A stretch of 48,834 nt of DNA from an uncultured Saprospiraceae bacterium (GTDB lineage Bacteria > Bacteroidota > Bacteroidia > Chitinophagales > Saprospiraceae), in contig CAZKDA010000006.1 of NCBI GenBank assembly GCA_964551455.1, positions 1-48,834 of the forward strand. The letters run 5' to 3'. Positions within the stretch are counted from its first letter, which is position 1, and each line of letters opens with the position of its first letter. Shown one piece after another: positions 1 through 48,834 of this stretch. The notes below the pieces were generated by a model. That model searched no databases. It had not been told where the DNA came from and saw only the letters and a program-made list of their open reading frames with translations. The translations under genes and the position numbers were made by a program.

Positions 1-86
1 TAAATTAAGCGTAATTCTACGAGCTACTCAATGCGAAGTTTCAATCCTATGAATAGCATTCTAAATTTCGAAGAGCAGTGTTGAGA

Positions 87-1409
87 TTAAATCGAAATCT
101 GGAATTGAGATACAAACATTCCTCTTCGATGTGTTGAGATCCAGTCTCCTGAGTTGTTTTGCTCAAACACAGGTCGGCTTTGGTAATTAAACGAAATCTT
201 TGTATGATGCCCTTCAATCAACCAATTGAATCCTCCTTCATACATCAACACGGGATCTTTGAGGAGATCAAGTTGCGAATATTGTACAGCGGCATAGGGC
301 TGGATCGTTCCCATTTTACCCAATAAACCTTTCTTAAAAAGATAACCTGTTTGAGCGTAAAATGTCGTTCCGGTTCCTATCATCGGAAATGCATTTCCAG
401 CACCGTTAAAAGTACCATTTTCATTTACACCATTAGCAGCATTCATAACACCAATATTCCTTACATAATTTTTACCATAATCATTGACACTGAAAGTGGC
501 ATAAGTAGTGATTGCAGTTTCTTTTTCAGCGTTTAGTACATGGTCATAAAAAATATCAACAGCAAAAAGAGCCAAAGCGCTATATACCGTATCAATTCCA
601 TTGATTTCATTTTCAGAATGCCACATAGCGTTTTGCTGATGAATAAAACCTGCACCTATATTAAACACATTTTTTTTGCCTAAATAAGTACCTGCACTAT
701 AGGGCGTGTCATTAGATTCTTTTTCTAAAAACTGATACTTTACATAACCCTGAAGCTGCGGGTTTGGTGGTTCGGGTGAAAACAATGAATTCGATGAAAT
801 GTCCACGCCTTGCTCAGTAGATCGGGCAATACTCATGGGTTTGGTAAGTGCAAAACGATAATCGATCTTCCCCAACCTGCCTTTAGCATGAACACTGAAC
901 TTTCGGAAAAACTGATCATTTACATCGATCGTTACCTGCTGATACAGCGGGGCGTCCACTCCAAGTATAGTGCCGGTTGAAGGGGAAGCATAGCGCGAAA
1001 GCCCATTCCAGCCTGAAAGCCCTGCACCAATATATAAATAGTCGTTTACTAATTTCAATTGCGCAAATGCATCATGAAAGAATAAGCCTTGTTTACGTGT
1101 TGCATTAAAGTGCAAATTGCTGGTGCCAAAATGAGTGTAAAAAAATATGTTTTCCGAAAGCTGTCCAAAGACTTGAAACCGGGTTCTTCTAAGGCCAATA
1201 TCAAAGGTTTCTGACTGGGGATGACCATTTATTGTTGTACCCGGGTTATTCTGATTATACCTCACCCACGCTTGATTGAAGAAGATGGCCTGTACATATT
1301 GGCTACCATCTTCATTCAAATTAAATTTTAATGCTTTGTCCTGGCTCAATACACTTGTGCCTGTAAACATGATTATTGCTGTTACTGTCAGGATTATCTT
1401 ATGTTTCAT
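87..1409 (-). CDS. putative outer-membrane beta-barrel porin
   Basis: 440-aa ORF. It has an N-terminal signal peptide (MKHKIILTVTAIIMFTGTSVLSQ) and a G/N/Y/F-rich alternating beta-strand pattern through to the C-terminus (...FVSQFQISI). The porin O/P-like assignment is from memory only. Confidence 0.5.
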   Translation of the reverse strand: MKHKIILTVTAIIMFTGTSVLSQDKALKFNLNEDGSQYVQAIFFNQAWVRYNQNNPGTTINGHPQSETFDIGLRRTRFQVFGQLSENIFFYTHFGTSNLHFNATRKQGLFFHDAFAQLKLVNDYLYIGAGLSGWNGLSRYASPSTGTILGVDAPLYQQVTIDVNDQFFRKFSVHAKGRLGKIDYRFALTKPMSIARSTEQGVDISSNSLFSPEPPNPQLQGYVKYQFLEKESNDTPYSAGTYLGKKNVFNIGAGFIHQQNAMWHSENEINGIDTVYSALALFAVDIFYDHVLNAEKETAITTYATFSVNDYGKNYVRNIGVMNAANGVNENGTFNGAGNAFPMIGTGTTFYAQTGYLFKKGLLGKMGTIQPYAAVQYSQLDLLKDPVLMYEGGFNWLIEGHHTKISFNYQSRPVFEQNNSGDWISTHRRGMFVSQFQISI

Positions 1410-1643
1410 TGTAATTGATTAAATTTTAAAAAGGTAGAATGATAAATATTTTAAGTTTTGGGCTTAATCTCGGGATATGATTTTTCCCTTTCCCAATTTC
1501 AATCCCCTGATTTCCAAATACCATTCCAAAGGAGACTCTTGGTTTGAAAAGAAACATTTTAGATAAAATGAAAATTTGACTTCATTCTTTAAAAATTTTG
1601 GTTTTCCTACCTTTTTTGTAACCCAATAAAGTTACTGAACGCC

Positions 1644-1691
1644 CAAAAAATTATTAGCAGCCTGTGTTTGTGTTCACAAGCTGCTAATAAA
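1644..1691 (-). terminator. rho-independent terminator downstream of the CYTH gene
   Basis: 11-bp inverted repeat ttattagcagc (1651-1661) / gctgctaataa (1680-1690). On the minus strand it is followed by TTTTTT (complement of 1645-1650). It lies about 40 nt after the stop at 1733. Confidence 0.6.
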
Positions 1692-1732
1692 AAGAACCGA
1701 CTTTTATACTAAAAAATCCGTGATTTTTCACG

Positions 1733-2767
1733 TTAGGATGGAGTGACATCTGTTTTAATACCTGGATTTGCAGAAAGGTAGTCCTGATAAGATTTCTGTT
1801 CTTTTCTTTCCCTCCAATGATACAACACAACTCCCAACACCAAAATAGCCAAAACGATTAGCGAGATGGATTTATCCGTCATGCCGAAAAGCGGTCTGTA
1901 TTCAAAATCTTTCAGTCCGAGCGCTACAAATCCCTTGTTGTATTTTGGCGTCTGGTCCTGAACGATCGACGGGAAAGTTTTGAGCAGATCGCCCTTGATA
2001 TCTTCGTTGATGGCTTCCATGGTTGCCCTGGTCGTGGAATCGCCGAGCGTGTAATTGATCTCGTTCAATTCCAGCTCCAGTTCCACATATTTGGTAGCTT
2101 TTCCACCGAAGTTTGCAGTTACAAAGTCCAGGGTCATAGTGGCAAAAGCATCACCGAGTAGCGAAATATAAACCCGCTTTCTGATCTGATCGATCCTGAT
2201 GGTCGGGAACAGGCTGAATGCATCTATGCCATGTTCTGCAAGACGTTCGGTAATTGGTTGGCGCAAGTCCTGGCGAATGTTATTGAAAAACGGATGAATA
2301 TCGAGCGGCTTGTTTGGTTTACCGCTGTATTTGATCTCGTATTTGTATTCACCGCGGTTGAGTTCATTGCCGTCGATGGCATTAACCTTGAATTGCATCA
2401 GTTGACGGCCATGCTTACGGTCAGATGAATCGGTGAGTACGTATCGCGATCGATGCCGGATACCATGCTGCGCCTGGAGTACCTGCATTTCTTTGTTGTC
2501 ATAATACTGGTCTATAAAAGAATCTATGGCAACTTTGGTAGCGAAGGCGGGATCAAATTTTCTTAAATAAAGGTCGTCATTATTGTACCTGGTGGTGAGA
2601 TATTTCCAGACATCTTCAGCAATTTCATCAGGTATGGACAACTTGATCTCGTTTTCAATACGAAAAACATCGAAGCCCGTGGCAGTTGAAAATTCCGCCG
2701 ACTGCCCAAAGCTTGTTACAATACCGCAAATCAATAAAAATGATGTGATTAAAAATCTGAGTTTCAT
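1733..2767 (-). CDS. exported, membrane-anchored CYTH (triphosphate tunnel) domain protein
   Basis: 344-aa ORF with a signal peptide (MKLRFLITSFLLICGIVTSFGQS) and a C-terminal TM helix (ISLIVLAILVLGVVLYHW) plus a basic tail. Between them the CYTH hallmarks appear in order: ExExK (ENEIK), basic strands (IRHRSR, FKVN), EYKYEI, IRKRVYI and the terminal acidic strand YVELELEL. Confidence 0.6.
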   Translation of the reverse strand: MKLRFLITSFLLICGIVTSFGQSAEFSTATGFDVFRIENEIKLSIPDEIAEDVWKYLTTRYNNDDLYLRKFDPAFATKVAIDSFIDQYYDNKEMQVLQAQHGIRHRSRYVLTDSSDRKHGRQLMQFKVNAIDGNELNRGEYKYEIKYSGKPNKPLDIHPFFNNIRQDLRQPITERLAEHGIDAFSLFPTIRIDQIRKRVYISLLGDAFATMTLDFVTANFGGKATKYVELELELNEINYTLGDSTTRATMEAINEDIKGDLLKTFPSIVQDQTPKYNKGFVALGLKDFEYRPLFGMTDKSISLIVLAILVLGVVLYHWRERKEQKSYQDYLSANPGIKTDVTPS

Positions 2768-3143
2768 AATTCTGAATTATGTAAGTGAAAAAAATATTTA
2801 TAAAATGGAACGGAGGGACAGGTGTTGGATTGCTATTAAGGTTAAGTGGCAAAAATACTAAAACTATTCCAAAACGGAAAATATTTTTTATTGATGTTAA
2901 AGCTATAAAAACCTGAATACGTATTGAAATTTCCATAATAACAAGTTGTTTTACATCAAGCCCGAAAAGGATGGATTTGCGGCGAGTGTGCTTTTACGAC
3001 ATGCATGCCTTCGGCGTCGTATCCATTTTTTCAAAACAATTCAATGCGTATGGGCGGTGACATTTAAGCCGGTTAAATTTCAATGACAAATTCAATTTAT
3101 TTACTACCTTTAAAACCGATTTCTTCACTAAAAACGATGAATT

Positions 3144-4565
3144 ATGAATCTTAAAATACACACCCTTGCTCTTGTATTTTTTATGAGTTTTTGCAACCTT
3201 TCATTCGGACAACAACTCAACAGCGAACTGATCCGGAACGAACTGGATCAAAACAACCGGACTTTCCTTTCCGAATTATTGAAAAACCTTCAAACCAACT
3301 CCTCTGCAACACAACGCGACGAGGATGATCTGCTGATAGCAGACAGGCTGGATAGCTGGGAGGGGAGCCAATGGGTAGGTACGGATTCCACAGAATACTA
3401 TTATAATGTCGAAAAACTGCCTGCTGAACGCATTACCCTGAATTTCGACGGTACGGACTGGGAAAATTCCAACCGGTTCTTACAGGATTACAATGCCGAA
3501 AATCTTATAACTCGCGGATTGACCCTGTCCTGGAATGGAACAGATTGGGACTCTACCTCGCAAACAATTTACATCTACGACGAAGACGGAAACCGTACCA
3601 GTGTTCTGTTTCAGTATTATGACGGAACGGATTGGATTAACTCACTACAATACTTATCCGAATACGACGATGACGACAATGAAGTAGTTTTTCAATACCA
3701 AAACTGGAATGGTACCGAATGGCAGTTCCTGTTTCAAGTGCTTTCGGAATATGATATGTATGGAAATATCATTTCAGAAACCAACCAGTTTTATGTTGGG
3801 GGAAACTGGAGTGATAACACAAAAGTGACGCTGGAATACGATGCCAATAACAACCGCACGCTGTTTCTTTCACAGAGTTGGGTAGGAGGCATGGGCGGCA
3901 GTTGGGTAAATGACTTTCAGTTTGTTTATGAATTTGACGAACACAACAATCAAATTTCGCGGCTGAACCAATTATGGGTGGCAAATGCATGGTTAGATAC
4001 GAGCAGACTCACCCAGGAATACAACGAAGACAACAACCTCACCTCGTCTCTTACACAAACCTGGGATGGCTTTGTCTGGACCAACAATGAACTGGAAACC
4101 TACACTTACGATGGTATGTTACAAACCGTCTATCTGACCCAGACCTGGGATACAGACGAATGGCTGAACGTAAATCAGGAGCTTTATGAACACGACGAAT
4201 ACGACAACCTTGTTTACGGCCTTTTCCAAATTTGGGAAAACGATGAATGGGTTAATGATTACCAGGGATTTTTGTATTACGAGCTGATCTCAAGCGCCAA
4301 AAATCCAAGCGTCTATGGCCACCATTTCACGGTGTTCCCCAATCCCGGCGATGGTCATTTCAATATCGACTTGAAAGGCTATGATCTCCGCGACGGCTAC
4401 CTGAATGTTTACAATTCAACCGGGCAGTTGATGCTCAGCCGCCGGGTGACGGATGGCAATGATCTGCAATCGGTCGATCTGTCAAATTTTCAAAATGGTA
4501 CTTATTTCCTGAAATACAACGACGGCAATAAGCAGATCACCCAGGCAGTTCAGCTTATCCGCTGA
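3144..4565 (+). CDS. T9SS C-terminal-sorting-domain cargo protein with W-x-G-x-x-W repeats
   Basis: 473-aa ORF with a signal peptide. It carries about 10 copies of a 25-30-aa repeat (FDGTDWENS, WNGTDWDST, YDGTDWINS, WNGTEWQFL, WDGFVWTNN, WENDEWVND...). The last ~80 aa fit the Por/T9SS CTD pattern (FTVFPNPGDGHFNIDL...GTYFLKYNDGNKQITQAVQLIR). Confidence 0.75.
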   Translation: MNLKIHTLALVFFMSFCNLSFGQQLNSELIRNELDQNNRTFLSELLKNLQTNSSATQRDEDDLLIADRLDSWEGSQWVGTDSTEYYYNVEKLPAERITLNFDGTDWENSNRFLQDYNAENLITRGLTLSWNGTDWDSTSQTIYIYDEDGNRTSVLFQYYDGTDWINSLQYLSEYDDDDNEVVFQYQNWNGTEWQFLFQVLSEYDMYGNIISETNQFYVGGNWSDNTKVTLEYDANNNRTLFLSQSWVGGMGGSWVNDFQFVYEFDEHNNQISRLNQLWVANAWLDTSRLTQEYNEDNNLTSSLTQTWDGFVWTNNELETYTYDGMLQTVYLTQTWDTDEWLNVNQELYEHDEYDNLVYGLFQIWENDEWVNDYQGFLYYELISSAKNPSVYGHHFTVFPNPGDGHFNIDLKGYDLRDGYLNVYNSTGQLMLSRRVTDGNDLQSVDLSNFQNGTYFLKYNDGNKQITQAVQLIR

Positions 4566-4576
4566 TCTGTGTAAAA

Positions 4577-4628
4577 TAAAAAGAAGCAAAGCCCCACAAT
4601 GAAAGGAAGACTTTGCTTCTTTTTTTTC
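4577..4628. terminator. bidirectional hairpin terminator between convergent genes
   Basis: 10-bp stem agaagcaaag (4582-4591) / ctttgcttct (4611-4620). An A-run lies on the left and TTTTTTT (4621-4627) on the right. It sits between the stops at 4565 (+) and 4644 (-). Confidence 0.65.
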
Positions 4629-4643
4629 TGAACCTTCACTCTC

Positions 4644-6377
4644 CTACTGCACCACAAACTTCCCGCTGTAAACCTTGTGATCTTCCGTGAGAATTTTGTA
4701 AAAATACAAACCCTGCCCAAGTTGGTCTCTTTCAATCCTGAGCGATGCTCCAAAACCGGAATCATAAACCCGCATCAGCTTACCGTCGATGGAATAGAGC
4801 GACACCTGCTTCACGGAGAATTGCAGTTCGTTGAAGATCAGCTCTGCTTCATGGCTCATGGGATTTGGGCTGATTTGGATGTTCGCGGGCTTTTTGGCAA
4901 TCGTTTCCGTAGAGGTGATAATGCCGTCGAACAGATCCTGCGCAATATCGGCAGCCTCCAGCAAGGGCGAAATATCCGGACAGGGATGCTCAACATCTTC
5001 CACAAACAAGACTGCAAAGCTTAAATGATTAACTCCTCCCGGATCAATTTGAAATGGCCCGGAACCTATGACCATCCTCCGGTCACCATTTGGTAAATTC
5101 TCTGAACACATCGACCAACCATTTGGATCGTTGGGAGGGCTGGGAAAGGCATAGTTGGTATTTTCTCCGCCTGTATTATATCCATTGCCTCCATAAGTAA
5201 TTTTCTCTCCACTTCTCCAGGTTCCGGTCAAATAATTATAAAATTGAGGAGCAATGGTAGGATCTTCTGTTCCGGGTGGTGGAGGTGGATTAACTCCTCC
5301 ATTATTGTAATAAATGAATGAAGACATTCCCCGGTCAACTTGTTCAATCGGGTCGCCGGGGCCTCCAATATGTACATTATCTGTTACACCTTTCAATATC
5401 TTTATCCCGACCAGAGGTATTTCATCGCAGTATCCTGGCCCGCAATCAAAACAGTTTGATGCCCCATCGATGGAATCTTGGTTATAAATAAAAGCTAAAT
5501 TATTGAGTGTGTCACAACCAATATAATCATCAATGAAGCACCCTAATTCGGGATCCACCCACAACCCTACATAAGTACTATCAAGCTGATCCAAACCGCG
5601 ATTGATAAATTTATAATCATAAAAAGTAGCGTTGTTGATATGTGGATTCGCGCTTGAATAGGCATAAGCCAAAACCTGGATTTCCATTTGTATAGGAATT
5701 CCACCGGTTTCGGAATGCACACCGCCTGCGTCGTTGAATACCCACCAAATACCTTGGTCTGCGCCATTGATGTCGGGGTGATCGCCGCTGTGCGGTTCAT
5801 ATAAGCTGTTGTTGTTGCGATCTACGAACGGCGCCAGGCCCTGGTCTGAATTCGGAAGTTCGAAGCCGAAGATGCCTTCAAAATTGGCGTTGCCACGTGC
5901 CGGCCAAGCCAGTACCGATTGCGGGATAGGGCCATCGATCTCGCCGTTGTCATCCCAGTCAGCGATTTGGGCGTTGATGTCAGCAGAATTGGTTGACCAA
6001 AAACGGTCATAATTGGCGCAATCATCAGGCGAAGTAGTTCCCGATTCCGTCAGTGGTCCCGGCCAAAAATCTGTGTTACCGGTTGCAATGCCATAAGTTT
6101 GGGCAGCCACCTTCAGACTCCCTCCTGAATCATATCCTCCTAGCCATATCGCTCCGGCGAAAATTGCACTAACTTCGGGTTCTCCTGGCGCCACCTGTGG
6201 AGCGATGTATCCCCCACCACTGCTCCCATCCCACCAGAGGTTACCCCCAACCAGGAGTCTGGCTTTTACATTGTTGGCGTCGAGGTCGATCTGAGCGGTG
6301 GAAGGTGAGCAATCCTGGGCGAAAAGAAAAGAAAAAGTGAAAGCGGAAAAAAGCAAAGTAAAGATCGGTTGTTGCAT
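4644..6377 (-). CDS. T9SS C-terminal-sorting-domain cargo protein (function unknown)
   Basis: 577-aa ORF with a signal peptide (MQQPIFTLLFSAFTFSFLFAQ). The C-terminal CTD pattern is present (IQISPNPMSHEAELIF...GLYFYKILTEDHKVYSGKFVVQ). The body has no motif I recognise. Confidence 0.7.
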   Translation of the reverse strand: MQQPIFTLLFSAFTFSFLFAQDCSPSTAQIDLDANNVKARLLVGGNLWWDGSSGGGYIAPQVAPGEPEVSAIFAGAIWLGGYDSGGSLKVAAQTYGIATGNTDFWPGPLTESGTTSPDDCANYDRFWSTNSADINAQIADWDDNGEIDGPIPQSVLAWPARGNANFEGIFGFELPNSDQGLAPFVDRNNNSLYEPHSGDHPDINGADQGIWWVFNDAGGVHSETGGIPIQMEIQVLAYAYSSANPHINNATFYDYKFINRGLDQLDSTYVGLWVDPELGCFIDDYIGCDTLNNLAFIYNQDSIDGASNCFDCGPGYCDEIPLVGIKILKGVTDNVHIGGPGDPIEQVDRGMSSFIYYNNGGVNPPPPPGTEDPTIAPQFYNYLTGTWRSGEKITYGGNGYNTGGENTNYAFPSPPNDPNGWSMCSENLPNGDRRMVIGSGPFQIDPGGVNHLSFAVLFVEDVEHPCPDISPLLEAADIAQDLFDGIITSTETIAKKPANIQISPNPMSHEAELIFNELQFSVKQVSLYSIDGKLMRVYDSGFGASLRIERDQLGQGLYFYKILTEDHKVYSGKFVVQ

Positions 6378-6750
6378 AGCTTGAGTTTTTAAATGTGTAA
6401 ATGACTAGGATATTAAGACCTTGAAGATAGCAAAAATGATTGTAACTATTCTCAGGACTTTGCCAACTGAACTGCCTCGGCAATGAACCAGTCATATCAT
6501 TGAGTGAATGGGTTGGTTGGAATGGATTGAAAATATCAGGCGATTTTGGAGCGCCGCTTATTCCTAAGATCAAAGGAATTTCGTTTTGCTATATTTTGAA
6601 AAAAGTGTGATGAAAGCAACAGGACGCAAAAAGAAAGAAACAAAAATCGCTTATTGTGGCGGAAGGGGGTAAAACCTGTGCTACAAATGTTTAGCTTTAC
6701 ATCTACAACTGAACAAGCTTTCAACTGTTTTATAAAAAAAAGATTATAAA

Positions 6751-7839
6751 ATGAACCCTGTTATCACATTTTCAAAGGATGATCCGGCCAATTTTTTCCA
6801 AACGATCAGAAGCAGGGTCAATGCCTATTTCGAAGAAAATAACATCAGGAAAACCGGAGGCTTCGAATTGCATTTCAAGACCTTCGTCATGTTTGCGATA
6901 TACCTGACGCCTTATTTTCTGATTTTATCCGGGCTGCTTCCTTTGTGGGGTATTTTTTTAAGTTATATAATAATGGGATTGGGCAAATCCGGTATCGGTC
7001 TGGGTATCATGCACGACGCCAACCATGGGTCGTATTCCAAAACTCCCTTGTTGAACAATCTGATGGCTCATTCTATGGATTTTATCGGAGGGAGTTCTTT
7101 TACCTGGAAGATCCAGCACAATATCATGCACCATTCTTATACAAACATCCATCATCTGGATGAGGATATTACCGGGAAGGCATTTTTAAGGTTGTGTCCT
7201 GGTGAAAAATTAAAAAAATACCATCGGTTTCAGCATATCTACGCCATGTTGTTGTACAGTCTTGCAACGATCAACTGGATGATAAAAAAAGATTTTGTAA
7301 GATTAGCCCAATATAATAAAGATGGAATTACTGCAAAGCATGGCTTTAATCCAAAGCGCGAAACTGCTTTTATGATTACCTCAAAGTTGTTCTATTTTTT
7401 CTACATGCTCGCCCTGCCTGTTATCATGGGCGTTCCGGTTTGGGTCGCGATACTTGGGTTTTTGCTTATGCACCTTATAGCCGGGTTGATGATCACCATT
7501 ATTTTTCAATTAGCTCACGTAGTCGAAGGGCCGGAACAATTTGTAACACCTGAAAATGGTAAAATGGAATCTTTATGGATTATCCATCAACTAAAAACCA
7601 CCGCCAACTTTGCACCCCGAAACCGGCCGATAACCTGGTTTGCCGGAGGTTTGAATTTTCAGATCGAACACCACCTATTTCCAAAGATCAGCCATGTCCA
7701 TTACCATAAAATTGCAAGGATCGTAAAAGAAACCGCAAATGAATTTGGTTTGCCTTATCATGAATTTTCAAAATTCACCCAAGCCTTGCGCTCTCATTTG
7801 CGATTTTTAAAAATGCTTGGAAACGGCACTTATGCCTAG
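6751..7839 (+). CDS. membrane fatty-acid desaturase, front-end (delta-6-like) type without a cytochrome b5 domain
   Basis: 362-aa ORF with TM helices and three His boxes: HDANHGS, HNIMHH and QIEHHLFP. The Gln-containing third box is typical of front-end desaturases. Confidence 0.8.
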   Translation: MNPVITFSKDDPANFFQTIRSRVNAYFEENNIRKTGGFELHFKTFVMFAIYLTPYFLILSGLLPLWGIFLSYIIMGLGKSGIGLGIMHDANHGSYSKTPLLNNLMAHSMDFIGGSSFTWKIQHNIMHHSYTNIHHLDEDITGKAFLRLCPGEKLKKYHRFQHIYAMLLYSLATINWMIKKDFVRLAQYNKDGITAKHGFNPKRETAFMITSKLFYFFYMLALPVIMGVPVWVAILGFLLMHLIAGLMITIIFQLAHVVEGPEQFVTPENGKMESLWIIHQLKTTANFAPRNRPITWFAGGLNFQIEHHLFPKISHVHYHKIARIVKETANEFGLPYHEFSKFTQALRSHLRFLKMLGNGTYA

Positions 7840-8009
7840 AATTCGTTGAAAATTTATTTTTGTTTGGACAAAACCAAATACACAACCGGGCTTTGCAACA
7901 ACGTTACGAAGCCCGGTACTGCAATGAGGTTGCAAGGAAAAAGTGGTTTCAACCCGGAGGATAAAACCCCAACAATTTCATAACTAAAAAGCTAAGACCG
8001 GAAAGGCGA

Positions 8010-8438
8010 CTAAGCTGTCGTCCTTCCCCAATAAGCCGGGGAACGGTCGGGGTATTGTTTCTTCAGCGCGTATTTCATCACGTCGAGCGTAGAAACGATG
8101 CCGACAAGGTTGCTGTCATGGTCAACGATCGGAACGGCATGAAACAGGTTTTCGATGAAGATCAGCACGGCAGAACCCACTTTTGCGTTAGTTTCGAGCG
8201 TGGCAAGCTTGGTAGTCATTACATCCTTGACGAGAATATCGCTGTATTCCGTGTGCGATTTTCCTAGCTTGAACAGGTCATACGTGGTGAGGATACCGAC
8301 GAGTTTTTTGCCATTTACTACCGGCAGGTGGTGGATCCGCTTGGATCTGAAAATTTTGTACACTTTTGACAGGTTGTCTTCAGGAACTACGGTGATGAGT
8401 TCGGAAGTCATAATTGTGGAGACAGGTTCGTTCATCAT
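8010..8438 (-). CDS. CBS domain pair protein
   Basis: 142-aa ORF with two CBS motifs (IMTSELITV...HHLPVV..KLVGILTTYDL and VMTTKLATL...HAVPIVD..NLVGIVSTLDV). Confidence 0.8.
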   Translation of the reverse strand: MMNEPVSTIMTSELITVVPEDNLSKVYKIFRSKRIHHLPVVNGKKLVGILTTYDLFKLGKSHTEYSDILVKDVMTTKLATLETNAKVGSAVLIFIENLFHAVPIVDHDSNLVGIVSTLDVMKYALKKQYPDRSPAYWGRTTA

Positions 8439-8624
8439 AAAAGGTAAGTTTTAAAGAGGGTTAGGAAACGGGTCTTAATGCTTCAATGATAATAAAATTC
8501 AATTATTTTACAAAACAATTTTGCTAATTTCTTCCACTTTTTCAGGCGCCTCGAATCTCTGTAAGCTACTCACGCTCGCCTAAGCCATATTTCTGAACAA
8601 CCCCTAAAATCGATGATTAGTTTC

Positions 8625-9335
8625 CTAAAAAAAATCCAGAATACTCCCGGCAAGGATTTTCGTATCGGCTTGTTCGATGGGGTGTTTGAAGCCATCGAAA
8701 ATCTTCAGCGTTCCATTGGGCAAAATATCTGCAACGGCAGCGGATTCTTCCTGCGAAACCATATTGTCCAAACTCCCCCAGCCTATGACGACTTTTTGCG
8801 TGATCCCTGAAAATGACTGAATCGGAATTGCCTGTCCGCTCCCCAAACCGGTCATCAACCGGGCGGTTCGGCGCATTAGTTCTCTCCAGTCATTCGGGGC
8901 GTGTCTTTTTTGCAAAGCGGCAGCAAACTGTGGAACTTTGCTCTCTATAACTTCCGGGTTCAGCATTTTGATCTCCCTTGCTGCAATTTCAGGACTCCAT
9001 TCCAATTTCGTTCCGAGCGTGAAGATCTTTTCCACCAGTTCCGGATGTTTCAGCGCCAGCGACAAAGCCACATAGCCGCCCATGCTGTATCCGAAAATGG
9101 AAACCTTTTGGTTTTTTTGCGCTTCGAGAAATTCCACAACCTCCGTTACAAAACCATCGATGGAAAAAGAATCGGAAAAGGATTTTCCGCCATGCCCCGA
9201 AAAGTTGAGATCGAAAACTTCGAGTTCCGGGATCAGAGATTCTTTTAAACCTACAAACTGATCCTTCGATCCGAGGGCGCCATGGAGTAGCAGGAGTGGG
9301 TGTTTGTGTTGCATTTGATTGTGTGTAGGGTTCAA
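8625..9335 (-). CDS. alpha/beta hydrolase
   Basis: 236-aa ORF with the HG oxyanion region (LLLLHGALGS) and the nucleophile elbow GYSMGG. A C-terminal His (GFKHPIEQ) is consistent with the triad. Confidence 0.75.
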   Translation of the reverse strand: MNPTHNQMQHKHPLLLLHGALGSKDQFVGLKESLIPELEVFDLNFSGHGGKSFSDSFSIDGFVTEVVEFLEAQKNQKVSIFGYSMGGYVALSLALKHPELVEKIFTLGTKLEWSPEIAAREIKMLNPEVIESKVPQFAAALQKRHAPNDWRELMRRTARLMTGLGSGQAIPIQSFSGITQKVVIGWGSLDNMVSQEESAAVADILPNGTLKIFDGFKHPIEQADTKILAGSILDFF

Positions 9336-9433
9336 ATTTAAAAAAAACTTTCTGTGATGAAAATATGAAAAGCGCTGTTCCGACTTGAAAATATTTTTGC
9401 TTTGGTCAGTTCATTGCCATGTTGTTATTCCAA

Positions 9434-10189
9434 TCACAGATACTTCACCAAAACCCGCACACCCACAAAAGCTACCAAAATCGCCGTGATGAGTTTCACA
9501 AGATGAGGATTGAAACGAACGGCGCCGAGCCGCGAACCGATCTGACCGCCGGCAAATACGCTCAACATGAGCAGTGAAGCCAGTTGCCAGTCGATATTGA
9601 AATTGGGATTGCTCATCTGGCCAAACAGGCCGGAAACCGAATTGACCAGGATGAAAAAACTGGCCGTCGCCGCAATAGTTTTTGCATGATCCCAACGCAA
9701 CAGGTGCAGCAGTGGCGATAAAAATATTCCGCCGCCGATGCCTACCATCCCGGAAAGGAAACCGATGCCGCCACCAAGTCCGCTGTTGAGCGCCAACGTT
9801 GTTTTTTTATCTGTTTCGGATTGTTGGCTCCCGGATTTATCGGGTTGTACAAACATCAAGGCCGCCGCTGCAAGGAGCGCAAAACCAAGCAAAATGAAAA
9901 AGATTTTTTCGGAAATGCGAAAGCTACCGCCGAGATAGGCCAGGGGTACGCTGAAGATGACCAGCGGCAGCATTTTGCGCCACCTGAAGTGTTTGTTTTT
10001 GAAAAAAATATAACTCCCGAATGCCACTACGGTGATGTTGCATAACAATGCCACCGCTCTGAGCAGGTGATATTCAAAACCATACAAAGCCAAAATGGCC
10101 AGATAACTCGACCCGCCTCCAAATCCAACGGATGAATACAAAACCGCGATCAGAAAAAAGAAGAGTATGATTTCCCAGTGTTCCGGCAT
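9434..10189 (-). CDS. TauE/SafE family sulfite/anion exporter
   Basis: 251-aa polytopic membrane ORF with the duplicated Gly-rich motifs typical of TauE (SSVGFGGGSSYL; GMVGIGGGIFLSPLL). Its start lies 3 nt from the stop of the upstream ykgJ-like gene. Confidence 0.75.
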   Translation of the reverse strand: MPEHWEIILFFFLIAVLYSSVGFGGGSSYLAILALYGFEYHLLRAVALLCNITVVAFGSYIFFKNKHFRWRKMLPLVIFSVPLAYLGGSFRISEKIFFILLGFALLAAAALMFVQPDKSGSQQSETDKKTTLALNSGLGGGIGFLSGMVGIGGGIFLSPLLHLLRWDHAKTIAATASFFILVNSVSGLFGQMSNPNFNIDWQLASLLMLSVFAGGQIGSRLGAVRFNPHLVKLITAILVAFVGVRVLVKYL

Positions 10190-10192
10190 TTT

Positions 10193-10675
10193 CTAAAAAA
10201 TGGTTTTTAAACGGTTTACAATTTCCAAAACTGCCGGGCAGACCAGCGTATTTTTGAAAGTCAAATCCAGCAACTGGTGCATTTTCCGACGATCAGTATG
10301 CGGATATTCGCGACAGGCTCGCGGACGATTTTCATAAACAGAACAATAATTATCCTGTCCCAAAAACGGGCAGGGCGCTTCGTTCAAAACATAGTCGTTT
10401 TCATCGTCCAGATGAAGATATTTTTCAATAAATTCCGAAGGGCGGATCCTGAAATGTTTTGCCAACCGCTCAATGTCTTTATCCAGAAAAACAGGGCTGG
10501 TGGTCTTGCAACAATTGGCGCATTCGAGGCAATCGATCTCCTGAAAAACCGCTTCGTGCAAGGCGTGGAACTGTTCGTCCAACTCCCGCGGATGCTGGCT
10601 TTTCAGCTTTTGGATAAACTGCTTATTGGCTTTTTTCCGGTCTTTTGCCTGCTTTCTGAATTGTGCAATGTCCAT
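10193..10675 (-). CDS. YkgJ-family Cys-cluster (zinc/iron-chelating) protein
   Basis: 160-aa ORF with CLECANCCKT followed by further Cys residues (CPFLGQDNYCSVYENRPRACREYP), the UPF0153 pattern. Confidence 0.7.
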   Translation of the reverse strand: MDIAQFRKQAKDRKKANKQFIQKLKSQHPRELDEQFHALHEAVFQEIDCLECANCCKTTSPVFLDKDIERLAKHFRIRPSEFIEKYLHLDDENDYVLNEAPCPFLGQDNYCSVYENRPRACREYPHTDRRKMHQLLDLTFKNTLVCPAVLEIVNRLKTIF

Positions 10676-10714
10676 GGTTCAAAAGTAGTGAAATATTTGC
10701 TGCCTGTATCCTTT

Positions 10715-10814
10715 GGGGGGATTGTGGGAGATGATGGGGGATAGTTCCGACAAGTCGGAATGATCCCCGTTGCGCCCACGGCGCGACTATCCCCAATCAT
10801 CCCCAAAATTCCCC
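10715..10814. repeat. palindromic mosaic intergenic element
   Basis: The left arm ggggggattgtgggagatgatgggggatag (10715-10744) is roughly mirrored by the right arm ctatccccaatcatccccaaaattcccc (10787-10814). The centre holds hairpin ttccgacaagtcggaa (10745-10760) and gcgcc-cac-ggcgc. Confidence 0.7.
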
Positions 10815-10845
10815 AGGACGATTTATGATAAAAAACCAATTTGAC

Positions 10846-10853
10846 TATATTTG
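10846..10853 (+). promoter_or_regulatory. Bacteroidota-type -7 box (TAnnTTTG)
   Basis: TATATTTG lies 22 nt upstream of the ATG at 10875. It overlaps the alternative TTG start at 10851, which argues for the ATG. Confidence 0.45.
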
Positions 10854-10874
10854 CAAAAACTAAAAAATAACGAT

Positions 10875-13049
10875 ATGACTAAATTGCTCAGAACCTCCAT
10901 CCTTGTAGTATTAATTTCCCTGATTTCCAACATCCTCATCGCCGGCGAAGGCATGTGGTTGCCCCTGTTTTTGAAACAGCTCAACGAAAAAGAGATGCAA
11001 TCCATGGGCATGAAACTGACCGCCGAGGATATTTACAGCATCAACAAGGGGAGCCTGAAAGATGCCATTGTTCATTTCGGAGGGTTCTGTACTTCGGAAT
11101 TGATCTCCGGATCCGGGTTGTTGCTCACCAATCACCATTGCGGTTATGGCAATATCCAGTCGCATACGACCAGGGAAAATAACTACCTCAGAGATGGCTT
11201 TTGGGCAAAAAGCAAGGCAGAAGAGTTGCCGAATCCGGGATTGTTTGCCACCTTTATCGTAAGGATCGATGAGGTGACCGACGTAATATTAAAAGGTGTA
11301 ACTGAGGAGATGGCTGACAATGAGCGACAATCCACAATTGACAAAAATATAGACGCTCTCATAAAATCCACCGAACTGAAGTCTTATGAAAAATATACAG
11401 TCAAACCATTTTTCAAAGGCAACCAATATTTTGCTTTTCTGACCATGACTTACAATGACGTCCGCCTGGTCGGCACACCCCCTGAATCCATCGGGAAATT
11501 CGGAGCAGATACCGACAACTGGGTCTGGCCGCGGCACACGGGTGATTTTGCACTTTTCCGTATTTATGCGGGGCCTGATAACCTCCCTGCCGAATATTCC
11601 GAAGACAATGTTCCGTTCAAACCAAAACATTTTCTGCCCATTTCTCTGGACGGTGTTGCGGAAGGAGATTTCACCATGGTTTTCGGTTTTCCCGGAAGTA
11701 CTGACGAGTACCTCCCTTCTTTTGCTATCGAACAACTGGTGGATGTGCTCAATCCGGCCAAAATTGCTATTCGCGATAAAACGCTGAAAATCGTGGATGC
11801 AAAAATGCGCACCGATGCTGATGTAAAAATTCAGTATGCTTCCAAATTTGCCCGCATTGCCAATTATTGGAAAAAGTGGATCGGCGAAAAGCAGGGCCTT
11901 GAAAAAACCAACGCTATCCAAAAGAAGAAGTCATTGGAAATGGAATTCATGGCAAGGGTTAGCAAAAACAAAACCTGGATGCTCAAATACGGCAACATGC
12001 TGAGCGATTTTGATAAACTTTATAAAGAATTTGAACCTTACGCGCTGACATCGGAATATATCAATGAAATAGTCGGACGGAATACCGAAATCCTGCGTAC
12101 CGCTGCACAAATACAGCGCCTCGTGGAAACTTATGACCAAAACGGCGAGGCTGAGTACACAAGCCTCAAAGATAAAATGCGCAAAAATTTGGATAATTTT
12201 TATAAAGATTACAGACCGGAGATTGACCAGCAGGTATTTGCTGCGCTTATCGAAATGTATGTCTCTGGCGCAAAACTCGGCGCTGCCGATCATATCCTTG
12301 AAGAAATGGCGGCTCACAATACCAAGGATTTTTCAAAAGTAGCCGAACAAAAATTTTCCGAATCAGCAATACCTTACCGCGACAAACTTTACAAAATCCT
12401 GGATAGCGATCCTGAATCTGCCGTCAATCAGTTGAAAAATGACGTCATTTACCGTTTTTCCGTGTCAACGGCTAATGCTTTCAGAACCAAGGTGGCTCCA
12501 AAATACCACGAACTAAATGCGCAAATCAATTCTCTGCAACGCAAATACATGGCGGCTTTGATGGAAGTTTTTCCTGAAAAAAAGTTTTACCCCGACGCCA
12601 ACGGAACCATGCGCGTGACATACGGGCAGGTAAACGGCTATGCTCCCCGCGATGCGGTAACTTATGCAACGACGACTTACCTGGATGGTGTGATGGAAAA
12701 ATATGTACCCGGAGATTATGAATTCGATGTGCCAGCTAAACTGATCGAGCTTTATAACAGAAAAGACTACGGCCAATACGCTGAAAATGGCAAAATGCCC
12801 GTTTGCTTCATCGGCTCCAACCACACCACCGGCGGCAATTCCGGCAGCCCGGCTATCGATGCCAATGGCAACCTGATCGGTCTCAACTTCGATCGCGTCT
12901 GGGAAGGCACCATGAGCGATTACAACTACGATGTTTCGATATGCCGGAATATCATGGTGGATATCCGTTATGTATTGTTTATTGTCGATAAATTTGCAGG
13001 AGCCACCCATCTTATTGAGGAAATGAAGCTGGTGCATCCGAAATCTTAG
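10875..13049 (+). CDS. S46 family dipeptidyl-peptidase (DPP7/DPP11-like serine peptidase)
   Basis: A signal peptide is followed by the family-typical GEGMWLP. The catalytic regions are LTNHHCG (His) and GGNSGSP (Ser). About 724 aa from the ATG at 10875; the ORF track starts at a TTG at 10851. Confidence 0.85.
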   Translation: MTKLLRTSILVVLISLISNILIAGEGMWLPLFLKQLNEKEMQSMGMKLTAEDIYSINKGSLKDAIVHFGGFCTSELISGSGLLLTNHHCGYGNIQSHTTRENNYLRDGFWAKSKAEELPNPGLFATFIVRIDEVTDVILKGVTEEMADNERQSTIDKNIDALIKSTELKSYEKYTVKPFFKGNQYFAFLTMTYNDVRLVGTPPESIGKFGADTDNWVWPRHTGDFALFRIYAGPDNLPAEYSEDNVPFKPKHFLPISLDGVAEGDFTMVFGFPGSTDEYLPSFAIEQLVDVLNPAKIAIRDKTLKIVDAKMRTDADVKIQYASKFARIANYWKKWIGEKQGLEKTNAIQKKKSLEMEFMARVSKNKTWMLKYGNMLSDFDKLYKEFEPYALTSEYINEIVGRNTEILRTAAQIQRLVETYDQNGEAEYTSLKDKMRKNLDNFYKDYRPEIDQQVFAALIEMYVSGAKLGAADHILEEMAAHNTKDFSKVAEQKFSESAIPYRDKLYKILDSDPESAVNQLKNDVIYRFSVSTANAFRTKVAPKYHELNAQINSLQRKYMAALMEVFPEKKFYPDANGTMRVTYGQVNGYAPRDAVTYATTTYLDGVMEKYVPGDYEFDVPAKLIELYNRKDYGQYAENGKMPVCFIGSNHTTGGNSGSPAIDANGNLIGLNFDRVWEGTMSDYNYDVSICRNIMVDIRYVLFIVDKFAGATHLIEEMKLVHPKS

Positions 13050-13339
13050 TAATTGGGTTTTGAATTTAATATCTAATTCAAATACGATGTAGAAAGATGC
13101 TGTTAATCAAGAAAGAAGCTGTTTAATTTAAGTACACATAAAAAATCATAATGGATCAGCGTAATTTTGCGTCAATAAAAACTAGAATACCCTTGTTTAC
13201 GCCTTTGCGTGACAAACACTAATAGCCATTCAAGTTGGTAAACTTTTTGAAATAGCCCTTGTCATAAAACACAACACACTGAAACAAACACTGATGCAAT
13301 AAAGGAAAAAATACCCCCTTTAAAGCAAATATCAGTGAA

Positions 13340-14518
13340 ATGTTAAAACACAAATTACCCGTACTGGGCATACTCCTGTGCCTGCCATTCCTTTCATTTT
13401 CCAATACCATATCCAAAGCGAAAGTCAAATTTTATTCTGCCGACGTAACGGTGGAATACGATCGCGAAATGTTTTTTAAATTTCGTACCTGTACGCGCGA
13501 CAAATGCCTGAAAGATTTTTTTGAAAAAATGGAACAGACCAATTACAAGGTGCTGCTGGACGATCTGTTGAAACACAAAGAAGGACTGCAACTTAATGAT
13601 TGGTTTTTTTACACCTTTGTCAGAAAATCCGTTGAAAAAATCTACGCGCAGGAATCGCAGATATATCATACCTTGGTATGCTGGTTTTTGTTTACAAAAG
13701 CCGGATACGACACCCATCTCAACACGGCGGTCAATCAATTTCTTTTCCTCAATGTAGCCACTACCGACAGGGTCTATGAAGCGCCGTTTTCGCGATACGA
13801 AAATAAAATATACATCAATCTCACTGCACTGTATTTTGGGTTGAACACAAGGCGGGCTTTGTACGAGATACCGGCTTACAAGCCCGAAACCGGTGGGAAA
13901 CTGTTTTCATTCGACATCGGTCAGCTTCCAAACATCCCTTCGCGGATCATCAAAAAAAACGTCAGGTTCAAGTTTGACAACCAGTCCTATTCTTTTGAAC
14001 TTGAAATCGACACGATGGCGAGGGCGCTGATGAGAAACTACCCGATCCTCAATGACGAAAGCTACTTTGAAGTCGCTCCATCAATTGAATTACAAAATTC
14101 ATTATTATCACAACTCAGGCCTCATCTAGCAGAAAAATCGGAAAAGGAAAAAGTAGAATTCCTGGTATCGTTCACGCGTACGGCTTTTAAGTACAAAATT
14201 GACGAAGAAATATATCGCCACAACAGGCCAATGATCCCGGAAGAGCTTTTCCTTCATGAATATTCCGACCACGAAGACCGTTGCGCTTTGTTTTATTATT
14301 TAATGAAGGAACTGACTACGCTCGACATGATCGTCATCCGGTACTATGAAGTTTACAAAACGATCGCAGTAGCCCTTCCCGAAGCAGTTGGAAAACCAAT
14401 CGTACACAATGGAATAAATTATTTTGTGTGTGATCCGACTGTTCCAAACAATTCAAAATCAATTGGTAAATTTCCTCCGGGTCTGACGGATGAGACTTTG
14501 GAGGTGGTGGGGAGGTAG
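13340..14518 (+). CDS. hypothetical exported protein
   Basis: 392-aa ORF with a signal peptide (LPVLGILLCLPFLSFSNT). It has no confident family motif, though the C-terminal segment YSDHEDRCALFYYLMKEL...AVAL...CDPT is noted. Coding-like composition and an intact long frame. Confidence 0.6.
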   Translation: MLKHKLPVLGILLCLPFLSFSNTISKAKVKFYSADVTVEYDREMFFKFRTCTRDKCLKDFFEKMEQTNYKVLLDDLLKHKEGLQLNDWFFYTFVRKSVEKIYAQESQIYHTLVCWFLFTKAGYDTHLNTAVNQFLFLNVATTDRVYEAPFSRYENKIYINLTALYFGLNTRRALYEIPAYKPETGGKLFSFDIGQLPNIPSRIIKKNVRFKFDNQSYSFELEIDTMARALMRNYPILNDESYFEVAPSIELQNSLLSQLRPHLAEKSEKEKVEFLVSFTRTAFKYKIDEEIYRHNRPMIPEELFLHEYSDHEDRCALFYYLMKELTTLDMIVIRYYEVYKTIAVALPEAVGKPIVHNGINYFVCDPTVPNNSKSIGKFPPGLTDETLEVVGR

Positions 14519-14570
14519 AAAATTTGTTGAGTTGCGGATATCGCCGTTGGCGTCACACGTTTGCGGATTT

Positions 14571-14606
14571 GGTGAGTTGTTGAGTTGTGAAGTTGTGAAG
14601 TTGTTG
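14571..14606. repeat. degenerate 8-nt tandem repeat (GTTGTGAA-type, reverse complement of TTCACAAC)
   Basis: ggtgagttg ttgagttg tgaagttg tgaagttg ttg has period 8 by eye. The same unit occurs in the opposite orientation at 29593-29618. Confidence 0.7.
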
Positions 14607-14645
14607 ATAACGCAATAACTTAATCACCACATTACCACATCGGAG

Positions 14646-14691
14646 CGAATCCCGCTTTTTCTCGAAAAAACGGGACGATGAAATCGGGATT
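14646..14691. repeat. ~45-nt conserved hairpin element, copy 1
   Basis: cgaatcccgctttttctcgaaaaaacgggacgatgaaatcggga is nearly identical to 46598-46641 (cgaatcccgctttttcgagaaaaagcgggacgatgaaatcggga). It contains a cccgcttttt/aaaaa(g)cggg stem and an outer atcccg/cgggat pairing. Confidence 0.8.
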
Positions 14692-14786
14692 ATCACATTA
14701 TCACATTATCACATTATCACATTATCACATCATCACATCATCACATCATCACATCATCACATCATCACATCATCACATCACATCAC
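14689..14786. repeat. 8-nt tandem array, (ATTATCAC)x5 then (ATCATCAC)x6 plus a partial unit
   Basis: Counted by eye from 14689. The array runs into the korB stop codon (tca at 14783-14785 on the + strand). Confidence 0.9.
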
Positions 14787-15835
14787 CTATACCGATCATT
14801 GATCGCCTTCAAGACATCGCTCCCCGGGCATAGTTCTTTTTCACGAAGTTTGTTTAGCGGTGTTTTAATAGTTTCCTGGAGAACATGCAAATCCTGGCTT
14901 TCGGTATCGATGTACAACAGACCAGTGAGGATTTCGCCATTTTCTTTGGCTTTTTGCAAGCGGTTGATGGCCGAGCGCCGGTCTCTAGGATCCCATTTTG
15001 GCGAAAGCTTGTGCAGGCGGATGAGCGAACCGTCGTGAAGGGTGACGTTGGCGGAAAGCCCTTCTTTATAATCCACTGTGATCTCCTCCTTGTGCGGCAC
15101 AAAATCGATCATAGCCGTGGCCTCCAAATGTTCGCGAACAAAATCATAGGATTTTGTCGATCCTTTGTTGTTGTTAAAAGTCACACATGGCGAAACGACA
15201 TCGATGAATGCAAACCCCGGATGCGACATGGCTGCCTTGATCATCGGAACCAACTGGGCCTTGTCGCCTGAAAAACTCCGCGCCACAAAAGATGCCCCAA
15301 GTTCCATACTCAAACCAACAAGATCAATACCCGGAAACACATTCCTGGAGCCTTCCTTATTGATCGAACCGAAATCGGCGGTGGCAGAGTCCTGCCCTTT
15401 GGTCAGGCCATAGCAACCATTGTTCATCACGAGGTAAACCATATTGATATTCCTGCGGATGGCATGCACAAATTGCCCCATTCCGATCGAAGCGGTATCC
15501 CCGTCGCCGGAAACGCCGAAATAGATCAGATCGCGGTTGGCCATGTAAGCACCCGTGGCGATGGAAGGCATTCTTCCATGCACGGCATTAAAACCATGTG
15601 AATTGCTCAAAAAGTACGTCGGCGTTTTTGAAGAACAACCGATTCCCGATAGCTTGGCAAGCTTATGCGGTTCTATCGACATTTCAAAACAAGCCTGAAC
15701 GATGGCGGCGCTGATGGAATCGTGACCGCATCCGGCACACAGGGTTGAGATACCTCCTTCGTAATCGGCTTTTGCGTAACCAATCTCATTTTTTGGCAAT
15801 TGCGGATGGCGGAATTTAGGTCTGATGTAAGTCAT
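14783..15835 (-). CDS. korB: 2-oxoacid:ferredoxin (acceptor) oxidoreductase, beta subunit
   Basis: 350-aa ORF with a TPP-binding region (GVSGDGDTASIGMGQF...NNGCYGLTKGQ) and N-terminal Cys residues (CAGCGHD). Its ATG overlaps the korA stop (ATGA, 15832-15835). Confidence 0.85.
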   Translation of the reverse strand: MTYIRPKFRHPQLPKNEIGYAKADYEGGISTLCAGCGHDSISAAIVQACFEMSIEPHKLAKLSGIGCSSKTPTYFLSNSHGFNAVHGRMPSIATGAYMANRDLIYFGVSGDGDTASIGMGQFVHAIRRNINMVYLVMNNGCYGLTKGQDSATADFGSINKEGSRNVFPGIDLVGLSMELGASFVARSFSGDKAQLVPMIKAAMSHPGFAFIDVVSPCVTFNNNKGSTKSYDFVREHLEATAMIDFVPHKEEITVDYKEGLSANVTLHDGSLIRLHKLSPKWDPRDRRSAINRLQKAKENGEILTGLLYIDTESQDLHVLQETIKTPLNKLREKELCPGSDVLKAINDRYR

Positions 15836-17667
15836 GAAACAGGTTCCATTTTTTTCTGTGAATGAAATGAGAGCGCTTGAATGATCTGCTCTTTGATCGT
15901 ATCGGCGGTGATGGGCATCCCATTGTAGTTCAAAACCGGGATCAGACTTTTTGGAACGACCTCCAACTCATTGATGATCAAAGTTCGGAATTGCGCGTCC
16001 CGGTTTTGTTCCACAATAAATACTTTCTCATATTTTTCAATAAAATCTTTGACTTCCCTGCAAAACGGAAAAGAAATGATCCGCAACGCATCGACAAAAA
16101 CGCCCTCGTTGTTCAACATCTCAATAGCTTCCAGTGCTGCAAACATAGTCGTTCCGAAAAATACCAATCCGTATTTGCTGGTTTTTTTGTTGGGATAGAA
16201 GGAAGGTTTAGGAACCAGATGTTTTGCGGTCTCCCATTTTTTGTCAATGCGATCCATTACTTTTTTATAAACCTCTCCGTCTTCGGTGTATTTCGCGTAT
16301 TCGTCGCGGGAAGTGCCACGTGTAAAAAAAGATCCTTTTGTCGGATGCGTTCCCGGAATCGTGCGATAACAGATACCATCGCCATCGACGTCGATGTAAC
16401 GCCCGAATTTTTCCATTTTATCCAGGTCTGCCGCGCTCAGCACTTTGCCCAGATCGTACTTTCGGGAATCATCCCATTCGATGGGCGGCGACATGTGGTT
16501 GTTCATGCCAAGGTCGAGGTCGGTCATTACAATAATCGGGGTTTGCATCCTGTCAGCGAGGTCAAAGGCTTCGACGGTCAGGTCAAAACAATCTTTGGGA
16601 GTGCTTGGGAACAACAAAACGTGTTTGGTATCGCCATGTGAGGCATAAGCCGAACTGAGGATATCGGCTTGTTGTGTCCGGGTGGGCATGCCAGTGGAGG
16701 GGCCGCCCCGCTGCACATTGATCAAAACCACCGGGATCTCCGCAAAATAGGCGAGTCCGAGAAATTCCGTCATCAGCGAGACACCTGGCCCCGATGTTGC
16801 CGTAAAGGCTCTGGCTCCGTTCCAGGTAGCGCCGATCACCATGCCCATAGCTGCAAGCTCGTCTTCCGCCTGGATCACGGCAAACTTTTTTTCGCCGGTT
16901 TCGCGATCCACCCTGAATTTATTTGCAAAAGATTCAAACGCTTTGACCACAGAGGTCGATGGCGTGATCGGATACCATGCGGCTACCGTAGCTCCGGCAT
17001 AGATCGCACCCAGTGCACAAGCGCTGTTTCCGTCGATCAGTATGTAGTCTTTGACATTGTCACGCCTTTCCAGGTAAAATGGAAGCGGATATTCAAAATT
17101 TTCTTTCACATAATTCATCCCCAACTCTATTGCTTTGAAATTTGGCGGGATCAGCTTTTCTTTTCTTGCAAACTGTTCGGAAATGATGCCCTTCACCACC
17201 TCCAGTTCGATATTCAGCAAAGCCACCAAAGCGCCTACATAGATCATGTTTTTGAACAATTGCTGCTGCCGGGGATCGCGGTAATGCTCCATGCACATCT
17301 GGATCATTGGAATACCAATGAAGTGAATATCAGGACGTAAGAATTCATTGTGCAATTTTTTGGAATTGTCATACATAAAATACCCTCCGGGCTTTACGGA
17401 GGCAATGTCCTGCACCATACTTTGCGGATTGACACAAACCATTAGGTCGATGCCGTCGCGGCTGGCGAGATGTCCATTTTCGTTGACACGGACCTCGTAC
17501 CACGTGGGTAAGCCCTGAATATTCGAGGGGAAAATATTTTTCGGGGAAACCGGGATCCCCATCCTGAAGATTGATTTTGCGAACATATTATTTGCGCTGG
17601 CTGAGCCGGTTCCGTTTACATTAGCGAAGCGCATTACAAAATCATTTACGCTTTTTCCTTTTTGCAT
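15832..17667 (-). CDS. korA: 2-oxoacid:ferredoxin (acceptor) oxidoreductase, alpha subunit
   Basis: N-terminal gamma-like domain (FANVNGTGSASANNMFAKS), then the pyrimidine-binding domain (GNSACALGAIYAGATVAAWYPITPST; SGPGVSLM). I place the start at the ATG at 17667-17665 (MQKGKSVNDF...), which overlaps the upstream TAA as TAATG. The ORF track extends it to 17760. Confidence 0.85.
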   Translation of the reverse strand: MQKGKSVNDFVMRFANVNGTGSASANNMFAKSIFRMGIPVSPKNIFPSNIQGLPTWYEVRVNENGHLASRDGIDLMVCVNPQSMVQDIASVKPGGYFMYDNSKKLHNEFLRPDIHFIGIPMIQMCMEHYRDPRQQQLFKNMIYVGALVALLNIELEVVKGIISEQFARKEKLIPPNFKAIELGMNYVKENFEYPLPFYLERRDNVKDYILIDGNSACALGAIYAGATVAAWYPITPSTSVVKAFESFANKFRVDRETGEKKFAVIQAEDELAAMGMVIGATWNGARAFTATSGPGVSLMTEFLGLAYFAEIPVVLINVQRGGPSTGMPTRTQQADILSSAYASHGDTKHVLLFPSTPKDCFDLTVEAFDLADRMQTPIIVMTDLDLGMNNHMSPPIEWDDSRKYDLGKVLSAADLDKMEKFGRYIDVDGDGICYRTIPGTHPTKGSFFTRGTSRDEYAKYTEDGEVYKKVMDRIDKKWETAKHLVPKPSFYPNKKTSKYGLVFFGTTMFAALEAIEMLNNEGVFVDALRIISFPFCREVKDFIEKYEKVFIVEQNRDAQFRTLIINELEVVPKSLIPVLNYNGMPITADTIKEQIIQALSFHSQKKMEPVS

Positions 17668-19439
17668 TATCTGCCTGCTTTTGTTACGTTGTATAAAAAT
17701 TTCTGCATGTCCCATGCGGCTGTCGGGCATCGTTCGGCACATAAGCCACAATGCAGGCAAACATCTTCATCCTTTACCATTACTCTTTTGGTTGGAAGCA
17801 TATTTGAAACATAGAGGTCTTGCGACAGGTTTATAGCAGGGGCATTCAACCGCATTCGCAATTCCTCTTCTTCCCCGTTGTTTGTAAAAGTGATGCAGGA
17901 GGTCGGGCAGATATCCACACAGGCATCGCATTCGATACATAGATCGGTGTGAAAAACCGTTTGAACATCGCAATTCAAACAACGTTGCGCCTCCTTGAAG
18001 CCAAGCGTTTCGTCGAAGCCCAACTCCACTTCCACTTTTCTGTCTTTCAGCGCTATGGCATTTTCCTGGTGAGGAACTTTGTAGCGAAGATCCGGAACGA
18101 CCGGGCTGTCGTAAATCCACTCATGGATTCCCATTTTCTGGCTGATGAGGTTTACCATTGGGGAGGGACGGTTGGCGATATTGGCGCCCTGGCAGAACAG
18201 GTCGATGGAAATGGCAGCCTGATGCCCGTGCGCTACTGCCGTGATCACATTTTCGGGGCCGAAAGCTGCATCTCCGCCAAAAAAAACATGGGGCAAAGTG
18301 GATTGAAAAGTGGTTTTATCCAAAACGGGCAAGTCCCATTTTCCGAACTCAATGCCGATGTCTCTTTCGATCCAGGGGAAAGCATTGTCCTGACCAATGG
18401 CAATCATCACATCGTCGGCTTCAATGAATACATCGGGTTCGCCGGTGGGAATTAGTTTTCGCCTGCCGTTTTCATCATATTCTGCTCTCACTTTTTCAAA
18501 CCATACGCCTTTGAGTTTTCCTTTTTCGACGACAAATTCTTTTGGAGGCATATTATTTAAAATGGGAATATCCTCGCGTTGCGCATCTTCGATTTCCCAG
18601 GGAGAAGCTTTCATGTCTTCAAAAGGACTGCGAACAACCACAGTCACCTGCTCTCCGCCAAGTCTTCGCGAGGTTCGGCAACAATCCATAGCAGTATTCC
18701 CGCCTCCGAGCACGATGACTTTTTTGCCTACTTTTTTAACATGTTCAAAAGCTACGCCCGCCAAAAACTCGATACCGATGTGAATATTTTTTTCAGCTTC
18801 CTTTCTGCCGGGAATATCGAGATCACGTCCTTTCGGCGCTCCTGTGCCCACAAAAATAGCATCGTAATCCTTTTTCAGCATTGCCTTCATACTTTTCACA
18901 AAAGTATTGAAATGCGTATGAATGCCCATATCGAGGATGTAATCCACTTCCTCATCCAGAACCGATTCGGGAAGCCGGAAGGCAGGTATTTGCGTACGCA
19001 TCATTCCGCCGCCTTTGTTCCACTCGTCATAAAGATGGATTTCATAGCCCAGCGGGGCGAGGTCTCTGGCAACGGTAAGCGAGGCAGGTCCTCCGCCAAT
19101 CAGGGCTATTTTTTTACCATTTTTTTCTTTTGGAATGGCAGGCATCAGGTGTTTCACCTCGCCTTTATGATCGGCAGCCACCCTTTTGAGGCGGCAAATT
19201 GCTACGGGTTCTTCTTCGATCCTTCCGCGGCGGCAGGCAGGTTCGCAGGGACGGTCGCAGGTTCTGCCCAATATCCCCGGAAAAACATTCGATTCCCAGT
19301 TGATCATATACGCTTCGGTATATTTTTCCGCGGCGATCAGCCGGATGTATTCCGGAACAGGCGTGTGGGCAGGACAAGCATACTGACAATCCACTACTTT
19401 ATGAAAATACTCAGGGTTCTTTATATCAGTAGGTTTCAA
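17667..19439 (-). CDS. GltD/NfnB-like NAD(P)H-FAD oxidoreductase fused to a C-terminal 2x[4Fe-4S] ferredoxin domain (KorC-like)
   Basis: 590-aa ORF. It has a GltD-type N-terminal Fe-S region (CQYACPAHTPVPEYI...GRTCDRPCEPAC) and two Rossmann GxGxxG/A motifs (IALIGGGPASL; VIVLGGGNTAMDC). The C-terminus has CIECDACVDICP and CLHCGLCAERCP. It is the first gene of the kor operon. Confidence 0.75.
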   Translation of the reverse strand: MKPTDIKNPEYFHKVVDCQYACPAHTPVPEYIRLIAAEKYTEAYMINWESNVFPGILGRTCDRPCEPACRRGRIEEEPVAICRLKRVAADHKGEVKHLMPAIPKEKNGKKIALIGGGPASLTVARDLAPLGYEIHLYDEWNKGGGMMRTQIPAFRLPESVLDEEVDYILDMGIHTHFNTFVKSMKAMLKKDYDAIFVGTGAPKGRDLDIPGRKEAEKNIHIGIEFLAGVAFEHVKKVGKKVIVLGGGNTAMDCCRTSRRLGGEQVTVVVRSPFEDMKASPWEIEDAQREDIPILNNMPPKEFVVEKGKLKGVWFEKVRAEYDENGRRKLIPTGEPDVFIEADDVMIAIGQDNAFPWIERDIGIEFGKWDLPVLDKTTFQSTLPHVFFGGDAAFGPENVITAVAHGHQAAISIDLFCQGANIANRPSPMVNLISQKMGIHEWIYDSPVVPDLRYKVPHQENAIALKDRKVEVELGFDETLGFKEAQRCLNCDVQTVFHTDLCIECDACVDICPTSCITFTNNGEEEELRMRLNAPAINLSQDLYVSNMLPTKRVMVKDEDVCLHCGLCAERCPTAAWDMQKFLYNVTKAGR

Positions 19440-19648
19440 AATTTTTAATTCTGCGTTTTTATAATAAGTTTTTGCAATTTAACGCAGAAATTTAGAAAAC
19501 CAAAAGGATACTTCAAAATTAAATATATTTTGCAAATATGATTTGGAAAGAGGTAGTCATTTTGTAATATCGGCTATGCCTTTTCATTGATTTTGTACTA
19601 AAACAATTCATGTGGTATGATCCTGATTTTAATTCTTGGGCAATTTGA

Positions 19649-19802
19649 GTGAACGGTGAACGGTGAACGGTGAACGGTGAACAGTGAACAGAAAACAGTG
19701 AACAGTGAACGGTGAACAGTGAACAGAAAACAGTGAACAGTGAACAGAAAACAGAAAACAGAAAACAGAAAACAGAAAACAGAAAACAGAAAACAGTGAA
19801 CA
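19649..19802. repeat. heptamer tandem array, 22 units (GTGAACG/GTGAACA/GAAAACA)
   Basis: Counted by eye with no spacers. The order is 4x GTGAACG, then mixed GTGAACA/GAAAACA, then 7 consecutive GAAAACA (19747-19795), then one GTGAACA. Confidence 0.9.
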
Positions 19803-19884
19803 GAGGACAAGAGTTGGAGATTGATAGCCAAGATAGTACAGGTGAACCCGCCCGTACCGGAACGGGCAGGTTGCAATTCGCCTC

Positions 19885-19950
19885 AACAACTCTCGAACAG
19901 CTTAACAACTTCACAACTTTCCGACTTCCCAACTCAACAACTCAACAAAA
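19885..19950. repeat. degenerate A/C-rich 8-nt repeat block (CAACAACT/TTCACAAC/CTCAACAA)
   Basis: caacaactctcgaacagcttaacaacttcacaactttccgacttcccaactcaacaactcaacaa. It contains the 12-mer ttccgacttccc, also present at 46544-46555. Confidence 0.55.
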
Positions 19951-20014
19951 AAGCCAGCCCTCGTTGGAGAGCCAGCTTTGTCAACCTGTTTATGTACAAA
20001 AATGAGGTTAGGGT

Positions 20015-20959
20015 CTATAAATTGTTGGGCAGGATCACTTTGTCGATCACATGGATCACGCCATTGGTTGCCTGCACGTCGGTAAGCACCACAGTGGCAA
20101 GATTGCCACCTGAATCGGTGATGGTAACTTCATTTCCTAAATTCACGGTAAAAGTGCCTGTATTGACAGTCGTGACTTCCATCCCGTCGGAAAGCGCAGT
20201 CGAGCGAACGTTTCCGGCTAACACGTGGTAAGTCAGCACTTTGGCAAGTTGTTCGGCGCCTAGCGTAGCGGTCACGTCTTCGATCTCTTCAAAAGCGCTG
20301 TTCAGAGGAGCAAACACCGTGAAAGGCCCATCACCCTGCAAAACGGAAACGAGGTCACCATCTGCTGCTTCAAGCGCACCGACCAGCTCTGTGAAAGCGC
20401 TATTGGCCGAGGCATGTCCTACCAAATCCAAAGGCAGGAGCACCGCATCCACCGCGTGGATGACACCATTGGTGGCGGTGATATCAGCGGTGGTCACGTT
20501 AGCATTGCCGTTTATCATCACGTCGGCGCCTGATTTTTCAATCAGCAGTGAAAGCTGGTTATTATCGGGGCCGGTAGTGGCAGCGGTCGTCGCATAAGTC
20601 TGACCGGTAGCAATATCGCCGGAGGCTACTCTGGCCGCGAGAACGTGGTAAAGCAGAATTTCCGTAAGGTCTTCATCAGAAATAGCGTTGAGATCGACAC
20701 CGAGGGCGCTGAAGGCAGCATTCGTCGGAGCAAAAACGGTAAACGGGCCGTCACCTTCAAGCACCGACACAAGATCAACGCGCTGTAATGCGCTTACCAG
20801 TGTACTGAAATTGTCATTGCCGGAAGCAATTTCAACAATATTTTGCGGTTCGGGATCGGGATCAGGTGTAGGGTCGTTTTCCTTTTTGCAGGAATTTACA
20901 AACAAAGGCAAGGCGAGGAGTAGTAAAAGCCAGTTGAGATTAAATTTTGAGTTTTTCAT
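20015..20959 (-). CDS. fasciclin (2x FAS1) domain lipoprotein
   Basis: Lipoprotein signal (LLLLLALPLFVNSC). There are two FAS1 units, each with FTVFAP(T/L)N.AF and GVIH(A/V)(V/I)D motifs. The start is taken at MKNSKF (20959); an upstream ATG at 20980 is possible. Confidence 0.85.
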   Translation of the reverse strand: MKNSKFNLNWLLLLLALPLFVNSCKKENDPTPDPDPEPQNIVEIASGNDNFSTLVSALQRVDLVSVLEGDGPFTVFAPTNAAFSALGVDLNAISDEDLTEILLYHVLAARVASGDIATGQTYATTAATTGPDNNQLSLLIEKSGADVMINGNANVTTADITATNGVIHAVDAVLLPLDLVGHASANSAFTELVGALEAADGDLVSVLQGDGPFTVFAPLNSAFEEIEDVTATLGAEQLAKVLTYHVLAGNVRSTALSDGMEVTTVNTGTFTVNLGNEVTITDSGGNLATVVLTDVQATNGVIHVIDKVILPNNL

Positions 20960-21062
20960 TGGATAAGCAGTTTTGAACATGATTTTAAAATTATTTTCTC
21001 AACTGAAACACCAATGATATATTTTTGTTTATCGGTTTAAATATATTAGTTAAACAAAAAAA

Positions 21063-21755
21063 TCATAATACTTCAAAAAACCTTTTGATCCAACCTGCCA
21101 CTAATTTCCCATCGGTTGGAATTGTTAAACTTTCCATTGCGCTGTTCACTTTTTCAGTACCGATGTTTTCGATGCGTTCTTTCAGTAAAATTTCTTCATA
21201 TTTTTTTGGAAATTCAGGATGCGCCTGGATGCCCAGCATGGTTTCTCCTACTTTGAACATCCCCACGGGGCATTGATCGGTTTTTGATAAAACCTTACTG
21301 TTTTCAGGCACTTCAACAACCTGATCCTGGCACATCATCAATAAATTTATTTCTACCTGAAAGGGGATCATCCAATTTTCTTCGGCGAGCATTTCAAATC
21401 GATGAACCCCTACATTCCAACCGCCGGGGCTTTTCATCACCCTGCCTCCCAATGCTTCGCCTAGCATCTGGTGACCAAAACAAACACCTACATAAGGCTT
21501 TTGATTTTCATGAAGTCGCTTGACAAAAAGTTTTAAATGTTTAATCCAATCAATATTTTCATAAACAGAATTTCTTGACCCCGTACACATAAAACCATCG
21601 CATTCGTCAAGCGAATCAGGAAATTGCCCGTTGCAAACATCGTAGTTTCGAAATTCAAATTCCGGCAAAAGCGCTGAAAACATATCGCGGTAATCGCCGC
21701 CAATATGCAGAAATCGCTGAGGTACATGGTCGCATTCGAAGAGTCCGATTTTCAT
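21063..21755 (-). CDS. class I glutamine amidotransferase-like protein
   Basis: 230-aa ORF with the nucleophile elbow GVCFGHQ and the His/Glu region GIQAHPEF. Confidence 0.75.
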   Translation of the reverse strand: MKIGLFECDHVPQRFLHIGGDYRDMFSALLPEFEFRNYDVCNGQFPDSLDECDGFMCTGSRNSVYENIDWIKHLKLFVKRLHENQKPYVGVCFGHQMLGEALGGRVMKSPGGWNVGVHRFEMLAEENWMIPFQVEINLLMMCQDQVVEVPENSKVLSKTDQCPVGMFKVGETMLGIQAHPEFPKKYEEILLKERIENIGTEKVNSAMESLTIPTDGKLVAGWIKRFFEVL

Positions 21756-21840
21756 GCGGTTCAGAGTTTATGGTTTGTAGTCTGCCTTTGTCAGGCAGGT
21801 TTTCCCCGAAACGAGTATATTTACACGCTAAGTAAAATAA

Positions 21841-22194
21841 ATGAACATTAAGACGATGAAAATCTATCATAATCCAAGGTGTCGTAAAAGTAGAGAAACC
21901 CTCGAATTGCTCCAAGAAAAAGGGGTAGAACCTGAAGTAATCCTTTACCTGGAAAATCCTCCAACGAAACAGGAACTCAAATCCGTACTGGAAATGCTGG
22001 GCATCAGACCGGAGCAACTCGTGCGGAAAGGAGAACCGGTTTTTAAGGAAAAATTCAAAGATAAAAAGCTGACGGACGCGCAATGGATCGATGCCATGAT
22101 CGCTAATCCGAAGTTGATCGAACGCCCCATTGTCGTCGAAAAATGCAGGGCCGTCATCGGCAGGCCTCCTGAAAATGTTTTGCAACTGATCTGA
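21841..22194 (+). CDS. arsC: arsenate reductase, glutaredoxin-coupled ArsC family
   Basis: Close by-eye match to E. coli ArsC: IYHNPRC(R)KSR..L, ILYLENPP, L(V)RK, I(E)RPIVV, IGRP. The start may be the ATG at 21856 (MKIYHNP). Confidence 0.8.
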   Translation: MNIKTMKIYHNPRCRKSRETLELLQEKGVEPEVILYLENPPTKQELKSVLEMLGIRPEQLVRKGEPVFKEKFKDKKLTDAQWIDAMIANPKLIERPIVVEKCRAVIGRPPENVLQLI

Positions 22195-22230
22195 TCGTCG
22201 AATTTTCTATCAGATAAAAAATCAAAAAAT

Positions 22231-22932
22231 ATGAAAGCCAAAATTTTACAACTCTGCTTAGTTTTCGTAACAGGTACTTCGGTTCTCTTTGCCCAATCTC
22301 ACGATCCGGATGCAAATTATTTGCTGATCGGCTTTGCTCCGCTCAATTTGATCGAACCCAGAACGAGTACCTGGGAAAACTCCCTTGAGGTGCAATTCAA
22401 TAATTATTTCAGCCTGGAAGCCAGAGTAGGACTGAAGTTTACTGCGCTCCATAAATTGGTGTATGATGAAAATCAACAAATACAAAACAATCGCTACTTC
22501 GATTATAAATTGGGCATAAGGCACCTGATCGCCAAAAAAAGAGATTTCAGAAAACGGGCTAATATTTTCCTCGGGCTGGAATATTTCCACCTCAGGCAGG
22601 ATTATGAAGTCATTGATGACTATTACTTTTTGAATGAACATCGTTACCGCTTTGACTTTGCAAAGTTCCGTCGGCGAGTGAATGGACTGAGAGCAAAATT
22701 CGGTTTGCTGCTCTTTGGGGGGGATCGCTGGGTTTTTGAATTTTTTACAGGCACGGGGATCAAGGAGGTGTCGAATGAGTATTATGATATCGTCAATGAG
22801 CGGGTTTATAACCCCAATTTTTTTGAATATCTTTTTCGTATCGAACCATCAGCAAGATATCAAAGTGATCGATTCCACCCGGATTTTTTCATTGGATTTA
22901 AGATCAGCTACAAGATCCTCCGGTGGAACTAA
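22231..22932 (+). CDS. hypothetical exported protein, possibly an outer-membrane beta-barrel
   Basis: 233-aa ORF with a signal peptide (LCLVFVTGTSVLFAQ). It has an aromatic/Gly-rich alternating pattern and an aromatic C-terminus (ISYKILRWN). Confidence 0.45.
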   Translation: MKAKILQLCLVFVTGTSVLFAQSHDPDANYLLIGFAPLNLIEPRTSTWENSLEVQFNNYFSLEARVGLKFTALHKLVYDENQQIQNNRYFDYKLGIRHLIAKKRDFRKRANIFLGLEYFHLRQDYEVIDDYYFLNEHRYRFDFAKFRRRVNGLRAKFGLLLFGGDRWVFEFFTGTGIKEVSNEYYDIVNERVYNPNFFEYLFRIEPSARYQSDRFHPDFFIGFKISYKILRWN

Positions 22933-22952
22933 TGCCTTTTGCGGCTTTTAAG

Positions 22953-23879
22953 TCATTTGCTTCTTTCGGATTGTGAAGTGCTGTCTTCAATAAACCGGAT
23001 GATCTCCGGAACTTTTGCAGGGTGGAAGGTCATCCAGTGGTCGTCTTTTCTCAGCCAGGTCATTTGGCGTTTGGCGTAGCGGCGTGAGTTTCTTTTGATG
23101 AGTTCGATGGCCTCTTCGCGGCTGATCTTGTTTTCAAAATAATCGAAGAACTCCTGGTAACCGACGGTTTGTAATGGAGTCAGATGTTTCAGCGGGAAAA
23201 GCGCTCTGGCTTCGACTTCCAGGCCGCCTTCGATCATCTGATCTACGCGGCGGTTGATCCTGTCGTAAAGCTGGTCGCGATCCATATCCAGGCTGAGGTA
23301 GATGATCCCGTAGGTTCGTTTGTTTTTTTTTCCTTTCAGAAAAATTGAAAATGGCTTTCCGCTTACCCGGCATACCTCGATGGCGCGGATGAGCCGCCGC
23401 GGGTTGTTTTGGTCAACTACTTCAAAATATTCAGGATCGGTAGCGCGCAATTCTTTTTGCAAAGCTTCGATCCCTTCTTTTTCAAACAGATCGTTGATTT
23501 CCTCCCTGACGTTTGCAGGGATTTTCGGAAAATGGTCGAGACCCTCACAAGCAGCTTTGATAAACAATCCTGAACCACCCGCCATTACAACCACATTGTG
23601 TTTTTTAAAAAGTTGCGACAAGAGATTTTGGACTTCTTTTTCAAAATCGCCCGCCGTGTAGCGGTCGTGGATGCTCAGTGAATCGATAAAGTGGTGTGGA
23701 ATGCCCGCAAGCGATGCTTGATCGGGTTTGGCGGTGCCGATGTTCATTTCACGATAAAACTGGCGGCTATCGGCAGAGATGATCTCTGTTTTAAAATGCC
23801 GGGCAATTTTGATGGCAACATCTGTTTTTCCAATTGCCGTAGGGCCGGACAACACTACCAGGTATTTTTTTGAATGCAT
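22953..23879 (-). CDS. miaA: tRNA dimethylallyltransferase
   Basis: 308-aa ORF with a P-loop (GPTAIGKTDVAI), SADSRQ(F)YREMNIGTAKP and GGSGL(F)I, the canonical MiaA blocks. Confidence 0.9.
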   Translation of the reverse strand: MHSKKYLVVLSGPTAIGKTDVAIKIARHFKTEIISADSRQFYREMNIGTAKPDQASLAGIPHHFIDSLSIHDRYTAGDFEKEVQNLLSQLFKKHNVVVMAGGSGLFIKAACEGLDHFPKIPANVREEINDLFEKEGIEALQKELRATDPEYFEVVDQNNPRRLIRAIEVCRVSGKPFSIFLKGKKNKRTYGIIYLSLDMDRDQLYDRINRRVDQMIEGGLEVEARALFPLKHLTPLQTVGYQEFFDYFENKISREEAIELIKRNSRRYAKRQMTWLRKDDHWMTFHPAKVPEIIRFIEDSTSQSERSK

Positions 23880-24269
23880 GTTGCGAAATTAAACACCTCA
23901 ACATAAATAATCGACACGTTTACTTCTTAATTTAACGGGGTCACTTCAAAGTTTCAAAGTTACGGAGTGCCCCCGTAACTTTATTTTCAACCTGAATCAC
24001 GCTAACCCGCCCGTACCCGCCCACATGACGCAGTAGGGCTGGTCTGTGTATTCCGTGAGGATTAAAAAATGCGTTAACCTTTTGCTGCACCGGTATTTTT
24101 AGCCGATTGTCAGGGAGTTACAACACTGATATTGAAAATAAAAAAGAATTTCTGTTCCATTGCTGCACAAAAAGAGTTCAGAGGCAATATTTTATAGGAA
24201 AGTTCTTATTATTGCAAGGGATAATACATGAATTAGTCGCTTTAGTTTATAGTATCAAAATAAAGATTG

Positions 24270-24923
24270 ATGAGTTCTGACCAGAAGCAACACGTGATCA
24301 AACACGTTGCCATTGCCGGAAATATCGGGGCCGGAAAAACGACGCTTTGTACACAGCTTGGAAAACATTTCGGCTGGCATATTCATTACGAATCTACTGA
24401 TAACAATCCCTACCTGAGCGATTTTTACAACAATATGCAGCGGTGGTCTTTCAATTTGCAGATCTATTTCCTCAACAACCGCTACCGCCAGATCATCAAT
24501 ATTCAGAAAGGCGATAAAACGGTCATTCAGGATCGCACGATCTATGAAGACGCCTACATCTTTGCTCCCAACCTGCACGATATGGGTTTGATGACGAGCC
24601 GCGATTTTCAAAATTACCACGACTTGTTCCAACTGATGATGTCGCAGGTGCAGGCTCCCGACCTGATGATATACCTCAAAGCGGATATTTCAACGCTGGT
24701 GTCTCATATCCAGTCGAGGGGCAGAGAATACGAAGGCAGCATGAGCCTGGATTACCTCAAACGGCTCAACGAAAGATATGAAAGCTGGATCAACGAATAC
24801 AAGGAAGGCAATTTATTGATAATCAACGCTAATGAAGTTGATTTCAAAAACAACCCGGAAGACCTGGGGAAAGTGGTCAATATGGTTCAGGCAGAGTTGC
24901 ACGGCCTTTTTAAAAAACCTTAG
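24270..24923 (+). CDS. deoxynucleoside kinase
   Basis: P-loop IAGNIGAGKTT, then E(S).....PYL..FY, and a DR(T)IYED-type motif (QDRTIYEDAYIF). The lid region has RGREYE. ATG at 24270; the track ORF begins at a TTG at 24267. Confidence 0.85.
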   Translation: MSSDQKQHVIKHVAIAGNIGAGKTTLCTQLGKHFGWHIHYESTDNNPYLSDFYNNMQRWSFNLQIYFLNNRYRQIINIQKGDKTVIQDRTIYEDAYIFAPNLHDMGLMTSRDFQNYHDLFQLMMSQVQAPDLMIYLKADISTLVSHIQSRGREYEGSMSLDYLKRLNERYESWINEYKEGNLLIINANEVDFKNNPEDLGKVVNMVQAELHGLFKKP

Positions 24924-24946
24924 CCTTGTCAAAGGCTTTGATTTTG
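24922..24946 (+). terminator. weak hairpin + T-rich tail after the deoxynucleoside kinase gene
   Basis: agcctt (24922-24927) / aaggct (24932-24937) followed by ttgattttg. The stem is short and A/T-containing. Confidence 0.3.
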
Positions 24947-25026
24947 CATTAAAACTTTCCATGATTTAACTTCCCAGTAAGACTTTAGCCGAAATACCTT
25001 TCGTTGTTATGGTAAATTGAGAGATT

Positions 25027-25257
25027 ATGCGCTATTATGATGATTCAAAATCGGAAAGAAAAAATCACCGGATCGCTGTTTTGGTGACTATCGCAATTTA
25101 TTTCATGGTGTTTACAGGGATCGTCTTTGCAAGTCAGCCGGAGCTTCTGCCGGATTTTGTAAAAGAATGGTTGGAAATTGAAAGCTCAGAGGGGCAGGAA
25201 AATATCAAACAAGAACTGCCTGCGGAGCAAAGTAGCAAAAAAGATGAAAAAGCCTGA
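25027..25257 (+). CDS. small single-pass membrane protein (hypothetical)
   Basis: 76-aa ORF with one TM helix (IAVLVTIAIYFMVFTGIVFA) and an acidic/Lys-rich tail. It is short, so coding status is uncertain. Confidence 0.4.
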   Translation: MRYYDDSKSERKNHRIAVLVTIAIYFMVFTGIVFASQPELLPDFVKEWLEIESSEGQENIKQELPAEQSSKKDEKA

Positions 25258-25402
25258 ACAAAGTGGGATAAGGCATGAAATGAAGGGCATTTCGGAGCTA
25301 CAAACTTGTTCACCGAAACTAAGATTTCAGAGAACCCTAAACTTTTGGAAGCCACTATCCACCCAATGTTTTTATACCCATTTTGTAGTGCGTTTTTTAT
25401 TT

Positions 25403-25567
25403 TAGGGGACTTCTAAAAATTCAAAAATCTTAACCGCAAAGATCGCGAAGGTTTTTCGCAAAGATCGCAAGAGATTGATTATCAGCAATTAAAAACGTTT
25501 TTCCATTAGATTGAGATTGCAAATCCCGACAAATCGGGAGATGAGGCAATTTTTAGAAGTTCCCTTT
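25403..25567. repeat. MITE-like element with ~18-nt terminal inverted repeats
   Basis: Left end aggggacttctaaaaatt (25404-25421) and right end aatttttagaagttccct (25549-25566) form an inverted repeat with 1 mismatch. Internally there are gcaaagatcgc direct repeats and hairpin tcccgacaaatcggga (25524-25539). It lies between convergent genes. Confidence 0.7.
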
Positions 25568-25576
25568 AGAGTATGT

Positions 25577-25774
25577 TTAATTCTTCTTTTTAATTGGGGC
25601 TAATAAGAGATAGAATATCCAGGCAAACCAAGAGATAAAAAGAACGGCGAGAATCCAAGCTAATTTTTCACTTCCTGTCGTTTTTCCAGAAAATAGGATT
25701 GAGATTAACGGTATCAGCCAAACAAATCCAATAAATAGCCATACTAACAACATTGTTCCTGATGAATCATCCAT
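25577..25774 (-). CDS. small two-TM membrane protein (PLD-nuclease-N-terminal-like)
   Basis: 65-aa ORF with two hydrophobic helices and a Trp-rich LAWILAVLFISWFAWIFYLLL segment, then KKKN. The family assignment is tentative. Confidence 0.4.
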   Translation of the reverse strand: MDDSSGTMLLVWLFIGFVWLIPLISILFSGKTTGSEKLAWILAVLFISWFAWIFYLLLAPIKKKN

Positions 25775-25842
25775 TTTATTTTAGGTTTTTCAATCTAATT
25801 TTAATTCAAAATTCGGATAATTGTTTTGAAATGCACTTCTAA

Positions 25843-28800
25843 CTATTGGCTCAGGTCCCATACCCAGTTTCCCTCCGAATCGAAATAACCTAATTTATCT
25901 CCTTGTTCTACACGAAACAGACCGCGCCCGGCATAGCTGATGTATTCAAAGTCCGGGTTGACGATCAGATCGCCCCGGAGGTTGGTGAGGCCGCTAAAAC
26001 TTTTTATCCTGACCTGGGCGTAGCCATCCACGAATTTGTCAATCTTATCATACTTCGGCGAAATGATCTCTATGCCTTTTTGGTTGACAATACCCCATTG
26101 GCCGTTTTGGTTGGATTGTACAACGGCGATTCCATGTTGGTAACTTTCGGCTTCCTGGTAAATCCCATCGTAAACCTTTGCGTGCTGGGTGATGTAATAA
26201 AACTGGAAATTGGTATCGCGCACCAGGCCTCTGCCATTGTTAAAACCGTACAAGCGGTTGATGCTGGGTTCGATGATCTTGTTGCCTTCCATGTCGATCA
26301 GGCCACCCTTTTTGTAACCTTTATAAACCACGGCTTTGCCATCCTGAAAATCGAGGCATTTGGAATATTCCAGCATGACAATTTCCTCGCCGGCATAATT
26401 GATGTATCCGCAAAGTCCTTCCTTTTGCACCGCAGCACGACCTTCACTGAAAGGAGAAACTCTTGAATAAATGTTCGGGACAACCAGCCTGCCCCTGGTA
26501 TTGATGTAGCCATAACCGTTTTTCAGCTTTACGGCGGCCAGCCCTTCACTGAAGGGTTCAATTTTTCTGAAAGCTTTGTTGGTAACAAACTGCCCTGAAC
26601 GCTTGATAAGTTTGTAACGGATATTGGATCTGCCGATCTGAACCACTGCCAGGTTATTTTCATCAAACTCGTCCATGAAGGAAAATTTCGGTGGGAGGAT
26701 GTATTCGCCCTGCTGGTCGATCAGCCCGTATTTTCCACCATCAACCACACGTGCCACACCCATGTCAAAATCAAAAGCTTTATCGAATTTTGGTTCGATC
26801 ACAAACCGGTTGTGGATATCGATGTAACCGACACCCTTTGGTGTGACCGCCCAGGCTTTGCCGTTTTTGAAATTACCGAGGCGCGTATATTCAAATTTGA
26901 CGATCACTTCACCCTGGCAATCGATCAGCCCCCATCGGTTTCCGAGCTTAACGGCGGCCATGTTGTTGTGGAAATTCTTGACAGCTTTGTAACGACAGGG
27001 GATGATCTCTTCGCCTTCGTCGTTCACAAAACCCCACAAACCGTTTCGTTTTACGGCAAGCTTGCCTTCGCTGAAACCTCCGAGTTCGTCATATTTCAAA
27101 TTGACTGTTACGCGACCAAGTGTATCGATCAGGCCATATTTGTGATCGTTGTTGTAAACACGAAGTATTTTGTTATCGGTATTTTCCAGGAAGTGGATGC
27201 CGTCATATTGGAAAGGGATCAGCAATTTGTCGGTAGCATCCACCATACCCCATTTGTCTTCGTATCGAACAATTCCGACTTCGTTCAGAAAATCGCGGGC
27301 AAAAGTGAATTGCGTTTGAACCGCCGTAGCTCCGGAGGTTTCGACATAACCCCATTCACAGCCTTCACATATTACTTCAGCATCTTCCTTGAATTCTTTA
27401 TCGTAAAGGGTATAATCGATCATTTCACTCTTGGTGAGCATGTTGTCGAGGTAAGTTGACAAGCTGCCCAGGCCGCTGGCTTTATTCGTAAAGCTCCCCG
27501 ACAGTTTCCCTTTTACACTGAACCGGGCTACGCCATCGTGGAATTCTCCGATGTAGGCGCAATCTTTCCTGAGCATCAGACCAACGGGGTTGCGGCTCAC
27601 CAGCCCGTGGCGGCCATTGCTGAACACGACTCTTGCGCTCTCGTGCCCCTCATTAAAATCACTGATTCGGATATCCCACATGTTCACTTCGGTGACGAGC
27701 AAACCCACGTCGTTATTGACGATGCCAAAGACCATATTGAAGCGGTAGTTCGTTTTTTCAAACTGATAATAGCTGAGTTGTTCGATGCCTACGATCGTAA
27801 AACCATAATCGCGTTCGACCCGGATAAAATCGAAGGTGGGCTTTATCTGGTCGGTTCCGTCATCAAGGCGCCGCAAGCCCCATTTATCGGCTTCCGATGA
27901 GTAAAACCATTCAAACTTACTCAGTGTATAGTCATTTTCAGGAAGGCCGATCCGGTTGGGAAACCTGCCTACGCCTCTTTTTTTACCGATGGTTATCGTG
28001 TAGTATTTTTTAAAACTGTTCTCATCTTTCAGCAATCCTTCATCGTCCAGTGAGAAGAGGCTCAGGGATTCGCCTTTATAAGCTTTCGCCTGATCAGGTT
28101 CCAGTTCGATCCTGTCAAATTCGATAGGCACCACGAGTTCGCCTTCGTAATTGGCGATGCCAAAGCGGTTGTCCAGTTTCACCAGGCAATTGCGGTTTTT
28201 CAGCGGAGCGATGTAATCATAATCGAAAGGAATGATCAATTCATTGTTTTTGGCCACGACGCCCCATTTATTGTTCACTTTTACGCGAAAACGGTCTTCA
28301 TCGAAAACCTGGATCTCGCTGTACTGAACCGACAAAACCAGGTCGCCATCGAGGTTCATCAAACCCAACTGGCGATCTTGTTTGCACAAAATGTAATTCG
28401 ATGAAAAAGGATAGAACTCGTCAAAGTTGTCCTTGGCAATTATTTTTTCGGAAGCGATGGAATACAGATAAACGGAGTTGTCCTTTGTAAGCTTTAAAAA
28501 ATTGGTTGAAATGTTTTTATAGTTTTGATATTCCGGCGCCAGCACTTTTTCGCCTTTGCGGTTTACAGCCCCCCAATTGTATTTTATTTTATAAAAAAAC
28601 AAATCTTCATTATAGATACGGACATCATCACATTGTGGGGGTAATATTTCTTCTCCGGTATCTGAAAGCAATCCCTTTTTTCCATTGATCCTGGTGATGA
28701 AATAACCTTCTTCAAAAGGTTGGATGCTTTCATAAACCGGTTTGCATATCGTTTTTCCGGAATAATCAACCACACCCCAAAAACCGTCTTTCATAAATGT

Positions 28801-29199
28801 CAGGAACCTTCCGTTCCAGGCGTTCACTCGTTCATAACCCTTTTTCAGAATGATCTCTTCATCGAGGTTGATCACCATCCATTCGTCGTCGTCCATCACG
28901 GCGATCATAGTTGAATCCAACACTTTCAGGTCTTCATACTTCGGCGGGATCATTTCGCGGGCATCCTCACCCAACATGCCTACTTTTCCCTCGCGTTGCA
29001 TCACTGCGTATCCAAACTTTTTGAACTCCCCGATAGCATCGTACACAGGCGGTTGAATGATGTGACCGTCCGGATCCATCAAACCCCATTTTTTATTTAA
29101 CTTGATCGGAAAATATTGTTGGGCGGTAATGGCTGCTTGAAAAAAAATTGATAATAAAACTATAAAAATCAATCGCATAGATATTAAGGTATTAAGCAA
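25843..29199 (-). CDS. WG-repeat (KWG) containing giant exported protein
   Basis: 1118-aa ORF with a signal peptide. It carries dozens of ~35-aa repeats with the ..KWG(L/V)(I/V)(D/N)..G..(I/V).P.(Y/F)D.(I/V)..F..G.A.V pattern. Confidence 0.85.
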   Translation of the reverse strand: MLNTLISMRLIFIVLLSIFFQAAITAQQYFPIKLNKKWGLMDPDGHIIQPPVYDAIGEFKKFGYAVMQREGKVGMLGEDAREMIPPKYEDLKVLDSTMIAVMDDDEWMVINLDEEIILKKGYERVNAWNGRFLTFMKDGFWGVVDYSGKTICKPVYESIQPFEEGYFITRINGKKGLLSDTGEEILPPQCDDVRIYNEDLFFYKIKYNWGAVNRKGEKVLAPEYQNYKNISTNFLKLTKDNSVYLYSIASEKIIAKDNFDEFYPFSSNYILCKQDRQLGLMNLDGDLVLSVQYSEIQVFDEDRFRVKVNNKWGVVAKNNELIIPFDYDYIAPLKNRNCLVKLDNRFGIANYEGELVVPIEFDRIELEPDQAKAYKGESLSLFSLDDEGLLKDENSFKKYYTITIGKKRGVGRFPNRIGLPENDYTLSKFEWFYSSEADKWGLRRLDDGTDQIKPTFDFIRVERDYGFTIVGIEQLSYYQFEKTNYRFNMVFGIVNNDVGLLVTEVNMWDIRISDFNEGHESARVVFSNGRHGLVSRNPVGLMLRKDCAYIGEFHDGVARFSVKGKLSGSFTNKASGLGSLSTYLDNMLTKSEMIDYTLYDKEFKEDAEVICEGCEWGYVETSGATAVQTQFTFARDFLNEVGIVRYEDKWGMVDATDKLLIPFQYDGIHFLENTDNKILRVYNNDHKYGLIDTLGRVTVNLKYDELGGFSEGKLAVKRNGLWGFVNDEGEEIIPCRYKAVKNFHNNMAAVKLGNRWGLIDCQGEVIVKFEYTRLGNFKNGKAWAVTPKGVGYIDIHNRFVIEPKFDKAFDFDMGVARVVDGGKYGLIDQQGEYILPPKFSFMDEFDENNLAVVQIGRSNIRYKLIKRSGQFVTNKAFRKIEPFSEGLAAVKLKNGYGYINTRGRLVVPNIYSRVSPFSEGRAAVQKEGLCGYINYAGEEIVMLEYSKCLDFQDGKAVVYKGYKKGGLIDMEGNKIIEPSINRLYGFNNGRGLVRDTNFQFYYITQHAKVYDGIYQEAESYQHGIAVVQSNQNGQWGIVNQKGIEIISPKYDKIDKFVDGYAQVRIKSFSGLTNLRGDLIVNPDFEYISYAGRGLFRVEQGDKLGYFDSEGNWVWDLSQ

Positions 29200-29426
29200 C
29201 TGACAAAATCAAAAAATTAGTATGTAAAGGTTTAAATTAAGAATGTGCAGGAAATCAATTTTTTTATGAGTGGTGGTCAGTTCTAAGCGTTTATTGAAAC
29301 TATTAATGACCGATAAGTCCAAAAGTAACAGATTCAACGTAATTTTGAACGAATATGAACCATAAATTTGGCAGTTTTAACATTTTTCGAAATTTAGCGC
29401 TTGTTTTGTAAAAGGAAGTTTGTGGT

Positions 29427-29620
29427 GGTTCATTGTTCATTGTTTATGGTTTGTAGTTAGTGGTTAGCAACCAGCAACCCCGACTGGCCCCGACAGGTCG
29501 GGGCCAGTCGGGGCAGGCTAGAAATCCCGACACGCGTGCCACTGCCATCGGCCACGCTGGTGGCGTGGCAGGCTGTGGTCGGGAAAACTAGAAACTTCAC
29601 AACTTCACAACTTCACAACA
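29427..29620. repeat. composite intergenic element: degenerate 7-mers, GC-rich nested hairpins, TTCACAAC array
   Basis: ggttcat tgttcat tgtttat ggtttgt agttagt ggttagc (29427-29468). Perfect 17-nt inverted repeat ccccgactggccccgac / gtcggggccagtcgggg (29478-29513). tcccgac (29525-31) ... gtcggga (29578-84) encloses gccacgc-tggtg-gcgtggc. Then (cttcacaa)x3 (29594-29617). Confidence 0.85.
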
Positions 29621-29629
29621 CCAACCCGA

Positions 29630-30322
29630 ATGCAAGTCAAAAAACTCGAACGCTACATCGGCCAGTTCAAACGATTTTTGGAACGGGATAAGAACTTCGC
29701 CGAAATGTACCGCTGGGAATCGCTGTTTTGTTTTCGTAAAAACTGGGACATCGATGCGGAGGATTTTGCCGCGATGTACGACCGCAGCCTGCAAAGCACC
29801 CGCAGCCGCCGACTTTGGAAGCGGGAAAGCTGGGAACCGAAAGCGATCATGTTGAAATTTTGTGCAATGCAGCCGGAGTTTGTCCGGAGCATGTTTATAA
29901 ATCTTTTTGACGAAGAAAAGCCTGTTGATAGCAGGATTTCAAAGTTCCGGTTTTGCTGTGATGATCTGCTGGAAGAATACAGGGATCGCAACAAGCGGTC
30001 GATTGAAAACAACCATTACCACGATGATTTCCAAATGGTTATGCTCTACCTCGCTTTTCACTTTCCAGAAAAATATACCTTGTACAATTATCCCGCTTTC
30101 AGCAAAACCATGGATATGCTTGGCGTCCCGGATATTCCCAATCCTTACGACATCGAACGTTTCATCAAGCTCACGAAAATCCTGAATACCTTTTTGCAAA
30201 AAGATAATGCCCTCCTCGAATTACAAAATAACCGTTTGTCAAAAAATAATTTGCCACCAGAAGCCGGCGCTTTGCTTGTTCATGATTTTTATACTTCAGT
30301 TGAGTTTTCAGGGGGGATTTGA
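29630..30322 (+). CDS. hypothetical protein resembling the N-terminal module of McrB-like/AAA restriction-associated proteins
   Basis: 230-aa ORF. The segment YRWESLFCFRKNWDIDAEDFAAMYDRSL...MFINLFDEEKPVDSRISKF matches, from memory, the YKWEa...F...WDidAeDF..Ml..sl...NLfDe motif found upstream of McrB-type NTPase domains. No NTPase domain follows here. Confidence 0.4.
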   Translation: MQVKKLERYIGQFKRFLERDKNFAEMYRWESLFCFRKNWDIDAEDFAAMYDRSLQSTRSRRLWKRESWEPKAIMLKFCAMQPEFVRSMFINLFDEEKPVDSRISKFRFCCDDLLEEYRDRNKRSIENNHYHDDFQMVMLYLAFHFPEKYTLYNYPAFSKTMDMLGVPDIPNPYDIERFIKLTKILNTFLQKDNALLELQNNRLSKNNLPPEAGALLVHDFYTSVEFSGGI

Positions 30323-30443
30323 GGGGATAGGGGATAGTCACGCCAAAGCTTGACGGAGATAGTAGGGAATGCGAACAGTGAACAGAAAACCGCAAACCAA
30401 CTCTTGCTGAGTTTATCACATTATTTAACCTATAGCCCATAAC
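30323..30443. repeat. composite low-complexity repeat block
   Basis: ggggatag gggatag; gaacagtgaacagaaaaccgcaaacc; tatcacattat; aacctatagcccataacctataacc. These are the same word families as the arrays at 10.7, 14.7 and 19.7 kb. Confidence 0.6.
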
Positions 30444-31307
30444 CTATAACCTTTCCATAATAGCTCTCAACGCATCATCTATCAAAGGAGGATTGAAACC
30501 CAGGTTATAAGCCTTGCGGCTATCCAGCGAAACATCGGCGGGACGGGCAGCCGGCATTTTTACTGATTCGCGCAACGCCGCTTTGATCTGCGTTTCCGGC
30601 AAACGGAAAACCCTGGCCATTTTTATTGCAAAATCGTAGCGGGGGAGCCTTTCTTTGCCACCGATGTGCCAGGTTCCGGAAGCCCGTTTTTTCAGCAACA
30701 ATAACATGCCTTTGATAGCGTCTTCGGCGCTGATCGTGGAACGGAACTCATCCGTGAAAGCCGTGACCGTGTCGCCTTTCTTCAGCGCATCTATCCAGCT
30801 TTTCATAAAACCGCCGTTGCCAAAAATAACCGGCAAACGTGCGACAATGGCACGAGAATGAGTTGTCATGACCAAAGTTTCCGCCTTTGCTTTGTGGCGA
30901 CCGTAGATCATCAAAGGTTTCAAGCCGGCTGTTTCGACATAAGGCGCTTTTTCTCCATCGAAGACCAAATCGGTGGAAACGAAAAGCAAGGGAATTTTTT
31001 GTTCAGAACAAAGCCTCGCAATTTCTCCGGTGGCCAGCACATTGACGGCATAAGACTCTTCGGGGTTCAGTTCGCAATAATTGGAATTGGAAAGCGCGGC
31101 AAGGTGGATCACCGCTGCGGGTTTTGTTACCTGAAAAACATTTTCAAGGTCATTGTTTTCAGTAATATCACAACGCATGGTTTCTACATTCGGAAATCCG
31201 ACCTCGTGGTTGCAATACAAACCTGTGATGCTCCAGTCTTGTTGTTGAAAATGAGCAAACTCCTTTCCCAAGAAGCCTGAAATGCCGGTGACGAGGAGCT
31301 TTTTCAT
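30444..31307 (-). CDS. RmlD-like SDR NAD(P)-dependent sugar reductase/epimerase family protein
   Basis: 287-aa ORF with an N-terminal Rossmann motif (LLVTGISGFLG), catalytic YGRHK (YxxxK), and STDLVFDG typical of the RmlD substrate-binding family. Confidence 0.7.
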   Translation of the reverse strand: MKKLLVTGISGFLGKEFAHFQQQDWSITGLYCNHEVGFPNVETMRCDITENNDLENVFQVTKPAAVIHLAALSNSNYCELNPEESYAVNVLATGEIARLCSEQKIPLLFVSTDLVFDGEKAPYVETAGLKPLMIYGRHKAKAETLVMTTHSRAIVARLPVIFGNGGFMKSWIDALKKGDTVTAFTDEFRSTISAEDAIKGMLLLLKKRASGTWHIGGKERLPRYDFAIKMARVFRLPETQIKAALRESVKMPAARPADVSLDSRKAYNLGFNPPLIDDALRAIMERL

Positions 31308-31732
31308 TTTTGAATGTAATGCGGACTAAAATCAACTTGTGTGCAAATTTAGTTTTCAAAAAATTAAGTTACGAATAAGTTCGGCTCAAAGTATTATTCA
31401 AAAAATTAAATCGACATTTTGAAATTTTATCGCATGATTGTATTGGGTCTGGGTCACATTTAAAAAAAGCCACTAATTCACGAATGAAAAACAAATTTGT
31501 GTTCTGGCAGTAGTTTTCGAGAACTATAACATTTTTACAAAAATTCAACCCTTAAGCCATTGTTAAATAACAATGAACATGTCGAACTATGTTTTAATCC
31601 TTCCTAAGTCATTTAATCTGATTTGAGAAACCTACAGGATGGATGATGTGCATGGATAGTTTCTTAAACCTCCTGCCCGGATGAAAGATTTAAAAAGCTT
31701 TGCTTTCTCCATTCCCCACCCCCACAAGTTTC

Positions 31733-31755
31733 TCACCCCGGCACAAATGTCGGGG
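31733..31755 (-). repeat. CCCCGACA-loop-GTGCCGGGGTGA hairpin module (copy in minus orientation)
   Basis: The reverse complement of tcaccccggcacaaatgtcgggg is ccccgacatttgtgccggggtga, which compares with ccccgacacaagtgccggggtga at 42698-42720. It lies ~27 nt downstream of the symporter stop and could also act as a terminator hairpin. Confidence 0.65.
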
Positions 31756-31781
31756 CATTTAAACCTCTTGCGAATATGTTC

Positions 31782-33401
31782 TTAAAAAATTCTACAAAAT
31801 GGCTTTTCCAAAACTTTAGGCGGAGCAATTTTTTGCGTCAAGCGCGAAACGACAATGATGGCCAACAAACCGGAAACCATCGCCAGTGTACGAAAAGGAA
31901 ACAAAACTTCGTCGCCAACCGTCCAGGGATAATCGATCCTCAGGGGAATGCCAAGTGTCGGATCTCCGCCGCCAAAGCGCAAAACAAACGCAACAGCAAA
32001 TCCTGCAACGGCACCGTAAACATTCGCTTTTTTGTCGAAAAGCGCACAAACCAGCGCCGGAAACAACAAGCAATACACAAAATCGCTGCACAAAAACCAC
32101 AACTGATAGACGCTTTCGATGCGCAAAGCCAGCAGCGTCGCTGCGATCCCGACGATCCAAATACAGCGTTTGATCACTATTCTCAGGCCATCGGCGCTGA
32201 TCGCCGGATTCAGCAATGGCCGATACACGTTCCAACTCGCCATCGACGATGCGGAAAGGATCGACGAATCCACCGACGACATCACCGCCGCCGCCACCGC
32301 GCCCAAACCCAGGATCGCCACAACAGGGTGGGTCAGGTGTTTGATGACATGAGGCAACACCGTGGCTGCATTTTCGGGCGCCGGAAGATTCATCGCCTCC
32401 CAATCAGCTACTGCGCCGACGATCCCGATCAGCACCGACGGTATGGCCGCCAGAAGGCATACTATTCCTGCAATGACCGAAAGCCTGACCGCTGTGTTTT
32501 CGTCCTTTGAAGCCAAAACCCTTTGAAAATAAACCTGCCAGGGAATGCCCCCAAACATCAGCAGCAACGCATAGTCCCACCAAACCCAATAATAATTTCC
32601 CAAAGCTTCGCGGCTGGGAAAAGGACTGGCAGCCGCTCCCCTTTGCTCGACATACTCCGCCCAGGCCTGGTCAAGTCCGCCGACATGCTGCAAGGCAAAC
32701 GGAACGACGATGACCAAACCAACGATCAAAATGATCAACTGCACAATATCCGTCAAAGCCACAGCCCACAATCCGCCAATTGCCGTGTAGGCTATTGCGA
32801 TCAAAGCCGAGATCACGATGGCGGCCTGCATTTCAATGCCGAGTATGGTTCCGAAAGTAGCGCCGAGGGCGGTCAGGATCGCTGCCGTCCAGAAAATTTC
32901 TCCGCTCAGGGCGGGCAGGAAAAGCACGGCGGCCATGCGTTTGCCAAAGCGCTGTGCCAGGGGATCGAGCATGGTACTGAATTGATACCGCCGCATCTTC
33001 CTGGCGAAAAACAATCCGCCGATGATGAGGCTCATGGCATATCCCCAGGGAGCTTGCACCCACACCAGTCCATAATCCGCGCTGGCCGTGTATTCCGCCG
33101 TTCCGTTGATGTAGCCGCCGCCAACCCAGGTGGCGCTCATCGTGAAAACCGCCACAAAAAGCGGGATTGACCTTCCGGCCAACAACACTTCGGAAATATC
33201 ATTGCTCTTTTGCAAGGTGGCAGCATAAGCGCCCAGGAAAAAAATCAGCCCGTAGAAGAAAATCATCGAAATAAATCCCGGCCAGGAGACGTCGGAGTCG
33301 GTGAAGAAGAAAAGGTATAAGCCCGACAAAACCAAAACGCCAGTTAAAATGGCAATTGGTTTTATGAATGTGTGGAAAGAGTTATCCATTCGTTTTGTCA
33401 C
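31782..33401 (-). CDS. sodium:solute symporter, CHT1/SLC5A7-like high-affinity choline transporter family
   Basis: 539-aa polytopic ORF. Long by-eye colinear similarity to animal CHT1 as I recall it: FTMSATWVGGGYINGTAE, WVQAPWGYAMSLIIGGLFFA(R)KMR, TMLDPL(A)QR(F)GKRM, ALGATF, ISALIA..YT..GGLW(A)VA.TD(I)VQL. Confidence 0.75.
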   Translation of the reverse strand: MTKRMDNSFHTFIKPIAILTGVLVLSGLYLFFFTDSDVSWPGFISMIFFYGLIFFLGAYAATLQKSNDISEVLLAGRSIPLFVAVFTMSATWVGGGYINGTAEYTASADYGLVWVQAPWGYAMSLIIGGLFFARKMRRYQFSTMLDPLAQRFGKRMAAVLFLPALSGEIFWTAAILTALGATFGTILGIEMQAAIVISALIAIAYTAIGGLWAVALTDIVQLIILIVGLVIVVPFALQHVGGLDQAWAEYVEQRGAAASPFPSREALGNYYWVWWDYALLLMFGGIPWQVYFQRVLASKDENTAVRLSVIAGIVCLLAAIPSVLIGIVGAVADWEAMNLPAPENAATVLPHVIKHLTHPVVAILGLGAVAAAVMSSVDSSILSASSMASWNVYRPLLNPAISADGLRIVIKRCIWIVGIAATLLALRIESVYQLWFLCSDFVYCLLFPALVCALFDKKANVYGAVAGFAVAFVLRFGGGDPTLGIPLRIDYPWTVGDEVLFPFRTLAMVSGLLAIIVVSRLTQKIAPPKVLEKPFCRIF

Positions 33402-33403
33402 CT

Positions 33404-33433
33404 TTGAATGCTAACGGAATTCTTTTATATTTG
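33404..33433 (+). promoter_or_regulatory. Bacteroidota sigma-A-type promoter (-33 TTG / -7 TAnnTTTG)
   Basis: TTG at 33404-33406 and TATATTTG at 33426-33433, with a 19-nt spacer. The -7 box lies 30 nt upstream of the ATPase ATG (33464). Confidence 0.55.
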
Positions 33434-33463
33434 GATCGATCAAAACATTGACCGTTACTGCTA

Positions 33464-34567
33464 ATGAAAAATCCAATCAAAACGCTAAAGATAACCAATT
33501 TTAAATCGATCAAAACCCTACGGCTGGAGTGTGAGAGGATCAATGTTTTTGTGGGGAAACCGAATGTGGGAAAGTCCAATATTCTTGAGGCGTTGAGTTT
33601 GTTTTGTACGCCTTTTAGTATTCTGAATTTAAGGGATAAAAATATCTTGTCGGATTTTATCCGTTATAATTCGTTTTCAAATCTTTTTTATAACAACGAC
33701 CCTTCTCAACTTATTAAAGTTGAAACAAATATCGGCTGGGCTTTACTGAAATCTTCCCGGTATTATTTTGAATTGTTTTTGGGAAAAGACAGTAGAGAAT
33801 TTACCAAACCGGATTATTCTGACCAAACACCGGATGAGGTCAGAAAAAAGATCCTTGATTCCATGGATAAAAATGTCCAACCCGCCAAATCGATGATACC
33901 CAATTATTACGAACGATTCCAGGCGGACGGAAACCTCAACAACCCAAGTTCTTACAAGCAGCTTTTCCATATCCCAGTTAAAAAATACAGCTTCGGGCAA
34001 TTCGATCATAAAAAGCAAACTTTTGAAAACAACCTCCCGTATTTAATGCCTCCTGATGGCTCGAATCTTTTTGAAATCCTGCAAACCTACCCAAATTTGC
34101 GAAAACAAGTAGCGGCTTACTTCGATGAATATGGTCTCAAACTGTTGTTGGATTTTGAAAACAATTCTTTACAAGTCCAGAAAGAAGTGGATGGCGTGGC
34201 GTACAAAACCCCTTTCAACCTGATCGCCGATACTCTCCAAAGAATTATTTTTCACTATGCGGCCATTGAATCTAACAAAGATTCGGTATTATTATTCGAA
34301 GAGCCAGAAAACCATTCGTTTCCGCCCTATATCAGGGAATTGGCTGAAAAAATTGTCGAGGATAAGAGCAATCAATATTTTATTTCCACGCATAGTCCTT
34401 ATCTTTTGAATACCATCATTGAAAACGCAGATGATGTAGCTGTTTTTGTCATTGGCTTTAAAAACTTTGAAACGATTGCTTACCGACTTTCAGAAAAAGA
34501 TATTTCTGAAATTTCCAACTATGGAGTTGATGTGTTTTTCAATTTAAATTGGTTTGAGGATGAGTAG
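33464..34567 (+). CDS. ABC-type (AAA_15/AAA_21-like, OLD/AriA-like) ATPase, short form
   Basis: 367-aa ORF. The N-terminus LKITNFKSIKTLRLECERINVFVGKPNVGKSNILEAL holds the Walker A. A degenerate signature region follows (ADTLQRIIF), then Walker B VLLFEEPENHSFP and H-loop ISTHSPYLL. It looks more A+T-rich than its neighbours by eye. Confidence 0.75.
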   Translation: MKNPIKTLKITNFKSIKTLRLECERINVFVGKPNVGKSNILEALSLFCTPFSILNLRDKNILSDFIRYNSFSNLFYNNDPSQLIKVETNIGWALLKSSRYYFELFLGKDSREFTKPDYSDQTPDEVRKKILDSMDKNVQPAKSMIPNYYERFQADGNLNNPSSYKQLFHIPVKKYSFGQFDHKKQTFENNLPYLMPPDGSNLFEILQTYPNLRKQVAAYFDEYGLKLLLDFENNSLQVQKEVDGVAYKTPFNLIADTLQRIIFHYAAIESNKDSVLLFEEPENHSFPPYIRELAEKIVEDKSNQYFISTHSPYLLNTIIENADDVAVFVIGFKNFETIAYRLSEKDISEISNYGVDVFFNLNWFEDE

Positions 34568-35051
34568 AGAATTAAGGATACTCCCCGAATGCCATGCTGA
34601 TACCCTTTTGATTGAAATCTTAGGTTATAAAAAACCTAACCATCAGCCTAATATTAATGATGTTGCCAATTCCATGCTTCAAAAATATAATAATTCGTTG
34701 GCGATAGGGATAGTTGACAATGATAAAAAACAACCTCCATATTTTAAATCCTCATTCGAAATTCTCAAAGAACAAGATGGTTTGATTTTAAAAAAGAATC
34801 CTGAAAAACAACACTATTTGATTGTCATTTCACCCGCTTTTGAACAATGGATATTCAATGCGGCTCATCAAATTGAAATAAACCCAAGCGATTACGGAAT
34901 AGGAAACATGAAGTATTTTAAGTCCATCACAAAGAGCCGAAAGATATATTCCAATGAAAAGATGAAAGACTTTTTAAATACACTCGGGCAAAAAACCAAT
35001 TCGCCTGTTAAACTAATGGCTTCCTGGATAAAAGAAATCTTAGGTGAATAA
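34560..35051 (+). CDS. small stand-alone Toprim-like (DUF4435/OLD C-terminal-like) protein
   Basis: 163 aa from the ATG at 34560; the track ORF begins at a TTG at 34554. The ordered motifs are LPE10CHAD14 (E...D), GIVD53ND55KK (DxD) and ISPAFE95QW. The ATG overlaps the ATPase stop by 8 nt (ATGAGTAG). Confidence 0.55.
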   Translation: MSRELRILPECHADTLLIEILGYKKPNHQPNINDVANSMLQKYNNSLAIGIVDNDKKQPPYFKSSFEILKEQDGLILKKNPEKQHYLIVISPAFEQWIFNAAHQIEINPSDYGIGNMKYFKSITKSRKIYSNEKMKDFLNTLGQKTNSPVKLMASWIKEILGE

Positions 35052-35766
35052 CTCAGCTCCTTCTCCCTCACCTCTCCAAAAAACCCTGGCCTGGGCAGTC
35101 CACATTTTCACGGCTTCCGGGATGGTCGCCGGATTTATGGCGATCCTGGCGATCAATGAAAAGGACTGGCGGGAAGCGATGTTCTGGCTGATCCTCTGCC
35201 TGATTATCGACGGGATCGACGGTACCTTTGCCAGGATGTTCAAAGTCAAAGAAGTTTTGCCATTCATGGATGGAAAGACCATGGACTTTGTAGTGGACAT
35301 CGCCACCTACGCCATTATCCCGGCTTATTTTTTCCATGAGGCTGATCTGGTGGCCGAATCCTGGAAATTGCCTTGCACAGCTTTGATCCTGCTCGTTTCG
35401 GTGATCTATTACGGAAAGGACGGGATGGTATCCGGAGATAATTATTTCATCGGTTTTCCGGTGCTTTGGAACCTCGTGGTTTTTTACCTGGTTTTTGTTT
35501 TCCAGGCTAGTGAAACGACGAACCTTGTGCTCATCGTAGTTTTTAGCATCCTGCATTTTATACCCATAAAATTTGCATACCCCAGTCGCGGCGCCCGCTT
35601 TCGCATTCCTACTTTGCTGTTTTCCGTTTTGTTTTTTGTAGTGATGATCGCGATCACTTATTTGTACCCCGAAAGAAATGGCTTGCTCACCTTCGGCGCC
35701 TGGCTCTGCGGATTGTATTTTGGGATGTTGGCGGTTTACAATACTGTTTTGGAACGCAAACTCTGA
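35044..35766 (+). CDS. pcs: phosphatidylcholine synthase (CDP-alcohol phosphatidyltransferase family)
   Basis: 240-aa ORF with the CDP-OH-P motif DGIDGTFARMFKVKEVLPFMDGKTMDFVVD. Pcs-specific blocks match Sinorhizobium Pcs as I recall it (AVHIFTASG, VKEVLP, GFPVLWN(L)VVF, QASE). The only start that keeps TM1 is the GTG at 35044, which overlaps the upstream stop by 8 nt. Confidence 0.85.
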   Translation: MNNSAPSPSPLQKTLAWAVHIFTASGMVAGFMAILAINEKDWREAMFWLILCLIIDGIDGTFARMFKVKEVLPFMDGKTMDFVVDIATYAIIPAYFFHEADLVAESWKLPCTALILLVSVIYYGKDGMVSGDNYFIGFPVLWNLVVFYLVFVFQASETTNLVLIVVFSILHFIPIKFAYPSRGARFRIPTLLFSVLFFVVMIAITYLYPERNGLLTFGAWLCGLYFGMLAVYNTVLERKL

Positions 35767-35976
35767 ATGTGGGTTGTGAATTACTTTTTTGACTGCGAGC
35801 GTCATGCCCTTATTATATATCAAAATATTTATCGATTGGACAGATAAATTAATTCAAACTTTGGATTAATTTGAGTTGGATTTTCTCGCTGTTTCCCTAG
35901 CCTGTTTTCGGATTTCCGGGAAAGCAATAGTAAAATCTGTAGCACTCCGATTTAATCATTTGAAAACACAAACATT

Positions 35977-36684
35977 ATGGGACTCTGGTCAAAAATTAAG
36001 AAGGCTGCCAAAAAAGTCTGGCAAAAAGTCAAAGCCGTTGCCCGAACCGTTATTAAGGTTGTTACGGAAGTGATCGGAAGGGTTTTGGGCATCGTTGATC
36101 TGTTGATTGGATTCGTAGCCTGGCCTCCCAAGAAACTGCGGTTACACATCTTCATTCTTACCAAACCGGACGGAAATCCGGTTGTCAATGCCACTGACCT
36201 CGACAACTCTATCGCTTTTGCAAAGAAGGTTTTAAAAGACAAATTCAATGTGAAATTGCTGCCGTTTAGCAAGCAGTTTGTGGAGATCATAACCGAGCCA
36301 GCACCCGCTGCCGCTTTGGAAGTCAGTTGTGATTTCGAAGCCTTCAAAGAGGAATACGGCGATGCCGGAGAGTATTTCGCAAAACATACTGCGGGGTGGA
36401 ATGCCATTCCCGTATCCCTGAAATTTCCGATCACAGCATTTGTCGTTGAAAATGTAATCAATAAGCAGGGTTGTTCGCTGGGGCCTTTGTCCGATTATCT
36501 CACCCTGGATCCGGAAGGTGTGAAAAACGCGAGCACTTTAGCGCACGAAATCGGCCATTCCTGCGGCCTCTGGCATTCCGGGACGGTGTCGAATATCATG
36601 TTTGCGGATGCGAACCGAGGCGATGGGGTCAAATGGTTTCAGAAAAACCTGTTGCGCAGCTCCCGGCACGTGATGTACTGGTGA
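35977..36684 (+). CDS. small metzincin-like zinc metallopeptidase with a cationic amphipathic N-terminus
   Basis: 235-aa ORF with HEIGHSCGLWH (HExxHxxGxxH) followed by a possible Met-turn (SNIMF). N-terminus: GLWSKIKKAAKKVWQKVKAVARTVIKVV, then a hydrophobic stretch VIGRVLGIVDLLIGFVAW. No classical signal peptide. Confidence 0.6.
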   Translation: MGLWSKIKKAAKKVWQKVKAVARTVIKVVTEVIGRVLGIVDLLIGFVAWPPKKLRLHIFILTKPDGNPVVNATDLDNSIAFAKKVLKDKFNVKLLPFSKQFVEIITEPAPAAALEVSCDFEAFKEEYGDAGEYFAKHTAGWNAIPVSLKFPITAFVVENVINKQGCSLGPLSDYLTLDPEGVKNASTLAHEIGHSCGLWHSGTVSNIMFADANRGDGVKWFQKNLLRSSRHVMYW

Positions 36685-36781
36685 TCAAAGGTATTAACCA
36701 TCCGGTCACTTGTTTCCTGATTGACAAAAATACCATAGCAGATTTTAAGAACTGGTCGCGGGATGCTGGCAGGCGCTTCCC

Positions 36782-37921
36782 CTATTCCACCTCCAGATAA
36801 GGCCTGATCTTCTCCAAAGTTTCCCTGTCCAAAATCACGATATTTTCTAACTGATCAAGGTATGCGAAGTTGCCGTGCTGCTCGCGGTATTTGACGATGG
36901 CGTTGGCTTGCGACCAATTGAGATAAGGATGCGCCGAAAGTTCTTTGGCGGAGGCGGTATTCAGGTTGATTGTTTTGGCGGGCTGATCCAAAACCAGGAG
37001 CGGCCTGATCGTTTGAAAAACACTGTCGGGAAAGCCGCGAGTTTCGCCTACCTGATCTATGGAAACAAAACCGCCGAGCTTATCCCGGAAGTTGCAAATT
37101 TGTTTGGAAAAGTATGGGCCGATGCCCTGTAATTGTTGCCATTCTTCGGCGGAGGCTGTGTTGATGTTGATTTTTATCGGGGCTGTAGCTTCATAATCCG
37201 TCGGGATATGCGCAAGCTCATAGCTGGCGAGCAATGGAGCCGCTTGTTTTTCTTCAATTTTGATATATGGAAACAGCCGCTCAAAATCCGTTTCGGAAAG
37301 TCCGTATATCTTGGCGAGGTCTTCTCTTTTGTAAAAACCGCCACCTTTATTTCTGAAATTCAGGATCGTCAGGACTACTTTTTTTGGCAAGCCGAGCCGG
37401 TGCAATTCTTCTGAAGTAGCGGTGTTCGGATCGAATTCAAACAGTTCAAAATCTGCGGCTAATTCCTCCTCGAGTGGCTCATAACTCCTTTCAAAGTCTT
37501 GCTGCCGCTCATCTTCCAGGCTGATGTAATTTTCAAGCCGTTCGTAATCCTCCTGAGTGATGCCCCATATCTTTTTAAAATCTTCCTTTTTGTAAAATTT
37601 CCCACCTTTTTTGCGGTAATTGGCAATGGTGAACGCCTGTTTTTTCGATAATCCTAATCGCAGAAAATCGTCAATGGAAGCCTTATTGGGATCAAACCGA
37701 AAAAGCTGAACTTCTTCGGCAAGGCTGTCTTCCTGCATATTTTGGAGAAAGCCATCGATCTCTTGCTGGAAATAGCTAAAATCTGTTTTTTCTTCCGTGT
37801 GATTAAATTGACGGAGGATGACAGGCAAGATCACCAAAACGACGCAAATAACAGTCAAAATAACAAGGCCATTGCGTTCCGACCGCGAATAGCGAAAATA
37901 TTCTTTTAATAGTTCATTCAT
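36782..37921 (-). CDS. ComEA-like helix-hairpin-helix DNA-binding protein (4 tandem modules), membrane anchored
   Basis: 379-aa ORF with an N-terminal TM (GLVILTVICVVLVILPVIL). It has four ~60-aa modules of the (I/F)(N/D).NTA(S/T)..EL..L.G(I/L)....A..I..(Y/F)R...G.F type. Confidence 0.75.
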   Translation of the reverse strand: MNELLKEYFRYSRSERNGLVILTVICVVLVILPVILRQFNHTEEKTDFSYFQQEIDGFLQNMQEDSLAEEVQLFRFDPNKASIDDFLRLGLSKKQAFTIANYRKKGGKFYKKEDFKKIWGITQEDYERLENYISLEDERQQDFERSYEPLEEELAADFELFEFDPNTATSEELHRLGLPKKVVLTILNFRNKGGGFYKREDLAKIYGLSETDFERLFPYIKIEEKQAAPLLASYELAHIPTDYEATAPIKININTASAEEWQQLQGIGPYFSKQICNFRDKLGGFVSIDQVGETRGFPDSVFQTIRPLLVLDQPAKTINLNTASAKELSAHPYLNWSQANAIVKYREQHGNFAYLDQLENIVILDRETLEKIRPYLEVE

Positions 37922-38112
37922 GAGTTTTATATTTTGAAATTGAGGTATTTAAATTGTTGATTTGCGAATTTGGTCTTATAGTGTTTAAGTGTATTAGTGT
38001 AATGGTATTTTTTTTTAATGCATTAATAATCAATAACTTATAGCTCATAATCCATCTTTATTCGCCCTATTTTGCTCAACCACGAACTTCGAACCAAAAA
38101 CTATAAACTACT

Positions 38113-40242
38113 TCATCTTTGAATCGCGCTGATAAGCGCACCTTCGTCGCTCAGATCGTACAGCGGAACATCGGCATCAGTGCAGGCCTGTTTCCATCTC
38201 TTGCGTTTCCAAAATTCCACAGCGCCATCGAGAATGATCGTTTCAAAATCAAATAACTCCGATAATTCATCCAGGTTAAAATTAGCGTGTTTTCTGACGA
38301 CTACATAATCGAGTTTGATCTTTGGGCGGGTTCCCGCTTCAGGCAGGTGTTTTAAAAAAGCTATTTTTTTATCATAAAACTGTACAAAACCAGCGGTTTG
38401 CATCCAGTTGTCAAATTGAACGGGTTCATAACCGAAATGAAAGTTTTCGGTCGCCGACACACCCCTTGCCATATGGTAATCCTGCGTAGCAAAAGACAAG
38501 GCCTTCTGATCGACATCGTGATCGCCGAAGCTCAAAACCTTGCCTTTTTCTATAAACTCGACGTGCGTTTTTTTGGGAATATGATAAAATACGATCTCCT
38601 TTCGCAACTGGTTTTCGATGTTCCTGAATGCGTACATTCCACAGAAAAACACTGCAAAAGACATGGCAGCAACCATCCACGACAGTTTTTTTGTGTTGAT
38701 AAAAAAAGCGGTTAAAAGGATAAATCCGTAAGCTGCTATCATCATCCCCACGCTGATCCAGATGCCGGAAAGTAAACCGTAAGGAATTTGTTCGATCAGA
38801 AAGATCAATGAATTCATCATCCAGATCAAACCATTGAGCAACATGCCGGCGTACACCGCTAAAAAAGGCAGAATTGCATGGATGACCAACAACATCACAC
38901 CACCACCCAATATCAAAAAGGCAAACGGGATGACCACAAAACCCGACAGCCAGAAATACAAGGGAAACTGATGAAAATAATATAAACTCAGTGGAAAGGT
39001 AGTGATCTGTGCAGCAATGGCTACCGCCGTGAGTTCCCAAAAGAAATTGCCCACGCGGTTTTCAATATACCACAGCCGGTAGATTTTTGGCTGGAAATAA
39101 ACGATGCCCATCACCGCAAAGTACGAAAGCTGGAAACCGACTTCGTAAACCAGGAAGGGATTGAACAGCAACAGACAAAAAGCGGAAGCAGCCAGCGTGT
39201 TGTAAATATTCCCCGAACGGCTCAATGTCATGCCTGCTATAACAAAGCTGAACATTGTGGTGGCTCTCAACACTGAGGGCGATGCGCCGGTGATCAACGC
39301 AAACAGCCAAAGGCAAATCAAACTGATGGACATCTTGAGCCATTTCCAGGCCGGATGCCGCCAGCGGATACGCCCCAGTAGCATAGCTACGATACCCCAG
39401 ATCATCCCGACGTGCAGGCCCGACACGGCCAAAACGTGCATGGCGCCGGTGTTGGCATAAGCTGTTTTCAAATCCTCGTTCAATTCATCTTTATAACCGA
39501 GGATCAGGGCAGAGCCTACCGCATATTCGTTTTTTTTGGTCAGGTGAGTTTCCAAAACATCCAGAAAGTCATGCCGGAGCCGCTGGGATAAATGGAGCAC
39601 GGGGTTTCCGTTGAGGCTGTCGAGCGGCTGCCATTCATTTGCCCGCACAAAACCCTGAAAATCGATATTTTTCAAATGGAGAAATCTGCTGTAATCGAAG
39701 GCTTCGGGATTGCGCGGCGAAGCGGTAGGCCGGATGTTGGTTTTACACAAAATGCGGTCGCCGTAGTTTAACTCCCGCGTTCGGCTGTCGTTGGGTAAGG
39801 TCAACAGGATCGTTCCCTGGCAATCGGTCATGGTTCCGAAAGGTTTGCCGATCTGCCGGGTTTTCAGATTGATCTTTACAAATTTGGAATTAAAGGAAGG
39901 GGAGTTATTCACAATGCCGATCACCAGGTTTTCGGAGGCGATCCGCGATTTGAAATGATCTTTAGCGTTCAGGTCTGTATGATAAAAAGCCAACTGATAG
40001 CCAAAAACTACGAAAAAAAAGTTGAGGATCAGGCCATAAGTCCAGCGGTGCCGGAATGCCTGCCGCATTTGTGACAACAACAGCAAAACAAAAAGCAATG
40101 CCAACAAAAGATAATCGAAAACAGGAAATGGCTGATCCAGTTGCATAGCCAGGATGATCCCTGCGAGAAGCGGAAAAAGGATGCGGACGAATGGTATCTC
40201 CCTCCAGTTGAACATGAAATTCTCCGGATTAATGGTTTTCAC
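38113..40242 (-). CDS. comEC: ComEC/Rec2 family DNA-internalisation channel protein
   Basis: 709-aa polytopic ORF. It has an N-terminal OB-like DUF4131 region and a competence-domain core (TGAMHVLAVSGLHVGMI...GASPSVLRATTMF). The C-terminal ~170 aa lack an HxHxDH metallo-beta-lactamase motif. Confidence 0.8.
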   Translation of the reverse strand: MKTINPENFMFNWREIPFVRILFPLLAGIILAMQLDQPFPVFDYLLLALLFVLLLLSQMRQAFRHRWTYGLILNFFFVVFGYQLAFYHTDLNAKDHFKSRIASENLVIGIVNNSPSFNSKFVKINLKTRQIGKPFGTMTDCQGTILLTLPNDSRTRELNYGDRILCKTNIRPTASPRNPEAFDYSRFLHLKNIDFQGFVRANEWQPLDSLNGNPVLHLSQRLRHDFLDVLETHLTKKNEYAVGSALILGYKDELNEDLKTAYANTGAMHVLAVSGLHVGMIWGIVAMLLGRIRWRHPAWKWLKMSISLICLWLFALITGASPSVLRATTMFSFVIAGMTLSRSGNIYNTLAASAFCLLLFNPFLVYEVGFQLSYFAVMGIVYFQPKIYRLWYIENRVGNFFWELTAVAIAAQITTFPLSLYYFHQFPLYFWLSGFVVIPFAFLILGGGVMLLVIHAILPFLAVYAGMLLNGLIWMMNSLIFLIEQIPYGLLSGIWISVGMMIAAYGFILLTAFFINTKKLSWMVAAMSFAVFFCGMYAFRNIENQLRKEIVFYHIPKKTHVEFIEKGKVLSFGDHDVDQKALSFATQDYHMARGVSATENFHFGYEPVQFDNWMQTAGFVQFYDKKIAFLKHLPEAGTRPKIKLDYVVVRKHANFNLDELSELFDFETIILDGAVEFWKRKRWKQACTDADVPLYDLSDEGALISAIQR

Positions 40243-40352
40243 ATAGCGTTTAAATCAAAAGGGAATCGAGTACAGCGGGGATTCCCTTCGCCCACTAATG
40301 TAAGAAAATTTCCGAAAGAGATAAAAAGATCGCCGGAAAATGAACACTAAAG

Positions 40353-41390
40353 TTACGAAGGTTGCTTTTTCACACCATTGCCAGTTGTGTAATTCGGCAG
40401 CGTATATTGGTCCACGAAATTTTTCATTTCATCAACCATAAGTGGAGAACCGATAACAATAGTGGATTTTTCGTGCAACTCGCCCGGCTTCATGTCCAGA
40501 ATCCGTTTCAATTGGCAACTGATGGCCATGCCGCCGGCTTGTTCAACGACAAAGGACAAGGGGTTGCATTCATACACCAGGCGGAGCTTGCCTTGCGGAT
40601 ATTTGCGGGTATTCGGATAAAGGAAAATACCCCCCTGAAACAGGATGCGGTGAACATCTGACACCATAGACCCGATATAACGAAGGCTCAGATTCAAGTC
40701 AGAACAATAGTCGATATACCTTCGCAGTTCCACATCGAATTTGAGGTAATAACCCTGATTGACAGAGTAGTAGCCTCCCCGGTCTGGTATTTTTATATCG
40801 CGATGTGACAGACAGAATTCGCCGATGCTCGGATCAAGCGTAAAGCCATTGACGCCTCTGCCGGTAGTATATACCAGGATGGTGGAAGTACCGTAGATGA
40901 CATATCCTGCAGCGACCATTTCGGTGCCTTTTTGCAAGAAGTCTTCCAGTTGGCAGGGGCCGCCGGGGTCTGAAATTCTATGGTAAATTCCGAAGATCGT
41001 TCCTACGGAAACATTGACGTCGATATTGGATGATCCGTCCAAAGGATCGAAAACAACAACGTATTTAGCGTTTTTGGATTCAACGGAAGGTATTTCGATG
41101 AAATGATCATTTTCTTCGGAAGCGATGCCACAGCATTCGCCGCTGTTTTTGAGGCAATCGATTAGTTTTTCATTGGCATACATATCCAGCTTTTGCACGG
41201 CATCACCGCTGGAATTTTCGGCGCCATCCACGCCAAGGATATTTACCAGGCCGGCTTTGTTGACTTCGCGATTGACGATCTTGGCAGCTACGCCGATGTC
41301 CCGCAGGAGACCTGTGAGTTCGCCGGAAGCATAAGGAAAGTCCATTTGACGATGAATGATAAATTCATCTAACGTGATGATTCGATTCAT
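40353..41390 (-). CDS. fbp: fructose-1,6-bisphosphatase class I
   Basis: MNRIITLDEFII...; the blocks GELTGLLRDI, EENDHFIE, VFDPLDGSSNIDVN, GTIFGIY, GYVIYGTST, YSVNQG and GGIFLYP are canonical FBPase I. The start is placed at the ATG at 41390 (345 aa). A TAnnTTTG box at 41427-41434 lies inside the longer track ORF. Confidence 0.9.
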   Translation of the reverse strand: MNRIITLDEFIIHRQMDFPYASGELTGLLRDIGVAAKIVNREVNKAGLVNILGVDGAENSSGDAVQKLDMYANEKLIDCLKNSGECCGIASEENDHFIEIPSVESKNAKYVVVFDPLDGSSNIDVNVSVGTIFGIYHRISDPGGPCQLEDFLQKGTEMVAAGYVIYGTSTILVYTTGRGVNGFTLDPSIGEFCLSHRDIKIPDRGGYYSVNQGYYLKFDVELRRYIDYCSDLNLSLRYIGSMVSDVHRILFQGGIFLYPNTRKYPQGKLRLVYECNPLSFVVEQAGGMAISCQLKRILDMKPGELHEKSTIVIGSPLMVDEMKNFVDQYTLPNYTTGNGVKKQPS

Positions 41391-41426
41391 TTGGAACAGG
41401 TTGATTTCGTTAAAAATTCGGTTTTG

Positions 41427-41434
41427 CAAAGATA
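41427..41434 (-). promoter_or_regulatory. Bacteroidota -7 box (TATCTTTG on the minus strand) for fbp
   Basis: The plus strand reads caaagata. It lies 37 nt upstream of the ATG at 41390. Confidence 0.45.
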
Positions 41435-41587
41435 GCAAAAAAAGGAAGGTGGGAAAGGTGTTTTTTTTTGAGAAATCCTGTTTTCTTTTACAGGAAAAAG
41501 CCCTTGCCGTTTTTGTGATTTGCAATGTCAATTTTTGGTTTTGAAAAACGACGGAATACAAGTTCACACCTTGCATCCTGCAAATTC

Positions 41588-42472
41588 TCAACTGGTTTCG
41601 TCAATGATCTTTCTTATTTCTTCAATAGATTTTCCGGTGATCTTTGATATGGTTTCTGCGTCGAGTCCCGCTTCATGAGATTTGAGGATCACTTCGATTT
41701 TTTCTTGTTCTTTACCTTCTTTCCTGCCTTCTTTCCTGCCTTCTTCTATACCATCTCCAAAGGACGTATCTATCACATTTTTCAAATCCCGATAGTATTT
41801 CAAGCTTTCTTCATATCTGGCTTTTTCTTTCGGGTCGAAACGGGCAATCTCAGCTGTTTCAAAAAGTTTCTGGAATATCCGCTCCTGCAATGCTGCCGGC
41901 CTGTTTTGCAAATACGGAAGATGTTTCAACACATACATCCACTTATCAAAATCCGTTTCCAATTCTGCTTCAGTCTTTTTGAAATTCGGCATTTCCAGGT
42001 ATATGAAGGTGAGCTTGTCGTAAAACACCTGGCATTGCTGGTCTTTCAGTTTGACTTCATGGCGAACCTGGTTTTTGTGGCGGTCATCGTCAAATACAAA
42101 ATCCAGGATGCCTATGGTGTAAACCGCCGCTAATTGGAAATCCCAGTCTCCTTTCTTTGCCTGTTCCTGAATGGGAAAAGTCGAATAATACACACTCCGT
42201 TCTTTGAAATAATTCTGTTTCGCTTTTTGTATTTCAACGATGAAACGTTCTCCGCTAGGGCTGGTGCAATAAAGGTCGAATATCGCTTTGCGATCTACCT
42301 CGCTCGCGCCCAGTTGTTCGGTAGGAGTATAGGATAAATCCTGGACACGATGATGTTTCGGCAGAACCTGATTTAGAAAATCAATCAGCAGATCTTTGTT
42401 TATTTCCGTCCCAAACAACTTTTTGAAACCGTAGTCGGTAAAAGGATTGATGTATTTATCCTGAAGCGCCAT
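41588..42472 (-). CDS. Rpn/YhgA-like PD-(D/E)XK nuclease family (PDDEXK_2) putative transposase/recombination nuclease
   Basis: 294-aa ORF. The N-terminus KYINPFTDYGFKKLFGTEINKDLLIDFLNQVL is the hallmark of the Bacteroidota PDDEXK_2 family. Core: DL.C....GERFIVEIQ. The C-terminus has a Lys/Glu-rich repeat (EGRKEGRKEGKE) and a helical tail. Confidence 0.85.
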   Translation of the reverse strand: MALQDKYINPFTDYGFKKLFGTEINKDLLIDFLNQVLPKHHRVQDLSYTPTEQLGASEVDRKAIFDLYCTSPSGERFIVEIQKAKQNYFKERSVYYSTFPIQEQAKKGDWDFQLAAVYTIGILDFVFDDDRHKNQVRHEVKLKDQQCQVFYDKLTFIYLEMPNFKKTEAELETDFDKWMYVLKHLPYLQNRPAALQERIFQKLFETAEIARFDPKEKARYEESLKYYRDLKNVIDTSFGDGIEEGRKEGRKEGKEQEKIEVILKSHEAGLDAETISKITGKSIEEIRKIIDETS

Positions 42473-42555
42473 GTTGTTTAATCTTTGTTTAGAGATAACT
42501 ATTCAGCAATTACGCTAAAAACCCGATTAAAAGCGGGATGGTTTGTAAATGTAAA

Positions 42556-42648
42556 CCACAAAAGAACACAAAAGGACACATCCCGGATCCCGAAGCAATC
42601 GGGAAAAGCCTTTTATTTTTCTTTTGTTCTCTTTTGTTTCTTTTGTGG
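42556..42648. repeat. palindromic mosaic intergenic element
   Basis: The left arm ccacaaaagaacacaaaaggacaca (42556-42580) is roughly mirrored by cttttgttctcttttgtttcttttgtgg (42621-42648). The central hairpin is tcccgaagcaatcggga (42588-42604). Confidence 0.7.
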
Positions 42649-42697
42649 TTCAAAAAACGCAAATCTCGCACTTTTTAAAAGGCTAAAGATTTTTCAG

Positions 42698-42720
42698 CCC
42701 CGACACAAGTGCCGGGGTGA
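42698..42720 (+). repeat. CCCCGACA-loop-GTGCCGGGGTGA hairpin module (plus orientation)
   Basis: ccccgacacaagtgccggggtga; see the near-identical reverse-complement copy at 31733-31755. Confidence 0.65.
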
Positions 42721-42917
42721 ATAGTTACGTTTAGAGTAAATTTACAGTCTTTTGAACGATATACCAAGATCGCGATTTTTCTGATTGGCACTAACTTTCA
42801 CTTATCCCCGCAAAATCAACAGTGGTGTTGTATATTATCAAAACTTTAAGAAACTGAAATGGTTAAAGAAATCGTAACCTTTGACAAAAAAGCTTTTTTC
42901 CTCACATTCAAAATAAC

Positions 42918-42925
42918 TACCTTTG
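42918..42925 (+). promoter_or_regulatory. candidate -7 box (TACCTTTG) upstream of the ABC exporter
   Basis: Matches TAnnTTTG. It lies 55 nt upstream of the ATG at 42980 and 22 nt upstream of the alternative GTG at 42947. Confidence 0.35.
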
Positions 42926-42979
42926 ACGGCTTGAACAAAAAGCCCTGTGAAGGGATTTAGCATCCGTAATCCGGGAACA

Positions 42980-44779
42980 ATGAAAGTGAAGGAACTCTCC
43001 CATCTCAACAAGTTTTTCTACAAATACCGTCGGCATTTGCTGCTGGGGATCATCTTCGTATCACTCTCCAATTATTTCCGGGTCTTGCAACCGCAGATGA
43101 TCCGACAGGCCTTAGACCTCGTGATCGAAAACGTCAATCTTTACAAGTTGTTCAACGGTTTTGATTTGCAACAGGAATTGTTTTCCATTTTGGGAAAAAC
43201 CCTGCTCTTTTTCGGCATCCTGGTTTTGATACTCGCTCTTTTCATGGGGCTGTTCATGTATTTCATGCGGCAGACGATCATCGTGATGTCGCGGCTGATC
43301 GAATACGATATGCGGAAAGAAATATTCGCTCATTACGAAAAGCTGAGTCTCGCTTTTTACAAACGAAACAACACCGGCGACCTGATGTCGCGCATCACGG
43401 AGGATGTTTCAAAAGTGAGGATGTACCTGGGGCCTGCCGTTTTGTACGGGATCAACCTGGTCTCGCTGTTTGTGCTGGTGATCTGGTCTATGCTAAGCGT
43501 TAGCCCGACGCTGACGTTTTATTGCCTGTTGCCGCTACCGGTACTTTCGGTTTCCATATATTTTGTCAGCAACATCATCAATAAAAAGAGTGAAAAAATC
43601 CAGGAGCAACTCGCCACGCTGAACAGTACCGCCCAGGAGGTGTACTCCGGGATCCGCGTGGTAAAATCTTATGTGATGGAGATGCCGATGGTAAAATATT
43701 TCACCGGCCAGAGCGAAAACTTCAAAGACAAGTCTATGGAAATGGCGAAAGTGGAAGCCCTTTTTTTTCCATTGATGCTCTTGCTCATTGGAGCCAGCAC
43801 GATCATCACGGTTTATATTGGCGGGCTTCTGGTTGCCAAAGGAACGATCACGCCGGGCAACATCGCGGAGTTCGTCATTTATGTCAACATGCTCACCTGG
43901 CCGGTCACTGCAACGGGCTGGGTGGCTTCCATCATTCAGCAGGCGGAAGCCTCCCAAAAGCGGATCAACGAATTCCTGCATGCGACACCTGAAATCGCAA
44001 GCCCCGTCACCGATCCCGTACCGTTGAAAGGGAGTATCTTTTTTGATAAAGTGTCTTTTACCTTTCCGCACTCCGGTACCAAAGCGATCAACAACATCTC
44101 GTTCCGGCTGGAACCCGGACAAAAAATGGCCATTGTCGGAAAAACAGGCTCCGGGAAATCTACCATCGCCGATCTGCTGCTGCGGATGTACGATGTGGAC
44201 GAGGGCGAGATACTGATAGATGGAAAAAACATCAAAAACCTCGATCTGGACAACCTCCGTCATCGGATCGGTTACGTACCCCAGGATGTATTTTTGTTTT
44301 CCGATAACGTGGCCGCCAATATCGCATTTGGAGAGCGGGAGGCCAGCCGCGAGCAGGTCGAACAGTTTGCAAAATATGCCGCTATTTATGAGGATATCAA
44401 AGGATTGCCTTCAGGTTTCGATACGATGGTCGGAGAAAGGGGTGTAACCCTCTCCGGTGGTCAGAAACAAAGAATTTCCATCGCTCGTGCACTGATCAAA
44501 AAACCGGACATCGTGGTGCTCGACGATTGCCTCTCGGCGGTCGATACCAACACCGAACAGCAAATACTCGGCTACCTCAACAATGCACTGTCCGACAAAA
44601 CCGCGATCATTATCACACACCGCATTTACGCCATGCTCAACTTCGACAAGATCATCGTGCTGGAAGACGGCGCGATCATCGAGGAAGGCACCCACGAAGC
44701 CTTACTGGCCGCAAAAGGATATTATTTTGAAATGTTCGAGCAGCAACGGATCGAAGATAGCAAAGGCCAAAAACCTTGA
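42980..44779 (+). CDS. ABC transporter, fused permease/ATPase (MsbA-like exporter)
   Basis: Six-TM N-terminal domain, Walker A GKTGSGKST, signature LSGGQKQR, Walker B IVVLDD and H-loop ITHR. ATG at 42980; the track ORF starts at a GTG at 42947. Confidence 0.85.
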   Translation: MKVKELSHLNKFFYKYRRHLLLGIIFVSLSNYFRVLQPQMIRQALDLVIENVNLYKLFNGFDLQQELFSILGKTLLFFGILVLILALFMGLFMYFMRQTIIVMSRLIEYDMRKEIFAHYEKLSLAFYKRNNTGDLMSRITEDVSKVRMYLGPAVLYGINLVSLFVLVIWSMLSVSPTLTFYCLLPLPVLSVSIYFVSNIINKKSEKIQEQLATLNSTAQEVYSGIRVVKSYVMEMPMVKYFTGQSENFKDKSMEMAKVEALFFPLMLLLIGASTIITVYIGGLLVAKGTITPGNIAEFVIYVNMLTWPVTATGWVASIIQQAEASQKRINEFLHATPEIASPVTDPVPLKGSIFFDKVSFTFPHSGTKAINNISFRLEPGQKMAIVGKTGSGKSTIADLLLRMYDVDEGEILIDGKNIKNLDLDNLRHRIGYVPQDVFLFSDNVAANIAFGEREASREQVEQFAKYAAIYEDIKGLPSGFDTMVGERGVTLSGGQKQRISIARALIKKPDIVVLDDCLSAVDTNTEQQILGYLNNALSDKTAIIITHRIYAMLNFDKIIVLEDGAIIEEGTHEALLAAKGYYFEMFEQQRIEDSKGQKP

Positions 44780-44905
44780 AAACCCAGTCCTTGTATTTTT
44801 TCGCACAAGGTTTCACTTTTATTGTACTTTCTTTTGTATTTTTAAACAAATAATTACATTTGTAAGGCAAAGTTTGACATTTTTATTCATCAAAACTTAA
44901 TAATT

Positions 44906-45340
44906 GTGGATAACGAGAATAACCAAAGGAGATTTGAAAGTGTGTATTCGAATAAGGTACGTGCGGGAAAAAGAAGAACCTACTTTTTTGATGTTCGCCA
45001 AACCAAAGGAGACGATTACTATATCACCTTAACAGAAAGTACAAAGAGATTTAACGACGACGGTTACGAAAGGCACAAGATTTTCCTGTACAAAGAAGAT
45101 TTCAACCGCTTCATGGAAGGTCTCGAAGCTGCCGTCAATTACGTCAAAACTGAATTGATGCCCGATTACGATTATGATGAATTTACCCGACGGCATGAAG
45201 AATGGGAAGCTAACCGCAATGCGGAAAACAACCAAAACCATGATCAGAATATGCCGTCTAATGACGGAAATTCAGAGGCCAAAGCCGCCAAAGAAAATAC
45301 GAATACGAGTGTAGAAACTGAGGACGACATCAGTTGGTAG
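44906..45340 (+). CDS. DUF3276 / PUR-alpha-like nucleic-acid-binding protein
   Basis: 144-aa ORF with a GTG start. VRAGKRRTYFFDVRQTKGDDYYITLTESTKRF...HKIFLYKEDFNRF matches the Bacteroidota DUF3276 pattern as I recall it. The tail is acidic and Asn-rich. Confidence 0.7.
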   Translation: MDNENNQRRFESVYSNKVRAGKRRTYFFDVRQTKGDDYYITLTESTKRFNDDGYERHKIFLYKEDFNRFMEGLEAAVNYVKTELMPDYDYDEFTRRHEEWEANRNAENNQNHDQNMPSNDGNSEAKAAKENTNTSVETEDDISW

Positions 45341-45372
45341 AATTTTATGCTTTGATTTTAAAATAGGTTTTC

Positions 45373-45407
45373 AAAAGCGAAGTTTTTTTTTAAAGCTTCG
45401 CTTTTTA
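45373..45407 (+). terminator. rho-independent terminator after the DUF3276 gene
   Basis: aaagcgaag (45374-45382) / cttcgcttt (45396-45404) with a T-rich loop, followed by tttttat. Confidence 0.5.
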
Positions 45408-45635
45408 TGTTTCTAAAGTGAAGTTGTGCAAACTCTGGGCATAAGGAACACGGATTGAGCAGATGCAACGGATTTTCACAGGTTTTACAATTTTGACAAC
45501 ACAGTAGAAGCAAATCTGCAAGTATCCGTTCAATCCGCGTTATCTGTGTTCTCATTCGGTATTGTTTTCGCAACTTTAGTTTTAAAACACAGCCTGCTTC
45601 AATCCATCCCTTCTGCCCGAAGGCTGTCTTCCCCA

Positions 45636-46538
45636 TCAACGCTCTCTTTGATCGAGCCAGTTGCAAATCATTTGTCGAATCTCATTATTTTCAATTGCCC
45701 AACTCGCCGTATCCATGTGGGAAGCATTTTCGACAGGAATGAACGTTAAAATATCGCCATTGATGCTCCGTAGCTTTTCCGCAAAGGATTCTGCATTTGA
45801 AAAAGGAACCAAACCATCGTGCGTACCGTGAATACAGAGCGACGGGATTTGCTCGTCAGCCTGTAAATGATAAACCGGATTGGCAAGCTGAAACGATGAC
45901 TGATCGCGCCTTCCGGCAAAATCCCGTAACACAAATGAATCCTTCATGGCATTGAGATCGAGCGGAGCGCCGAATAACATGATCCCGCCAAACGTCTCCT
46001 GGTTAAAACCCAAGTCCGATAACCTGCTTCTGTCATAGAGGATAAGCGCCACGAGGTTACCGCCCGAAGACATTCCGCCCAGGATGATCTTTTTCTCCTG
46101 CAATCCATAGATTTTCATCAACTCCACGATCATTTTCAGGCTTTCGCTCAGGTCTTCGCGGATCTCGCGATAGCCATTAAACGGGGTGCGCCGACAAGAT
46201 GGCATAAAAACACAGTAGCCCAGATCAACAAAGAACTGAGCGTTGGAACGAAGCAACTCCGGACTGCCACTCCGCCAGCCACCGCCGTGATAATAAACGA
46301 TCACATGTTTTTTGGATGAATCGCGGGATTTGGGTTGGCAAAAAAGAAAATACTGCCTGCGGTGTTTGCCGTATCGGTGTTTTTCCACGATCATATTATT
46401 GCGTTGCGACAACAGAGAACGAAGCAAAAAAGGCGGGATCCTTACAAGTTCATAAAAATTGGTTTTTTTAGGAACAAGCAAATAAAGAAGCAAATAAAAA
46501 AAGGTCGCGGCAATTATGAAAATCAGCAATGTTTGCAT
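45636..46538 (-). CDS. alpha/beta hydrolase (esterase/lipase, HGGG type), membrane anchored
   Basis: 300-aa ORF with an N-terminal TM (LLIFIIAATFFYLLLYLL), oxyanion motif YYHGGGW, nucleophile elbow GMSSGG and a late HGTHD region. Confidence 0.75.
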   Translation of the reverse strand: MQTLLIFIIAATFFYLLLYLLVPKKTNFYELVRIPPFLLRSLLSQRNNMIVEKHRYGKHRRQYFLFCQPKSRDSSKKHVIVYYHGGGWRSGSPELLRSNAQFFVDLGYCVFMPSCRRTPFNGYREIREDLSESLKMIVELMKIYGLQEKKIILGGMSSGGNLVALILYDRSRLSDLGFNQETFGGIMLFGAPLDLNAMKDSFVLRDFAGRRDQSSFQLANPVYHLQADEQIPSLCIHGTHDGLVPFSNAESFAEKLRSINGDILTFIPVENASHMDTASWAIENNEIRQMICNWLDQRER

Positions 46539-46540
46539 CG

Positions 46541-46752
46541 TCGTTCCGACTTCCCCTATTTTTTAATTTTTAAAACAAAAAAAACAAACCACATCGCCAC
46601 GAATCCCGCTTTTTCGAGAAAAAGCGGGACGATGAAATCGGGAAACCACAAATCACGTATAAAATTCACCTTTGCGATCCTCGCGTATCCTTTGCGACCC
46701 TCGCGGTTAAAATCACGAAACCACAAACCTGCCTGCCTTCCGGCTGGCCACA
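46541..46752. repeat. composite mosaic repeat block filling the intergenic region
   Basis: It contains ttccgacttccc (also at 19.9 kb) and copy 2 of the ~45-nt hairpin element (46598-46641). It also has ccacaaatcac words and tttgcgatcctcgcg / tttgcgaccctcgcgg repeats related to gcaaagatcgcg at 25.4 kb. Confidence 0.75.
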
Positions 46753-46756
46753 AACT

Positions 46757-47518
46757 TTATAGATCGTTAATGATCGCCAGCAAAGCATAATTGATCTGTG
46801 CTCTTTGAACCTGCGCCGCGCTATTGTCCATTAAGCCCATGTTTACTTGCCGTTCCAGGGATTTGTTTCTGCTCGACAGCAGGATAAACTGGTTATAAAC
46901 ATCCTCATCCCGGTCTTTGATGTAGCCGAGCATCAGGTCTATGGCTTTGCCTGTTTTGCCGGAGCCGATCAGGTCGCGGCATTCATCCACAGGGCTTGAT
47001 AATGGTTGCGGTGCCGGCGAAGGAACAGCGGCAGCAGGAGCAGCGACTAGGGTTGCACCTCCTTCACCGCGCATTTCCCGGATCAGGTTTTTCAATTGAT
47101 TGACAATATCGAGGTAAGCGGCATCCTTATCATCCCAGGTGGAGATCGGACGCGCTCCTTTCGGCAATGCCTGGAGCGCAGCAAATGCTGTATCCTGCCA
47201 GTCGGCATGCCGCACAATGATGGGTACCACCCTTGCATTATCGTTGGGATCATTGTGGCGCTCGATGGCGCGGGTTACTTCCACATCAAAGCAATATTCG
47301 GAAGCGATAAAATCCATGCTGATCAGTAGCAGTATGATATCAGCCTCATTCAATTCCGTTTTGATGTGCTTGTCCCATTCGCCACCTGCGGGAATTTGGC
47401 GGTCTTCCCACGCCGACACAAACCCCTGCCGTTTCAGATTGGCAAGGCTGGTCATGAGCTTGTCTTTGTAAGGCTCGTCTTCGTGGGCATAAGAAATAAA
47501 CACCTTTACGGGTTTCAT
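46757..47518 (-). CDS. TIR domain protein with a C-terminal helical adaptor-like (effector-associated-domain-like) module
   Basis: 253-aa ORF. TIR blocks: KVFISYAHEDE, ADIILLLISMDFIASEYCFDVEV (Glu at the expected catalytic position) and VVPIIV. These are followed by a Pro/Ala linker and an ~85-aa helical tail (DECRDLIGSGKTGKAIDLMLGYIK...INYALLAIINDL). No signal peptide or TM. Confidence 0.8.
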   Translation of the reverse strand: MKPVKVFISYAHEDEPYKDKLMTSLANLKRQGFVSAWEDRQIPAGGEWDKHIKTELNEADIILLLISMDFIASEYCFDVEVTRAIERHNDPNDNARVVPIIVRHADWQDTAFAALQALPKGARPISTWDDKDAAYLDIVNQLKNLIREMRGEGGATLVAAPAAAVPSPAPQPLSSPVDECRDLIGSGKTGKAIDLMLGYIKDRDEDVYNQFILLSSRNKSLERQVNMGLMDNSAAQVQRAQINYALLAIINDL

Positions 47519-47524
47519 ATCTGT

Positions 47525-48100
47525 TTATTTATCAGGTTGATAAGTTTCAAAAAATTCTTTTCTTGCAATGCGGTAAACCTCGCTGAAATCAAGCGGACTT
47601 GCCAGGTAATCGCCTTTTTTGACGACCATTTTTTCGCCCCAGGGCGCAACGAAATGAAACTCTTCAGGCATATCCAGTTTTTGCAACATCGCTTCATTCA
47701 TCTCCAGCGCCATTACTTTCCCTTTTGCGGTATAAACCGAAAAACCATCGTCGGCTTGTTCCAGAAAATCGTAACGCTCCTGGAATTTCGCGGCGCCAAT
47801 GATGTACATTTCTCCAGCCTCTGTTTGATTTTTGATTATAAAATCACCGGCTTTAGCCTGGTTGGTCGTTTCCAGCCCGTCGGCAGTAATGGTTTGAATT
47901 TTTTCGCCTTCTTCCGCTTGCCGGGCATACACCTTTTTGATTTTTTTATAAACCTGACCTTCGGACTTTATCACCGGTATCAAGGTTTGCATTAGTTCCT
48001 GTTGCGAATACACTGGCTGGTTATTTTTATTTTCAGTAGTAGGATCATGGTGACAAGCGGCAAAAAAGACAATCAAAACGGGGATCAGGCGCGGAAGCAT
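47525..48100 (-). CDS. hypothetical lipoprotein, co-transcribed with the TIR gene
   Basis: 191-aa ORF with a lipobox (LIVFFAAC). Its stop lies 6 nt upstream of the TIR ATG. The C-terminal VKKGDYLASP...F.ETY is faintly reminiscent of PGDYG-type small beta domains (very tentative). Confidence 0.55.
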   Translation of the reverse strand: MLPRLIPVLIVFFAACHHDPTTENKNNQPVYSQQELMQTLIPVIKSEGQVYKKIKKVYARQAEEGEKIQTITADGLETTNQAKAGDFIIKNQTEAGEMYIIGAAKFQERYDFLEQADDGFSVYTAKGKVMALEMNEAMLQKLDMPEEFHFVAPWGEKMVVKKGDYLASPLDFSEVYRIARKEFFETYQPDK

Positions 48101-48267
48101 AAATTTAAAATTTATTGGACAAAGTTTAAAATGTATGGAACAATTGCCGGAATCAGGGAACCGCTTTTAAAATCTAACAACTGCAATTTTACCAAAAGTT
48201 ATTTTTAATTCTTGAAACCGGAAGAAATATTTTACTATTTTTAGCAAGCCAAAATTTCCGAAAAACC

Positions 48268-48717
48268 ATGAATCCAATGACAGAACAGGATTACCTCAGC
48301 CAACGGATCGATGACCAGATCAATTGGTACAGCAGAAAGAGTACTTTCAACAAAAACCGGTATCAACTCTTCAAGGCTTTGGTGATCATCCTTTCTTCCA
48401 GTATTCCCGTGCTGGCCATCATGATCACCGAAAATGACCAATTGTTGAAAATGATCGTCGGGATCGCCGGTGTCTTGATCGTGGTGATCGAGGGTATCTT
48501 ATCCCTTTACAAATACAAAGACATCTGGCTGGAGTACCGGATGACTTCGGAAATGCTAAACCGGGAAAAGCTGTTGTACCTGACGGGCGCCGGGCCATAC
48601 AAAACGAAAAAAAGTTTCCAGGATTTTGTGGAAAAAGCCGAAGCGATCATGAGTTCTGAAAACAAAAACTGGCTGGCTAACCAAATCAAAAAAGAAGAAC
48701 CCGAAAAGGTTGAATGA
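48268..48717 (+). CDS. DUF4231 / SLATT-family two-TM protein
   Basis: 149-aa ORF. N-terminal helix YLSQRIDDQINWY...K..Y, two adjacent TM helices (LFKALVIILSSSIPVLAIMI; MIVGIAGVLIVVIEGILSLY), then KYKDIWLEYRMTSEMLNREKLLY. This is the DUF4231 signature as I recall it. Confidence 0.75.
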   Translation: MNPMTEQDYLSQRIDDQINWYSRKSTFNKNRYQLFKALVIILSSSIPVLAIMITENDQLLKMIVGIAGVLIVVIEGILSLYKYKDIWLEYRMTSEMLNREKLLYLTGAGPYKTKKSFQDFVEKAEAIMSSENKNWLANQIKKEEPEKVE

Positions 48718-48724
48718 TGAGTTT

Positions 48725-48808
48725 GTAAACAGTAAACGGTAAACAGTGAACAGTAAACGGTGAACGGTAAACGGTAAACAGTGAACAGTAAACGGTGAAC
48801 GGTAAACC
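48725..48808. repeat. heptamer tandem array, 12 units (GTAAACA/GTAAACG/GTGAACA/GTGAACG)
   Basis: Counted by eye. It starts 8 nt after the DUF4231 stop codon and has no spacers. It belongs to the same unit family as 19649-19802. Confidence 0.9.
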
Positions 48809-48834
48809 ATAATACCATATCGCAGCGTAGCGAA

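Follow-up and report, generated by a model that had tools for sequence, protein, structure and literature searches.

The window analysed here, a stretch of 48,834 nucleotides from an uncultured Saprospiraceae bacterium, carries a two-gene cassette on its forward strand. The first gene (33,464–34,567) encodes an ABC-type ATPase of 367 aa, and the second (ATG at 34,560 to 35,051) encodes a small partner of 163 aa, presumed to be a metal-dependent nuclease effector; both ORFs lie where a first-pass annotation of this DNA had placed them. As that annotation had noted, the small ORF starts within the last ATPase codons, the ATPase stop and the small-ORF start sharing 8 nt of the forward strand (34,560–34,567, ATGAGTAG), and this overlap of stop and start implies that translation of the two genes is coupled. 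Short overlaps prevail at the junctions of 79 related pairs, with 8 nt in 23 of them, 4 nt in 18 and 1 nt in 8. The 1,588-nt pair is also the lowest-G+C stretch of that length within the window (z = -3.2), with 35.8% G+C against 44.1% for the window and GC3 values of 0.41 and 0.33 for the two genes against 0.50–0.62 in flanking genes, confirming an A+T richness that had previously been judged by eye. Searches for repeats, target-site duplications and inverted repeats flanking the cassette returned only short, chance-level matches, and Rfam and tRNA scans across the window gave no match.

A promoter-like motif of the Bacteroidetes type (33,403–33,433, forward strand; TTTG, 19 nt, TATATTTG) lies 30 nt upstream of the ATPase start codon, inside the 62-nt gap that follows a divergent symporter gene. 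It is an exact instance of TTTG-N19-TAnnTTTG, and scored 9 of 12 in a generic sigma-70 scan. The canonical promoter proposed earlier is thus present as an exact and well-placed pattern, but its frequency is within chance, as the pattern searched for (TTTGN{18,21}TANNTTTG) has 2 exact matches in the window against 1.6 expected. We therefore treat the placement as suggestive and statistically not distinguishable from chance, and have dropped the motif as stand-alone evidence.

The first gene had been assigned from its motifs to the AAA_15/AAA_21 group of defence-associated ABC-type ATPases, and both profiles and fold agree. Pfam matches to AAA_15 (1.1e-18) and AAA_21 (1.1e-13) were above the Pfam cut-offs, and PADLOC returned AbiLi (7.4e-21), AriA (6.5e-19) and HEC-01A (3.8e-17), the last being the ABC ATPase of Hma-embedded candidate 01 (HEC-01, PADLOC), whose second protein is the Toprim-like HEC-01B (DUF4276). 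AbiLi was the best PADLOC match for all 40 members of the ATPase family (up to 9.4e-28), and profile searches also gave weak matches to MAD3 and NsnB. An AF2 model (pLDDT 86.8) matched PtuA in Foldseek (4.7e-12), and the SMC head, Rad50, GajA and OLD as well (E 1e-10 to 1e-12, probability 1.0), with retron Eco8 OLD and Ts OLD among the top matches.

The Walker A, Walker B and H-loop motifs recognized in the first-pass annotation are present as GKPNVGKS (residues 31–38), LLFEEPE (276–282) and THSPY (309–313), and are invariant or almost so across 40 homologues. Absent from the ATPase is a canonical LSGGQ-like Ser/Gly signature some 20 residues before Walker B, where HEC-01A has LSDGS; the signature position is instead occupied by a non-canonical LIADTLQR (about 253–260), in which A255, D256 and T257 are nearly invariant. 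Given this substitution of LIADT for a sequence such as LSDGS, ATP-driven dimerisation may differ from the usual.

The small partner comprises an N-terminal alpha/beta domain (about residues 1–105), holding E10-C11-x-x-D14, H28, D53-x-D55-K56 and E95, and a C-terminal helical region (about 106–163) that carries K125. The acidic residues singled out previously (E10, D14, D53, D55 and E95) are real features of the family, being conserved across 210 full-length members: position 10 is glutamate in 208 (the other two are gapped), D53 is present in all and D55 in 208, position 95 is E or D in every member, and position 14 is D or E in 204. Most members have ECxxD at the first motif, with the canonical VEGExD in 8 of 137 aligned members, and His28 is found in 183 of the 194 members with Cys11 and in none of the 10 Gly-11 variants. 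According to the AF2 model (pLDDT 90.6), E10 follows strand 6–9, the DxD motif strand 48–53 and E95 strand 85–90, placing the acidic residues at the C-terminal ends of successive strands, and Cys11 sits at the N-terminus of helix 12–20. The strand expected in Toprim between the E and DxD motifs is not predicted in this model. The family comprises about 1,085 clusters at 50% identity (representatives at E <= 1e-3), and searches of Pfam, NCBIfam, PHROGs and PADLOC yielded no family assignment. The earlier suggestion of a distinct family is therefore upheld in that neither Pfam nor PADLOC has a family for it.

The Toprim identity proposed for this protein is partly supported rather than demonstrated, and rests on motif order together with recurrent sub-threshold matches. 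The motifs of the small protein resemble those of OLD Toprim and are arranged in the same sequence (WVEGPSDRIY, IVIDSDK and GREIENY in OLD). Additionally, the commonest weak matches of the family in Pfam, NCBIfam and PADLOC are DUF4276, RloB, MAD4, HEC-01B and AbiLii, all of them partners of ATPases and placed in Toprim by the papers cited here, and PDC-M03B is also among the sub-threshold matches. DUF4276 was matched in Pfam by 6 members (best 0.0077) and RloB by 3 (4.7e-4), both of which have been placed in Toprim (PMC12065111), and the family consensus and EG variants reached DUF4276 in Pfam at no better than E 0.03–0.08. MAD4 was the commonest NCBIfam match (19 of 137 members, best 9e-6), with the small protein of the window itself at 8e-4. 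HEC-01B models were matched by a few of the 137 relatives (E >= 1.2e-4), and AbiLii by 3 of them (E >= 0.009).

Comparisons of structure and profile, on the other hand, do not favour this identity. Foldseek found no match for the model in PDB or BFVD at E <= 0.001; the best PDB TM-score was 0.34 (PH0156, 2p62), with no Toprim protein in the top 50, and the Toprim fold (sheet order 2-1-3-4) was not detectable in the model against solved Toprim structures. Alignment of the family by hhalign to an OLD Toprim alignment built from viral loci (P = 0.046), and to DUF4276, both as one sequence and as an alignment of 120 (P = 0.18–0.19), was not significant with these low-diversity templates, which carried no secondary structure; the short local matches nonetheless paired E10 with the glutamate of EG and DxDK with DSDK. 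Searches of the PDB with one sequence, with a profile of the whole family and with a profile of its N-terminal domain recovered no Toprim protein, and DUF4435 (PF14491) gave no match at E <= 1 for the small protein of the window and was not among the commonest matches of the 137 relatives. PIN and CheY-like receiver folds were also weighed, as both have acidic residues at the ends of strands, and were rejected when neither was matched in Pfam or Foldseek despite the many PDB entries for both.

The pair occurs at no fewer than 426 loci among GTDB species-representative genomes, and was found in Bacteroidota, Methylococcales, a Methanoperedens archaeon, Zixibacteria and Dadabacteria. A survey of co-occurrence, as the first-pass annotation had recommended, showed that the two families do keep company elsewhere: in all 78 GTDB loci with DNA downstream of the ATPase, the next gene encodes a small-partner homologue, and pairwise identities of ATPase and partner correlate (r = 0.77, Mantel 0 of 500), indicating co-evolution. 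Both genes are under purifying selection, with the partner evolving about 3 times faster. Some genomes have several divergent copies, and one holds a tandem pair of divergent cassettes; frameshifted copies (loci L021–L023) and a truncated remnant in Parabacteroides were also seen. No close relative was found in 2.9 million viral contigs, and a search of viral contigs for partner families gave OLD- and Gabija-type ATPases with UvrD helicases that are unrelated to this pair. A tblastn search of plasmids with the small protein and its consensus found nothing relevant.

The cassette sits in ordinary housekeeping operons, not defence islands; in the window it stands between the symporter gene and a CDP-alcohol phosphatidyltransferase gene. 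Its neighbours differ at nearly every locus, and each of the 25 most frequent Pfam families among 133 immediate neighbours at 78 loci is a housekeeping one (tRNA synthetases, transporters, dehydrogenases), with no integrase, transposase or defence family save AAA_21 from the tandem copy. No helicase neighbours the pair, which mostly runs in the same direction as the housekeeping gene that follows it, at close spacing. In 11 Methylococcales genomes, spanning several genera, it lies between glyQ and glyS (strong Pfam matches to both glycyl-tRNA synthetase subunits). Because the pair has the lowest G+C in the window, has a higher A+T content than the flanking DNA at 76 of 77 loci (by a mean of 9.3 points), is scattered across taxa and has differing neighbours, its sequence indicates that it is a horizontally acquired, compositionally foreign cassette.

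On balance, we lean towards reading the pair as a conflict module that arrived by horizontal transfer and whose two genes are coupled in translation, of the same type as the systems that combine an ABC ATPase with a small Toprim-like nuclease (HEC-01, AbiL, MAD3/MAD4 and PARIS), and we infer a role in defence. In such a module the ATPase would bind the small protein in a stoichiometric complex and serve as both sensor and regulator, and a trigger, whether an invader protein or nucleic acid, would lead through ATP binding or hydrolysis to release or activation of the small protein. The E/DxD/E metal site might then cut nucleic acid, either RNA such as tRNA or DNA, and this cutting would halt the infected cell or the invader. 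The Cys11–His28 pair, standing in place of the glycine of the canonical Toprim EGxxD motif, probably contributes a further ligand, or a brace, to the metal site. We have borrowed the sequestration and release steps from PARIS, where the ATPase sequesters the effector until a trigger releases it (PMC11464382, PMC13064643), and by analogy the same may apply here. Several results speak against this reading: the structural and profile comparisons of the small protein with Toprim, the non-canonical ABC signature, the housekeeping surroundings, the viral contigs that yielded no close relative, and the failure of the tested HEC-01 representative to protect against any phage tried (bioRxiv 10.1101/2024.01.29.577857).

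The same gene arrangement could also belong to a selfish, toxin–antitoxin (TA)-like addiction cassette with no real anti-phage role, in which the small protein is a toxin restrained by the ATPase and the pair persists because its loss is harmful and because it is wedged in operons that are hard to rearrange. Immediate neighbours that are housekeeping rather than defence or mobility genes fit such a cassette, as does the tight, mostly co-directional packing with the gene downstream, and sharing of the glyQ–glyS site by several Methylococcales genera implies long-term retention. PARIS itself acts as a type II TA pair (PMC13064643), HEC-01 is a candidate system whose tested representative showed no defence phenotype against any phage tried (bioRxiv 10.1101/2024.01.29.577857), and the Pfam text for AAA_21 reads 'putative AbiEii toxin, Type IV TA system'. 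However, TA behaviour and abortive-infection defence are compatible, and the ATPase is nearest to families drawn from defence systems. The fast evolution of the partner, the divergent copies within genomes and the tandem divergent cassettes fit an arms race better, and we regard pure addiction as unlikely. A different doubt attaches to the small protein, which might be no Toprim nuclease but a new fold or another enzyme, for example with Cys11–His28 as a catalytic or metal-binding dyad, or else an adaptor without catalytic activity, loaded by the ATPase onto a target. That so confident a model found no structural relative at the thresholds given above, that profile–profile links to OLD Toprim and DUF4276 were not significant, and that Cys11, placed at the start of a helix, covaries with His28 all speak for this reading. 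Yet the EG variants do without the Cys and His, while hardly any member lacks E10, D53, D55 or E/D95; OLD Toprim shows its motifs in a matching order, EGxxD and DxDK forms included, and the commonest weak matches of the family point the same way. We consider a protein of this other kind improbable.

Two genes under purifying selection, embedded by a tRNA synthetase and other core genes, might alternatively be a housekeeping pair for nucleic-acid maintenance or RNA processing that forms part of host operons. RecF and RecR would be the model for such a pair, RecF being an ABC ATPase of about 360 aa and RecR a small Toprim protein of about 200 aa, sizes that resemble those seen here. The N-terminus of the ATPase does match RecF (TIGR00611 7.9e-10; PDB RecF 1.3e-5), but the similarity is confined to the generic N-terminal P-loop region. 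A host function is also difficult to reconcile with a patchy phyletic distribution, a context that differs in almost every genome, strongly foreign composition in 76 of 77 loci, several divergent copies in some genomes, and the frameshifted copies and truncated Parabacteroides remnant, which together lead us to think it very unlikely.

Modules that join an ABC ATPase to a Toprim-type protein (OLD, Gabija, PARIS, AbiL, HEC-01, MAD3/MAD4) are a major theme of prokaryotic immunity. As Pfam, NCBIfam, PHROGs and PADLOC contain no model for the partner, annotation based on these models would see here a lone 'AAA family ATPase', and as the commonest neighbours include no defence or mobility genes, guilt-by-association screens would miss the family. 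As a candidate conflict module, the pair is small and tractable (367 + 163 aa) for understanding how an ABC ATPase controls a nuclease-like effector, and its putative metal site varies naturally between EC...H and EG forms. A bolder proposal, which we hold to be possible though rather doubtful, is that the pair represents a large unmodelled class of minimal ATPase–effector conflict modules that colonise housekeeping operons, the glyQ–glyS gap included, rather than defence islands or mobile elements. The effector of this class would be either a Cys/His-augmented, strand-depleted Toprim offshoot or a fold without a solved relative, and its target might be the translation apparatus, much as tRNA is the target of PARIS AriB.

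The first-pass annotation had likened the pair to OLD and PARIS; HEC-01 is nearer than either. OLD, GajA and PtuA share the ABC ATPase fold of the window ATPase, and OLD has the Toprim motifs EGxxD, DxDK and ExE in the order of the small protein. However, OLD and GajA fuse ATPase and Toprim in one chain of about 580 aa, whereas the window has two separate ORFs; GajA pairs with a UvrD helicase and PtuA with an HNH nuclease, whereas the partner here stands apart as a 163-aa protein in which no fold similarity to OLD Toprim was detectable. PARIS is likewise split into an ABC ATPase and a nuclease partner, and its AriA models are matched by the window ATPase, but AriA has coiled-coil inserts and AriB carries DUF4435, a domain with no match in the 367- and 163-aa proteins of the window. 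PARIS is also typically found on P4-like satellites and phages, in contrast to a family absent from the viral contig collection. Both proteins had been described as much shorter than characterised versions, which holds against AriA and AriB (55 and 35 kDa; PMC11464382) but not for the ATPase against HEC-01A (368–374 aa). Since HEC-01A is equally short, 'miniature' fits the partner only.

AbiL of Lactococcus, a two-gene ATPase plus Toprim-type system (PMC13064643), provides in AbiLi the best PADLOC match of the window ATPase, and over its full length. However, AbiLi scores are generic for AAA_15 ATPases, and the window partner itself has no AbiLii match. Superpositions extending over 453 aa for AbiLi and 206 aa for AbiLii (PMC13064643) make both appear longer than the window proteins. 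The MADS proteins MAD3/MAD4 (an ATPase with a DUF4276-like protein) resemble the pair through weak matches of the small family to MAD4 and of the ATPase to MAD3, and Menshen NsnB/NsnC, with DUF4276 or RloB effectors, through a weak NsnB match of the ATPase, but all these scores are far under curated cut-offs (19.5 against 160 bits). MAD3/MAD4 act within a methylation-associated system of eight genes and Menshen comprises three, whereas the window pair stands alone.

The nearest named system is HEC-01, an ABC ATPase with DUF4276, and not OLD or PARIS. Among plasmid ATPases, only those from Aeromonas pHX3 and Desulfotalea align over the whole length with that of the window; they are bona fide HEC-01A (5.6e-142), and their partners are DUF4276/HEC-01B (9.5e-71). 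Both examples share with the window pair the A-then-B gene order and the same 8-nt overlap, an ATPase of the same length that aligns end to end (22% identity, E 9e-10), and a small partner whose first strand is followed by a glutamate; the window ATPase covers 1–353 of the 363 positions of the HEC-01A model. Its 60 bits (3.8e-17) nevertheless fall short of a family-level match, bona fide members scoring 470 bits. The window partner has no HEC-01B or DUF4276 match and falls about 60 aa short of the DUF4276 partners (225–228 aa), which read EGKTE...VDYYG...EFE where it reads ECxxD...DxDK...E. The HEC-01 examples lie on conjugative plasmids by a methyltransferase and helicase, or by an HTH regulator, whereas the window family occupies chromosomal housekeeping operons. 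The pair is a distant, unmodelled relative of the known ATPase-plus-Toprim candidate anti-phage systems.

We describe a two-gene cassette in which an ABC ATPase is coupled to a small, conserved and co-evolving partner. In the window, the ATPase gene (33464-34567, plus strand, 367 aa) and the partner gene (34560-35051, plus strand, 163 aa) are same-strand open reading frames, the second beginning at an ATG inside the 3'-terminal codons of the ATPase gene (ATGAGTAG), at the positions and with the overlap assigned by the first-pass annotation. Both flanking genes are housekeeping genes: a divergent sodium:solute symporter gene lies upstream (31782-33401, minus strand), and a co-directional gene with a GTG start follows (35044-35766, plus strand), read from its sequence as a putative CDP-alcohol phosphatidyltransferase. 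This GTG start overlaps the partner stop codon by 8 nt (GTGAATAA; 35044-35051), an identical overlap is present in the syntenic locus L002 (5883-5890), and at locus L003 there is a 4-nt overlap with the gene after the cassette, which encodes the large subunit of exonuclease VII (Pfam Exonuc_VII_L). Going by these overlaps, readthrough seems to extend from the cassette into host genes. The promoter proposed for the pair is present as a Bacteroidetes-type motif (TTTG, 19 nt, TATATTTG; 33403-33433, plus strand, by pattern match), but with 2 matches in the window versus 1.6 expected the pattern is no commoner than chance. A 235-aa open reading frame with a zinc-metalloprotease-like motif, HEIGHSCGLWH, occupies 35977-36684; its counterpart in L002 is 91% identical, at a different relative position.

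The two genes behave as a unit, and the pairing first read from one locus holds widely. All five contexts reached through ATPase homologues carried a Pfam-less open reading frame of 161-165 aa overlapping the ATPase gene. Scanning one genome per GTDB species yielded at least 426 related loci, of which 80 were kept; a small-family member lies downstream on the same strand in all 78 with DNA there, the other two contigs stopping at that point. Junctions overlap by 8 nt in 23 pairs, 4 nt in 18 and 1 nt in 8, and pairwise identity in one protein tracks that in the other (r = 0.77), a value reached by none of 500 permutations.

In the comparison with L002, the small partner shows an evolutionary rate about threefold that of the ATPase (dN 0.38 versus 0.11). 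It shares 50% identity (window 34560-35051, L002 5399-5890), against 80% for the ATPase and 81% for both the symporter and the downstream phosphatidyltransferase-like protein. Both genes of the pair are under purifying selection, with dN/dS of ~0.18 (partner) and ~0.11 (ATPase), ratios that are rough because synonymous sites are saturated. In a Saprospiraceae metagenome-assembled genome (L018:4410-7471), two cassettes stand in tandem. Their ATPases are 46% identical overall with the first ~45 residues identical, and their small proteins are 58% identical with the last ~35 residues identical, a pattern suggestive of cassettes exchanged through recombination at their conserved ends; it may also be an assembly artefact.

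The cassette is foreign in composition and nomadic in chromosomal placement. Its G+C content is 35.8% versus 44.1% in the window, where it forms the lowest 1,588-nt stretch (z = -3.2), and GC3 is 0.41 in the ATPase gene and 0.33 in the partner gene, below the 0.50-0.62 of flanking genes; the A+T-richness originally judged by eye is measurable here, and in 76 of 77 loci the pair exceeds its flanks in A+T, by a mean of 9.3 points. Hosts are mostly Bacteroidota (Saprospiraceae, Hymenobacter, Larkinella, Dyadobacter, Niastella, Chitinophaga), with further occurrences in Methylococcales, a Methanoperedens archaeon, Zixibacteria and Dadabacteria. Neighbours differ at nearly every locus. The 25 commonest Pfam families among 133 immediate neighbours are housekeeping families, the two glycyl-tRNA synthetase subunits (alpha and beta) ranking first; integrase, transposase and defence families are absent from this set. 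In 11 Methylococcales genomes (Crenothrix, Methylobacter, Methylovulum, Methylocucumis and Methylomonas; loci L041, L042, L044, L057, L061, L069, L071, L072, L073, L079 and L080, ~5000-9700 in each), the pair sits between glyQ and glyS, the alpha- and beta-subunit genes, on one strand throughout and with very short gaps, which places it within an essential operon. Three Cytophagales/Larkinella loci (L046, L077, L085) share an opposite-strand upstream neighbour of ~700 aa, probably methionyl-tRNA synthetase. No close relative of the pair was found among 2.9 million viral contigs, and the plasmid collection held only a truncated remnant, a C-terminal ATPase fragment in a Parabacteroides distasonis record (NZ_OY725749.1, L012:5052-5528; 45% identity to residues 191-360) that lacks the small partner and looks like a decayed copy. 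In L021-L023 the partner genes are split by frameshifts.

The identification of the first gene product as a defence-type ABC ATPase is upheld by domain, fold and motif evidence. It matches AAA_15 (1.1e-18) and AAA_21 (1.1e-13) in Pfam, and in PADLOC AbiLi (7.4e-21, full length), then ATPase-Toprim_I-B, AriA, GajA, PDC-M38A and HEC-01A (3.8e-17, residues 1-359 on model positions 1-353 of 363). The same ranking was obtained for 40 of 40 family members scanned (E ~1e-20 to 1e-28), and these scores reflect group-level similarity rather than membership in any single model. An AlphaFold model built from 40 homologues (pLDDT 86.8) matches PtuA of Septu, SMC heads, Rad50, retron Eco8 OLD, GajA and Thermus OLD in Foldseek (E 1e-10 to 1e-12, probability 1.0). 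Across the homologue alignment, Walker A, Walker B and the H-loop show little or no variation. At the ABC signature position the sequence is LIADTLQR (residues ~253-260; window 34220-34243), with A-D-T nearly invariant in the family and the signature Ser and Gly absent, where HEC-01A has LSDGS; the motif is therefore non-canonical.

The small partner has no Pfam, PADLOC or PHROGs match, and its only NCBIfam match is a weak one to MAD4 (8e-4, 19.5 bits versus a cut-off of 160). A word-indexed search returned only 10 relatives; an exhaustive profile search, run over 1.84 billion representatives, returned 1,085 at E <= 1e-3, of which 538 passed E <= 1e-10; the best 150 of the 1,085 are stand-alone proteins of mostly 160-185 aa. 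The acidic residues singled out by the first-pass annotation prove conserved among 210 full-length members: E10 in 208 (2 gaps), D or E at position 14 in 204, D53 in all, D55 in 208 and E or D at position 95 in all, alongside K56 in 187 and K125 in 194. In a confident AlphaFold model (pLDDT 90.6, pTM 0.86), the acidic site lies at strand ends, with E10 following strand 6-9, the DxD strand 48-53 and E95 strand 85-90, and a helical C-terminal region comes next. Cys11 and His28 (window codons 34587-34592 for E10-C11, 34641-34643 for H28) covary, His28 occurring in 183 of 194 Cys11 members and 0 of 10 Gly11 members, which suggests that a Cys-His pair takes the place of the Gly found canonically in the Toprim EGxxD motif; Gly11 variants (ILVEGEADTVF, IIVEGEGDSVL) resemble textbook Toprim.

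Whether this is a Toprim core, as originally proposed, divides the evidence. The motif order, E-(G/C)-x-x-D, D-x-D-K, E, is also that of Toprim domains of the OLD family taken from viral loci (WVEGPSDRIY, IVIDSDK, GREIENY). When 137 members were scanned one by one, the most recurrent match in Pfam, NCBIfam and PADLOC alike was a small ATPase-partner family; Pfam gave DUF4276 in 6 and RloB in 3, NCBIfam gave MAD4 in 19 (best 9e-6), and PADLOC gave several HEC-01B models, mad4, AbiLii, PDC-M03B and PDC-M25B. DUF4276 and RloB have been placed in the Toprim superfamily (PMC12065111), and HEC-01B (10.1101/2024.01.29.577857) and AbiLii (PMC13064643) assigned to Toprim. Against this, the structural comparison proposed for the small protein lent no support: Foldseek searches of PDB and BFVD gave nothing at E <= 0.001, and the top 50 contained no Toprim protein. 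Profile alignments (hhalign) with OLD Toprim (P = 0.046) and DUF4276 (P = 0.18-0.19) were not significant, PDB profile searches were empty, and the strand between the two motifs of canonical Toprim is not predicted in the model. With motifs and weak matches on one side and negative fold and profile searches on the other, we favour a Toprim-like metal-dependent nuclease by a modest measure, as the best reading and not an established fact.

The analogy of PARIS, AbiL and HEC-01 suggests a mechanism in which the ATPase would hold the partner and sense a trigger, and the partner, once released or activated, would cut nucleic acid. Defence is a plausible but unproven role, and placement within operons is unusual for systems of that type. 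The nearest named system is HEC-01, a PADLOC candidate that gave no protection against any phage tried by its discoverers (10.1101/2024.01.29.577857). The only plasmid ATPases aligning end to end with ours, come from Aeromonas veronii pHX3 and the large plasmid of Desulfotalea psychrophila (22-25% identity). In each case the ATPase gene overlaps the next gene by 8 nt, that gene encoding a 'DUF4276 family protein' of 225-228 aa, and both pairs are bona fide HEC-01 by PADLOC (HEC-01A 5.6e-142, HEC-01B 9.5e-71). On pHX3 (L117:1-6056) the HEC-01 pair is flanked by a DNA methyltransferase and a DEAD/DEAH helicase and adjoins an 'ATP-dependent endonuclease', in what looks like a composite restriction-like locus. 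The window pair resembles HEC-01 in gene order, overlap and ATPase length, but reaches a family-level match with neither HEC-01 model, and its partner is shorter, with different motifs. We take the pair to represent a large, unmodelled branch of the systems joining an ATPase to a small Toprim-like partner.

Follow-up and report, generated by a model that had tools for sequence, protein, structure and literature searches.

A TIR–EAD11 protein, a PGDYG-like lipoprotein and a divergent SLATT two-TM protein at a Saprospiraceae contig end: probable part of a larger Thoeris-like module

The stretch of DNA analysed here, 48,834 nucleotides from an uncultured Saprospiraceae bacterium (assembly GCA_964551455.1, contig CAZKDA010000006.1) and referred to as the window, ends with three open reading frames at the visible end of the contig, which terminates in a dispersed heptamer repeat (Table 1). 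The open reading frame of a PGDYG-like protein (PGL) ends 6 nt upstream of the start of a TIR-EAD11 gene on the same strand. A SLATT gene is divergent from PGL across a 167-bp gap, and TIR-EAD11 thereby lies two genes from SLATT. Promoters for both directions are presumed to lie within this gap; scans for sigma-70 promoters and terminators gave matches not above shuffled expectation, and Bacteroidota promoters fall outside the coverage of the scan. The GC content of the three genes (0.43–0.51 vs 0.44 in the window) gave no clear signature of foreign origin, and the genes flanking the trio in the window are housekeeping genes by Pfam.

Table 1. Features at the contig end (positions of the window; residues refer to the respective protein)
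Feature	Residues	Nucleotides	Strand	Evidence or remark
TIR-EAD11 protein, 253 aa		46757..47518	-	Pfam TIR_2 1e-16, EAD11 3.4e-17; PADLOC ThsB 3e-50
TIR domain of TIR-EAD11	4-150	47069-47509	-	invariant E80
Pro/Ala linker of TIR-EAD11	154-173			disordered in AF2 model
EAD11 four-helix adaptor of TIR-EAD11	172-253	46760-47005	-	
PGL (PGDYG-like protein), 191 aa		47525..48100	-	weak PGDYG match; lipoprotein signal; AF2 pLDDT 87
Lipoprotein signal of PGL	1-16, Cys16	48053-48100	-	
PGL-SLATT divergent intergenic region, 167-bp, AT-rich		48101..48267	.	sequence
SLATT_1/DUF4231 protein, 149 aa		48268..48717	+	Pfam, NCBIfam, phrog_7395 8.6e-41
Heptamer tandem array (GTAAACG/GTGAACA, ~12 copies)		48725..48807	.	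directly 3' of SLATT stop
Palindromic hairpin, 44-nt (CCCGCTTTTTCGAGAAAAAGCGGG core)		46600..46643	.	downstream of TIR-EAD11 stop

An earlier note on this DNA, made from the sequence alone, described the trio as bracketed by repeat blocks. The heptamer array on the right is real, and the left block (46541–46752) was resolved into two short direct repeats plus the palindromic hairpin. However, both repeat types are dispersed. A hairpin copy that is 93% identical lies at 14646–14689, and the hairpin is a dispersed REP/terminator-like element; the heptamer array is likewise a dispersed repeat, since an array of the same type is present at 19649–19725. The repeats were therefore ruled out as the boundary of a mobile element.

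The call of a TIR domain followed by a helical adaptor was confirmed by Pfam, which assigned TIR_2 to residues 6–116 and EAD11 to residues 178–253 and matched ThsB_TIR only at 3e-05, and by the PADLOC ThsB model PDLC00420. The AF2 model (pLDDT 81) agreed, with a TIR fold at residues 4–150 and four helices at residues 176–252, the EAD11 unit reaching a pLDDT of ~90, and so did Foldseek, which matched the model to the SPARTA TIR, AbTir (TM 0.75), RUN1 and SARM1. E80, within CFDVEV, is the Glu at the catalytic position; it is invariant among 32 homologues and was aligned with the D-E of Cat1. When the window TIR was compared by BLASTP with two validated type VII ThsB TIR domains, E was 0.72 for one and no match was obtained for the other.

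The EAD11 tail, as a homotypic adaptor, could dock the TIR onto EAD11 proteins whose genes lie at other sites in the genome. A homology search by k-mers that started from the 85-aa tail yielded no candidates. An exhaustive profile search recovered EAD11 on proteins of several kinds (KAP NTPases, caspase/CHAT, trypsin, subtilase, LRR and TPR proteins), with as many as seven copies in an array, and with this repertoire (KAP NTPase, caspase, CHAT) it behaves as a typical adaptor. One related locus (L007) has an adjacent gene for an EAD11-2TM protein. The idea that the tail hints at an unlinked STAND-type sensor gained no support, as a search of the 48.8-kb window, and of up to 10 kb around the loci of relatives, found no EAD11-bearing partner.

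The identification of the divergent gene product as a DUF4231/SLATT two-TM protein also stood. It matched DUF4231 (1.7e-22, 80.3 bits, cutoff 24.7) and SLATT_1 (3e-15, 56.7 bits, cutoff 26.3) in Pfam and SLATT_1 in NCBIfam (5e-39, 133 bits, cutoff 41); two adjacent TM helices followed by YKYKDIWLEYRMTSEML are readable in its sequence, and in PADLOC its sole match was to a generic '2TM effector' model, at a weak E of 0.0075. Its membership of the ThsH family was assessed indirectly, through adjacent ThsB orthologues, in a census based on a closer alignment set, the first SLATT alignment having been too divergent. A ThsB_TIR gene on the same strand, up to 68% identical to the Pseudohongiella ThsB, adjoins SLATT in 34 of 80 SLATT-anchored loci. 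The window SLATT is 37–43% identical over its full length to the SLATTs of five loci (L150, L151, L162, L163 and L173) in which the gene beside SLATT shares 61–68% identity with the validated type VII ThsB of Pseudohongiella. By these homologies, the window SLATT is a ThsH homologue.

For PGL, the earlier call of a lipoprotein with a lipobox was retained. The N-terminus, MLPRLIPVLIVFFAAC, was judged by inspection to hold a positive n-region, a hydrophobic h-region and a lipobox ending in Cys16, and all close orthologues keep this character while varying in sequence, as do members of other clades. Many family members are without the signal (L013 and L052 exemplify the leaderless type), and the exported PGL is in the minority within a family that is mostly cytoplasmic and leaderless. 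The Pfam PGDYG match lies below threshold (E 0.007, 17.1 bits vs a 27-bit gathering cutoff). Some family members exceed that threshold, and PGL matches the same PHROGs as a bona fide 77-aa PGDYG protein, which in L007 is encoded between patatin and EAD11 genes. The best reading of these matches is that PGL is a divergent PGDYG relative or superfamily member. In the AF2 model, the ~160-aa core is all-beta and resembles a pair of PGDYG-like modules, to which an N-terminal helix is added, and among close orthologues ~26 residues are invariant, most of them polar. Foldseek of the model against the PDB returned nothing significant (best E 0.1, TM<0.2) and a PGL profile had no significant match among PDB sequences, so PGL was given no fold assignment. 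Only chance-level matches came from PADLOC and NCBIfam (PADLOC CARF_HEPN E 0.0013), and no mention of PGDYG or PGL was found in the literature searched.

Gene neighbourhoods, whose conservation the earlier note had left to be examined, were surveyed in a PGL-anchored census. Among 74 non-redundant PGL loci, SLATT lies at most two genes away in 25, patatin in 15 and TIR in nine, and further out the same loci hold SLATT in none, patatin in one and TIR in four. The association of PGL with SLATT, patatin and TIR far exceeds chance. PGL, TIR and EAD11 form a single polypeptide in two loci (L030 and L124), where this fusion is the only TIR adjoining SLATT–patatin, and since both are fused there, PGL is taken to be a genuine functional partner of TIR-EAD11. 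Patatin is fused to PGL in L076. Across the family, PGL is joined at either end to TIR, patatin, GNAT, GT1, an HAD-like domain or a TPR-S protein, the last in a ThsI-like form. It was also found beside NADAR, an ADP-ribosylglycohydrolase and the ART-like DUF4291 in a NADAR-PGL-ARH-DUF4291 operon, beside PnuC, with Macro and within a jumbo-phage NAD-salvage cluster. Phage homologues of PGL include Xoo-sp13 gp202 and those of XacN1 and Vibrio GR11A. By its neighbours, the family is consistently tied to NAD/ADP-ribose biology.

PGL was also seen in other arrangements. PGL and SLATT genes occur as co-directional, nearly abutting pairs (e.g. L102), and a divergent patatin and PGL pair is kept across ~10 Algoriphagus species. 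Two loci (L013 and L046) hold the SLATT operon and PGL without TIR-EAD11, and in 17 of the 25 PGL+SLATT loci no TIR of either clade was found in the flanks. A broad iterated ThsB profile added no hidden ThsB-type TIRs to these TIR-less loci. Apparently, PGL–SLATT can function without a linked TIR.

The earlier note had regarded the three genes as a compact module, a view that did not survive comparison with relatives. In the closest ones, SLATT is the first gene of a SLATT-patatin-small TIR operon (TIR of ~158 aa) which continues beyond the position of the contig end. A five-gene module is complete in L002/L003, L004 and L098, and parts of it were found in L097, L100 and L101; it sits in two different genomic contexts, and its two TIRs, TIR-EAD11 and the small TIR, are paralogues with 50% identity. 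Synteny with the window is shared by L097, in which SLATT is followed by a repeat spacer and then patatin. L001, like the window, breaks at this repeat. The contig ends 27 nt past the heptamer array, and patatin and the small TIR are not in the window. Probably, the contig end at the array is an assembly break that conceals these two genes. As to PGL, comparative genomics shows that it is an integral third component of the module. The exported partner that the note had left unexplained is genuine by virtue of the fusions to TIR-EAD11, and it belongs to a mostly leaderless cytoplasmic family linked to NAD and ADP-ribose.

Taken together, the trio belongs, with moderate confidence, to a defence-type module of five genes in Saprospiraceae, one that is horizontally mobile and works like type VII Thoeris. 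In its layout, the operon of SLATT, patatin and small TIR would be divergent from PGL followed by TIR-EAD11. Upon infection, a TIR enzyme (Glu E80) would turn NAD+ into an ADP-ribose-derived signal, by analogy most likely canonical cADPR, and this signal would cause the ThsH-like SLATT to oligomerise and breach the membrane. Signalling from a TIR to a two-TM SLATT protein, as proposed before, is now backed by experiment for homologous SLATTs (type VII Thoeris, cADPR; Yirmiya et al. 2025), and the accompanying statement that no experimental description existed is outdated for TIR+SLATT, which was validated in December 2025. The patatin phospholipase of the full module would probably be a second effector. 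PGL might bind or process a small molecule derived from NAD or ADPR and tune or couple the response, ligand binding being suggested through guilt by association. Most relatives have a cytoplasmic PGL or one fused to TIR; as a lipoprotein, the PGL of this clade would encounter its ligand beyond the cytoplasm.

Several observations were counted against the five-gene explanation. An exported PGL cannot touch a cytoplasmic TIR. The window TIR has no BLAST similarity to validated type VII ThsB TIRs, and its clade was treated as effectors by Kaur et al. The TIR-less PGL+SLATT loci, the SLATT-less distant TIR-EAD11 orthologues, the absence of patatin and the small TIR from the window and the lack of a solved relative for the PGL fold were counted in the same way. 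The clade of the window TIR is often fused to EAD2/3/7/9/11, CHAT or AAA, and this, together with the EAD11 repertoire and the EAD principle laid out by Kaur 2020 (PMC7159879), would fit two neighbouring systems: a TIR-EAD11(+PGL) effector that depletes NAD+ and is recruited by an unlinked EAD11 core, next to a separate type VII-like Thoeris of SLATT, patatin and small TIR. Such a core could be a KAP NTPase or a multi-EAD11 scaffold that, in the manner of the Kaur/Aravind systems, binds the effector by homotypic contacts between EAD11 domains. The more distant TIR-EAD11 orthologues (35–41% identity), which are without SLATT, and the two loci with the SLATT operon and PGL but without TIR-EAD11 also favour a separation. 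However, an EAD11 partner was found neither in the window nor within 10 kb in relatives, the sole TIR beside SLATT–patatin in L030/L124 is the PGL-TIR-EAD11 fusion, the two TIRs are paralogues, and PGL joins both halves, as it neighbours SLATT, patatin and TIR or is fused with them. Two independent systems are regarded as unlikely.

Two further explanations centre on PGL itself. It might act as an upstream sensor, or as an enzyme making or transforming the NAD-derived signal, with PGL–SLATT and PGL–patatin being TIR-independent systems parallel to ThsB–ThsH and the TIRs being add-ons. The loci without detectable TIR, the abutting PGL–SLATT pairs, the Algoriphagus patatin and PGL pair with the patatin–PGL fusion, and the association with NAD-consuming and ADPR-processing enzymes agree with this, and the invariant, mostly polar residues are compatible with an active or binding site. 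On the other hand, fusions at either end to many unrelated enzymes form a regulatory or binding pattern rather than a catalytic one, no catalytic fold is recognisable, TIRs accompany PGL and in one case even form a fusion with it, and in the genomes with TIR-less loci a TIR could be encoded elsewhere. An upstream PGL is regarded as rather improbable. Less probable still is a role outside defence, in which PGL would be an accessory of NAD/ADP-ribose salvage or of the reversal of ADP-ribosylation (here an exported binding protein) and the proximity to TIR and SLATT would reflect shared NAD metabolism or gene-order drift. The neighbourhoods with PnuC, NADAR-ARH-DUF4291 and phage NAD salvage, the housekeeping flanks of the window, and exported PGLs of Flavobacteriia, Brevibacillus and Fusobacteriales without defence neighbours would be in line with it. 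Nevertheless, SLATT, patatin and TIR, to which PGL is tightly adjacent or fused, are all classic types of abortive-infection effector, a validated anti-phage effector is among the homologues of the SLATT, and the entire module moves between genomic contexts.

A wider proposal, advanced tentatively, is that PGL, as a tandem PGDYG-like beta domain, is an unrecognised domain that binds or processes nucleotides derived from NAD or ADP-ribose. It would pair with SLATT or with patatin in two-gene systems parallel to TIR-based Thoeris, would have been captured by jumbo phages and, where exported as a lipoprotein in this Saprospiraceae clade, could let the module sense or clear an extracellular NAD-derived alarm. 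Under this proposal, a phage PGL would possibly be a signal sponge or an NAD-salvage accessory, and the extracellular alarm could be, for example, cADPR from lysed kin.

Signalling from TIR to SLATT is already known biology, and as a system the locus is of no new kind. What is new is PGL, an unstudied and structurally orphan family that is the most constant partner of SLATT, patatin and TIR in Bacteroidota and recurs with ADP-ribosylation writers and erasers, with NAD transporters and in jumbo-phage NAD-salvage clusters. A PGL that bound or transformed a nucleotide made by a TIR would represent a new class of sensor or regulator in immunity of the Thoeris type and, possibly, a new means of counter-defence for phages, and its exported form raises the idea that immune nucleotides are sensed extracellularly. 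The locus is further a natural case of the ThsH effector family re-partnered with a different TIR clade that bears a Death-like-style adaptor.

Among known families and systems, PGDYG (Pfam PF14083) is an uncharacterised family of bacteria and phages. PGL differs from it by its length of ~160 aa, with apparently two such modules and an N-terminal helix. The Rst_2TM_1TM_TIR three-gene system, reportedly described by Rousset et al. in 2022, is said to combine a TIR protein with a two-TM protein and a third protein that has a single hydrophobic segment at its N-terminus. Its parts list resembles the trio on the surface and serves as a lead only.

In EAD-coupled NTP-dependent conflict systems (Kaur, Burroughs, Iyer, Aravind, eLife 2020, PMC7159879), effectors are fused to small all-helical EADs, as is the TIR in the window, and their repertoire of caspase/CHAT, trypsin, subtilase, TIR, P-loop NTPase and multi-copy scaffolds is like that of EAD11. 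The same work reported SLATT genes beside nucleotide-related effectors and describes 10 EADs in its text; EAD11 is named in no paper text found in a literature search that included it. In contrast to these systems, no core NTPase, VMAP or iSTAND with a matching EAD11 is present in the neighbourhood here, and the constant neighbour is PGL rather than an NTPase.

The closest counterpart is type VII Thoeris, in which a ThsB TIR and the SLATT effector ThsH act through canonical cADPR, as validated in December 2025 (Yirmiya et al., bioRxiv 2025-12-03, doi 10.64898/2025.12.03.692087). Thoeris types are defined there by the effector, and multi-effector operons (ThsH + ThsI) were reported. Shared with the window are a TIR gene linked to a ~145–150-aa SLATT two-TM effector, the ThsH family of the SLATT, as found by the indirect comparison, and the Glu at the catalytic position of the TIR. 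Differences are that the window TIR is of another clade (TIR_2) without BLAST similarity to validated ThsBs, although the clade is not strictly type-defining, and that TIR and SLATT are divergent in the window instead of forming a two-gene operon. In addition, the module here has two paralogous TIRs, one bearing EAD11, a patatin inside the SLATT operon and PGL as a constant extra component. Saprospiraceae was not found in the listed portion of the type VII Thoeris supplementary entries (Yirmiya 2025); the host here belongs to the Bacteroidota. Type II Thoeris pairs a TIR with a Macro-TM effector that binds His-ADPR (introduction of Yirmiya 2025, doi 10.64898/2025.12.03.692087), and, as proposed for the present module, it couples an ADP-ribose-recognising part to a membrane-disrupting one. 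PGL is not a Macro domain and the TM effector here is SLATT; by analogy PGL and SLATT could represent a split version of type II Thoeris logic.

The three genes at the contig end lie where the earlier note had placed them: the lipoprotein stop is 6 nt from the TIR start, and a divergent gap of 167 bp leads to the third gene. The predicted TIR and DUF4231/SLATT domains were all recovered by profile searches. The 253-aa protein (TIR-EAD11) matched Pfam TIR_2 (1e-16), the small helical effector-associated domain EAD11 (3.4e-17) and the PADLOC ThsB model (3e-50), and the 149-aa protein matched DUF4231 (1.7e-22) and NCBIfam SLATT_1 (5e-39). In an AF2 model of TIR-EAD11 (pLDDT 81), a disordered Pro/Ala linker joins the TIR fold to a tail of four confidently predicted helices, with SPARTA TIR-APAZ, AbTir, RUN1 and SARM1 as closest structural matches. 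The glutamate proposed as catalytic is E80, which is invariant across 32 homologues and aligned to Cat1. The SLATT protein also matched the phage family phrog_7395 over its full length (8.6e-41), and thus SLATT_1 genes of this type also occur on phages or prophages.

In the 191-aa lipobox protein (PGL), the proposed PGDYG match is present but sub-threshold (E 0.007). The PGL family has more than 200 members, mainly in Saprospiraceae, Lewinellaceae and Algoriphagus, and about 26 invariant residues, mostly polar. Judging from PHROG and Pfam coordinates, PGL may be a tandem of two PGDYG-like modules. The predicted model is confident (pLDDT 87), no solved relative was found by fold or sequence, and PGDYG was not mentioned in the literature searched. 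Most members are leaderless and about 160 aa long; the lipobox is confined to few clades, including that of the window, where its character is kept and its sequence varies. PGL is predicted to be exported in the window clade, whereas in sister loci it is a cytoplasmic protein or is fused to the TIR.

Genes and repeats of the locus, with second repeat copies elsewhere in the window
Feature	Position	Copies and setting
TIR-EAD11 (253 aa)	46757-47518(-)	
PGL (191 aa)	47525-48100(-)	
SLATT (149 aa)	48268-48717(+)	
Heptamer array (GT[AG]AAC[AG])n	48725-48807 and 19649-19725	two copies of one microsatellite; intergenic
Palindromic hairpin, 44 nt, CCCGCTTTTTCGAGAAAAAGCGGG core	46600-46643 and 14646-14689	two copies, 93% identity

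Repeats had been thought to bracket the trio. The right-hand heptamer array is real, with two such microsatellites observed against a chance expectation of none, but since a second copy lies at 19649-19725, it is a dispersed repeat and no boundary. The left block consists of the hairpin, which looks like a dispersed REP/terminator-type element, and two short direct repeats. The window is an entire contig of 48,834 bp. It stops 27 nt past the heptamer array, at a point where a second, independent assembly of this locus is broken as well.

The trio, which had been read as a compact module, is probably a truncated view of a five-gene one. In relatives with a 76-77%-identical TIR-EAD11, the genes after SLATT encode a patatin phospholipase and a small TIR of 157-158 aa, which shares 50% identity with the TIR domain of TIR-EAD11; the layout is TIR<-patatin<-SLATT, divergent from PGL->TIR-EAD11. 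In the closest relative (L097), which shares the hydrolase/DUF3276 neighbours and an 86% identical PGL, a repeat-containing spacer and then the N-terminus of the module's patatin lie downstream of SLATT. Heptamer-like and GGGAGGAAA-type simple repeats also flank the module there. The module was found in two genomic settings, next to a BD-FAE hydrolase in one and, in the other, flanked by an M48 peptidase and giant SprB adhesins, which argues that it moves as a unit.

Neighbourhood conservation was confirmed in 74 non-redundant PGL loci from genomes. SLATT lay no more than two genes from PGL in 25 of them, patatin did so in 15 and TIR in nine, compared with none, one and four farther away in the same loci. 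PGL is fused to TIR-EAD11 in two loci (L030 and L124), corresponding to the gene pair adjacent in the window, to patatin in another (L076), and elsewhere to GNAT-, GT1- and HAD-like domains. A 608-aa protein of Ca. Thiodiazotropha (L089, 8660-10486) joins an N-terminal AFVAMPFG-motif domain, TPR-S and a C-terminal PGL, and its front part is similar in architecture to the type VIII Thoeris effector (CMP hydrolase and TPR). About ten Algoriphagus species (L066, L068, L071, L072, L079, L082-L085, L087) carry a divergent patatin and PGL pair beside DnaB and alcohol dehydrogenase genes, with no SLATT or TIR nearby.

Four Saprospiraceae loci (L042, around 10000-12200; L047, L048, L054) encode NADAR, PGL, ADP-ribosylglycohydrolase and DUF4291, the last predicted to be ART-like, in this order as an operon on one strand; with PGL in its midst, this resembles a writer/eraser set for ADP-ribosylation. 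In six further PGL loci (L021, L024, L025, L027, L028, L031) the gene directly before a leaderless PGL, in the same orientation and in conserved synteny, encodes a PnuC-type NMN/NR transporter. PGL homologues also occur on jumbo phages and large viral contigs (L091-L094). In Xanthomonas phage Xoo-sp13 (L092, 4281-5420) PGL lies between NMNAT/ADPR-pyrophosphatase and NAMPT genes, a GNAT-PGL fusion adjoins a Macro-domain gene (L094, 5596-6720), and the homologue of a Yersinia phage adjoins a DHH phosphoesterase.

An exhaustive EAD11 profile search returned 6,326 representative clusters, including multi-EAD11 arrays and fusions to caspase, CHAT, subtilase, trypsin with TIR, LRR, TPR and KAP NTPase. 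The hits P0241-P0246, P0257 and P0260 comprise proteins of 1,000-1,600 aa with three to seven tandem EAD11 and no other Pfam domain, and EAD11-KAP NTPase fusions; they may act as the scaffolds or cores of an EAD11 network. One operon (L007, 7771-10765) encodes, in this order, patatin, a 77-aa PGDYG protein, an EAD11-linker-2TM protein and a TIR-EAD11 orthologue (39% identity), so that two EAD11 proteins are neighbours and a membrane protein takes the place of the NTPase. Other TIR-EAD11 orthologues (L006, 10783-11721; L008, 10926-11819) have an FRG-domain protein or a second TIR protein (297 aa) downstream in place of SLATT or PGL.

The EAD11 architectures from the profile search fit the EAD adaptor logic (Kaur et al. 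2020, PMC7159879), and TIR-EAD11 might serve as effector of an unlinked EAD11 network; this is rather unlikely, and neither the window nor the 10-kb flanks in relatives contained an EAD11 partner. In 17 of the 25 PGL and SLATT loci no TIR of any clade flanks the genes, so the PGL->SLATT pair exists on its own. That PGL acts upstream, as the sensor or enzyme of systems independent of TIR, is nevertheless very unlikely, given its coupling to TIR elsewhere. A role in non-defence NAD metabolism appears even less probable, although the remaining recurrent neighbours of PGL are all NAD/ADP-ribose genes (the NADAR operon, PnuC, a Macro-domain protein); SLATT and patatin recur beside it as well.

The TIR and SLATT pairing, thought to be undescribed, has been validated as type VII Thoeris in a preprint of December 2025 (Yirmiya et al., doi 10.64898/2025.12.03.692087). 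There, infection leads TIR to produce canonical cADPR, which harms cells carrying the system, also when externally added, and the SLATT effector ThsH was modelled as a membrane-spanning oligomer. Among 80 metagenomic loci with a SLATT 37-52% identical to that of the window, the commonest neighbour (34 loci) was an adjacent, same-strand ThsB_TIR protein of about 132 aa that reaches 68% identity with the validated ThsB of Pseudohongiella, which identifies the window SLATT as a ThsH homologue. Other SLATTs in this census are partnered by TIR-CHAT, TIR-HEAT or TIR-AAA proteins. Arrangements observed are PGL->SLATT->TIR-CHAT (L102, L117), SLATT->TIR-AAA (L116, 1805 aa) and SLATT with TIR-HEAT (L165). 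Such ThsH-like SLATTs with long CHAT, AAA_16 or HEAT TIR proteins are further type VII-like variants.

The locus is probably a type VII-like Thoeris variant, in which a NAD-derived signal from TIR would activate SLATT and, probably, patatin likewise, leading to membrane disruption. From genomic context, we infer that PGL binds or processes a NAD-derived small molecule, and since type VII toxicity can be triggered by external cADPR, such a binder could conceivably act outside the cytoplasm. The interest of the locus lies in PGL rather than in the TIR-SLATT pairing. The window TIR showed no BLAST similarity to validated ThsBs and falls within a TIR_2 clade in which fusions to EAD, CHAT and AAA domains occur elsewhere. 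Whereas this TIR is not a ThsB of the validated type, the effector is a ThsH-homologous SLATT, as in type VII Thoeris.
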